IMG/VR virus record: IMGVR_UViG_3300047476_001619
Location: 1-26,028 of that record
Direction: 5' to 3' (one strand)
DNA length: 26,028 bases
From: a virus
Taxonomy: Duplodnaviria > Caudoviricetes
Shown here: piece after piece, positions 1 to 26,028 of the stretch
How positions within the stretch are numbered: position 1 is the first letter of the stretch
How the letters are laid out: every line of letters begins with the position of its first letter
Notes under the pieces: model-generated
Databases searched by the model: none
Seen by the model: the letters and a program-made list of their open reading frames with translations, nothing else
Told to the model about the DNA's origin: nothing
Position numbers and translations under genes: made by a program

Positions 1-279
1 AACTACATAGTCAAAATACTTGTTACGAATCTTCTTAGTAATGTCTTCACGGTCAGCATCGTCAGAAGTAATATTTCTGCAAATGGTAAAACCACGTCCA
101 TATTCGGTGGCTAATTGCTCATCACTATAATCAGAATACAAGTGAAATCTCTTGTTACAATCAACTACATCATTGCCAAAAAGTTCCTTAAGTCCAAGAA
201 GCAAACAGTCATCTTGATAATCAGTCAGCCAAGGAAATTGCTGTGATCTTTGGTTTCCAGAAATATATAGAATTTTCAT
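1..279 (-). CDS. Partial ORF (5' part only), possible glycosyltransferase-related protein
   Basis: Manually translated MKILYISGNQRSQQFPWLTDYQDDCLLLGLKELFGNDVVD..., open to the window edge. MKIL start resembles GT-B N-termini. TACAAT lies 6 nt upstream of the ATG. Confidence 0.5.
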   Translation of the reverse strand, partial: MKILYISGNQRSQQFPWLTDYQDDCLLLGLKELFGNDVVDCNKRFHLYSDYSDEQLATEYGRGFTICRNITSDDADREDITKKIRNKYFDYVV

Positions 280-306
280 GAATATATTGTACACTCCGAA
301 GCAAAA

Positions 307-864
307 TTAAGCTCTCACTTCAATTGTACATTTTACATCCACTTCGAAATCAATGCAAACGTCCGCAAGTTTATCAAGTAAATTAAGTTGCCCTATAACT
401 ATCAAATTATCAGGAGATGGATTGCTTACAGAAATCAATTCTTGAGCAGAATATATTTTCTTTTTTAAAGCTACTGGATTATATACGCCTTCTTTTTTAT
501 TCATATTCAAAGCATATAGCAATGGCAAAATATATTTATCTGAAACTTCTAACTTATTTGTTCCATCTTGCAAATCACACATAAATAATTGAAATGAATA
601 TGCTACCAAAGGTTTGTCTTCAATAATGTATTCTCTGCAAAATTCGTGATCATAATTAAGGGTATGTTTGAAACTATTGTCTCGAAGAATATTTTCCCAT
701 TCTGATATGCTTCTGCGATTGTTGAGTTCCAAAATATCTTGCAACAATACTAACATTATCGAACTATAATTTGACGGGGGAATTACTTGACCTTTCCAAA
801 GCACATTATCAGCGCTAGGATGAGATTTAATATCTGGTTCAAATACAAGAAGTGTGTAACTCAT
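307..864 (-). CDS. Hypothetical protein
   Basis: 185 aa ORF in a co-oriented gene run; no recognised motif. Confidence 0.7.
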   Translation of the reverse strand: MSYTLLVFEPDIKSHPSADNVLWKGQVIPPSNYSSIMLVLLQDILELNNRRSISEWENILRDNSFKHTLNYDHEFCREYIIEDKPLVAYSFQLFMCDLQDGTNKLEVSDKYILPLLYALNMNKKEGVYNPVALKKKIYSAQELISVSNPSPDNLIVIGQLNLLDKLADVCIDFEVDVKCTIEVRA

Positions 865-868
865 AAAG

Positions 869-1345
869 TTATTCTACATCTGGATTTGCTAATTTTTCAT
901 AAGTTTCAAAAAACTCTTGAGCTGCTATCCTGTAAACTTCTTGATATGATGGTGATGGAGAAACAATATAATCTCCAGGCTTCAAGGACATCAATCTGCC
1001 CCATTTAGCTACAAATTCCAATTCCGATCCATAATATCTACAAGCTATTATTTTGCCTGTTGGAATATAAACTGCACCTTTATCATAATAATAGAAAAAC
1101 CTATATCTACTAAACAACATATCGCAGGGAACAATGTATTCTTCTTGGCACTCAGTTTGTAAATTTTGAACTATAAAATCGCCTTCTTTTGCATAGTTTG
1201 TAGTCTCTAAACCATCTGCAGTCCAAGTCTCTATATATTCATTTATTTGAGCAGGATAAGCATAAATTAGGCAAGTCTTATAATACTCTTGCCCATTGTC
1301 TCTTATTTCAGGAAAGAAGTAAGAGTATGCTTCTTCCTGTATCAT
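869..1345 (-). CDS. PGDYG-like protein
   Basis: Internally duplicated motif: AKEGDFIV..EEYIV..F and LKPGDYIV..EVYRIA..FFETYE. Confidence 0.6.
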   Translation of the reverse strand: MIQEEAYSYFFPEIRDNGQEYYKTCLIYAYPAQINEYIETWTADGLETTNYAKEGDFIVQNLQTECQEEYIVPCDMLFSRYRFFYYYDKGAVYIPTGKIIACRYYGSELEFVAKWGRLMSLKPGDYIVSPSPSYQEVYRIAAQEFFETYEKLANPDVE

Positions 1346-2184
1346 TACAAATCACTTATTTTTGATTCAAGTGCGTATAGACTTGTCTCTGCTTCATCTA
1401 GGGCCGCAAACACTTCTGTCAGTTTGTTTACTTGATCCTCAGGAAGATTGTTTGGATTTTCAGCTGTATTTATTTTTCTGTAATTTTGATCATATTTAGA
1501 TTCAACATTACCAATAACTGTTTTTAAATATTCTTTAGCCTGGTCCATTTTTCTATACATTTCAGAGACATCAATTCCAGATAAAGTTTTTGTAACTTCT
1601 GTGTATTGACCAGAATCTTGCTCACCATAAGCAACTTCTGTGCCTCTTCTAATATCTAATTCGTTTCTAGATATATCATTTGCCTTAAGCCATTGTAATT
1701 GTTCAGGACTTGGATTAGTGTAAATTGTGGCGTTTACTGATCCATTTTGATAATTGATTCTCATAGCCCCAGTAAGCTCAGAAAGAATATGTCTGTCTGA
1801 TCTATCTTTGAGTGCTTCTGGATTGACACCTAAACGAGAGAGTAAATATTTATCAAACCTTACGTGGGATCCCAAATTAGGAGTTACAGTTCCATTAGGC
1901 AAAACATAAAATGCTTCATATGGTGTTGAAAAGTGAGAATGAGTTTCAGAAGATCCACGAACAAATGGACTAGACTTATCAAACTCTGACATAATTTTAG
2001 CTACTTCTTCATTGATAGCAGCTACCATATTTTCTTCAGATCCATATTTGCCAATCAACTTACTCTTGATTGCATTTTCATCATCTGTTGCTGGATCTAC
2101 AAATGTTTTGGATTCTAATTCTTGTTGGATAATTTTATCTGCATCTTCTTTAGAAACAGCAATTTTAATTCTTGAGTACCACAT
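1345..2184 (-). CDS. Hypothetical protein with MWY-type N-terminus (start revised from 2247 to 2184)
   Basis: The 2247 start overlaps the upstream gene and its terminator. ATG 2184 gives MWYSRIKIA and lies 6 nt after a TATATT box. Coiled-coil-like C-terminus. Confidence 0.7.
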   Translation of the reverse strand: MWYSRIKIAVSKEDADKIIQQELESKTFVDPATDDENAIKSKLIGKYGSEENMVAAINEEVAKIMSEFDKSSPFVRGSSETHSHFSTPYEAFYVLPNGTVTPNLGSHVRFDKYLLSRLGVNPEALKDRSDRHILSELTGAMRINYQNGSVNATIYTNPSPEQLQWLKANDISRNELDIRRGTEVAYGEQDSGQYTEVTKTLSGIDVSEMYRKMDQAKEYLKTVIGNVESKYDQNYRKINTAENPNNLPEDQVNKLTEVFAALDEAETSLYALESKISDL

Positions 2185-2207
2185 ACGAATAATATACTGG
2201 ATAAAAG

Positions 2208-2235
2208 AAAAAAGACCCTGATTATTCAGGGTCTT
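2208..2235 (-). terminator. Intrinsic terminator
   Basis: aagaccctg/cagggtctt inverted repeat followed by a U tract on the minus strand, at the end of ORF 2222..2794. Confidence 0.65.
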
Positions 2236-2794
2236 CAGAGAAATCAAATTTCTGTTGTCCAGTTCTCATATCATCTAAAGTTTTACTATTATCAAATCCA
2301 TATAAAAAATAATTTCTGGCTGAATTCATATCTTCTTTAGATAATTCAAGCTTTAAAAATTTCATCAAAGCGTTAAATCTTTCTTCAAGCTCGTCAGGTG
2401 TTGAAATCGCATTGTGAAGGGTGAACATTCCACTATCACAGCCTAAACTATATGCTTCAGGACCAAAACCAAATTTATCGTAGAGCAAACCTCTGTAAGA
2501 ACCATTATCTTTAAAATAGTTTTCAAAGATAATATTTGTAAAATAAAAGAATAAAAGTAGTTGATTGTCTGTATTTAAAGAAATAAAATACTCTTTAGCC
2601 TTATGTTGGTATTGTCCCAGGGCTTCTTCTTCTATTTTTAAATATTCTTTATACTCATCAGATTTTAAATAATCACTGAAAGACTTATATGTTTTCCCAT
2701 TCTTGTCAAATGGATTAGGATTTTTTACCATTGGATTACCTGTGCTTTCTCGAATTGAATCTTCTTTGCGCTGTCTAATTTCTTCCCAAGTCAT
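2222..2794 (-). CDS. Hypothetical protein
   Basis: 190 aa ORF with tight spacing to its neighbours. Confidence 0.75.
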   Translation of the reverse strand: MTWEEIRQRKEDSIRESTGNPMVKNPNPFDKNGKTYKSFSDYLKSDEYKEYLKIEEEALGQYQHKAKEYFISLNTDNQLLLFFYFTNIIFENYFKDNGSYRGLLYDKFGFGPEAYSLGCDSGMFTLHNAISTPDELEERFNALMKFLKLELSKEDMNSARNYFLYGFDNSKTLDDMRTGQQKFDFSEDPE

Positions 2795-2795
2795 A

Positions 2796-3056
2796 TTAAT
2801 CTTTTACAGGACATACATGAATACACTGGGCTTCTTCTTCACGTAATGCAATGTGACTTTCTCTACAGTTCACAACCATCATATTTGAATGTTGTTTATT
2901 CAAAATTTTAATTTCACAACCAGGATTGAAGCCTAATTCAGAAAGTCTTGATCTGACAGTTCCACAAATTGATTCAATCTTGTAAGTTTCACCTGCAGAA
3001 CCATCAAATAATGTCATAGTCTTTCCTAGAAAAAGAGCCTTCCGAAGAAGGCTCAT
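2796..3056 (-). CDS. feoA: FeoA-domain (SH3-like) protein
   Basis: RSRLSELGFNPGCEIKIL...IALREEEAQCIHV matches the FeoA consensus RRL.xLG..PG..v.v....iALR..eA..I.V. Start could be the Met at 3017. Confidence 0.85.
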   Translation of the reverse strand: MSLLRKALFLGKTMTLFDGSAGETYKIESICGTVRSRLSELGFNPGCEIKILNKQHSNMMVVNCRESHIALREEEAQCIHVCPVKD

Positions 3057-3061
3057 TGAAA

Positions 3062-3397
3062 TTAGTTGATTGCTTTGTTTTTCGGTTTTGCAATAACGTA
3101 TTCAATTTCTTCTGATGGATAAAAAGTCTTCTTTGCACGACTATTTACTTCAAAAGAATATACAGTGAATTCAGGACGGCCTTTGTATTCACTCATAAAA
3201 CCACGGATAATTACCATAGTTCCAGCTTCAACATCATTCATCAAACAATCAACATCAGCACGGCTTTGAAATTTAATTGAGTACTTTTTATTTGATCCAC
3301 TCTCTACAACTAAAGCACTTGCAAGAGTTTCAGTCAATCTTCTTTTACTCAACACTGTCACAGAACGAGTTTCTGTTGATCTAGTTCGGTCTACCAT
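3062..3397 (-). CDS. OB-fold nucleic-acid-binding protein (putative)
   Basis: GTMVIIRGFMSEYKGRPEFTVYSFE resembles the OB-fold strand pattern G..V.V.G.v..y.G...l.v. SD (ggag) upstream. Confidence 0.5.
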   Translation of the reverse strand: MVDRTRSTETRSVTVLSKRRLTETLASALVVESGSNKKYSIKFQSRADVDCLMNDVEAGTMVIIRGFMSEYKGRPEFTVYSFEVNSRAKKTFYPSEEIEYVIAKPKNKAIN

Positions 3398-3449
3398 TTT
3401 TTTTCTCCAATGTTCAAATTATAACACACACAATACGAATAAACAAGCC

Positions 3450-3905
3450 TTACCACCACAATTCAAACCAAAGTTTAGAAAGATATTCTACTGCTTGCTT
3501 CACGTCATCAGTAAGTTGCTTTCTCTCTTCATTGTCAGTACTTTGGTAATATTTATCAGTGGCATAATAGTTTTCAAAAGCACTTATAATGAAGTTCAAT
3601 TTTTCATCGTAAGATTCAACTGTTTCACCAGTAGGAATACCATTATTTACTTCGATAAATTTCTTCAATCGAGGAATTATAAATAATGCAATGCTACGGT
3701 CCATATGCCAAGTTTCAGTATCATCAAAACCTTGCTCAAATCTTTGCTGCTTGTACATTTCACGAGTAGCAAGATCTTGACTATAAACTTCATCAGCAAC
3801 ACTAAAATTAATGTTTTTTAATGCCTCTGGCTTTATAGATAATTGCAAGTAGTCTTTTGATTTCTTCTGGGTCGATTTTGATTTGTTTTCGTTCATTGTC
3901 ATCAC
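3450..3905 (-). CDS. Hypothetical phage protein
   Basis: GFDDTETWHMD..IA.FIIPRLKKF...GIP and a terminal LWW, a pattern I associate with phage hypotheticals. Confidence 0.75.
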   Translation of the reverse strand: MMTMNENKSKSTQKKSKDYLQLSIKPEALKNINFSVADEVYSQDLATREMYKQQRFEQGFDDTETWHMDRSIALFIIPRLKKFIEVNNGIPTGETVESYDEKLNFIISAFENYYATDKYYQSTDNEERKQLTDDVKQAVEYLSKLWFELWW

Positions 3906-4093
3906 TCATTTTCAATCTTATTTGCTTTATCGTAATAAAGCATTCCATTCCGCAAACACCAAACAGATACAGCTCCTAAAAGAAAATCTGATGGTAATGT
4001 TCCAGTTGTACGCCAAACGTGTGTAATAGCGACAAAGCAAAGAATATACCAAATAAGACCTACAGCTTTGTTGTTATCAATTTTATCTTCCAT
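3902..4093 (-). CDS. Small membrane protein
   Basis: 63 aa with two hydrophobic segments; TATAAT 7 nt upstream of the ATG. Confidence 0.65.
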   Translation of the reverse strand: MEDKIDNNKAVGLIWYILCFVAITHVWRTTGTLPSDFLLGAVSVWCLRNGMLYYDKANKIENE

Positions 4094-4138
4094 AATACTA
4101 ATTATATCATAAAAAAAGAAGTCTGCAAAGCCACCTTT

Positions 4139-4378
4139 TTATTTGAATTCTTGGAAATAAGGACACAATTGGAAGCCAGATCCATCTCTAACCCAGCCAT
4201 TACCTTTGCATTTTTCCTTACCTTTACCTAAGCATTCACAAACTCCAATGGGTTTACCATTGCGAATGATGATGTTGTCAATTTTTGCTTGTTCTTCAGG
4301 AGTAAGGTCTAAAAATTCTGCAATCGTCCCAACTCTAAATCCAGATTTTTCTAGACGATCTTTCTTGTCATCAGTCAT
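4139..4378 (-). CDS. Small protein with antitoxin/XRE-regulator-like N-terminal segment and Cys-rich C-terminus
   Basis: Likely start MTDDKKDRLEKSGFRVGTIAEFLDLTPEE (ATG 4378, overlapping the upstream stop). C-terminus CEC..GKGKEKCKGNG...CP. Confidence 0.6.
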   Translation of the reverse strand: MTDDKKDRLEKSGFRVGTIAEFLDLTPEEQAKIDNIIIRNGKPIGVCECLGKGKEKCKGNGWVRDGSGFQLCPYFQEFK

Positions 4379-4790
4379 CAATATCTTCTTCTTCATCCTC
4401 ATCATCATCTGCCATCAAAACAGCAGATAAGTCTTCAGGAACGACATCTACAGTATAGCCCTTTTCATCAATTGCTTCTACATCAAATGAATCTAATTGA
4501 TCAAGCCAATCCCTGTAATCATCATAGTCAGCATCAAATTCATCTTGTAAGGTAGTGAAATCAAGCTCATATTTCTTACCATAGAACTTCATTGCCTTGT
4601 CAAAAATTCCACAATCAGAATCAATTTCAAGATAAGCATAACCATCTTCGTTAAGTGGATCTTTACCATTACCCAAATAAGAATATTCTGAAATTGCATC
4701 AAAAATATTCAAACTATCAAGTAAATCTAAACTTACTTTCCAATAGTCGTGTCGATAACAATCAACTGCTTGAACAATAATTTTTTCCAT
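4371..4790 (-). CDS. Acidic hypothetical phage protein
   Basis: 139 aa, YLEIDSDC motif, very D/E-rich tail. Confidence 0.7.
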   Translation of the reverse strand: MEKIIVQAVDCYRHDYWKVSLDLLDSLNIFDAISEYSYLGNGKDPLNEDGYAYLEIDSDCGIFDKAMKFYGKKYELDFTTLQDEFDADYDDYRDWLDQLDSFDVEAIDEKGYTVDVVPEDLSAVLMADDDEDEEEDIDD

Positions 4791-4792
4791 AA

Positions 4793-5371
4793 TTAATAAC
4801 CTTTTGCAATTGTTGCACTACGATGATCTGCCATATGAAAGAATTCAGCTTCTTTTGTCAATGGCTTCACAGCATTGCCCCATTCTACCCTACCGTGATG
4901 AGAAAGCAAGATATGTAATAAGTGGTTTTTTAGTTCTAATGGAAAATCACTTATTTTGTCAATTTCTGAGTATACCCACATAGCAGATAAACACAAATGA
5001 CCGATCATTTTGCCAGACTCAGTAAATTGATAATATGTTTTATCTCCTTCAACAAGATAAATTTCATACTCTTCAATTTTTGCTACATCGTGAAGAAGAG
5101 CAGCAGTTATGAGTAAATCAGCATCTAAAGCTTCATAATTGTATTTATTAAGCGTTTTGCAGTCAGAAATACAAAAATCCGCCACTTGTAATGAATGTTC
5201 CAGCAAACCACCAGGATATGCGTGATGAAAACCTTTAGCAGCTGGAGCAATGAGAAATTGTTTTCTATATCTTCCTTTAGGACCAACTAAATTATAGCAA
5301 AGTTTGGAAAGATGCTCATTAGATATAATTGATAATAGTTCGTCAAGTTGCATATATTGCATATTAATCAT
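4793..5371 (-). CDS. HD-domain hydrolase, YhaM/Cbf1-like catalytic domain
   Basis: PAAKGFHHAYPGGLLEHS, ALLHDVAKIEEY, GHL, HILLSHHGRVEWG and EA..FHMAD all match YhaM HD motifs. No N-terminal OB fold. Confidence 0.88.
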   Translation of the reverse strand: MINMQYMQLDELLSIISNEHLSKLCYNLVGPKGRYRKQFLIAPAAKGFHHAYPGGLLEHSLQVADFCISDCKTLNKYNYEALDADLLITAALLHDVAKIEEYEIYLVEGDKTYYQFTESGKMIGHLCLSAMWVYSEIDKISDFPLELKNHLLHILLSHHGRVEWGNAVKPLTKEAEFFHMADHRSATIAKGY

Positions 5372-5576
5372 CTGAATAAACTTTCTGTGGCTTGATTTCT
5401 AAACGATAAGCCACTTTTTCTTCTTCAAAGCAAAATCTCAATGAATCCAGAAATTCTTTTCTATCATTGTAATAAAGTTGTTGAAGCATCTTAACCATTT
5501 CTTCTTCTGGCACTTCTGAATCTTCATCTGCAGTGATGTCAATGTCAAAAGATAAATTTAATCTGTACTTAGCCAT
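5364..5576 (-). CDS. Hypothetical protein
   Basis: 70 aa ORF overlapping both neighbours. Confidence 0.65.
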   Translation of the reverse strand: MAKYRLNLSFDIDITADEDSEVPEEEMVKMLQQLYYNDRKEFLDSLRFCFEEEKVAYRLEIKPQKVYSDD

Positions 5577-5862
5577 TTACTTCTTTGTCCATCATATTTA
5601 AAAATTCAGAATCTCTTTCAATATCAATAAAGAGTTGATCTAATCTGAATTGAAGCAAATGATTTCTTCTTTCTTCTATCTCTTCTGGTGTTGGATATTT
5701 TGGCACTAAATTATTATCAAAAGCTTCATTTCTCAATTTTCGCCATTCAAAAACATCACAATCACAATCACTTACACAAATAGCTTTATTACAAGATGGG
5801 CAAACAGCTTCATTACATTTGCACAACCAACAGAATTCCCATTTTAAATCATTACTTGTCAT
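5569..5862 (-). CDS. Cys-rich, probable zinc-binding protein
   Basis: CWLCKC...CPSC...CVSDCDC. Confidence 0.65.
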   Translation of the reverse strand: MTSNDLKWEFCWLCKCNEAVCPSCNKAICVSDCDCDVFEWRKLRNEAFDNNLVPKYPTPEEIEERRNHLLQFRLDQLFIDIERDSEFLNMMDKEVNG

Positions 5863-6229
5863 CTATTATCTCTCCATTTTCTTTTGCTTGTAAGTAATCT
5901 TTAATTAAATCTTTTGTAAATTCAGGACAGGGCCAAGGTTCTTCTTCATATTCAAAAGTATGTAAGCTTTGTTCGTCTTCAGAAATTTCCCAATCATCGT
6001 AAGCAAGTAAAACACGTAAAAATTCACTTACGCATTTTTCGGGAAAATCAATATCAGCACATTTTAAAGAAATCATTTCATCTGTCCAATCTTCGCTGAT
6101 TTCAATTGGATACCACTTAATAACTCTTGAATCATTAGCAGCATAGAAAGTGTAAGATTGATTACCTGCCCTTTTTACTTTCTTTGCTCTGCCTTCTTTG
6201 ATTTCTCTTAAAATTTCCCAGCCTGTCAT
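5852..6229 (-). CDS. Divergent DUF2829/Tad2-like protein
   Basis: MTGWEILREIKEGRAKKVKR...LLAYDDWEI matches the family's terminal motifs loosely. Confidence 0.5.
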   Translation of the reverse strand: MTGWEILREIKEGRAKKVKRAGNQSYTFYAANDSRVIKWYPIEISEDWTDEMISLKCADIDFPEKCVSEFLRVLLAYDDWEISEDEQSLHTFEYEEEPWPCPEFTKDLIKDYLQAKENGEIIDDK

Positions 6230-6474
6230 TCTTCATCTACCTTATCTTCTAAATCCCACTCATCAATGTCCCAATCGTCAGCAGCAACGTCTTCAGGTGA
6301 TAAATCAAGTCTATAGGTGATCATTTCGTAATCATCTACTTCGTCATCTTTTTTAATATGGTAAACAAACCAATTGTTTTCTTTTTCAAGATACAAAAAT
6401 CTTCCATCAGGCCAACCACTTCTTGAAATTGGTTTGTATTCCATTAAAGCATCAATTACTTCAGCAAATTTCAT
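6226..6474 (-). CDS. DUF2829/Tad2-like protein
   Basis: MKFAEVIDALMEYKPISRSGW...FLYL...LSPEDVAADDW is close to the family consensus MnF.eAl.alk.Gk.v.R.gW...D.lA.DW. Confidence 0.7.
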   Translation of the reverse strand: MKFAEVIDALMEYKPISRSGWPDGRFLYLEKENNWFVYHIKKDDEVDDYEMITYRLDLSPEDVAADDWDIDEWDLEDKVDEE

Positions 6475-6682
6475 CTAATATCTCCCAGTCATCTTCAAAG
6501 AAATCACCATTGTCTAAAGCATCATAAACACTAATATAATCAGCAAATTCAGATAAATCAGGCACATATTCTGGCACTTTACTATCAGAAAAATAAGCCC
6601 TACATTTTATATCAGGTTCCCAAGATTTTCGCCTTAACGTAAATCCATCTTCTAATTTATCTAATGCTTCTTTGCCAGTCAT
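6461..6682 (-). CDS. DUF2829/Tad2-like protein
   Basis: MTGKEALDKLEDGFTLRRKSW...DFFEDDWEI. Confidence 0.6.
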   Translation of the reverse strand: MTGKEALDKLEDGFTLRRKSWEPDIKCRAYFSDSKVPEYVPDLSEFADYISVYDALDNGDFFEDDWEILDEIC

Positions 6683-6894
6683 TCTTCAGCAACTTTCTTG
6701 AAAATATATTTTGCTTTCATCGGCAAAATTAGATATTGAATTGTTAGCCACTCTGTAACGCCTGATTTGTGCTTTACTTTATTTTGAAGCTCATTGTCTT
6801 TAAAACGCCAAGCTGTAATATTAGTGCCATCATCAATAGCTAAATAATATCCATCATTTAACTTTTCAATAATATCAGTAGGAATTGGTAACAC
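6679..6894 (-). CDS. Hypothetical protein
   Basis: 71 aa ORF overlapping its neighbours. Confidence 0.55.
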   Translation of the reverse strand: MLPIPTDIIEKLNDGYYLAIDDGTNITAWRFKDNELQNKVKHKSGVTEWLTIQYLILPMKAKYIFKKVAEE

Positions 6895-7163
6895 TAATCA
6901 ACCTCAAAATTTTTCTTAAAAGTTTCTCTTACATTTTTATCCCATAGTAATTCAGATGCAAAACCAATAGTGCCAGAGTCAAAATGAACCCAGACAGTCT
7001 TACCATCATCAGAAAGACTTACTTCAATAATGTCATCTTTGTCATATTGAAACTCTTCACAAAAAATATAGGCAATTTCACGCAAATATTTATGAAATCT
7101 AGTAAAAGACCATATACGTCCTCTTACATACTGCTCATCTAAAATTCTGAAATCAGTTTCCAT
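6894..7163 (-). CDS. Hypothetical protein
   Basis: 89 aa ORF in the gene run. Confidence 0.65.
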   Translation of the reverse strand: METDFRILDEQYVRGRIWSFTRFHKYLREIAYIFCEEFQYDKDDIIEVSLSDDGKTVWVHFDSGTIGFASELLWDKNVRETFKKNFEVD

Positions 7164-7365
7164 ATAAAACTCTCAAAACCAAGAAAAATAAACTACTTAA
7201 CATTCCGCTTATTATAAGAAAAGAAGTAGTGAATTGCAAGAAAGATTTGTCTTTATTTATGACAATATTATATGCTCCTATAAGAAAGTATAACTACTAA
7301 TTTATAAGAGCATATAATAAGACAATAGACAGAATTAAAATGTTAATAATTTCTATCTTTAACAT
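7153..7365 (-). pseudogene. Interrupted membrane-protein ORF with two in-frame TAG codons
   Basis: Manual translation MLKIEIINILILSIVLLYALIN**LYFLIGAYNIVINKDKSFLQFTTSFLIISGMLSSLFFLVLRVLYGN*. It fills the gap between annotated ORFs and its TGA overlaps the next gene's start. Confidence 0.45.
7266..7319. repeat. 18-bp inverted repeat with 18-nt loop
   Basis: tattatatgctcctataa (7266-7283) and ttataagagcatataata (7302-7319) are 17/18 complementary. The mismatch is a U-G pair on the minus-strand RNA. Confidence 0.8.
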
Positions 7366-7383
7366 ACATTATTTTTGGTTTAT

Positions 7384-7689
7384 TTACGAGACCATAGCCC
7401 AAGAATAATTTTCTATACAATTGTTTCTTATAATTTTAATATTAATACAGGCATCAGGATCATCATAGTCAAAATCTCTTTCAACTATAATTTCTATACC
7501 CGCAGAACAAGCTGAAAAACTTTTCTGCTTAAGATGAAAATTTCTAACAATGGCACGATAAAGATCTACAACTATAGTTTTGTTAGATTTTGGTACAGCG
7601 TAAATGGATTGACATTCATTGATGAAATCACATTCATCCATAGATTTCTGAAGTGCTTCGTATTGCTTTTGACTAAAAAAATTATTCAT
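7384..7689 (-). CDS. Hypothetical protein
   Basis: 101 aa; 4-nt ATGA overlap with gmd. Confidence 0.65.
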   Translation of the reverse strand: MNNFFSQKQYEALQKSMDECDFINECQSIYAVPKSNKTIVVDLYRAIVRNFHLKQKSFSACSAGIEIIVERDFDYDDPDACINIKIIRNNCIENYSWAMVS

Positions 7690-8654
7690 TTTGTTTCCTT
7701 GATAATTTCAATATCACATTTTACCATATGGCTTACCCATTTGTCAAAAGGTGTTTTAGGATTCCAATTTAACTTTGCTTCTGCCTTGCTGTAATTTCCC
7801 CAAATACATCTTTTATCATAAGGTCGGTAAAAGTTACGATCTATATCAACAAATTTTTGCCAGTCATCAATCCCTACAGAATTAAAAGCAACTTGGCAAA
7901 GATTTGCTATTGATTTTGGCTTACCTGCAGCAAGAATAAAATTTTCAGGATTTTCTTGTTGCAAAGATGCCCACATTCCTTCAACAAAATCAGGAGCATA
8001 TCCCCAATCTCTTTCTGAATCAAGATTTCCCAAATAGATTTTATCAATTTTGCCTGTGCAAATTCTTGCAACCCCATTGGTAATTTTTCTAGTTACAAAT
8101 TGCAAACTTCTTCTCTCACTTTCATGATTGAACAAAATACCAGAAACAGCATAAATCTTGTAATTTTCTCTATAAGAATTTGTAATTAAATGTCCATAAG
8201 TTTTCGAAATACCATAAGGAGAGACTGGACAAATAATTCCATTTTCATCTATTGGACCATTACTTTTTGCAAACATTTCAGAACTTGACGCTTGAAAGAA
8301 TCTAATATTTTTATTAGATTCCCTTATAGCTTCTAAAACACGTAAAACACCTAGCCCCGTAACATTAGAGGTTAGCTCGGGAATTTGCCAACTTTCACCT
8401 ACAAATGATTGAGCAGCAAAATTATATATTTCATCTGGTTGAACTTCTTTAACAACACGGGTTATTGAATGTTGATCTGTTAAATCTGCACAATGAATTT
8501 TAATTTTATCAATAATATGATTGATATTTTGATAGTTGTATGAAGATTTCCATCTATCCAAACCATAAATTTCATAATTTTTCGTCAATAAAAAATCAGC
8601 TAGATGACTAGCATCCATCCCTGAAATTCCTGTAATAAGTGCTTTTTTTTTCAT
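7686..8654 (-). CDS. gmd: GDP-mannose 4,6-dehydratase
   Basis: KKALITGISGMD, PDEIYNFAAQSFV, FFQASSSEMF, SPYGISK (YxxxK), GILFNHES, FVTRKIT, LGNLDSERDWG. Confidence 0.93.
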   Translation of the reverse strand: MKKKALITGISGMDASHLADFLLTKNYEIYGLDRWKSSYNYQNINHIIDKIKIHCADLTDQHSITRVVKEVQPDEIYNFAAQSFVGESWQIPELTSNVTGLGVLRVLEAIRESNKNIRFFQASSSEMFAKSNGPIDENGIICPVSPYGISKTYGHLITNSYRENYKIYAVSGILFNHESERRSLQFVTRKITNGVARICTGKIDKIYLGNLDSERDWGYAPDFVEGMWASLQQENPENFILAAGKPKSIANLCQVAFNSVGIDDWQKFVDIDRNFYRPYDKRCIWGNYSKAEAKLNWNPKTPFDKWVSHMVKCDIEIIKETK

Positions 8655-8672
8655 AAGTTACATACCATAATT

Positions 8673-9218
8673 TTATTTATTTTTGAGAATATCGTTCTGT
8701 ATTCTGTCAACTTCAGCAATAACATCAACAACTTCCCAATCATCTGCAATCAAATCCAAATAAATAAGTTTTCCGTAATTAGCAGCATATTTACCAACAC
8801 CCCAATCAGGATGCCAACTTTTACGCCTGATTGTTTTTCCAGCATATAAATCATCTAAAACATCTTTGAATGTTTTACTCTGAACAACCATCCAATCTTC
8901 AGCAAAAAGATCATCAGTTGTGATTGTAGATTCTGCGTGGTCATATTTTTTTGGAAATAATGTAAGACTAGGATTTCCTTCTCTAGTCATCATTTTTCCA
9001 GCTTCAAGCATCTTAACAGCCCAATTGATGTTTCTCTTAAGCTCAATGTTATTTGTCTTCAAGAAATCATCAAAGTTAGACCCAATATGCTTGTTTTCAA
9101 CTGCATAAGGCAAACAATCTTCGCCTGGGTCAATATAATTCAAAGCAGATTTATTTAATTTTGCTTTCTTGATTTCAACATCATAAAAATATTTTTGATT
9201 TTTAGGCAATTTTTCCAT
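8673..9218 (-). CDS. Protein with two DUF2829/Tad2-like repeats
   Basis: Repeat 1: INWAVKMLEAGKMMTR...DDLFAEDWMVV. Repeat 2: TFKDVLDDLYAGKTIRRKSW...DLIADDWEVV. Preceded by NKHIGSNFDDFLK. Confidence 0.65.
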   Translation of the reverse strand: MEKLPKNQKYFYDVEIKKAKLNKSALNYIDPGEDCLPYAVENKHIGSNFDDFLKTNNIELKRNINWAVKMLEAGKMMTREGNPSLTLFPKKYDHAESTITTDDLFAEDWMVVQSKTFKDVLDDLYAGKTIRRKSWHPDWGVGKYAANYGKLIYLDLIADDWEVVDVIAEVDRIQNDILKNK

Positions 9219-9234
9219 ATTACAATAATACCAT

Positions 9235-9273
9235 AAAAAAATGAACTTGTAAGGATTACTTACAAGTTCATTT
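9235..9273 (-). terminator. Intrinsic terminator
   Basis: aaatgaacttgtaag/cttacaagttcattt perfect inverted repeat plus U tract, downstream of the 897 aa gene. Confidence 0.75.
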
Positions 9274-9292
9274 ATATGAGAAAAACTACTTC

Positions 9293-11986
9293 TTAAAACA
9301 ATTTTACATTAGGGAAACTCGTAAGCACTTCAAATCCCATATTGTCCCAGTGTCTTTCATCAGCAAAAGGTCTGAAGTTAATCCAATATGCATTATCAGG
9401 TTGCCAAGTTCTTTGCTCGCCAATCTCATTATATGTGTGATAAATCAAGTGAGTGTAGTTGACATTGATTTCTTCAAATGGGAAATCAACTGGCAATGGA
9501 GAATCAGCAACTAAATATCCATCTTCTGTTACTACAACTCTATTCTTTGAAACATATAAATCAAATTGAACTCTTCTATCTAATCCTTGCCAAGTTCTAT
9601 TCAAAGGAAAATCTCTTCTGTCAACACTTGGTCTGAAGAATATTTCACCCTCATATTTACCAGAAACAGCATTCATAGTGGATCTGTAAATGATTGCACC
9701 AGAACGATTAGAAGAATAAGCATCCATCAATTTGTTCAATGAAGCTTTTGATGTTTCTTTAATCCACCAATGATTAGGATTAAAATCAATGTCATCAATC
9801 ATCTTGAATGTTTCTGGTGTCCATTCATATTCAGCAGCACCACCAAATTCAGCAAATCTAATCCACCCAGATTTAGGAGAATAATTTGATTCTAAATTGA
9901 AAGCTGGGAATTTGTTGCTATCAAAAAACTTGGATGACAATTTTACATTAACATCATTACCATTTTGAACAACAGAATTAGCAACAAATGTACCAACCTT
10001 ATATTCAGTGAGATTGTTAATATTTCTATAAGGAGCTGGGTAAGAATAAATACTACCTCTATCAGCAAACTTTACTGGAACTGAATATGATTTTCTTGAA
10101 CCATCAGCATTATAACCAGTGTCAATGTTAATATTATGATGACCAGCTCCAATTGCCCATCTGAATAACTTTCCAGATTTAGTGTTCATAGCAATTTTAT
10201 CTGCTGCTTTACCAGAATAGACTGTTTCTCCAGCAGGTAATAAAAGAACATCACACCATCTTCTTCCTGAAAAGTGTGGGTCAACTTCAAATGTAACGTG
10301 AAGAACTTTGTCTCCAGCAATATTTGCAGTTTTCTTTGGACTCATCAACATTACACCATTACTTAAGTGAGCCCAACCAGGTCTAGGTAATGAAGCACCA
10401 TCATAAATAGTGTCCATAAAGTGAGAACCCATTAAGAAAACAGTAGAATGGTTAGTGTCAAGATCATCTAAAAAGAAACTCCACTTGTCATTCTCAAACC
10501 ATTTCAAGAATAAATGTGCTTCGTTTTTGTATTGATTGTTAGGGCCAAATCTAAAATCAAATATATCTTGTTTCGTAGGCAATTGAACTATAGGTTGAAA
10601 GTCTCTAAAATTATCAAAGAAAACTTGCTCTCCAGTTAACTTTCTTTGAACTGTAGTAACTTTATATGGATTTGACTTTGCAATTACATTAGGTTCGTTA
10701 GATGGATCTCCGTGACCATTAACTGCTGCGTGAACTTCTCCATTAGGTCCACTAGCTCCAGGTCCAATAATTCCATCTATTTTCTGATAAGGACCCATTT
10801 TGTCAAGTGCTTCAACAATAAGATTATAAGATTGATTTGAAACTAAACCATTCATCTCAACCATATTAAATCCTGAAGAATATTTGACAGTATTTGGATT
10901 ACCTTCTACATAAACTCTATAATCAAGAGCACCAGGAACATAATCAAATTTTACTACAACACTATCATCATTAGGTTCATTTCCAGTAATGTTAATAGGA
11001 GTATCAGATAAATCTTTAGGACCAAACGCTGTAGTAATTTCGACAACAGGGCCTAATGTTTCTTGAACTTTAAATTGATCTCTGTTAACTGAACCTATTT
11101 GATATTTGTAAATCTTGCCTGAAACTACATCAGTATCGATGTAATATTGAGACCATAATCCAGCACAAACTTTTATTCCATCTCTATAGACATTGTACGA
11201 GTTAGGAGCATCTTGACCCCAAACTTGTTGATCTTGCCATTTGATGAAGTTTCTAGGTCTGCCTCTATTCCATTCAGGATTTACAGCATATTTTCCAGGA
11301 GTTGATGGTGGATTTGTTCTCCAGCCAAAATTATAGTTAGGAGCATATTCTCCTCTAGCCATACCTAAATTAGAAGGCAAAGATTCCAAACCATACTTAT
11401 CAACTGCTGTAACTGTATATGTCCAGTGATCTTGGTAAATTAATTTATTTACAGTGAATGAATTTGTATTTGATGAACCAATTTTGTTGTCATATCTATA
11501 AATGTTATAAGATACAGCACCTGGACTTGGTTCCCATTGTAAAACATCAAAAGGACCATTATCCCAGAAACCAAATGTTCTTAAATTTGTTGGTGCTTCT
11601 GGATTCTTCAAAACCAATAATGGAATGACAGCAGTAGATTTATTGGACATTTGAAGATAGCCACTAGGTACAACGCCAGCTACATAATAATCCCATTTTT
11701 GTTGATACTTGACATTTCTATCAATGAACATATTTTCATTGTTAGTCAATTTTACAAAAGGTTTATTGTAATCAGGCTTTACTCCTTGACCTACCTTATA
11801 TACAAAATATCTAGTACATTTGGGTATCAAATCCCAACGCATTTTGACGTGATAATTGCTAGGAGTGCCAACGCAATAGCATAATTCCACTTGCGTTGAA
11901 AAGTTTTTTACTTGTGGTGGTTTTTGAGCCAACGCACAAGAAACTATGGTGTATAAAAACACAAATAAAACAATAGCTTTCTTCAT
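9293..11986 (-). CDS. Large exported protein with signal peptide and fibronectin type III-like repeats
   Basis: Signal peptide MKKAIVLFVFLYTIVSCALA-Q. FN3 patterns P.APTNL...LQWEPSPGAVSYNIYR...YTVTAVDKYGLES.PSN and YNVYRDG...YIDTDV.SG..YKY. Beta-rich C-terminal region. SD ggagg upstream. Confidence 0.8.
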   Translation of the reverse strand: MKKAIVLFVFLYTIVSCALAQKPPQVKNFSTQVELCYCVGTPSNYHVKMRWDLIPKCTRYFVYKVGQGVKPDYNKPFVKLTNNENMFIDRNVKYQQKWDYYVAGVVPSGYLQMSNKSTAVIPLLVLKNPEAPTNLRTFGFWDNGPFDVLQWEPSPGAVSYNIYRYDNKIGSSNTNSFTVNKLIYQDHWTYTVTAVDKYGLESLPSNLGMARGEYAPNYNFGWRTNPPSTPGKYAVNPEWNRGRPRNFIKWQDQQVWGQDAPNSYNVYRDGIKVCAGLWSQYYIDTDVVSGKIYKYQIGSVNRDQFKVQETLGPVVEITTAFGPKDLSDTPINITGNEPNDDSVVVKFDYVPGALDYRVYVEGNPNTVKYSSGFNMVEMNGLVSNQSYNLIVEALDKMGPYQKIDGIIGPGASGPNGEVHAAVNGHGDPSNEPNVIAKSNPYKVTTVQRKLTGEQVFFDNFRDFQPIVQLPTKQDIFDFRFGPNNQYKNEAHLFLKWFENDKWSFFLDDLDTNHSTVFLMGSHFMDTIYDGASLPRPGWAHLSNGVMLMSPKKTANIAGDKVLHVTFEVDPHFSGRRWCDVLLLPAGETVYSGKAADKIAMNTKSGKLFRWAIGAGHHNINIDTGYNADGSRKSYSVPVKFADRGSIYSYPAPYRNINNLTEYKVGTFVANSVVQNGNDVNVKLSSKFFDSNKFPAFNLESNYSPKSGWIRFAEFGGAAEYEWTPETFKMIDDIDFNPNHWWIKETSKASLNKLMDAYSSNRSGAIIYRSTMNAVSGKYEGEIFFRPSVDRRDFPLNRTWQGLDRRVQFDLYVSKNRVVVTEDGYLVADSPLPVDFPFEEINVNYTHLIYHTYNEIGEQRTWQPDNAYWINFRPFADERHWDNMGFEVLTSFPNVKLF

Positions 11987-12057
11987 ATTAATCCCTCCCC
12001 AGGTTTATTTTTTGAGACGAGAGCTATTGTTTTATTCTAGATTTAAGCCACACCTAC

Positions 12058-12291
12058 TTAAAGATTATTGAATCCTACTTCTTCGTAGATTTCCCAAATT
12101 GGCCCACCGTTGTTCAAGACTTCCTGCTGCAATCTAATAAATTCTTCCCAGGAATAATAAAACTCATTTTCATTACTGTCCATAAGTTTTTCATCTTTCC
12201 TGTAAATATAATAATCTTCAGGCCACTTTCTCGAACGAACTTTTAATCCAAGCGCAATCAAAGGACGAATAATTTGACTAAACAGCTTCAC
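12058..12291 (-). CDS. Divergent DUF2829/Tad2-like protein
   Basis: MKLFSQIIRPLIALGLKVRSRKWPEDYYIY...WEIYE; resembles ORF 6226..6474 (RSGWPDGRFLY). Confidence 0.5.
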   Translation of the reverse strand: MKLFSQIIRPLIALGLKVRSRKWPEDYYIYRKDEKLMDSNENEFYYSWEEFIRLQQEVLNNGGPIWEIYEEVGFNNL

Positions 12292-12835
12292 GACATTTCT
12301 CCATAAGATGTTTTAACACTCTTGCAGCATTATAAGAATCCCAATAAGGATCGTGCTTATCTCCCTCAAACTTCATACCTAATTCTGCTAAAGATCTTTG
12401 TAAGCCATTGTTATAAGGCTTTCCAGTCATAATAGAATAAAGCAAAGATATATTTACACACTCATTTGAAAAAGGATATTTGCACTGTTTAGTTCTGCAA
12501 TCATAATAAAGTTTCTCACTATCCTGTCCCCAAGCAGCACAAGGATAAGATTTGCCCTTGAATTTTTCCATTATGCTCTTACACATAAATTCAAAGTCAA
12601 CTCCATTTTCAGCCTGCTCTTTTGTAATACCAGTGATACGAGTGCAATAGTCAGAAACTTCAGTCTTTTCTGGCTTGCAAATCATATGAAATTTATCAAC
12701 AATTTCCAAACTCTTAATATCCAAAATACAAGCCCCGAGACTTATAATTTCTCGAGACTTGTATGCGTTTTCTCTACCTTCCCAACAAGTAGCTTCAAGA
12801 TCAAAAACAATTATTTTGTCACAGTTGAAAATCAC
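12278..12835 (-). CDS. DEDDh 3'-5' exonuclease (ERI-1/KapD-like)
   Basis: ExoI VFDLEATCWE, EIISLG, CTRITGIT, AWG.D and ExoIII HDPYWDS.N.A. Confidence 0.88.
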   Translation of the reverse strand: MIFNCDKIIVFDLEATCWEGRENAYKSREIISLGACILDIKSLEIVDKFHMICKPEKTEVSDYCTRITGITKEQAENGVDFEFMCKSIMEKFKGKSYPCAAWGQDSEKLYYDCRTKQCKYPFSNECVNISLLYSIMTGKPYNNGLQRSLAELGMKFEGDKHDPYWDSYNAARVLKHLMEKCREAV

Positions 12836-13448
12836 TAAACATATGTCCCATCTTTAAATCTACCAACAGTTTATCATAATCAACAGTCTTACCATCCCAG
12901 TATGAATCCCTGAAATTTTGAATGGCATCGTAATATTCTGAACGATCATCAAAAAAGATTATTGCTGGATCTTGACCTAAATCACATAAGACTTTCTGCA
13001 ACAATAATCGCCCAGTTCTACCATTACCATCAATGAAAGGATGAATTGTTTCAAAATAATGATGAACACTTAAAGCAGCATCAAAAGCTACGATTTTGCC
13101 ACTTTCAGCATCTCTCATAATCCTTTTAGAAAATTCAAACCAATCATTCATCAAATTTTCAAGCATATATGGACTAGGGCAAGTTTCGTGACCAATCCAG
13201 ACATCCACAGTTCTATACTTGCCCGAATTTCCACTATCCTCAAAGAAAGGAATACCACGAGTGAGAAATCTATGAACGTCTAAAGGGGTAGAAAGATTCA
13301 TCTCCCAACCTTCAGATAAAACAAAATTTAGGGCTGAAAGATGATTGTCGTACATTTTGCAACCTAAATGATCACCCATATAACCAGGCTGCGGATCAAT
13401 CTTATTACTCTCACAAACAAAAATATGCTTCCAAGATTTAACAAACAT
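12819..13448 (-). CDS. Fic/Doc family protein
   Basis: Canonical Fic motif HPFIDGNGRTGR; G.YR...V.IG upstream. Confidence 0.92.
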   Translation of the reverse strand: MFVKSWKHIFVCESNKIDPQPGYMGDHLGCKMYDNHLSALNFVLSEGWEMNLSTPLDVHRFLTRGIPFFEDSGNSGKYRTVDVWIGHETCPSPYMLENLMNDWFEFSKRIMRDAESGKIVAFDAALSVHHYFETIHPFIDGNGRTGRLLLQKVLCDLGQDPAIIFFDDRSEYYDAIQNFRDSYWDGKTVDYDKLLVDLKMGHMFSDFQL

Positions 13449-13544
13449 TTCTTATTACCTCATTTCTCTTAATATCACAAAGAAGCAAACACAACAATAT
13501 ATCAGAATATTAATAGTATACAAAATTAAAGAAAGGAGATAGAA

Positions 13545-13739
13545 ATGTCAATCTTATCAAGCTTGTTAAAGAAAACTATTGGAACACCTGAAGTCAACCT
13601 TAATAAACTCCCATTCGCAAATAAAATTGTCGGAGATTGGGAAAAGAAAAGTATGGAAGATCTTATTAAACAACTTCCAAAAGAAACAATCAAAAGACTT
13701 ATAGATGTCTGCAATAACGAATTAGAAAAAAGAAGTTGA
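13545..13739 (+). CDS. Hypothetical protein
   Basis: 64 aa with strong SD (aaaggag) upstream. Confidence 0.7.
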   Translation: MSILSSLLKKTIGTPEVNLNKLPFANKIVGDWEKKSMEDLIKQLPKETIKRLIDVCNNELEKRS

Positions 13740-13810
13740 AAGCATTTAGAAGATTAGTAGTTTTCTTATTAATTAGTTTCATCACTTATCTTTTATTGTC
13801 AATGAAATAA
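13736..13810 (+). CDS. Putative 24 aa single-TM micropeptide
   Basis: TTG start overlapping the upstream TGA; MKAFRRLVVFLLISFITYLLLSMK. Confidence 0.35.
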   Translation: MKAFRRLVVFLLISFITYLLLSMK

Positions 13811-13832
13811 AAGATTTATCTGGAGGGAAAGT

Positions 13833-13922
13833 ATGAACGACAGAAACAGAAAACGTGATGCTTTATTTGTTATCCTATATAGCATCATAGGGTATTTATT
13901 AATTCTAATTGCTACAAGATAA
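13833..13922 (+). CDS. Putative 29 aa single-TM micropeptide
   Basis: SD ggaggg; MNDRNRKRDALFVILYSIIGYLLILIATR. Confidence 0.55.
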   Translation: MNDRNRKRDALFVILYSIIGYLLILIATR

Positions 13923-13942
13923 ACTTTAAGTATAATTATCTT

Positions 13943-14698
13943 ATGCACGAATACTTAAATAATGATTGTATCGAATATCTAAAAACATTGCAAGACGAAT
14001 CAGTAGACTTAATTCTCACTGATCCACCATACTTTATTGGTTTTGATGGCGGTAAAGGATGGGACAAACAATGGAATTCTGATCAAGATTATTTAGACTG
14101 GTGCGAAAAATGGTCCAAAGAATGCGCTAGAATACTAAAGCCAAACAAGATGATGTGCGTCTTTGGTACTCTTAAATATAATACTTTTCTTCGATATAGA
14201 TTAGAAGTATTAGACAAACTTCCAAACTTCCATCAACAAAATGAAATTATCTGGTCATACAATTGGGGTGGAAGAAGTAAAACAAACTTTGCTAGAAAAC
14301 ACGAATTTATTTGGTGCTACTCTAAAGAAAAAACATTTACTTTTAATGCTGATCAAGTAAGAACAGAAAGAAAACAAAAAGTCAACATCAGAACAGGAAA
14401 AGAATATGAACAAGGTACCATTCCAACTTGTGTCTGGGAAAAGAATAATCACACAACAAGCAAAGAATACTGTAATTGGCACCCTACACAAAAACCAATC
14501 AGCATATTAGAAAGATTTATTCTCGCATATACCAATCCAGGAGAAACAGTATTAGACTTATTTAATGGCGCTGGATCCACTATGATAGCTTGTGAAAATA
14601 CTGGAAGAATATTTAAAGGATGCGAAATTGATCCTGATTACTATGAACAATCAATTGCAAGATACACAACACTTACTGGAAAAGGATTTAAGATATGA
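13943..14698 (+). CDS. Orphan DNA N6-adenine/N4-cytosine methyltransferase, beta class
   Basis: DLILTDPPY (motif IV) near the N-terminus, HPTQKP, and VLDLFNGAGST (motif I) near the C-terminus. Confidence 0.93.
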   Translation: MHEYLNNDCIEYLKTLQDESVDLILTDPPYFIGFDGGKGWDKQWNSDQDYLDWCEKWSKECARILKPNKMMCVFGTLKYNTFLRYRLEVLDKLPNFHQQNEIIWSYNWGGRSKTNFARKHEFIWCYSKEKTFTFNADQVRTERKQKVNIRTGKEYEQGTIPTCVWEKNNHTTSKEYCNWHPTQKPISILERFILAYTNPGETVLDLFNGAGSTMIACENTGRIFKGCEIDPDYYEQSIARYTTLTGKGFKI

Positions 14699-14799
14699 AA
14701 TTTGAATGGGAAAATAATAAAACAGCATCTACAGCTATCAAAATTGCTGTACTACTTATATTAGTATTAGGAATTGTTCAAGTTTTCTTAATAAAGTAG
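14695..14799 (+). CDS. Putative 34 aa single-TM micropeptide
   Basis: ATGA overlap with the MTase stop; MKFEWENNKTASTAIKIAVLLILVLGIVQVFLIK. Confidence 0.55.
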   Translation: MKFEWENNKTASTAIKIAVLLILVLGIVQVFLIK

Positions 14800-14845
14800 T
14801 TAGGTCAAAATACTAAAAATACGGTAATATATAAATAGAGCATTG

Positions 14846-14877
14846 AAGCCCTATCCAATAAAGGATAGGGCTTTTTT
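14846..14877 (+). terminator. Intrinsic terminator
   Basis: aagccctatcc/ggatagggctt followed by a T tract. Confidence 0.8.
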
Positions 14878-14894
14878 ATTTAGAGGAGGATATT

Positions 14895-15134
14895 ATGAAG
14901 ATTAACTTGGAAAAAATTGGTTTTTATTTAATGCTGGTATTAGTGAGTGGAAGTATTGGATATGCTATTAAGCCAGCTGAAAAAGTTGATGAAAAAGAAT
15001 TGCAACAAAAATACGAAAATCAAACAAGAGTATGTACAGCAGCTATGCATATGATGAATGATTTTTCCAAAAAAAATTACTACAAACCCAAAACCAAAAA
15101 AGAATGGGCAATTGAAAGAATGATGAGCAGATGA
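14895..15134 (+). CDS. Small protein with N-terminal TM or signal segment
   Basis: 79 aa, SD gaggagg, hydrophobic residues about 8-25. Confidence 0.7.
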   Translation: MKINLEKIGFYLMLVLVSGSIGYAIKPAEKVDEKELQQKYENQTRVCTAAMHMMNDFSKKNYYKPKTKKEWAIERMMSR

Positions 15135-15164
15135 CACTACTTGACTTACAAATAAATCTTATCC

Positions 15165-15194
15165 TTGACAATATGAACAATCCTAAGGTAAAAT
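15165..15194 (+). promoter_or_regulatory. Sigma70-type promoter, probably leaderless
   Basis: TTGACA (15165-15170), 18 nt spacer, TAAAAT (15189-15194), ATG at 15201. Confidence 0.65.
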
Positions 15195-15200
15195 AGGATT

Positions 15201-15416
15201 ATGAATACAAAACAATTGAAAGTACTAAGCCTTGTCAGTCTTGTACTAGGCTTCGCTTCAATCATCGCATCTATCGCTATCTGGTATCTCACTGGTGGTA
15301 AAACTCCTGAACTACAAGCACACTCCGAACGATTTGGAATCTTTGTCGGACTCTGGGCTCCTACTTTTATGATTCTTTCCAATAGATTTGATCGATACGC
15401 AGAAAACAAAAAGTAA
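15201..15416 (+). CDS. Small two-TM membrane protein
   Basis: SIIASIAIW...ERFGIFVGLWAPTF, a motif I recall from a bacterial small membrane protein family. Confidence 0.75.
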   Translation: MNTKQLKVLSLVSLVLGFASIIASIAIWYLTGGKTPELQAHSERFGIFVGLWAPTFMILSNRFDRYAENKK

Positions 15417-15419
15417 ATT

Positions 15420-15509
15420 ATGAAAGAACAAAAGAAATTTGTAGACATAATCTTTGGATTAGTCGTAGTAATTGCAGTAACAATTATACTAAAAGTCGCT
15501 TGCGATTGA
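15420..15509 (+). CDS. Putative 29 aa single-TM micropeptide
   Basis: MKEQKKFVDIIFGLVVVIAVTIILKVACD, starting 3 nt after the upstream stop. Confidence 0.5.
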   Translation: MKEQKKFVDIIFGLVVVIAVTIILKVACD

Positions 15510-15538
15510 GAATTTTCTTGGTATAATTGTTTTGATGG

Positions 15539-15819
15539 TCCAACTTAGCTCAGCGGAAGAGCAATCGGCTGTGAAAAGATAGCAGCTTATTAGAGTAATT
15601 TAATATAGAAAATTGTCGAAATTCAGTGAAAACTAAGTCGAAAGATATGTCAACACTGAGCCAAGCCTGAAAAGGAAGGTGCAGAGACTATAATGACGAC
15701 ATCCTACTAGGTAATGCTAAGGATGATGGTATAGTCCAGACTACAAACAGTTTATCTGGTAGTGAAAACTATAGTAGTAAGTAACCGATCGGTCGCTGGT
15801 TCGATCCCAGCAGTTGGAG
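15539..15819 (+). tRNA. trnN: tRNA-Asn(GUU), split by a group I intron (exons 15539-15572 and 15782-15819)
   Basis: Joined exons fold as acceptor TCCAACT/AGTTGGA, D arm GCTC/GAGC, anticodon stem ATCGG/CCGAT with loop CT-GT^T-AA, T arm GCTGG-TTCGATC-CCAGC, discriminator G. No encoded CCA. Confidence 0.93.
15573..15781 (+). ncRNA. Group I intron, 209 nt, ORF-less
   Basis: 5' exon ends in U. P1 ggctgt/gcagct has a U-G pair at the splice site. P AAATTCAGTGAAA, Q AACACTGAGC, R GTGCAGAGACTA, S GGTATAGTCC, terminal G. Confidence 0.92.
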
Positions 15820-15822
15820 TGT

Positions 15823-15849
15823 AAAGCCCTCGAATAAATGAGGGCTTTT
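15823..15849 (+). terminator. Intrinsic terminator after tRNA-Asn
   Basis: aaagccctc/gagggcttt followed by T. Confidence 0.65.
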
Positions 15850-15860
15850 AGTTTGAATTT

Positions 15861-15934
15861 GGCCTGTTAGTCGAGTGGTTTAAGATGCGTCCCTTTCACG
15901 GATGAGATCAGGGGTTCGATCCCCCTACAGGCTA
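15861..15934 (+). tRNA. trnE: tRNA-Glu(UUC)
   Basis: Acceptor GGCCTGT/ACAGGCT, anticodon arm CGTCC-CTTTCAC-GGATG, T arm AGGGG-TTCGATC-CCCCT. Confidence 0.93.
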
Positions 15935-15966
15935 TAAATTGTGGTATAATTAGTATGTAAGTTTGT

Positions 15967-16037
15967 TCCCCGGTCGTCTAACGGAAGGACCCGAGTTTTT
16001 GGAGCTTGTTATCGTAGTTCGAGTCTACGCTGGGGAA
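15967..16037 (+). tRNA. trnQ: tRNA-Gln(UUG)
   Basis: Acceptor TCCCCGG/CTGGGGA, anticodon arm CGAGT-TTTTGGA-GCTTG (two G-U pairs), T arm CGTAG-TTCGAGT-CTACG. TGGTATAAT upstream. Confidence 0.85.
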
Positions 16038-16041
16038 TTTT

Positions 16042-16114
16042 GCCAGATTAGTTCATCGGCTAGAACGACGGTTTTGTAAACCGTATGTGGCGGGTTCAAT
16101 TCCTGCATCTGGCT
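16042..16114 (+). tRNA. trnT: tRNA-Thr(UGU)
   Basis: Acceptor GCCAGAT/ATCTGGC, anticodon arm ACGGT-TTTGTAA-ACCGT, T arm GCGGG-TTCAATT-CCTGC. Confidence 0.92.
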
Positions 16115-16115
16115 T

Positions 16116-16148
16116 AAAACCTACCTTTAGTTCAAAGGTAGGTTTTTT
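16116..16148 (+). terminator. Intrinsic terminator after the tRNA cluster
   Basis: aaaacctaccttt/aaaggtaggtttt followed by TT. Confidence 0.8.
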
Positions 16149-16164
16149 GTTGTACAAGTGAACT

Positions 16165-16653
16165 ATGGATAAAACTAATTTAGAAAATTATATTTCACTT
16201 AATTATTCAACTCGCAAAATTGCACAACTAGAAAATAAAAGCCAAACAACAATTCGTCATTGGTTAAAGAAGTACGAACTCAAAACGAACTTAAACACTT
16301 TTGAACTTAACGAATATAAATGCAAGTGTGGCGAAACTAATCCAGAAAAATTTTATGGACACAAAAAATCAGTTTGTGCAGATTGTCATAACGAATATGT
16401 TTTAGGATCTGGAAAAAATAAAAAACAAAAGGCTAGACAGTATCTTGGTGGCTGCTGTAAAATTTGTGGTTTTGATAAGTATCCTTGCTCATTAGACATA
16501 CATCATTTAGATCCAACAGTCAAAGATAATAATTTCAAGTCTATGAGAGGCTGGTCTTGGGAAAGAATTTTACAAGAAATTGAAACTTGTGTTTTATTAT
16601 GCAAAAATTGTCACGCTGCAGTTCATTCTGGTTTAGTTGAAATACCAGAATAA
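16165..16653 (+). CDS. Free-standing HNH endonuclease with N-terminal HTH and zinc-binding motifs
   Basis: HTH-like STRKIAQLENKSQTTIRHWLKKY; CKC...CADC; CKICG...LDIHHLDP..K...CVLLCKNCHAAVH. Confidence 0.88.
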   Translation: MDKTNLENYISLNYSTRKIAQLENKSQTTIRHWLKKYELKTNLNTFELNEYKCKCGETNPEKFYGHKKSVCADCHNEYVLGSGKNKKQKARQYLGGCCKICGFDKYPCSLDIHHLDPTVKDNNFKSMRGWSWERILQEIETCVLLCKNCHAAVHSGLVEIPE

Positions 16654-16699
16654 TATTTTATGGTATACTGTGTTAGATAAATCTTTAAAGGATAAAATT

Positions 16700-16822
16700 A
16701 TGAATTATTTAATTTTCGATGCAGTATTGTTTGTTCTTGTTGCTCCTTTGTATGTTCAGCTTTATTTGGTTGGCAGGACATTGAAATCATTGACTCGTAA
16801 GACAGCTAAATTGGTGGAGTAG
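16700..16822 (+). CDS. 40 aa single-TM protein (start revised to 16700)
   Basis: SD aagga; MNYLIFDAVLFVLVAPLYVQLYLVGR...; TGGTATACT upstream. Confidence 0.55.
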   Translation: MNYLIFDAVLFVLVAPLYVQLYLVGRTLKSLTRKTAKLVE

Positions 16823-16826
16823 AGTT

Positions 16827-16955
16827 ATGTGGGAAAAAACTATTATTATTGTTTTAGTCACTTGGTTTATTACTTTGCCATTTACTCTTTATATTAATTA
16901 TCGTTTGGATCGTCTTATAAAGATGTTGGATAAATCAATTACAGACCGACCATAA
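16827..16955 (+). CDS. Putative 42 aa single-TM protein
   Basis: SD ggag; MWEKTIIIVLVTWFITLPFTLYINYRLDRLIKMLDKSITDRP; followed by a terminator. Confidence 0.55.
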   Translation: MWEKTIIIVLVTWFITLPFTLYINYRLDRLIKMLDKSITDRP

Positions 16956-16958
16956 GAT

Positions 16959-16985
16959 AAATCCCATCAGAAATGATGGGATTTT
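16959..16985 (+). terminator. Intrinsic terminator
   Basis: aaatcccatca/tgatgggattt followed by a T-rich tract. Confidence 0.75.
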
Positions 16986-17006
16986 GTTTTTAAGGTAAAA
17001 TAAATT

Positions 17007-17321
17007 ATGACTGAACGTGAGTGGATAGAAAAGATTAAAAAAGAATGTGTCTTGAATGTTGGTAATTTTGACACTCGTTATGCTATTCAATTAGTTGGGA
17101 GAAGTGGGAGTAAGATTGGTCTTGTTTCTCTCAATAAGCGTTTTATGAGTGTTGATGTTATTGATAAGTTAAAATATGAGCGTTTTTATGATAAATTTTA
17201 TTCTAGAAATGATAAGGATGTTCGAGCCCCTTTAGTTATTGATTATCATATAGAGCACAACATTGGTAAAAATGGATTTAAAGAGCTTTGGGATTTTTAT
17301 TATAAGAAAGTAAAGAAATGA
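17007..17321 (+). CDS. Hypothetical protein
   Basis: 104 aa; TAAAAT 5 nt upstream of the ATG. Confidence 0.7.
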   Translation: MTEREWIEKIKKECVLNVGNFDTRYAIQLVGRSGSKIGLVSLNKRFMSVDVIDKLKYERFYDKFYSRNDKDVRAPLVIDYHIEHNIGKNGFKELWDFYYKKVKK

Positions 17322-17533
17322 AATATAAATACACTATAGAGGGTAAAAATGGCAGAATTGGGGGCTCGAATAGTGATTATAATTGGATACTTAAAGAAAG
17401 AGATGCAATTATGAAAGCTATTTTTCCTAATTTTGTATTGAGTGAGAAATTGAATGATCTTGTAAATAGTCCAGATTATTTAGTTTATGAGTTTGGAGAT
17501 GAAAAAGTTTATTTTAAAATAGAAAAGGAGTAA
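17318..17533 (+). CDS. Hypothetical protein
   Basis: 71 aa, ATGA overlap. Confidence 0.65.
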   Translation: MKYKYTIEGKNGRIGGSNSDYNWILKERDAIMKAIFPNFVLSEKLNDLVNSPDYLVYEFGDEKVYFKIEKE

Positions 17534-17536
17534 ATT

Positions 17537-17803
17537 ATGGAAGTTACTATTATTTTATCTTGGTTATTTATTTTAGTTATTGGATATTTATGTGGCAAGT
17601 GGGCATCAAAGAAGGGATATAACTTCTGGGCTTGGTTTTTTGGGGGTAGTGTATTGGGAGCTGTTGTAATTGCTTGTCTTCCTAATGTGAATGATATGGA
17701 AGAGAGTAAGAGAGAAAAGCAAGTTCTTGTTGGCAATACTATCGGAATTGTTATGGCAGTAATTGCTTTCTTATTAGGATTTATGACTAATCTTCCTAAG
17801 TAA
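17537..17803 (+). CDS. Small three-TM membrane protein
   Basis: WASKKGYNFWAWFF...GAVVIACLP; SD aaggag. Confidence 0.75.
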   Translation: MEVTIILSWLFILVIGYLCGKWASKKGYNFWAWFFGGSVLGAVVIACLPNVNDMEESKREKQVLVGNTIGIVMAVIAFLLGFMTNLPK

Positions 17804-17830
17804 AAAAGGGGAGCTTTGCTCCCCTTTTTT
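17802..17830. terminator. Bidirectional intrinsic terminator
   Basis: aaaaaaggggagc-ttt-gctcccctttttt between convergent genes. Confidence 0.88.
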
Positions 17831-18236
17831 AGTCTTCATATTGATCGTAATAATCATCATCGTCAGGCATTGGAACATTAAAATTTTCTTCTGCAGCGAA
17901 ATGACAATAAGATAAATCTGAATGAGCAATAAGTAGTTTCATCATTGTTTCATAGAGAGCTGGATCTGTGCAATATGGTGTGTAGAGTTGTGCTACTTTA
18001 TCGTAATTAAGTAAGAGAAACTTTTGATTATTTAAACTAACAATGAAAAATTTATTTAGTGGAGTTTCTGCTGTGAATGCTTGTAATCCAGGAACATTTT
18101 TCTTTAGCATTTCCCAATCAATTCCAAGATTGTTTTGAGCAGGAAAAATACTTCTTCCCCAATCTTTTATGGTAAGAACTTGTTGAATATCAAAAGAAGA
18201 TTGTCTTGGTAAATTATAAATATCAATTATTTTCAT
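17829..18236 (-). CDS. Hypothetical protein (start revised to 18236)
   Basis: MKIIDIYNLPRQ start avoids overlap with the divergent gene; GGTATAAT upstream; acidic tail. Confidence 0.65.
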   Translation of the reverse strand: MKIIDIYNLPRQSSFDIQQVLTIKDWGRSIFPAQNNLGIDWEMLKKNVPGLQAFTAETPLNKFFIVSLNNQKFLLLNYDKVAQLYTPYCTDPALYETMMKLLIAHSDLSYCHFAAEENFNVPMPDDDDYYDQYED

Positions 18237-18275
18237 CTTATTTGCATTATACCTGATGTGTGGTATGCTATCCTT

Positions 18276-18458
18276 ATGAAGCATACAATTACTATCATTG
18301 ACGAGAATTTTGAAGAGAAAAGTCTTGAAATGACTTATGCTCAATTGAAAGAACTTAATCGTTGGTTAAATATATATTTAAACACTGGCAAAACAATCGA
18401 ATATAAGAAAGAAAGAAATTCTAATAAAATTGTTGATGTAAAGCTTGCACAGATGTAA
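18276..18458 (+). CDS. Hypothetical protein (start revised to 18276)
   Basis: TTGCAT...TGGTATGCT, then 6 nt, then ATG; MKHTITIIDENFEEK. Confidence 0.6.
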   Translation: MKHTITIIDENFEEKSLEMTYAQLKELNRWLNIYLNTGKTIEYKKERNSNKIVDVKLAQM

Positions 18459-18511
18459 GTTGTGGTATAATTAGAGTGTAAGAGAAATACTTACAAATAA
18501 AAATTGAATAT

Positions 18512-18818
18512 GCCTCGTTAGCTCAGTGGAATTTAGAGCATCCGCCTTTTGAGGATCATATAATAATATGGTCATTTGGAGCCTTTGTAGAGAATAATAA
18601 TCTATAGAGTGGATGGTACTGTATCGGTGAAAGCTAAGTAGAAATATATGCTAATACCGAGGGAAGTTGAGAAGAAATTCTTTAACCCCGTAGAGACTAT
18701 ACGTACCACACCTGAAATGGTGAAGATATAGTCCAGACCACAAACATAGAAATATGGTAGTGAAAACTATAGTGGTAAGCTAAGCGGAGGGTCAGTGGTT
18801 CGAGCCCACTACGAGGTA
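18512..18818 (+). tRNA. trnR: tRNA-Arg(UCU), split by a group I intron (exons 18512-18548 and 18780-18818)
   Basis: Joined exons: acceptor GCCTCGT/ACGAGGT, D arm GCTC/GAGC with A20 (Arg identity element), anticodon stem TCCGC/GCGGA with loop CT-T^CT-AA, T arm AGTGG-TTCGAGC-CCACT. TGTGGTATAAT promoter upstream. Confidence 0.88.
18549..18779 (+). ncRNA. Group I intron, 231 nt, ORF-less
   Basis: P TATCGGTGAAA pairs with Q AATACCGAG; R CGTAGAGACTA; S AAGATATAGTCC; terminal G. 3' region nearly identical to the Asn intron. P1 pairing is less clear, so the 5' boundary is set by the 7-nt anticodon loop. Confidence 0.88.
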
Positions 18819-18823
18819 TCAAT

Positions 18824-18855
18824 AAAATCCCATCTGGTTAGGATGGGATTTATTT
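18824..18855 (+). terminator. Intrinsic terminator after tRNA-Arg
   Basis: aaatcccatc/gatgggattt; same stem as the 16959 terminator. Confidence 0.7.
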
Positions 18856-18913
18856 CTTAAACGCAAGTATTTCTAATTTATCAATAAGAATATTACTCTT
18901 GGAGGATATTCTT

Positions 18914-19021
18914 ATGAAATTAAAATTATCACCAATGGAGTTGATAATTTGCTTAATGGTGATATTAACATTATTAGCAATTTTTATGCCTATATTTTAT
19001 CTAGCTTGGTCAACTTTTTAA
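18914..19021 (+). CDS. 35 aa micropeptide resembling a type IV prepilin N-terminal helix
   Basis: SD ggagg; MKLKLSPMELIICLMVILTLLAIFMPIFYLAWSTF. Confidence 0.6.
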   Translation: MKLKLSPMELIICLMVILTLLAIFMPIFYLAWSTF

Positions 19022-19389
19022 TCTTCAGAGATAGAATAAGATATGCAAGTTACAGGAGATCCAAAACCCTGTAAATATCTAACTTTGACCGAATTGATAT
19101 ATCTTGTTTTATCATCAGGAACAATTTCGGCTCTTACTAAAAGATCTACTAATGGTTTGATTATATTGTCAGCATCACATTTCATTTTCCATTTATAGTC
19201 TGCCATTATAAGTATTTCGACATCTATAGGAAACTCTGTAGCTGGAAGAAGATTATCTTTTATTATAGAAGTATTCTTTTCTATCCAGTCATTGTACTTT
19301 TTGCTTTTTACCATTTTCCCACGAGCAATTGGAGCGTACATTTTGTTTGCTGAAAATGGTTCTTCTATAGTACAAGACTTCTTAAGCAT
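19018..19389 (-). CDS. rusA: RusA-like Holliday junction resolvase
   Basis: PFSANKMY...KSKKY..W and DADNIIKPLVDLL...IVPDD match the RusA D.DN..K...D.L......DD motif. Confidence 0.8.
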   Translation of the reverse strand: MLKKSCTIEEPFSANKMYAPIARGKMVKSKKYNDWIEKNTSIIKDNLLPATEFPIDVEILIMADYKWKMKCDADNIIKPLVDLLVRAEIVPDDKTRYINSVKVRYLQGFGSPVTCISYSISED

Positions 19390-19437
19390 ATTAGATTTGT
19401 ACAGGTGGAACTAGCTTGGAAAGAAAAAATTATTATT

Positions 19438-20526
19438 ATGTGGTATAGAATAGCTCAACAATTACAACTTCCTGGATTAGATGTAGAAAAATCTGCGCCT
19501 AAAAGCAAAGTAACATCAGAACCAAAAGAAAAAGCTCCAGAACTTTTAGAAACTCAAAAAGAACCTAAAAGTTTATTCTTTAGTGATTGGGCTAAAGATC
19601 ATTACGTTCCTCATCAACCTGTCTATCACGGAACAACACACGAATTTGATAGATTTGATATAAACAAAGGTGTGTCATCTAATGCTTTTGGTCAAGGATT
19701 TTATTTTACTAGTGATGAAAGAGATGCCACTGAAAATTACACTGGTTCTGGGCCTGATCAAAAAGCAAAAATTACAGATCTAGAATATAAATTGATGGAT
19801 GAAAATGATGAAGACGCTTATTATCTATGGAACTTGTATGGTGATGATCCAAGATACCGCCCTTATTTTAACGAAGACGGGACTGTTGCAAGCCTTCAAT
19901 ACTTAGTAGAAAAAATTGCAAATGATACTGTTTTAGGTGCCAATAAGTCAAGAGTAATTCCAGCTCATATAAGAATGAAAAATCCATTGCACTTGACATC
20001 AGAAGGCGATACAGAACATCCAGAAAAAACTTTTGTTGATGATACAGATGAGACACTAGAGTTTTTTAATGAAAACGATGTTGATGAGTCTGATAATAAT
20101 TCTTATAAGACAGTAATTATGAAACTTCACAATATTTTATTAGATTATATGGATTCAGATGAAGCATATCAAATTTGTGAAGATTTGATACAGTATACAA
20201 CTGGATCTGTTGATGGTGCAGTTTCTGCAGTTATGATGATGAATAGTCTTAAGGGATCTTTAGCAACTTTTGACAATGATAATGACACAGATTATAAGGG
20301 TGAAATTATTCAAAGATTTTTAAATTCAATAGGGTACGACAGTATAATTATGAATCCTAATGAATTTTTCAGAATGTATTCAAAAGAAAAACCTATCAAG
20401 CACTATATTACTTGGGATCCTGAAAATATAAAACACGCTAGAGAAAATCTTGAATTTGATCCAAGCAATCCTGTTATCACTGCTAATAGTGGTAGAATTA
20501 ATTTATGGAAGAATTCTTTGCTGTAG
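19438..20526 (+). CDS. ADP-ribosyltransferase-like (ART-PolyVal-type) domain protein (start revised to 19438)
   Basis: VYHGTTHEFDRFD...FGQGFYFTSD...A.NY, VIPAHIRMKNPL, GYDSII and WDPENIK. Starts MWYRIAQ. Confidence 0.7.
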   Translation: MWYRIAQQLQLPGLDVEKSAPKSKVTSEPKEKAPELLETQKEPKSLFFSDWAKDHYVPHQPVYHGTTHEFDRFDINKGVSSNAFGQGFYFTSDERDATENYTGSGPDQKAKITDLEYKLMDENDEDAYYLWNLYGDDPRYRPYFNEDGTVASLQYLVEKIANDTVLGANKSRVIPAHIRMKNPLHLTSEGDTEHPEKTFVDDTDETLEFFNENDVDESDNNSYKTVIMKLHNILLDYMDSDEAYQICEDLIQYTTGSVDGAVSAVMMMNSLKGSLATFDNDNDTDYKGEIIQRFLNSIGYDSIIMNPNEFFRMYSKEKPIKHYITWDPENIKHARENLEFDPSNPVITANSGRINLWKNSLL

Positions 20527-20867
20527 TTTTCATTGAATGTATGATGGAAAACAATAGATGTTTTTCAGAAAAAGATTTTTATAATTTATTGGCCACACAA
20601 AGACTAGATTCTTCAAAAATAAATTTCAATCAATTGATGGAAGAATTTCTTATAGAATTTGAATTAAATTCATATGAAAAGATAGATAATATTTGGCAGC
20701 CTAAGGGAAAATTTATTTCTCACAAAGCTATCCACAACATTATAGATGAATTAGAATTACATTTAGAAGTGGAAAATTCATTAGGCGGATTTTACGAAAC
20801 TAGTTGTGATGTAGTTCAAAAAATCAATAATTATCTTTGGTTATGTGAAAAAGAAGCCGCCCAATAA
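20505..20867 (+). CDS. Hypothetical protein
   Basis: 120 aa ORF followed by a terminator. Confidence 0.65.
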   Translation: MEEFFAVVFIECMMENNRCFSEKDFYNLLATQRLDSSKINFNQLMEEFLIEFELNSYEKIDNIWQPKGKFISHKAIHNIIDELELHLEVENSLGGFYETSCDVVQKINNYLWLCEKEAAQ

Positions 20868-20885
20868 AGGGGGGCTTCTTTTTTT
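20848..20885 (+). terminator. Intrinsic terminator
   Basis: aaaaagaagccgcc/ggggcttcttttttt hairpin with a long T tract. Confidence 0.7.
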
Positions 20886-20902
20886 ATAAGAAATTTATTC
20901 AT

Positions 20903-21367
20903 ATGTACGCCAATTTGTTATTAAAAATCGCACAAAAGTTAGACACTTCCCAAGAATATAAATTGGCAGACAAAATTGAACGTATTGCACAAGATATGTC
21001 AATTCCATTTTATATGTATCCAACACAGCAAAAAGATACCTATAAAAATAGAATTCCAATGAAAGAAAATTTCGTGCAAGATTCCAAAGTAGAAATTGAT
21101 AATAAATTTGGACAAGACGCAAAAATATATCTTCAGCAAATGATAAGGGATCCATTACTATTTGATCATCCGCAATCAAAAATAATGTTGGATACGATAA
21201 TGAATGATCCAACTTACAAAATGGATAAATCATCATTTGTAAAGATGATTAATGAATATAGAAATCATTACGAAAAACTTAATGAAAGCAGAAATGATGT
21301 AAAAGCTCTATCAGAATTAGAACCAGAACTTCATAAACATTTAGATAATATGGTGAGTAAATTATAA
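20903..21367 (+). CDS. Hypothetical protein with N-terminal KIAQKLD...YKLADK motif
   Basis: 154 aa; motif shared with two other proteins in this window. Confidence 0.75.
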   Translation: MYANLLLKIAQKLDTSQEYKLADKIERIAQDMSIPFYMYPTQQKDTYKNRIPMKENFVQDSKVEIDNKFGQDAKIYLQQMIRDPLLFDHPQSKIMLDTIMNDPTYKMDKSSFVKMINEYRNHYEKLNESRNDVKALSELEPELHKHLDNMVSKL

Positions 21368-23166
21368 TGTGGTATTACAGAACAGTTTTAGCTGCAATTG
21401 AAGATGCAATAAATGCACTACAGTCAAAAGGTGTCAATGAAGCAATAATTCAATTTGTTCACTCCTTACCTGATAATCAAAAAGGTAAAGCTATTGGTGC
21501 TTTGAATCAAAACCCCTCAATGATGATAGATGACTTGAAAAATCTATTTCAATCTGGATATAGACCATCAACTCAAGAATTGCAATTAACTGCAGATTAT
21601 GATCCAAGATTTAAGAGCTGGGCATTGCATCAATATAAACTCTTAAGAGCTAATAAACTAAATGATGATCCCAAAGATGATAGGTGGGTATATAAATATC
21701 TTCCAAGCGAAATAAAAGATAAAATTGATGAAGTACACGACTTTTATAGAGCACACGTTTTAGATAATCCTAATTATAATATTGGAACTAAATCATTCGA
21801 AGAAGCTTATGAAGATTCTAATGAGTGGCATAGAGCAATATCTGAAAGAGGATCAGGAAAATTCTATCTACCTTTTGTTAGAGATGAATCTGGAAATATA
21901 GTTGACGAAAAAATTGTTCATAGATTTGATGATGGTTCTATGATGGTTAGAGTTGAAGATCCAAACGATTTAGATGTCGAAGGTAATTTTATGCATCATT
22001 GTGTTGGATCATATGCAAGACAAGTAGAATCTGGAGATTGTACTATATATTCCTTGAGAAGTAAGTTCAATCAGCCTCAAGCAACAATTGAAGTTGGCAG
22101 AGATGGAACAGTAAAACAAATCAAAGGCCCACACAATTCAGAAATTCACGATGATGATTTAGTTGAAAAAATAAGTGATTTCTTTGAAGGTAGAGATGAT
22201 ATTAATAAAACTGCTGGAAATAGTCTCACACATCAAAGAGCGGAAGAATGGTACTCGGGAGAAGTGGAATGGGAAAATGGTCCTGATGAAATTAAATATG
22301 GTATTCACGAATTTGCTTATGGACCATACCTTGAAGGATATTATGACGAAGAAGCTGATGGAGATTTTTCAAGATTTGGCATACACGGAAATTCTTGGGA
22401 AAATAAAGACCAAGAAGAATTTGAAGAAAATAATCTTAGAAATTTAGATACAGATGAATTAGTTGATCAAACTGTTACTCAAATTAAAGACGCAGTAGAT
22501 GGAAAAAGAACTTATGGCAAAATTTATCAACTTGAAGATTATGATTTTGAAGACTTAGCAAAAACAATTGTTGATATTGCTTATAAACAATTAGAATCTG
22601 TAATTGATAGAGAAGATAACTTAACTGATGAGTATTTGGCTAGAATAAGTGGTTATTTAACAAAAGAAGATATTGAAAATTATAAATATCAAAGAATAAG
22701 GCAAATATTAGGAAATAATTCATTATTGAGTTTATTATATAATTTTGCCAAACATTATTCTGGATGGGAAGAATATGTCAGAACACCAGATTCAGAAGAT
22801 TATGAGCATTTAGGTGATTCAGACTCTTATGGCAGAAGAGCTATGCAATTAATGAGAGATTCTGAAGATAAATTACGTCTTGAAATTGCAAAACTTATTT
22901 ATGAAACTTATCAAGATCATCCAGTAGTTAAGAAATTTGAAGAAACATTTAATACAAAGTTTATTCTTCCTGAAATTTCAACAATTGAAGAGGGAGAACA
23001 CAGAGCTCAAATGAGACACTTAACTTCTCAATATACAGATCCAAGTCAATTAAGATTCCAAGATCTTCCAGAAGGTGAATCTTTCAATTTAGCAAGACAT
23101 AAAAAGAAACAAAAGCAATATGACACTGATGGAGAAGAACTTGTTCTACCAGATGATTTTGAATAA
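21367..23166 (+). CDS. PcfJ-like domain protein with acidic C-terminal half
   Basis: DLDVEGNFMHHCVGSY...V.SG...IYSLR....PQATIEV...VKQIKG..N matches the PcfJ-like pattern. Starts MWYYRTVLA. Confidence 0.78.
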   Translation: MWYYRTVLAAIEDAINALQSKGVNEAIIQFVHSLPDNQKGKAIGALNQNPSMMIDDLKNLFQSGYRPSTQELQLTADYDPRFKSWALHQYKLLRANKLNDDPKDDRWVYKYLPSEIKDKIDEVHDFYRAHVLDNPNYNIGTKSFEEAYEDSNEWHRAISERGSGKFYLPFVRDESGNIVDEKIVHRFDDGSMMVRVEDPNDLDVEGNFMHHCVGSYARQVESGDCTIYSLRSKFNQPQATIEVGRDGTVKQIKGPHNSEIHDDDLVEKISDFFEGRDDINKTAGNSLTHQRAEEWYSGEVEWENGPDEIKYGIHEFAYGPYLEGYYDEEADGDFSRFGIHGNSWENKDQEEFEENNLRNLDTDELVDQTVTQIKDAVDGKRTYGKIYQLEDYDFEDLAKTIVDIAYKQLESVIDREDNLTDEYLARISGYLTKEDIENYKYQRIRQILGNNSLLSLLYNFAKHYSGWEEYVRTPDSEDYEHLGDSDSYGRRAMQLMRDSEDKLRLEIAKLIYETYQDHPVVKKFEETFNTKFILPEISTIEEGEHRAQMRHLTSQYTDPSQLRFQDLPEGESFNLARHKKKQKQYDTDGEELVLPDDFE

Positions 23167-23169
23167 AAA

Positions 23170-25983
23170 TTAAATCTTTTTTCTTATAATATAGGTTAGT
23201 TTATCTGCTAACCTATATTTCTTTTTAAGATCTAACTTTTGAGCGATTTTTACCATAAGTTTAGATGATGCTACAACAGGTTCCTCTTCTTTGTCTTCTT
23301 CAGGATCTTCTTGAATTTGATTTGGTTGAGGAGTTTGTGGTAGACGAAGTCTTTCTCTTGCTTGTTCTTTTTCAAGGTTGAGATTTGTAATTATTTGAGT
23401 TTTTTCTTTGGAAAAATTCTGAAATAATTCTGGATTCTGTTGTTGAAATTGAGGAGTTGTTCTAAAGTACGGGATCCAATCCATAAAGAATTTTGGTTTG
23501 AGTTGTCTTAAAATATTAGTCATATTATCAGACATAATCTGTCCATTTGAATTGAAAATCTTAAGTAAAGTGTCATCTGAAAATTTATTTAATATCTCTG
23601 GATACCAAGAAGTCAAATATTCTAAATTAGATAAACCCCAAAAATTCTGAGTCATATCTTTCACAAGTTCAAATAATAAATTTTCATCATTATTGCTTTC
23701 AATTAAATTAACAATAAAAGTATTAGGTTTTTTATATATATCGCTTCTCCAAGTTTGACCAGAACTAAGAAATTCTCTTATGTTGTCAAAGTATAACTCA
23801 TATGTGTTAATGTCATTTGCATTGCTGAATAGTATATTTTTCAAGTCTGTACTTGCATGAGACTTTACTGAATTAGCAATTTCCTGTGAAGAAAATACTT
23901 CTTTTGGCAAATAATACATAAAGCTTGCCAATTGTTCATATTGTTTATCAGGATTTTCCTCTTCATCATCATTATTGTCATAGTCTTCATCATCGTCGTC
24001 CTTTTCTAGGGGATGAAAAAGATGAATGTTTTTGAAAATAGTACCAACTAATTTGTCAAAATTTTCGATAGATGTTTTCCAGAACTCTACATTATTTTTA
24101 TCTTTATCATTGACAATTTCAAAATGATCATTCATCAAATAAATAGTTTTAGACAAATTATTCAAAAGATTTTCAGGCTTAGATACGAGTTTGTCGTATT
24201 TTTTTTCATCAAGATTGGCAGCTTTGTCTGCTGCTCTATAAATTATAAATTCAGGATTATTCTTAAATTCTTCAGGAACAATATTCCATAAATACGCCCA
24301 ATGTTTTATGTCATCGATGTGATCAAACATTTGCATTGGATATTTTTCATTTCTTGCTTTATCTAATAAAGGTTTAATCGCTTCTGGAACGTGTAATAAC
24401 AATCTTGTATTTTCTAAAGAAGGATATTTTATGTAAACACTTCTTACGCCTTTGATAATAGCGAGTTTGTTTAAAAATTCATCTTTAAAATCTATTTCAG
24501 TATCTTTTTTTGCTGACATAAGTCCAATTTGTGGAAGAGCAACAGACCATTTTTCAGGGAAATTATTTAAAAATGGCGCTCCAGATGCTCTATTTAATAC
24601 AAGTTGCTTCACTTCTTCATTGTTTGTGTCAATGTATTCAAGAAATGCAAAATCATTATTATGGCCTAGCTCAAGACCAGCAAGTTGTTGTTTTAGATAA
24701 GAATTTAATAATTGTCTGTTTCTGCTAATCTTGTCAGTTTGAGTTTTGGGAAGAGTCAAGCCAGTATTAACATACTGTACTAAAATATCATTTCCACCAG
24801 GAGTTTCAAAAACATAATTGAAAATATTGTCAGGCATTATCCAACCTGTGCCAATAAATTTTGACAAGTATGTTTTAGCGTCATCAGTTTGTATAGTGAT
24901 TGAAGAAAATAAATCTTTATCTGGACTTTTAATTAGAGGAGTTTTTTCTAATACAAATTCTTCAGGAATAGTAATACCCGATCTCCAAGTCACTCCATTT
25001 AAAAACGCTTTATATTTTCCATTGTCTTCAATAAAATAACCAAGATCTCTCTGGCTTGGTGGAAATTTTAATTCAAACTTACCAGTTGACCACATTTTTA
25101 TGTCATTTTCAGTGAAAGGAGATTCTAAATTTGAATTTTTGAAGGATTTTGCAAACCCAGATAAATCAGTTAATAATTTTTCTTCTGGTGTGATTGGTCT
25201 ATTTTTTAAGATTTTTTCTTCATCACCAGTTTCAGGATTATTTGTTGTTGCATCGATATTTACACCCTTGCTTCTTAAATAAGTAAGATAAGTAGATATG
25301 TCTCTTCCTGTTATAGTTCGACCATTATATTCAAAAGAAATATCATTAGTTAAAGTTGTTCCAGTTCTATTGGGTATATCTGTAATTTGAACATCATTTT
25401 TATTGTATTGCAAAGCTACTTTTCTTTGATTAGGTGTTGGTGGATTCTCATCCCATACAATAAAAAATGTAGCAGCTTGATTACTTCTATAGCTCTGCCA
25501 CATATTATTGGGACCTTTGTAAGCAATACACCAAGAAGTGTCCGCTGCTAACTCTTTGCTATCTTGGGCTTGTTCAACTTTGTAAATTTTAATTCCATCA
25601 CCAGTGAGGACAGGAATTTGCTCAAAATTTTCATCTCTTTTTTGAATTACTTGTTGTCTTACTACAGGAAAATTTCCGTGAACAAAATTGATAAATTCAG
25701 TTAAATCATCAAAAGAATTATCATTTATTACAACAACACTTTTATTAACTTTAATATTAGCTGGGTTTAATTTCTTTATATTAATGTATTCAGTAAGATG
25801 ACTAACAATATCATTAATTGCAAACTCATCAGAATCTCTTGCTAACATCCAAGCAGCAATAGGTTTGAAGACAGAATTGTATTTATCTATTACCGCTCTG
25901 TAGTCAGCATAATTTTTTCCAAACTGATTAAAAATAGAAATAAATAATTCTTTTTGCGCAATTACTATTCGATTATTAAACAT
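23170..25983 (-). CDS. Large hypothetical protein (937 aa), possibly with a divergent PcfJ-like domain
   Basis: SKELAADTSWCIA....NMWQSY.....TFFIV motif in the N-terminal third; C-terminal KIAQKLDLKKKYRLADKL. Confidence 0.75.
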   Translation of the reverse strand: MFNNRIVIAQKELFISIFNQFGKNYADYRAVIDKYNSVFKPIAAWMLARDSDEFAINDIVSHLTEYINIKKLNPANIKVNKSVVVINDNSFDDLTEFINFVHGNFPVVRQQVIQKRDENFEQIPVLTGDGIKIYKVEQAQDSKELAADTSWCIAYKGPNNMWQSYRSNQAATFFIVWDENPPTPNQRKVALQYNKNDVQITDIPNRTGTTLTNDISFEYNGRTITGRDISTYLTYLRSKGVNIDATTNNPETGDEEKILKNRPITPEEKLLTDLSGFAKSFKNSNLESPFTENDIKMWSTGKFELKFPPSQRDLGYFIEDNGKYKAFLNGVTWRSGITIPEEFVLEKTPLIKSPDKDLFSSITIQTDDAKTYLSKFIGTGWIMPDNIFNYVFETPGGNDILVQYVNTGLTLPKTQTDKISRNRQLLNSYLKQQLAGLELGHNNDFAFLEYIDTNNEEVKQLVLNRASGAPFLNNFPEKWSVALPQIGLMSAKKDTEIDFKDEFLNKLAIIKGVRSVYIKYPSLENTRLLLHVPEAIKPLLDKARNEKYPMQMFDHIDDIKHWAYLWNIVPEEFKNNPEFIIYRAADKAANLDEKKYDKLVSKPENLLNNLSKTIYLMNDHFEIVNDKDKNNVEFWKTSIENFDKLVGTIFKNIHLFHPLEKDDDDEDYDNNDDEEENPDKQYEQLASFMYYLPKEVFSSQEIANSVKSHASTDLKNILFSNANDINTYELYFDNIREFLSSGQTWRSDIYKKPNTFIVNLIESNNDENLLFELVKDMTQNFWGLSNLEYLTSWYPEILNKFSDDTLLKIFNSNGQIMSDNMTNILRQLKPKFFMDWIPYFRTTPQFQQQNPELFQNFSKEKTQIITNLNLEKEQARERLRLPQTPQPNQIQEDPEEDKEEEPVVASSKLMVKIAQKLDLKKKYRLADKLTYIIRKKI

Positions 25984-26028
25984 TGTATTTTCTCAATATA
26001 TTTGTAAACTTATCTGCCAACTTATAAT
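25976..26028 (-). CDS. Partial ORF (3' end) ending in the shared YKLADK motif
   Basis: Manual translation ...YKLADKFTNILRKYNV*; stop overlaps the start of the 937 aa gene. Confidence 0.6.
   Translation of the reverse strand, partial: YKLADKFTNILRKYNV

Follow-up and report, generated by a model that had tools for sequence, protein, structure and literature searches.

A 209-nt group I intron splits the tRNA-Asn(GUU) gene of the window (the whole 26,028-nt stretch of DNA analyzed here) between anticodon bases 35 and 36. It is of a known kind, the group I introns of bacterial tRNA genes, in a host for which we found no printed description. We conclude that the intron is genuine and probably active, and on balance we favor the reading that it is a compact, ORF-less element that likely splices itself and likely spreads among related phages with the aid of a free-standing HNH endonuclease, which many of these relatives encode just downstream. 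The gene and its immediate surroundings comprise the following features:

15500..15527, + strand: sigma-70-like promoter with an extended -10, a few bases 5' of tRNA-Asn (10/12 matches)
15539..15572, + strand: tRNA-Asn(GUU) 5' exon, positions 1-35, ending C32 U33 G34 U35
15573..15781, + strand: ORF-less group I intron of IC3-like build, 209 nt (RF00028, fold, covariation)
15782..15819, + strand: tRNA-Asn 3' exon, positions 36-73, with discriminator G73; CCA not encoded
15820..15859, + strand: 40-nt spacer with a hairpin, empty here; in relatives, an ~890-nt cassette with a free-standing HNH gene
15860..16114, + strand: uninterrupted tRNA-Glu(UUC), tRNA-Gln(UUG) and tRNA-Thr(UGU) genes (ARAGORN, Infernal)
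16165..16653, + strand: free-standing HNH endonuclease gene, 162 aa, after tRNA-Thr (phrog_2255, E 2.9e-27)

The split tRNA-Asn gene and its group I intron

When the whole window was scanned, the Rfam group I model RF00028 matched positions 15563-15754 with E 2.8e-18 and 77.3 bits, above its gathering score of 50. Plain ARAGORN calls three tRNAs (Glu, Gln, Thr) and overlooks the Asn gene, as a preliminary description of this DNA had anticipated for tRNA finders; with its intron option, ARAGORN reports Asn(gtt) i(35,209), in keeping with the claim that removing 15573-15781 leaves a complete tRNA-Asn cloverleaf. Joining alone is weak evidence, however, since 356 of 780 trial excisions yielded some tRNA call, and the junctions were therefore scored. 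The 35/36 junction scored highest (121.8 vs 116.3 for the runner-up), and it is unable to slide because the end bases of the intron differ. The exon-gap-exon pattern was met in 0/100 shuffles. The joined exons form a perfect cloverleaf with the GUU anticodon and discriminator G73 that serve as identity elements of tRNA-Asn. In addition, the exons of one intron-bearing relative (L289) are identical to the uninterrupted genes of eight loci (L263-L266, L270, L272, L280 and L282). Since identical exons occur with and without the insert, its site and ends are fixed. The Asn(GUU) 35/36 intron of the preliminary description is thus upheld by the covariance-model match, the junction score and the empty alleles.

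The promoter match is weak when taken alone, as the region holds 13 such sites vs 8.8 expected. In 9 of 12 related contigs, the same arrangement lies ahead of the gene with the intron, and the + strand of the window has exactly three copies of the 8-base extended -10 motif (15520, 15943 and 18464), each just before a tRNA gene.

Within the intron, the following elements were recognized:

15582..15587, + strand: internal guide sequence, forming a P1 of 5-6 bp with the exon end; G15582 pairs with U35
15588..15605, + strand: P2 hairpin with a GNRA tetraloop, GUAA (RF00028 match, fold, pairing statistics)
15613..15737, + strand: catalytic core P3-P8, without P5abc and without an insert between P7 and P3
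15613-18 with 15694-99, + strand: P3 of the core
15623-28 with 15654-59, + strand: P4 of the core
15632-50, + strand: P5, a 19-nt hairpin with an 11-nt motif that we take to be tetraloop-receptor-like
15660-82, + strand: P6 of the core
15684-91 with 15731-37, + strand: P7 of the core, with the guanosine site
15700-25, + strand: P8 of the core
15740..15781, + strand: 3' domain, in which P9.1 and a GAAA-capped P9 meet at a three-way junction closed by a long P9.0; the terminal G follows

The predicted fold of the precursor (-73.3 kcal/mol, z -3.1, with 0/200 shuffles as good) contains the acceptor stem, the D and T arms, P1, P2 and P4-P9; P3 is a pseudoknot and hence is not displayed. All core pairs form in the window, including, in P7, the G-C pair that follows a bulged base and binds guanosine. 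The U·G pair at the 5' splice site (U15572·G15582, in P1), the paired P3-P7 core and the terminal G (G15781) agree with the splice-site pair, core motifs and final G that had been read from the letters beforehand.

Pairing was further assessed across 82 diverse, non-redundant family members. P3, which is in none of the search patterns, is paired in 99% of cells (485/492) vs 54% after shuffling; the corresponding values are 99% vs 89% for P4, 99 vs 74 for P5 and 74 vs 47 for P2, and P8 and P9 likewise pair above shuffles. P6, P7 and P9.0 give no covariation signal because they are nearly invariant. The 82 rows are mutually related and were gathered through the 3' motif, and therefore only P2-P8 count as independent pairing evidence. 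The guide sequence tracks its host exon, with at least four contiguous P1 pairs in 66 of 103 introns vs 2% of 8030 swapped pairs, and a U precedes the intron in 98/98 mapped viral loci, although the script did not require it.

IC3 introns have no extra helix between P7 and P3, and carry GNRA loops on P2 and P9 with receptors for them. The Asn intron has a P7-P3 linker of 2 nt and the loops GUAA and GAAA; together with its receptor-like motif, where docking is predicted, and the lack of P5a-d, which characterizes the subgroup in the part of PMC11835236 that deals with it, these features make it IC3-like by build, which is not a formal subgroup assignment. As far as the relevant portions of PMC13168695 and PMC3895272 describe them, the classical bacterial IC3 tRNA introns (Azoarcus pre-tRNA-Ile and cyanobacterial tRNA-Leu(UAA)) are likewise ~205-210 nt long, ORF-less and placed in the anticodon loop, and they share P1-P9 without P5abc. 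The phage Asn intron differs from them in its phage host, in its Asn 35/36 site and in a P1 of 5-6 bp rather than 3-4. It also forms a long branch, with at most 72% identity over 102 core columns to any other class.

We infer from the intact anatomy and from group I chemistry that the Asn intron splices. Specifically, the guide sequence would pair with the exon end, free guanosine bound in P7 would cut after U35, and the exon would then attack after the terminal G, leaving a normal tRNA. We expect nothing unusual in the ribozyme chemistry itself. In the contigs of six metatranscriptome runs, related intron sequence was present in five, including unspliced copies from relatives, and no trustworthy spliced junction was found. 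One contig (run X17) in which 15782 directly follows 15572 was not accepted as evidence of splicing: it has seven mismatches in 73 exon bases and other flanks, and it probably represents another, uninterrupted gene because it is mismatched and differs from the intron-bearing allele of the same run. A 169-nt contig lying wholly inside the intron (run X20, depth 17.8) could be the excised intron and proves nothing. Mature tRNAs are rarely captured in such libraries.

A dead relic within a tRNA pseudogene would also leave no spliced product in six runs that hold unspliced copies from relatives. We consider this very improbable, since the core pairs, guanosine site, U·G pair and terminal G are all intact, the 15 copies of the Asn intron differ mainly in loops and peripheral helices, and the exons make a perfect cloverleaf.

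A second intron and the phage that carries both

The preliminary description overlooked a second intron-split tRNA gene in the window, for Arg(UCU):

18512..18548, + strand: tRNA-Arg(UCU) 5' exon, positions 1-34
18549..18779, + strand: ORF-less group I intron, 231 nt, site 34/35 (RF00028 local scan, fold, empty alleles)
18780..18818, + strand: tRNA-Arg(UCU) 3' exon (junction scoring)

RF00028 did not detect this intron in the scan of the whole window; a local scan gave E 9e-12 and 49.8 bits, marginally short of the gathering score. Its predicted fold (z -3.7) has a long P1 extension, and its 3' domain shares the architecture of the Asn intron. ARAGORN flagged 18511-18820 with a wrong junction, and its Lys(ttt) and Ser(gct) calls were rejected for lack of the right junction signs. 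The Arg(UCU) junction was chosen because it alone combines a preceding U, a terminal G and a match to empty alleles. The intron is optional: of 19 related IMG/VR contigs in which the Arg gene is visible, 4 have it, and the Arg exons of L270 and L271, interrupted in one and not in the other, are nearly the same. In the tree of intron cores it falls within the bacterial Arg(UCU) 34/35 introns (support 99/89), and a sister pairing of the window's two introns meets borderline rejection (p-AU 0.049). By their core sequences the two are probably not sisters, and we take the Arg intron to be an independently acquired element of this type.

The preliminary description had also asked whether the contig is viral or cellular. 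The window contains no clear structural gene; its genes include a methylase, a RusA-like gene, Fic, Tad2-like genes, PcfJ and HNH. The genome tool classed the contig as a virus record. A 358-kb relative (G405, estimated 89% complete) is syntenic with the window, covers 18,175 of its 26,028 bases at 72-84% identity, and, among the 108 of its 129 long ORFs that were scanned, encodes a portal, large terminase, major head protein, head protease and rIIA/B. As judged from this synteny, the contig is a fragment of a tailed jumbo phage (>200 kb genome), with the portal, terminase, capsid and size found in G405 and not within the window itself. The alternative, that the contig is cellular (e.g., from Patescibacteria), would fit the lack of a clear structural gene in the window and the blank results for Pfam Gp23 and Terminase_6N in five related records, where the Gp23 control was also blank. 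Given the virus record class and the synteny with a genome that carries portal, terminase and head genes, a cellular origin is refuted as far as sequence allows and we hold it to be extremely improbable; the viral assignment of the preliminary description stands.

The best-matching sequencing runs come mostly from freshwater or estuaries. An Atlas look-up of a small membrane protein (15201-15416) points to Verrucomicrobiota, as a host lead only and with few labeled members. Three Tad2-like (Thoeris anti-defense) genes lie at 6226-6474, 6461-6682 and 8673-9218, one of them below the Pfam cut-off, and other domains include FeoA (2796-3056), Fic (12819-13448), ART-PolyVal (19405-20526) and PcfJ (21367-23166). 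Between 19405 and 25983, several large, mutually unrelated ORFs have a short motif in common at a terminus, either MWY at the N-terminal start or a segment KIAQKLD. The GC skew changes sign at ~13500-14000, where gene orientation switches from minus to plus. A copy of the after-Thr HNH gene with 62% identity occupies the same place in L401.

Related introns in viruses and bacteria

A tRNA gene with a self-splicing intron had been expected to be unusual in a virus. We found instead that the same family is common there. Using the 3' motif shared by both window introns as a pattern, we sampled 120 IMG/VR loci (not independent genomes) of an estimated 190, and 99 of them map to tRNA genes: Leu(UAA) 34/35 in 72, Asn 35/36 in 10, UCA 34/35 in 6, Arg(UCU) 34/35 in 4 and 33/34 in 3, Met 33/34 in 2 and Lys 34/35 in 2. 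A tRNA-like 3' half lies downstream in 18 of the 21 unmapped loci. A 32/33 site assigned to 29 loci was discarded as an artefact of taking an earlier G as the intron end; with the 3' end fixed, they become Leu(UAA) 34/35. Two alignments with poorly placed gaps were left out of the counts. The cultured jumbo phage Atu_ph07 (MF403008, L123:2253-2611) carries an unannotated tRNA-Leu(UAA) gene with a 278-nt group I intron at L123:2287-2564 (RF00028, 48.9 bits). In a 57-kb scan RF00028 matched 0 of 8 loci, and these blanks are filter losses, because small scans matched two of the same loci (48.9 and 89.1 bits). A metagenome scan gave 15 true matches among 83.

Further tRNA introns occur in the huge-phage records L002, L124, L125 and L001: LR756501 (735 kb) has a Leu intron, LR756508 a Lys intron and a possible Arg intron beside a HEARO RNA, and LR745208 a possible Ile(UAU) intron. 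An Arg(CCU) 36/37 intron was seen in a Microcoleus phage. In six loci (L005, L034, L056, L061, L070 and L074), introns of 341-346 nt at 34/35 lie in tRNAs that would read UCA once spliced and are possible hidden TGA-decoding tRNAs. The same 3' intron domain also occurs outside tRNA genes (L126 (OQ198718), L011 and L027), for example in a split DnaB gene of a crAss-like phage with a GIY-YIG ORF.

In GTDB, a looser 3' pattern sampled 120 loci of an estimated 330. No tRNA-Asn was among the 99 that mapped, and the bacterial introns retrieved with the 3' motif included Leu(UAA) 34/35, Arg(CCU) 36/37 and Met(CAU) 33/34. The GTDB set (L143-L262) also includes 37 loci with tRNA-Arg(UCU) 34/35 introns, mostly in Bacillaceae and relatives, and a 656-nt Leu intron in a possibly misbinned Woesearchaeota bin (L164). 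The preliminary description had listed four classic bacterial classes (Leu, fMet, Ile and Arg), which is dated: as far as its text was available, Williams 2020 (10.1101/2020.01.27.920355) counts 21 classes in bacterial tRNAs, from bacterial and archaeal genomes only, with phages not covered.

Asn 35/36 introns have reportedly been described in Patescibacteria in a paper on tRNA introns of that group, and the preliminary description said as much. A separate pattern was run on 401 Patescibacteria genomes, after which 20 Asn-like stretches chosen by hand and 30 loci taken automatically were examined. Such introns exist: 23 rows were called Asn (one a duplicate) and two were miscalled His, and RF00028 matched 20/20 of the fetched stretches. 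They share the tRNA, the 35/36 site and the start of the guide sequence with the phage Asn intron. In contrast, their P7-to-S stretch has a median of 66 nt vs 41 in the phage, and their S-to-terminal-G distance is 27-29 nt, with a single P9 hairpin in 21/21, vs 44 nt; the insert after P7 and the single P9 mark the Patescibacteria architecture, and the phage Asn intron has neither. Because the build differs, an independent origin of the two is suggested at the level of build. A common clade is not rejected (p-AU 0.156, with 106 columns and a long branch), and the intron tree neither joins the Asn intron to the Patescibacteria introns nor separates it from them. An HNH ORF of the same family as the HNH encoded after tRNA-Asn in the phages lies within the P1 loop in 17 of the 25 Patescibacteria rows. 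The 3' end of such ORFs runs through the guide sequence in L415 and L434-L460. The Patescibacteria HNHs are 41% identical to the after-Asn HNH and 42% to a second phage HNH encoded after tRNA-Glu, and the HNH tree does not separate the targets.

In the sections of the Hausner 2014 review that concern phages (PMC3984707), group I introns of phages are all placed in protein genes despite the many phage tRNA genes; the window alone holds two in tRNA genes. A literature search whose scope did not extend to subscription papers or bioRxiv supplements turned up no phage tRNA gene described as carrying a group I intron, and the available text of PMC12350094, PMC11878797, PMC12880540, PMC7162821, PMC11835236, PMC4177764 and PMC12619734 makes no mention of one. 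A close precedent is the set of inserts in Lak megaphage tRNAs (Devoto 2019, PMC6784885, 10.1101/356790), which also lie in anticodon loops of phage tRNA genes and are present or absent between strains. In the accessible part of Table S6 they measure 23-141 nt and are thus too short for a group I ribozyme, and the listed inserts gave no Rfam group I match. Given that the family turns up often in viral contigs and has escaped annotation in a cultured jumbo phage, standard tools underestimate the number of phage tRNAs.

Presence, absence and probable spread of the Asn intron

Twenty-eight related IMG/VR contigs were found through neighboring proteins, and 14 of them contain the Asn intron. On a 25-row tree of the adjacent methylase gene, its gain or loss accounts for four changes. 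The Asn introns are 92-98% identical across four unlike tRNA bodies, whose exons fall to 52% identity, and the fourfold-degenerate sites of the adjacent methylase are only 39-66% identical to those of the window. Part of the high intron identity may come from structural constraint, which has to be considered because the Arg introns, beside which we found no HNH gene in relatives, are also 90.5-97% identical.

The HNH genes after tRNA-Asn form a distinct clade (252-261 aa, e.g., L132:2188-2946; 74-90% identical, phrog_2255) and stand directly downstream of that gene; the after-Thr HNH of the window is of the same broad family, at 26-33% identity to the HNHs of relatives. The after-Asn HNH is present in 11 contigs with the intron and in one without it, which has a variant anticodon stem, and is absent from four contigs with the intron (the window included) and from 13 without it, two of which carry another HNH. 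This association has a Fisher p of 0.0005 raw and 0.011 after near-copies were collapsed by hand. Adding eight metagenome contigs, which were found through the intron itself, brings the total to 37, with p 0.0006 raw and 0.069 after automatic collapse to 24; the independent intron/HNH pairs number three, which gives no power. In these contigs, the HNH-intron link weakens once near-copies are collapsed, and linkage alone would also make adjacent genes travel together. Identical tRNA-Glu anticodon arms are seen both with and without the after-Asn HNH, and therefore tRNA-Glu looks less like its target.

Our leading, unproven reading of these gene patterns is collaborative homing. During co-infection, the HNH would cut uninterrupted tRNA-Asn alleles, the intron would shield the allele it occupies, and repair would transfer the intron to the cut one. 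The window intron would be a passenger, because the window lacks the after-Asn HNH. Precedents include an ORF-less intron with a free-standing endonuclease in cyanophage psbA, as treated in the pertinent part of PMC3984707, and SegB of T4/T6, which cuts tRNA genes and sits in a phage tRNA array, according to the passage on it in PMC13096335. As in those cases, the nuclease gene is free-standing, beside an ORF-less intron or within a tRNA array; unlike in them, the candidate target is a tRNA anticodon, the nuclease is an HNH, and the window is without the partner gene. The unlike tRNA bodies share ~7 bases at the site, which makes transfer hard for ordinary homologous repair, and movement between them may need short-homology repair or reverse splicing.

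The latter leads to a rival reading, in which the intron is just as active but needs no HNH to spread. It would enter other tRNA-Asn transcripts by reverse splicing, or move by short-homology recombination within a tRNA array whose slots exchange alleles freely, and the HNH would merely hitch-hike or home independently to a site nearby. This reading would account for the unchanged guide sequence across the four unlike tRNA bodies, for the 8 of 23 intron-bearing contigs that have ordinary empty spacers in place of the HNH, for the alleles that also reassort in the Glu, Gln, Thr and Arg slots, and for the same pattern in the Arg intron, beside which no HNH was found. However, 15 of the 16 contigs with the after-Asn HNH carry the intron (in the set of 37, eight of which were found through it), Patescibacteria introns at this very site encode the same HNH family, and mobility by reverse splicing has no direct experimental support in the portion of PMC3984707 that treats it. 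We therefore regard HNH-free spread as rather unlikely, though of appreciable weight. Because the clade contains alleles with and without the intron, and with and without the candidate nuclease, the spread of ORF-less tRNA introns is directly testable.

The intron might also be kept for a benefit to the phage, e.g., by hiding the precursor anticodon from host anticodon nucleases or by timing the tRNA supply. In its favor, the anticodon is where two of the window's five tRNA genes are split, relatives differ strongly in their anticodon arms, and tRNA-targeting defenses and phage tRNA countermeasures are documented in the accessible part of PMC13096335. Half of the relatives, including the 358-kb one, nevertheless do without the intron, and the mature tRNA would gain nothing, since splicing would yield the same tRNA that relatives encode without interruption. 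This leaves a benefit improbable in our view.

Returning to collaborative homing, we tentatively offer a broader version, which we think possible but doubtful: jumbo phages, with tRNA arrays rich in such introns at several anticodon sites, would be the missing vehicle for ORF-less tRNA group I introns; one anticodon-homing HNH family would drive them, sitting inside the intron in Patescibacteria or beside it in phages, and introns of different build would have colonized Asn 35/36 twice because that family targets the site.

Beyond the intron, the tRNA slots of this region (Asn, Glu, Gln, Thr and Arg; 15539-16114 and L263-L309) each hold several unlike alleles that reassort among close relatives like swappable cassettes. 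The HNH after tRNA-Glu (L286:7134-7895 and relatives) forms a separate clade. In 6 of 8 contigs it accompanies one particular Gln allele, a hint that it may home on tRNA-Gln without an intron.

Follow-up and report, generated by a model that had tools for sequence, protein, structure and literature searches.

The window analysed here, a 26,028-nucleotide stretch from a large, uncultured caudoviricete (IMG/VR record IMGVR_UViG_3300047476_001619), carries two tRNA genes that are each interrupted within the anticodon, and this raises the question of what the two inserts are and how they came to lie in different tRNAs. A first-pass annotation had regarded them as a single ORF-less intron lineage that spread among tRNA anticodon loops by retargeting of its guide sequence, for example through reverse splicing. 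Comparison with related sequences suggests another answer, which we consider probable: the inserts would be two introns from separate branches, predicted to be self-splicing, each spreading by homing from one allele of its tRNA gene to another, by means of an endonuclease that acts in trans. The features concerned are listed in Table 1.

Table 1. Features of the two split tRNA genes and of the DNA between them (window coordinates).
Feature	Position	Strand	Remarks
tRNA-Asn(GUU) 5' exon	15539..15572	+	last base U35; intact alleles L469, L474, L477
Intron 1, group I	15573..15781	+	209 nt, terminal G; RF00028, 77.3 bits
Intron 1 guide region	15578..15586	+	
Intron 1 P4-P5	15623..15659	+	11-nt-receptor-like internal loop, ~15632-15650
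Intron 1 P7	15686..15736	+	15686-15690 with 15732-15736, around P3' and P8
Intron 1 3' domain	15731..15781	+	common to family
tRNA-Asn 3' exon	15782..15819	+	
tRNA-Glu(UUC), tRNA-Gln(UUG), tRNA-Thr(UGU)	15860..16114	+	all intact
Free-standing HNH gene, 3' of tRNA-Thr	16165..16653	+	162 aa; PHROG 2255, E 2.9e-27
tRNA-Arg(UCU) 5' exon	18512..18548	+	last base U34
Intron 2, group I	18549..18779	+	231 nt, terminal G; RF00028, 49.8 bits, E 1.1e-13 (slightly below the cut-off of 50)
Additional hairpin in intron 2 L1 loop	18554..18573	+	sequence variable among relatives
Intron 2 guide region	18575..18581	+	aligned on the family's invariant guide G
Intron 2 P4-P5	18624..18660	+	receptor-like motif as in intron 1, ~18633-18651
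Intron 2 P7, short P8 and family 3' domain	18695..18779	+	P7: 18695-18699 with 18729-18733
tRNA-Arg 3' exon	18780..18818	+	
Terminator-like hairpin 3' of tRNA-Arg	18825-18851		

Both inserts are group I introns, predicted from their sequences to be self-splicing, and to this extent the first-pass observation is confirmed: the sequence elements it quoted are in place, the 5' guide regions of the two introns do differ, and the covariation noted in P4 and in the closing helix is genuine. The matches to Rfam family RF00028 span 15563-15754 and 18563-18759. Each intron is preceded by U at position -1 and ends in G, with a U.G wobble at the 5' splice site in P1 and with a P10, and no ORF reaches 60 aa in either. 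Their common 3' motif is present in two copies in the window (none in 100 shuffles). Helices P3, P4, P5, P6, P7, P8 and P9 were found, with covariation, the halves of P4 lying at 15623/15654 in intron 1 and 18624/18656 in intron 2, those of P5 at 15633/15645 and 18634/18646, and those of the closing helix at 15740/15774 and 18737/18772. In an alignment of 33 family members (MAFFT-based, as were the other alignments), pairing holds in 94.6% of cells, and both sides change in 27 of the 46 pairs, compared to none in 500 shuffles. The P4 pair singled out earlier is G-C in 28 members and A-U in 5, the closing-helix pair is C-G in 27 and U-A in 5, and P7 of intron 1 is invariant in all 33 rows. Lack of P7.1/P7.2 and of P5abc, a compact core, GNRA-type loops and a P5 receptor agree with subgroup IC3, whose members lack P5a-d, a label that we give to both introns provisionally on these structural features; the L2 loop of intron 2 has no GNRA tetraloop. 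The label is provisional also because the 35/36 introns of Patescibacteria tRNAs have reportedly been placed in IA in a preprint.

Excision of the inserts yields tRNA-Asn(GUU), split at 35/36, and tRNA-Arg(UCU), split at 34/35. In intron 1, whose P1 is recovered in the minimum-energy fold, guide bases 15582-15586 pair with the five final bases of the 5' exon, including the U35.G wobble, and 15578-15581 form P10 with the 3' exon (3 of 4 bases paired). In intron 2, 18579-18581 pair with C32-U33-U34, and 18575-18578 with the 3' exon, again at 3 of 4 bases; this guide is conserved in all close relatives, and the stretch preceding it is variable. A more proximal guide for intron 2, at 18551-18554, was rejected, as its loop would have just two bases and relatives do not conserve it. 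The Asn site is fixed by the existence of intact alleles with window-type exons: three of 11 metagenome matches are intact, two of them equal to the window exons over the printed stretch and one differing once, in the D-loop. The Arg site is fixed because an intact gene (L476) matches the tRNA-Arg body that holds a near-identical intron in two relatives (L046, L285). Seven sequencing runs with small shares, the informative ones probably DNA, provided contigs from relatives only, and the two labelled as RNA showed no junction; one contig from a probable DNA run omits exactly the 209 bases of intron 1 (85% likeness; no joint at 95%), which is at best an intron-less allele.

The Asn introns of related phages are 95-98% identical though the tRNA bodies that hold them are only 61-74% identical. 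For the Arg introns the corresponding values are 92-94% (96.5-99% from the guide onward) and 67-69%. Of the Asn bodies, three are also known in an intact form, as is one Arg body, and close relatives lacking one or the other intron exist. Such near-identical introns in unlike bodies, together with intron-less forms, point to same-site homing of each intron between alleles of its own tRNA.

Candidate agents of this movement are found next to the tRNAs of relatives. The gap between tRNA-Asn and tRNA-Glu, about 40 bp in the window, is occupied by an HNH gene (~250 aa) in 12 of 22 related locus types, 150 bp from the intron where both are present. Among deduplicated loci, the intron is present in 11 of 12 with this Asn-linked HNH and in 4 of 10 without it (Fisher p=0.020, or p=0.027 once L531 is added; the test ignores kinship, and the locus table, gathered via HNH and exon searches, is biased); of the 15 Asn locus types with an intron, 11 have the adjacent HNH gene. 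The sole intact Asn gene linked to HNH (L441) has a remodelled anticodon stem. A kinship-corrected test has just 1-4 independent pairs and no power; intron and HNH states are scattered on one of two flanking-gene trees, and HNH state clusters on one marker. Of nine Asn 35/36 introns mapped in Patescibacteria, five contain a homologue of the HNH gene; comparison of the HNH with solved structures gave no match. For tRNA-Arg, a PDDEXK_5 gene follows the tRNA in only two phage loci, of which the first has the intron and the second an intact but divergent Arg gene. Two of the bacterial Arg(UCU) introns that group with intron 2 carry a PDDEXK_5 ORF, and this nuclease family is encoded inside Arg(UCU) 34/35 introns of Lysinibacillus (41-43% over 100 aa). 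In the window, no Asn-linked HNH follows tRNA-Asn, and no partner nuclease lies beside either intron: the HNH gene 3' of tRNA-Thr shares only 35-37% identity with the HNH that adjoins tRNA-Asn in relatives and therefore encodes a different enzyme. Across the family, 4 of 25 downstream ORFs matched a nuclease (an ORF was present for 25 of 61 representatives, with no control set). For a 937-aa protein, no counterpart was found in deposited phages.

These observations can be assembled into the following scheme. G-dependent self-splicing would restore both tRNAs, so that the inserts would be cheap to the phage. On co-infection, the free-standing HNH enzyme (for tRNA-Asn) or PD-(D/E)XK nuclease (for tRNA-Arg) would cut the intact anticodon region of a rival, and repair of the cut would copy the intron into the rival's gene, with or without the nuclease gene. 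As the intron splits the nuclease target, the phage's own genome would be protected. The earlier idea of an anticodon site concealed by the insert from DNA-level nucleases may hold in a narrower form, the nuclease probably being the phage's own homing enzyme. Both introns of the window would be orphans, their nuclease partners absent or lost. Collaborative homing is an established mechanism (PMC2988022, PMC10448857).

A more passive account, which we consider unlikely, is that ordinary recombination swaps tRNA cassettes within a hypervariable cluster and carries introns and HNH genes along as linked cargo, without targeting of a site. Indeed, one Asn slot hosts five different Asn bodies across related phages, and the place of tRNA-Arg is taken by any of three dissimilar Arg genes or by tRNA-Ile(UAU). 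With only 150 bp between them, plain linkage could yield the association of HNH and intron, the kinship-corrected test being powerless here, and related HNH genes also lie 3' of intact Glu and Thr tRNAs, so adjacency of HNH to a tRNA needs no intron. Cassette exchange alone, however, does not account for one intron at an identical position in dissimilar bodies of which intact forms exist; moreover, the only HNH-adjacent intact Asn gene carries an altered site, and bacterial introns at these sites encode nucleases of the same families. Retention of the introns for a benefit to the phage, either timing of tRNA supply through splicing or shielding of the tRNA from host defence, seems to us the most improbable of the explanations considered. 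The tRNA-Arg(UCU) may matter, since AGA is the chief arginine codon of the window genes (157 of 202), but the asparagine codon AAC is a minor one (68 of 379), and either intron is missing in close relatives. Furthermore, anticodon nuclease acts on mature tRNA, which is identical with or without the intron. The suggestion that tRNA supply is controlled by splicing finds no support here.

Both introns belong to one broad family of tRNA introns. In the sample studied, this family covers 12 tRNA/position classes, and its 3' end is shared by an intron of dnaB that carries a GIY-YIG gene. Guide and exon covary throughout it, positions -2 to -4 pairing on average at 2.23 of 3 with the own exon versus 1.48 with exons of foreign sites (0 of 5000 permutations), and the family tree shows 21 site changes, against a minimum of 11. 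A scan with a 14-base guide pattern was of no use, its 119 loci being nearly all due to chance and just one having the family 3' motif. The common 3' domain, the covarying guides and the excess of site changes all favour retargeting of one lineage, as does an exact P5 motif confined to the two window-type clades (14 of 116 family introns). Against this, the cores of introns 1 and 2 are 0.61 identical, where the median of the set is 0.62; the two fall in different clades of the tree, and their union as one clade is rejected by the AU test (p=0.0016). The core of intron 2 is of a separate subtype, which the Lysinibacillus Arg(UCU) 34/35 introns share; it is 0.75-0.76 identical to those of two Bacillales Arg(UCU) introns, and intron 2 clusters with cellular Arg(UCU) 34/35 introns (support 99/93, in trees built on 121-138 columns and with long branches). 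Its closest kin are thus site-specific cellular introns, an outcome that the first-pass annotation had itself set against its model. A wider tree, in which two rows are missing and the 5' ends of six others are misaligned, serves as a rough check only. Nor is the lineage ORF-less, given the PDDEXK_5 ORF in the bacterial sisters of intron 2 and the GIY-YIG gene of the dnaB intron. What stands is a broad family with a shared 3' domain rather than a single local lineage. Retargeting onto new tRNAs is real across this family (12 sites), though it seems old and rare; such jumps, in which the guide was rewritten, might have come about through homing at an off-target site, reverse splicing or a changed anticodon. 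The recent spread is explicable without reverse splicing. For these two introns the one-lineage model is largely refuted, and we give it very little credence. The P5 motif invites still another reading, namely that the introns have separate origins and traded their P5 segment by gene conversion, making them mosaics. We consider this improbable, somewhat more so than the passive carriage of cassettes. The confinement of the exact motif is in its favour, and the sister introns of the window-type clades have different P5 sequences. The motif, however, closely resembles the 11-nt GAAA receptor (consensus in PMC10004510) joined to a GAAA loop; only 17 of its 119 viral matches are these two tRNA introns, and the remainder mostly belong to other introns, where their surroundings are P4-P5-like. 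Convergence would explain it, as would a common pool, and the motif cannot serve as the sign of kinship it had been taken for.

The components of homing between tRNA alleles, tRNA introns and trans homing, are already known. A 2014 review nevertheless placed every phage intron so far in protein genes, despite numerous phage tRNA genes; our literature search turned up no publication that describes a group I intron in a phage tRNA, and the word "intron" is absent from the main text of PMC7162821. An estimated 230 stretches of stored viral sequence match the family. Most of those examined lie in tRNA genes missed by ARAGORN, which as run here found three of the five window tRNAs; phage tRNA inventories are therefore undercounted. 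The cultured Agrobacterium phage Atu_ph07 likewise has an unannotated tRNA-Leu(UAA) intron belonging to the family. The movement of ORF-less tRNA introns, an old question, becomes testable, with intron-plus and intron-minus alleles of one tRNA, a candidate nuclease and a putative natural escape allele (L441) at hand. Tentatively, and aware that it may well prove wrong, we offer the wider view that phage tRNA clusters are homing battlegrounds, with one free-standing nuclease per slot, where genes may survive by intron uptake or by remodelling of the anticodon arm, and that phages may have carried one intron family to at least 12 tRNA sites, across bacterial phyla. If so, nuclease families that lie inside introns in bacteria and outside them in phages would make the proposed steps of mobile-intron origin readable at tRNA sites.

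Group I introns of bacterial tRNAs occupy 21 settings according to Williams 2020 (10.1101/2020.01.27.920355). The introns of the window resemble bacterial IC3 tRNA introns (comparison set: cyanobacterial tRNA-Leu(UAA) and tRNA-fMet, tRNA-Arg(CCU) and Azoarcus tRNA-Ile) in their anticodon-loop site, U-1, terminal G and compact P1-P10 core; the core of intron 1 is 58-64% identical to those of four classical-site introns, and the family 3' domain is also present in tRNA-fMet and some tRNA-Leu introns of cyanobacterial genomes. They differ from the classical introns in their phage host and in their positions, Asn 35/36 and Arg(UCU) 34/35 both lying outside the four classical sites; sequence searches found introns at both positions in bacteria. 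Introns in tRNA genes of Lak phages, called enigmatic in the portion consulted of 10.1101/356790 and not assigned to group I there, are comparable by description only: those phages too are very large, and their introns vary in presence and absence. Pairing of a free-standing endonuclease with an ORF-less intron in trans homing is exemplified by mobE/nrdB of phage T4 (PMC2988022, PMC10448857, PMC3984707, as far as the consulted portions go). Likewise, a free-standing nuclease adjoins the ORF-less intron in relatives of the window, with presence/absence variation; the introns treated in these portions lie in protein genes, whereas ours lie in tRNA genes, in a window without the putative partners. 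SegB of T4, as these sources present it, shares the placement of nuclease genes within a tRNA cluster but has no intron partner. An endonuclease-carrying tRNA-fMet intron of cyanobacteria was reportedly described by Bonocora and Shub in 2001, and its nuclease, which we take to be I-Ssp6803I, is presumably linked to PDDEXK_5. The likeness lies in an intron-encoded nuclease for the tRNA anticodon region, with PDDEXK_5 inside the bacterial Arg(UCU) introns; the difference lies in the tRNA itself and in the phage PDDEXK_5 gene, which stands free beside tRNA-Arg, its putative target.

The window, which is the entire 26-kb viral record, has an estimated completeness of 7% and is therefore a piece of a very large phage. 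Besides three unsplit tRNAs called by ARAGORN, it contains two tRNAs split by group I introns, intron 1 in tRNA-Asn(GUU) and intron 2 in tRNA-Arg(UCU), which match Rfam RF00028 with 77.3 and 49.8 bits, respectively. Joining the flanks at 15572/15782 yields the former, split at position 35/36, and joining at 18548/18780 the latter, split at 34/35. Both introns are preceded by U and end with G, and all motifs quoted in the first-pass annotation are found in the window. The tRNA order Asn, Glu, Gln, Thr, then Arg is common to related phages. Every tRNA unit has an extended -10 element ahead of it; these elements and other genes near the cluster are listed in the Table.

Table. Features of the tRNA cluster and of comparison loci
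Feature	Record	Position	Basis
Fic-domain gene	window	12819-13448	
DNA methyltransferase gene	window	13943-14698	
Extended -10 element	window	15519-15527	promoter scan
Intron 1	window	15573-15781	
Extended -10 element	window	15942-15950	by eye
Extended -10 element	window	18462-18470	by eye
Split tRNA-Arg	window	18512-18818	
Intron 2	window	18549-18779	
ADP-ribosyltransferase-like (ART-PolyVal) gene	window	19405-20526	
Split tRNA-Leu(UAA)	L292 (MF403008)	1286-1563	
Split tRNA-Arg(CCU)	L291 (OR578706)	1311-1596	
Split tRNA-Ile(UAU)	L297 (LR745208)	916-1125	

The insertion sites of both introns are fixed by natural intact alleles: an intron-less tRNA-Asn is present in 3 of 11 metagenome matches to the Asn 3′ exon, and locus L476 is an intact version of an Arg body (the exons without intron) that carries a near-identical intron in other loci. 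Among seven public runs containing small shares of the region, a contig of one, probably of DNA, omits intron 1 exactly, and no junction-spanning sequence was found in those labelled as RNA. Splicing is predicted for both introns. The P2-P9 structure shows strong covariation across 33 family members: 94.6% of cells are paired and 27 of 46 pairs are altered on both sides, a level matched by 0/500 shuffles, with slid controls falling to 32-45%; since the structure, except for P7 (added to it), was predicted from the same alignment, this test is not wholly independent.

The 3′ motif defining this family occurs at at least 121 viral loci in the 34 of 64 parts of the viral set scanned (approx. 230 estimated), and in relaxed form at 42 loci in bacterial genome records. 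Of 176 motif matches in 296 sequences, 140 could be placed in a split tRNA; the other 36 were set aside (short flank, protein gene, or tRNA not found). In this sample, chosen by the 3′ motif and not a census, 116 distinct introns were recognised, and the sites form 12 tRNA/position classes, i.e. Leu(UAA) with 56, Met with 20, Arg(UCU) 34/35 with 15, Asn with 10, and eight rarer ones, after guide pairing had corrected three automatic labels, all at 34/35 (L112/L128, Thr(UGU) with C33; L100, Lys(UUU); L154, Ile(UAU)). The guide follows the exon across the family: in 115 of 116 introns, with site labels before correction, bases -2 to -4 are paired at 2.23 of 3 positions on the own exon versus 1.48 on exons of other sites (0/5000 permutations), and P10 at 2.11 versus 1.48 (16/5000). 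The family tree requires 21 site changes, where 11 would be the minimum and shuffling gives 35 on average, so that retargeting has been recurrent in the family, and sites are still clustered. Transposition of introns between tRNA genes has been proposed previously, and retargeting among tRNAs, as put forward in the first-pass annotation, is borne out at the family level by the site classes, the guide-exon match and the tree.

Five UCA-anticodon tRNAs (L005, L039, L068, L073, L163), called SeC by ARAGORN and more likely TGA-reading tRNA-Trp, are split at 34/35 by family introns of 341-360 nt. A 278-nt family intron interrupts an unannotated tRNA of the cultured jumbo phage Atu_ph07 (L292); in a Microcoleus phage (L291), what GenBank gives as a 286-nt tRNA-Arg has a family intron at 36/37, with a PD-(D/E)XK gene immediately upstream. 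The 3′ domain of the family, or one like it, recurs in protein-gene introns (L295, Kolpuevirus dnaB; L296, a Pelagibacter phage capsid gene; L008, L012 and L029), one of them with a GIY-YIG gene. A group I match in a Viridibacillus genome (L437) adjoins resolvase and TnpB-like genes and is possibly an IStron.

The two introns of the window had also been assigned to one ORF-less lineage, which did not withstand analysis. In a tree of 67 rows (63 representatives at <90% identity and 4 close relatives; 138 columns, guide and search motif excluded), a starred clade unites intron 1 with viral introns of tRNA-Asn, -Lys, -Glu and -Met. Another places intron 2 beside five bacterial introns at Arg(UCU) 34/35, from Lysinibacillus, Viridibacillus, a gammaproteobacterium and a Caldilineales genome, together with a Lys and a Thr intron. 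Constraining both introns to one clade is 83.7 log units worse (p-AU 0.0016, for a grouping taken from the first-pass annotation and tested with the tree already known). Their core identity of 0.61 is about the set median (0.62), and that of intron 2 with three bacterial sisters is 0.68-0.76. A wider, rougher tree including cyanobacterial and Patescibacteria introns still separates them. By eye, the sequences flanking the Viridibacillus and Caldilineales loci resemble host genes; some of the MAG contigs could be viral. Introns 1 and 2 are two unrelated branches that met in one phage. At first sight the P5 motif looks like kinship, being confined to 14 of 116 family introns, every one of the window's two types. 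It differs little, however, from the 11-nucleotide GAAA-tetraloop receptor (consensus in PMC10004510, properties in PMC2275092), and introns of these types make up only 17 of its 119 viral matches, which renders convergence likelier than descent; exchange of the motif by conversion between co-resident introns is improbable.

Movement at the same site is suggested by introns in unlike tRNAs. Asn introns 95-98% identical to that of the window occupy bodies merely 61-74% identical, Arg introns 92-94% identical occupy bodies 67-69% identical, and three Asn bodies as well as one Arg body also occur intact. Such a pattern is that of homing among alleles at a single site. Each intron seems to be spreading within its own site, probably through nuclease-driven homing. 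Transfer between isotypes could occur by anticodon change or co-conversion. In a 92% identical relative (L470), the slot of the window's split tRNA-Arg is filled by an intact tRNA-Ile(UAU). The tRNA-Ile(UAU) of L297 has an intron at 34/35 whose core is like that of intron 2; the anticodon arm of this tRNA nearly matches that of the window's Arg. An HNH homologue lies ~130 bp downstream on the opposite strand.

Candidate nuclease genes lie near both sites in related phages. Many relatives carry an HNH gene of ~250 aa (PHROG 2255) ~150 bp behind the Asn split site, and the intron is present in 11/12 locus types with this gene versus 4/10 without (p=0.020; 22 locus types, left from 41 loci at a 95% identity cut-off); in the sole intron-less locus with the gene, the anticodon stem is remodelled. 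Several points speak against homing driven by this HNH: the loci were collected through searches for the HNH and the exons, HNH genes related to it also lie behind intact Glu and Thr, the window lacks one behind Asn, and correction for kinship on two flanking-gene trees (12 and 19 rows) yielded no significance, with no more than 4 independent pairs. In L469, an intact Asn is followed by a distinct 229-aa cysteine-rich ORF, probably another nuclease, on the opposite strand between Asn and Glu. Of 9 mapped Patescibacteria introns at Asn 35/36, with 5′ ends set by ARAGORN scoring alone, 5 contain an HNH homologue (40-47%); this HNH family is broad, so this homology by itself need not mean a common target. 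A preprint on Patescibacteria reportedly describes introns at 35/36. At the Arg site, two phage loci have a PDDEXK_5 gene behind the tRNA; in one of them the tRNA is split by the intron, and in the other it is a dissimilar, intact Arg. Two Lysinibacillus Arg(UCU) 34/35 introns, outside the tree and placed by core motifs of the intron 2 type, contain a full PDDEXK_5 ORF of 137-138 aa between P4 and P7, with 41-43% identity to the phage protein over 100 aa. Deleted remnants of this ORF in two other Lysinibacillus Arg introns (L127, L129) represent stages of nuclease decay.

A literature search, with most subscription journals outside its coverage, returned no publication dealing with group I introns of phage tRNAs. 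Williams 2020 (10.1101/2020.01.27.920355) lists 21 bacterial settings, phages being unmentioned in its main text. The accessible text of Hausner 2014 (PMC3984707) places the phage introns seen all in protein genes, and notes that direct evidence is lacking for the reverse-splicing route which the first-pass annotation had offered as an example. For Jug phages numerous group I introns are described, with "tRNA" absent from the main text of the paper, and tRNA introns of Lak phages are reported with no group I class assigned in the text available (10.1101/356790). Collaborative homing has been described for introns of protein genes (PMC2988022, PMC10448857).

Follow-up and report, generated by a model that had tools for sequence, protein, structure and literature searches.

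We conclude, with a probability of roughly 0.88, that a phage tRNA-Arg(UCU) gene is interrupted after U34, just ahead of C35, by a group I intron that is IC3-like and lacks an ORF, that this intron is likely self-splicing and yields a tRNA predicted to read AGA codons, and that it is probably a tolerated selfish element rather than a regulator of Arg supply. The gene resides on a freshwater virus record (IMGVR_UViG_3300047476_001619) of 26,028 bases with a GC content of ~32%, which was analyzed over its full length and is called the window hereafter. A relative that is syntenic with the window spans 358 kb, and so the phage represented by the window is probably large. Both exons, a complete P1-P9 core, a U at position -1 that is paired with a guide G, and an omega G are present in the sequence, and syntenic intron-less alleles exist in related phages. 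From known group I chemistry, the intron of the window would likely undergo guanosine-dependent self-splicing. The features of the locus are as follows.

18258..18458, + strand: small upstream ORF (60-66 aa, no Pfam match), which served only as a synteny marker
18461..18471, + strand: extended -10 promoter-like motif TGTGGTATAAT (putative function)
18512..18548, + strand: tRNA-Arg(UCU) 5' exon, with acceptor strand, D arm carrying A20, anticodon stem, and C32 U33 U34
18549..18779, + strand: group I intron, 231 nt, without an ORF, its last base being omega G (18779)
18554..18573, + strand: 7-bp hairpin in the P1 loop (L1), 18554-18560/18567-18573, pair probabilities at least 0.98
18578..18581, + strand: internal guide GGAG, whose GAG pairs with exon CUU (P1, including U34.G) and whose G18578 would pair with C35 (P10)
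18583..18609, + strand: P2 helix, 9 bp, with two-sided change in 7 of 9 pairs
18614..18734, + strand: catalytic core, comprising P3, P4-P6, P7, and P8
18614-18619/18703-18708, + strand: P3, with two-sided change in 5 of 6 pairs
18624-18688, + strand: P4-P6, part of the catalytic core
18693-18699/18729-18734, + strand: P7, which contains the G-binding G-C pair and shows no variation among the 13 aligned introns
18709-18722, + strand: P8, part of the catalytic core
18737-18741/18772-18776, + strand: P9.0, within 18737..18776
within 18737..18776, + strand: P9 and P9.1 hairpins, with GAAA loops
18780..18818, + strand: tRNA-Arg(UCU) 3' exon, with C35 U36 A37 A38, a 5-nt variable loop, T arm, acceptor strand, and A73, but no CCA
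18825..18851, + strand: intrinsic terminator-like hairpin of 11 pairs with a T-rich tail

The whole split gene occupies positions 18512-18818, and the intron sits at 34/35, inside the anticodon. A first-pass annotation of this DNA had proposed the same intron boundaries and had named a junction at another U, giving a loop of a length other than 7 nt, as one outcome that would overturn them. We tried 144 junction pairs, and when a U is required before the intron and a G at its end, only 18548/18780 produces a normal tRNA with a 7-nt loop. Excision of 18549-18779 gives the loop CU-UCU-AA. An alignment with intron-less alleles from related phages places the gap exactly between CTT and CTAA, and these alleles likewise read CU-UCU-AA; it is because of such empty-site alleles that the junction is fixed. 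The joined exons are called as tRNA-Arg(tct) by ARAGORN, and all four tRNA stems are fully paired. The identity set of tRNA-Arg consists of A20, C35, U36, A/G73, and a short variable loop. Each of these elements is present here, with A73 at the discriminator position and CCA not encoded, which bears out the earlier assignment of Arg(UCU) identity. ARAGORN reports three plain tRNA genes in the window (Glu, Gln, and Thr) and, when run without introns over the whole window, lists no tRNA at 18512-18818.

The gene appears to have its own expression signals, which also agrees with the initial description. The window contains three copies of TGGTATAAT, where 0.33 would be expected, and every copy lies ahead of a tRNA gene; the extended -10 motif is conserved throughout the 19 syntenic phage loci. 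A sigma-70 scan of the window did not list the motif at 18461-18471. The terminator-like hairpin is found just downstream, at 18825-18851. Between promoter and tRNA (18477-18495) there is also a short leader hairpin, which by eye can be seen in all 5 intron alleles and in 1 of 14 intron-less alleles (L278 only), and which may have been co-converted with the intron.

Related introns were collected with two junction patterns. The 3'-junction pattern gave 83 viral loci, among them 33 complete split tRNA-Arg(UCU) genes, and 50 were set aside since two paired tRNA halves were not found. The 5'-junction pattern gave 82 loci, of which 66 have both halves and 16 were set aside; these represent 39 distinct introns, 25 of them in tRNA-Arg(UCU). 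U34 is present in 33 of 33 complete viral matches even though the script did not demand it, and omega G, which was not demanded either, ends 25 of 25 distinct Arg(UCU) introns from the 5'-pattern scan. Together with metagenome matches and one bacterial locus, the viral patterns provide 48 distinct Arg(UCU) introns, including that of the window. The same arrangement is carried by 6 of 401 genomes of one bacterial phylum (7 pattern matches, 6 of them real, with 2 matches for the reversed control). Another pattern, applied to genome contigs and requiring G at tRNA position 48, returned 16 loci with 1 real case (L095) and is uninformative on bacterial frequency. BLAST against the GenBank phage set returned 24 records with partial matches and none above 80% cover. 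Two individual loci may be mentioned here. According to ARAGORN, the unannotated 484-kb phage record LR756508 (L085) carries a split tRNA-Lys(UUU) and a split tRNA-Arg(UCU) close together (1362-1630 and 1761-2012), and L037 holds an internally deleted intron copy of 113 nt that probably cannot splice.

The classification of the intron as group I, already suggested on first inspection, is supported by an Rfam match, by a full P1-P9 core, and by covariation. When the 381-base stretch 18480-18860 is searched, RF00028 matches at 18563-18759 (49.8 bits, E 6.8e-12, model positions 1-253), a score that is 0.2 bits under the gathering score; an Rfam search of the whole window did not report the intron at 18549-18779. 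From P1 to P9.1, every helix can be drawn with standard pairs, and the P3-P7 pseudoknot, P4-P6, P8, and P9 are all found. Covariation, which we assessed by applying a hand-built structure to 13 short Arg(UCU) introns aligned with MAFFT, is seen in P2, P3, P6, P8, P9.0, and P9. In this alignment 88.6% of 832 cells are paired and 38 of 70 pairs exhibit two-sided change, values that count as support rather than as a probability because the structure came from one aligned row and six rows are close kin. None of 500 shuffles reached as high a value and slid controls were 34-40% paired, and it should be kept in mind that related sequences can outscore shuffles even without structure. Introns of the IC3 subgroup have a compact core with P2, a simple P5 that lacks P5abc, and a short P9 region. 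The anatomy of the Arg intron fits this description, and we regard it as an IC3-like, ORF-less group I intron. Its P5 resembles the 11-nucleotide tetraloop receptor.

The window carries a second intron-split gene at 15539-15819. This is a tRNA-Asn(GUU) gene with a 209-nt group I intron (RF00028, 77.3 bits) located after the fourth loop base (35/36). Its P9 is similar in sequence to that of the Arg intron (83% over 59 nt), and it is found again in the relatives L258 and L260. A free-standing ORF of 162 aa (16165-16653) lies directly 3' of the tRNA-Glu/Gln/Thr cluster; its HTH and HNH matches are weak (E 0.006-0.02) and below cut-offs.

The guide sequence was initially described as imperfect, with its alignment to the exon shifted by one base. 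In the correct register, exon CUU (18546-18548) pairs with GAG (18579-18581) through C-G, U-A, and U.G (U18548.G18579), which makes P1 a 3-bp helix without mismatch. This helix is invariant in 13 of 13 aligned introns and is present in the minimum-energy fold, and its pair probability is only ~0.5 in the whole-precursor ensemble. The base ahead of the guide lies opposite the base with which exon 2 begins, and it is G in all 48 distinct Arg(UCU) introns. In other introns this base is G in 5 of 5 Lys(UUU) cases (G.U), U in 2 of 2 Ile(UAU) cases, and C in one Thr(UGU) case.

Introns at 34/35 also occur outside tRNA-Arg, namely in tRNA-Ile(UAU) (L130, L152) and tRNA-Thr(UGU) (L123). Those of phage tRNA-Lys(UUU) genes (L122, L129, L133, L144, and L162, and L126, L139, L157, L175, and L177) seem to share one GGAG guide and yet to occupy either of two positions, 35/36 or 34/35. 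Six further loci called as Thr, with G before the guide, are better read as Lys introns at 35/36; as Thr, five of them would have no omega G, and one is ambiguous.

The first intron base, U18549, can also pair with G18578 (probability 0.43), and this offers a cut one base downstream. We consider it extremely unlikely that a large share of transcripts is cut late, after U18549, to give an 8-nt loop, or that the mature product is a different tRNA (Lys, or Ser-GCU via 33/34). In tRNA-Lys, five loci that share the GGAG guide do appear to splice at 35/36, but the first base of the 48 Arg(UCU) introns is T in 25, A in 13, C in 8, and G in 2, and thus the competing pair with U is not available in 23 of them; moreover, the empty alleles read CU-UCU-AA. 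ARAGORN, when introns are allowed, calls Lys here and Ser for the relative L019. The Lys call was rejected because it breaks the anticodon stem, and Ser(GCU) was rejected because its intron would end in A and the long variable arm is missing, so that stem pairing, omega G, and the empty alleles rule out both calls.

Splicing after U34 thus remains our reading, and from known group I chemistry its steps can be sketched. Transcription would proceed from the extended -10 promoter to the terminator, and exon CUU, beside the anticodon stem, would pair with the guide GAG. P7 would bind a free guanosine, which would cut after U34, and omega G would then replace this guanosine at P7. The G before the guide would hold C35 as the exons are joined, and CCA would be added by the host.

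The extra hairpin that had been noticed near the 5' end of the intron is well formed in the predicted ensemble and lies in L1. A long L1 of 28-30 bases is found in 8 of 48 introns, and a hairpin is predicted in all eight, although it is weak (-2.3 kcal/mol) in two. The hairpin is clade-specific and variable in sequence, and its fold is kept, with two-sided change in 3 of 7 pairs. L1 is only 55-83% identical to that of the window where the core is 96-99% identical. The hairpin likely does no more than compact the long L1 loop and thereby allow the short P1 to form.

Reads across the exon junction had been proposed as a check. No exon-exon joint is present in RNA runs X19, X20, X21, X23, and X24, for which contigs were searched, and contigs cannot show absence. 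In all four RNA runs compared with the window, cover falls on the intron only, with none on the exons, which is a weak hint. One contig from X19 (155 nt, depth 3.7) has omega G joined to a point near the 5' end of the intron. On L242, a locus with near-identical exons, this joint connects L242:902 to L242:696 with no letters between, which corresponds to intron base 22, just behind the L1 hairpin, and to a 207-base circle. The omega-G joint is absent from X2 (a DNA run), X20, and X24. The joint comes from one contig of one run and belongs to a relative, and the G after omega G could instead be the added guanosine of a short-L1 allele. We favor circularization of the freed intron, which likely proceeds by omega G attack near the 3' foot of the L1 hairpin and was seen once, in the RNA of a close allele rather than that of the window. 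The presence of this kind of joint in RNA from a lake is a hint that phage tRNA ribozymes of this type work under natural conditions.

These data also bear on whether the intron, although real, has lost its splicing activity or can fold only with the help of a host protein, in which case the tRNA gene would be silent and the phage would use host tRNA-Arg. We judge this to be very unlikely. An intron of this kind would be compatible with the lack of a spliced junction in the five RNA runs, with an AT-rich sequence whose 3-bp P1 is formed only about half the time, and with a score just below the Rfam cut-off, but all core helices are intact, and the omega-G joint that a close allele shows, being of the circle type, argues against a dead ribozyme. 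The difference in identity between core and L1 across 7 alleles fits selection on the ribozyme, and recent spread would also give a similar core.

The search for intron-less alleles that had been recommended was productive. The upstream ORF, used as a marker, led to 19 related phage loci. In every one of the 19, a tRNA-Arg(TCT) gene occupies the same place behind the same promoter motif, and 5 of these genes carry the intron and 14 do not (some are duplicates). Among the 14, nine have the same loop and five have another anticodon arm. No intron-less allele with the exons of the window was found among 53 uninterrupted tRNAs with the exact anticodon stem, 3 of which have the Arg(UCU) loop and 0 this body. 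The same slot, behind the same promoter, holds at least six unrelated tRNA-Arg(TCT) bodies across the 19 loci (L262-L280, about 2225-2310), and five of the loci have the loop UU-UCU-AC. The tRNA-Arg gene at this slot is swapped as a cassette.

AGA accounts for 178 of 241 Arg codons (74%) in 25 ORFs of the window, and the earlier remark that this codon is frequent is therefore correct. It had been speculated on this basis that splicing might matter for translation; most of the syntenic relatives simply lack the intron. A related proposal is that the intron is kept because it benefits the phage. It might, for instance, gate AGA decoding, or it might protect the anticodon loop against host anticodon nucleases for as long as the transcript is unspliced. 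The codon usage would be in keeping with such a role, and the variety of tRNA-Arg bodies at one locus suggests some pressure. Nevertheless, we consider a benefit unlikely, since 14 of 19 syntenic loci do without the intron, the mature tRNA would be as exposed as an intron-less one, and homing by a neighboring endonuclease accounts for the patchy spread without any benefit.

As a tolerated selfish element, the intron most likely spreads by endonuclease-driven homing, with an enzyme that would be supplied from outside the intron. The 231-nt intron has no ORF of at least 60 aa and hence no internal homing endonuclease ORF, while 11 of 48 relatives are at least 600 nt long and five ORFs tested from these match HNH_3, HNH_2, or PDDEXK_5. 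An HNH-type ORF begins ~20 bases into the intron, inside P2, in L017, L020, L049, L054, and L072, and is on the opposite strand in L066 and L074. In addition, a free-standing PDDEXK_5 gene is located directly behind tRNA-Arg in three loci with the intron (L262, L240, and L242) and in one intron-less locus with a differing anticodon arm (L280).

L262:2635-3252; L280:2382-3002; L240 and L242, each from 1019: PDDEXK_5 gene with a C-terminal HTH-like part, >90% identical between loci

No copy of this PD-(D/E)XK gene is present in the window. In L266 and L267 the corresponding place is taken by another ORF, which is cysteine-rich and lies on the opposite strand.

Across the 7 alleles with a core identity of 96-99%, the exons are 64.5-100% identical. 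Because the intron cores of the window and L262 are 99% identical and their exons only 64.5%, either the intron or the exons must have been exchanged recently. We rank homing driven by an enzyme encoded elsewhere than in the intron as its likeliest cause, above ordinary recombination, and the free-standing PD-(D/E)XK endonuclease may move the ORF-less Arg intron.

Perhaps the locus is a live homing battleground. The PD-(D/E)XK enzyme would cut the intron-less CU-UCU-AA arm and carry the ORF-less ribozyme between unrelated tRNA-Arg bodies, and phages would evade cleavage if they acquired the intron or if they replaced the tRNA by one whose anticodon arm differs, of which L280 would be an example. 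In the same scenario, the fast-changing L1 hairpin would set the circularization site in nature. This joint reading is tentative, and we would not expect it to hold in full. Natural intron-plus (L265) and intron-minus (L278) alleles with near-identical exons exist, with and without the adjoining endonuclease gene, and with such allele pairs the homing of a tRNA intron that lacks an ORF can be tested directly.

Group I introns in phage tRNAs are thinly covered in the searchable literature. Our literature search, whose coverage excludes most subscription journals and so does not prove absence, found no paper devoted to them, and the main text of PMC7162821 has no occurrence of the word "intron". 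Nothing in the relevant passages of PMC12619734 connects that work with the phage of the window. A 2014 review states in the relevant passage that all phage introns seen were in protein-coding genes (PMC3984707), and this statement, as far as it concerns phage group I introns, no longer holds. Furthermore, such genes are invisible or miscalled in standard annotation, and thus the tRNA counts of large phages are too low.

The initial description, which knew of no described Arg(UCU) group I intron, can be supplemented here. Putative group I introns in tRNA-Arg-TCT are reported for Ca. Maribeggiatoa BOGUAY and Ca. Thiomargarita nelsonii (PMC4853749, citing MacGregor et al. 2013, PubMed 24012537). 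These share with the present case the isoacceptor, the putative intron class, and the fact that annotation overlooked them, but they reside on a bacterial chromosome rather than in a phage; the likeness is one of description, as the passage in PMC4853749 gives no insertion position. An Arg(UCU) group I intron is thus not new as a kind, having already been reported in bacteria, and it recurs in dozens of uncultured phages.

A catalog of such positions is that of Williams 2020 (bioRxiv 10.1101/2020.01.27.920355), which raised the number of bacterial tRNA intron settings from 4 to 21, assigned the four classical types to subgroup IC3, and surveyed bacterial and archaeal assemblies without ever mentioning phage. 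Its running text names only Leu.3Ug, Arg.5Ug, fMet.2Ug, Ile2.5Ug, and Leu.3Cg. The position occupied here is the one it names "3Ug": the insertion follows the third loop base, and removal restores a 7-nt loop and a normal tRNA. The cyanobacterial tRNA-Leu(UAA) intron (Leu.3Ug) has this same position after CUU, a U at -1, an omega G, and a length of ~200-240 nt, whereas the host tRNA here is Arg(UCU) and exon 2 begins with C. The tRNA-Arg(CCU) class (Arg.5Ug in Williams 2020) is likewise a group I intron in the anticodon loop of an Arg tRNA. Microcoleus phage OR578706 (L084), a deposited record, has a comparable split tRNA-Arg(cct), annotated as a 286-nt tRNA-Arg, but in both the anticodon is CCU and the intron is located after base 36.

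The tRNA-Ile intron of Azoarcus (Ile2.5Ug in Williams 2020) resides in another tRNA and at another loop position. According to the portion of PMC13168695 concerned with it, this compact anticodon-loop intron is self-splicing, and attack by its omega G generates 5'-truncated circles. The X19 joint suggests the same kind of product, except that the circularization site in Azoarcus is only a few bases from the 5' end and the X19 joint lies 21 bases in, behind the L1 hairpin. Finally, Lak megaphages contain "enigmatic" tRNA introns, and the passage describing them says that phage tRNA introns had not been reported before (PMC6784885). By that description they resemble the present case as introns in tRNA genes of large phages, and differ from it in that they are not classed as group I and interrupt tRNAs for Tyr and Thr. 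Set beside these systems, the single intron described here is ordinary, and its locus is a good test locus rather than a new system.
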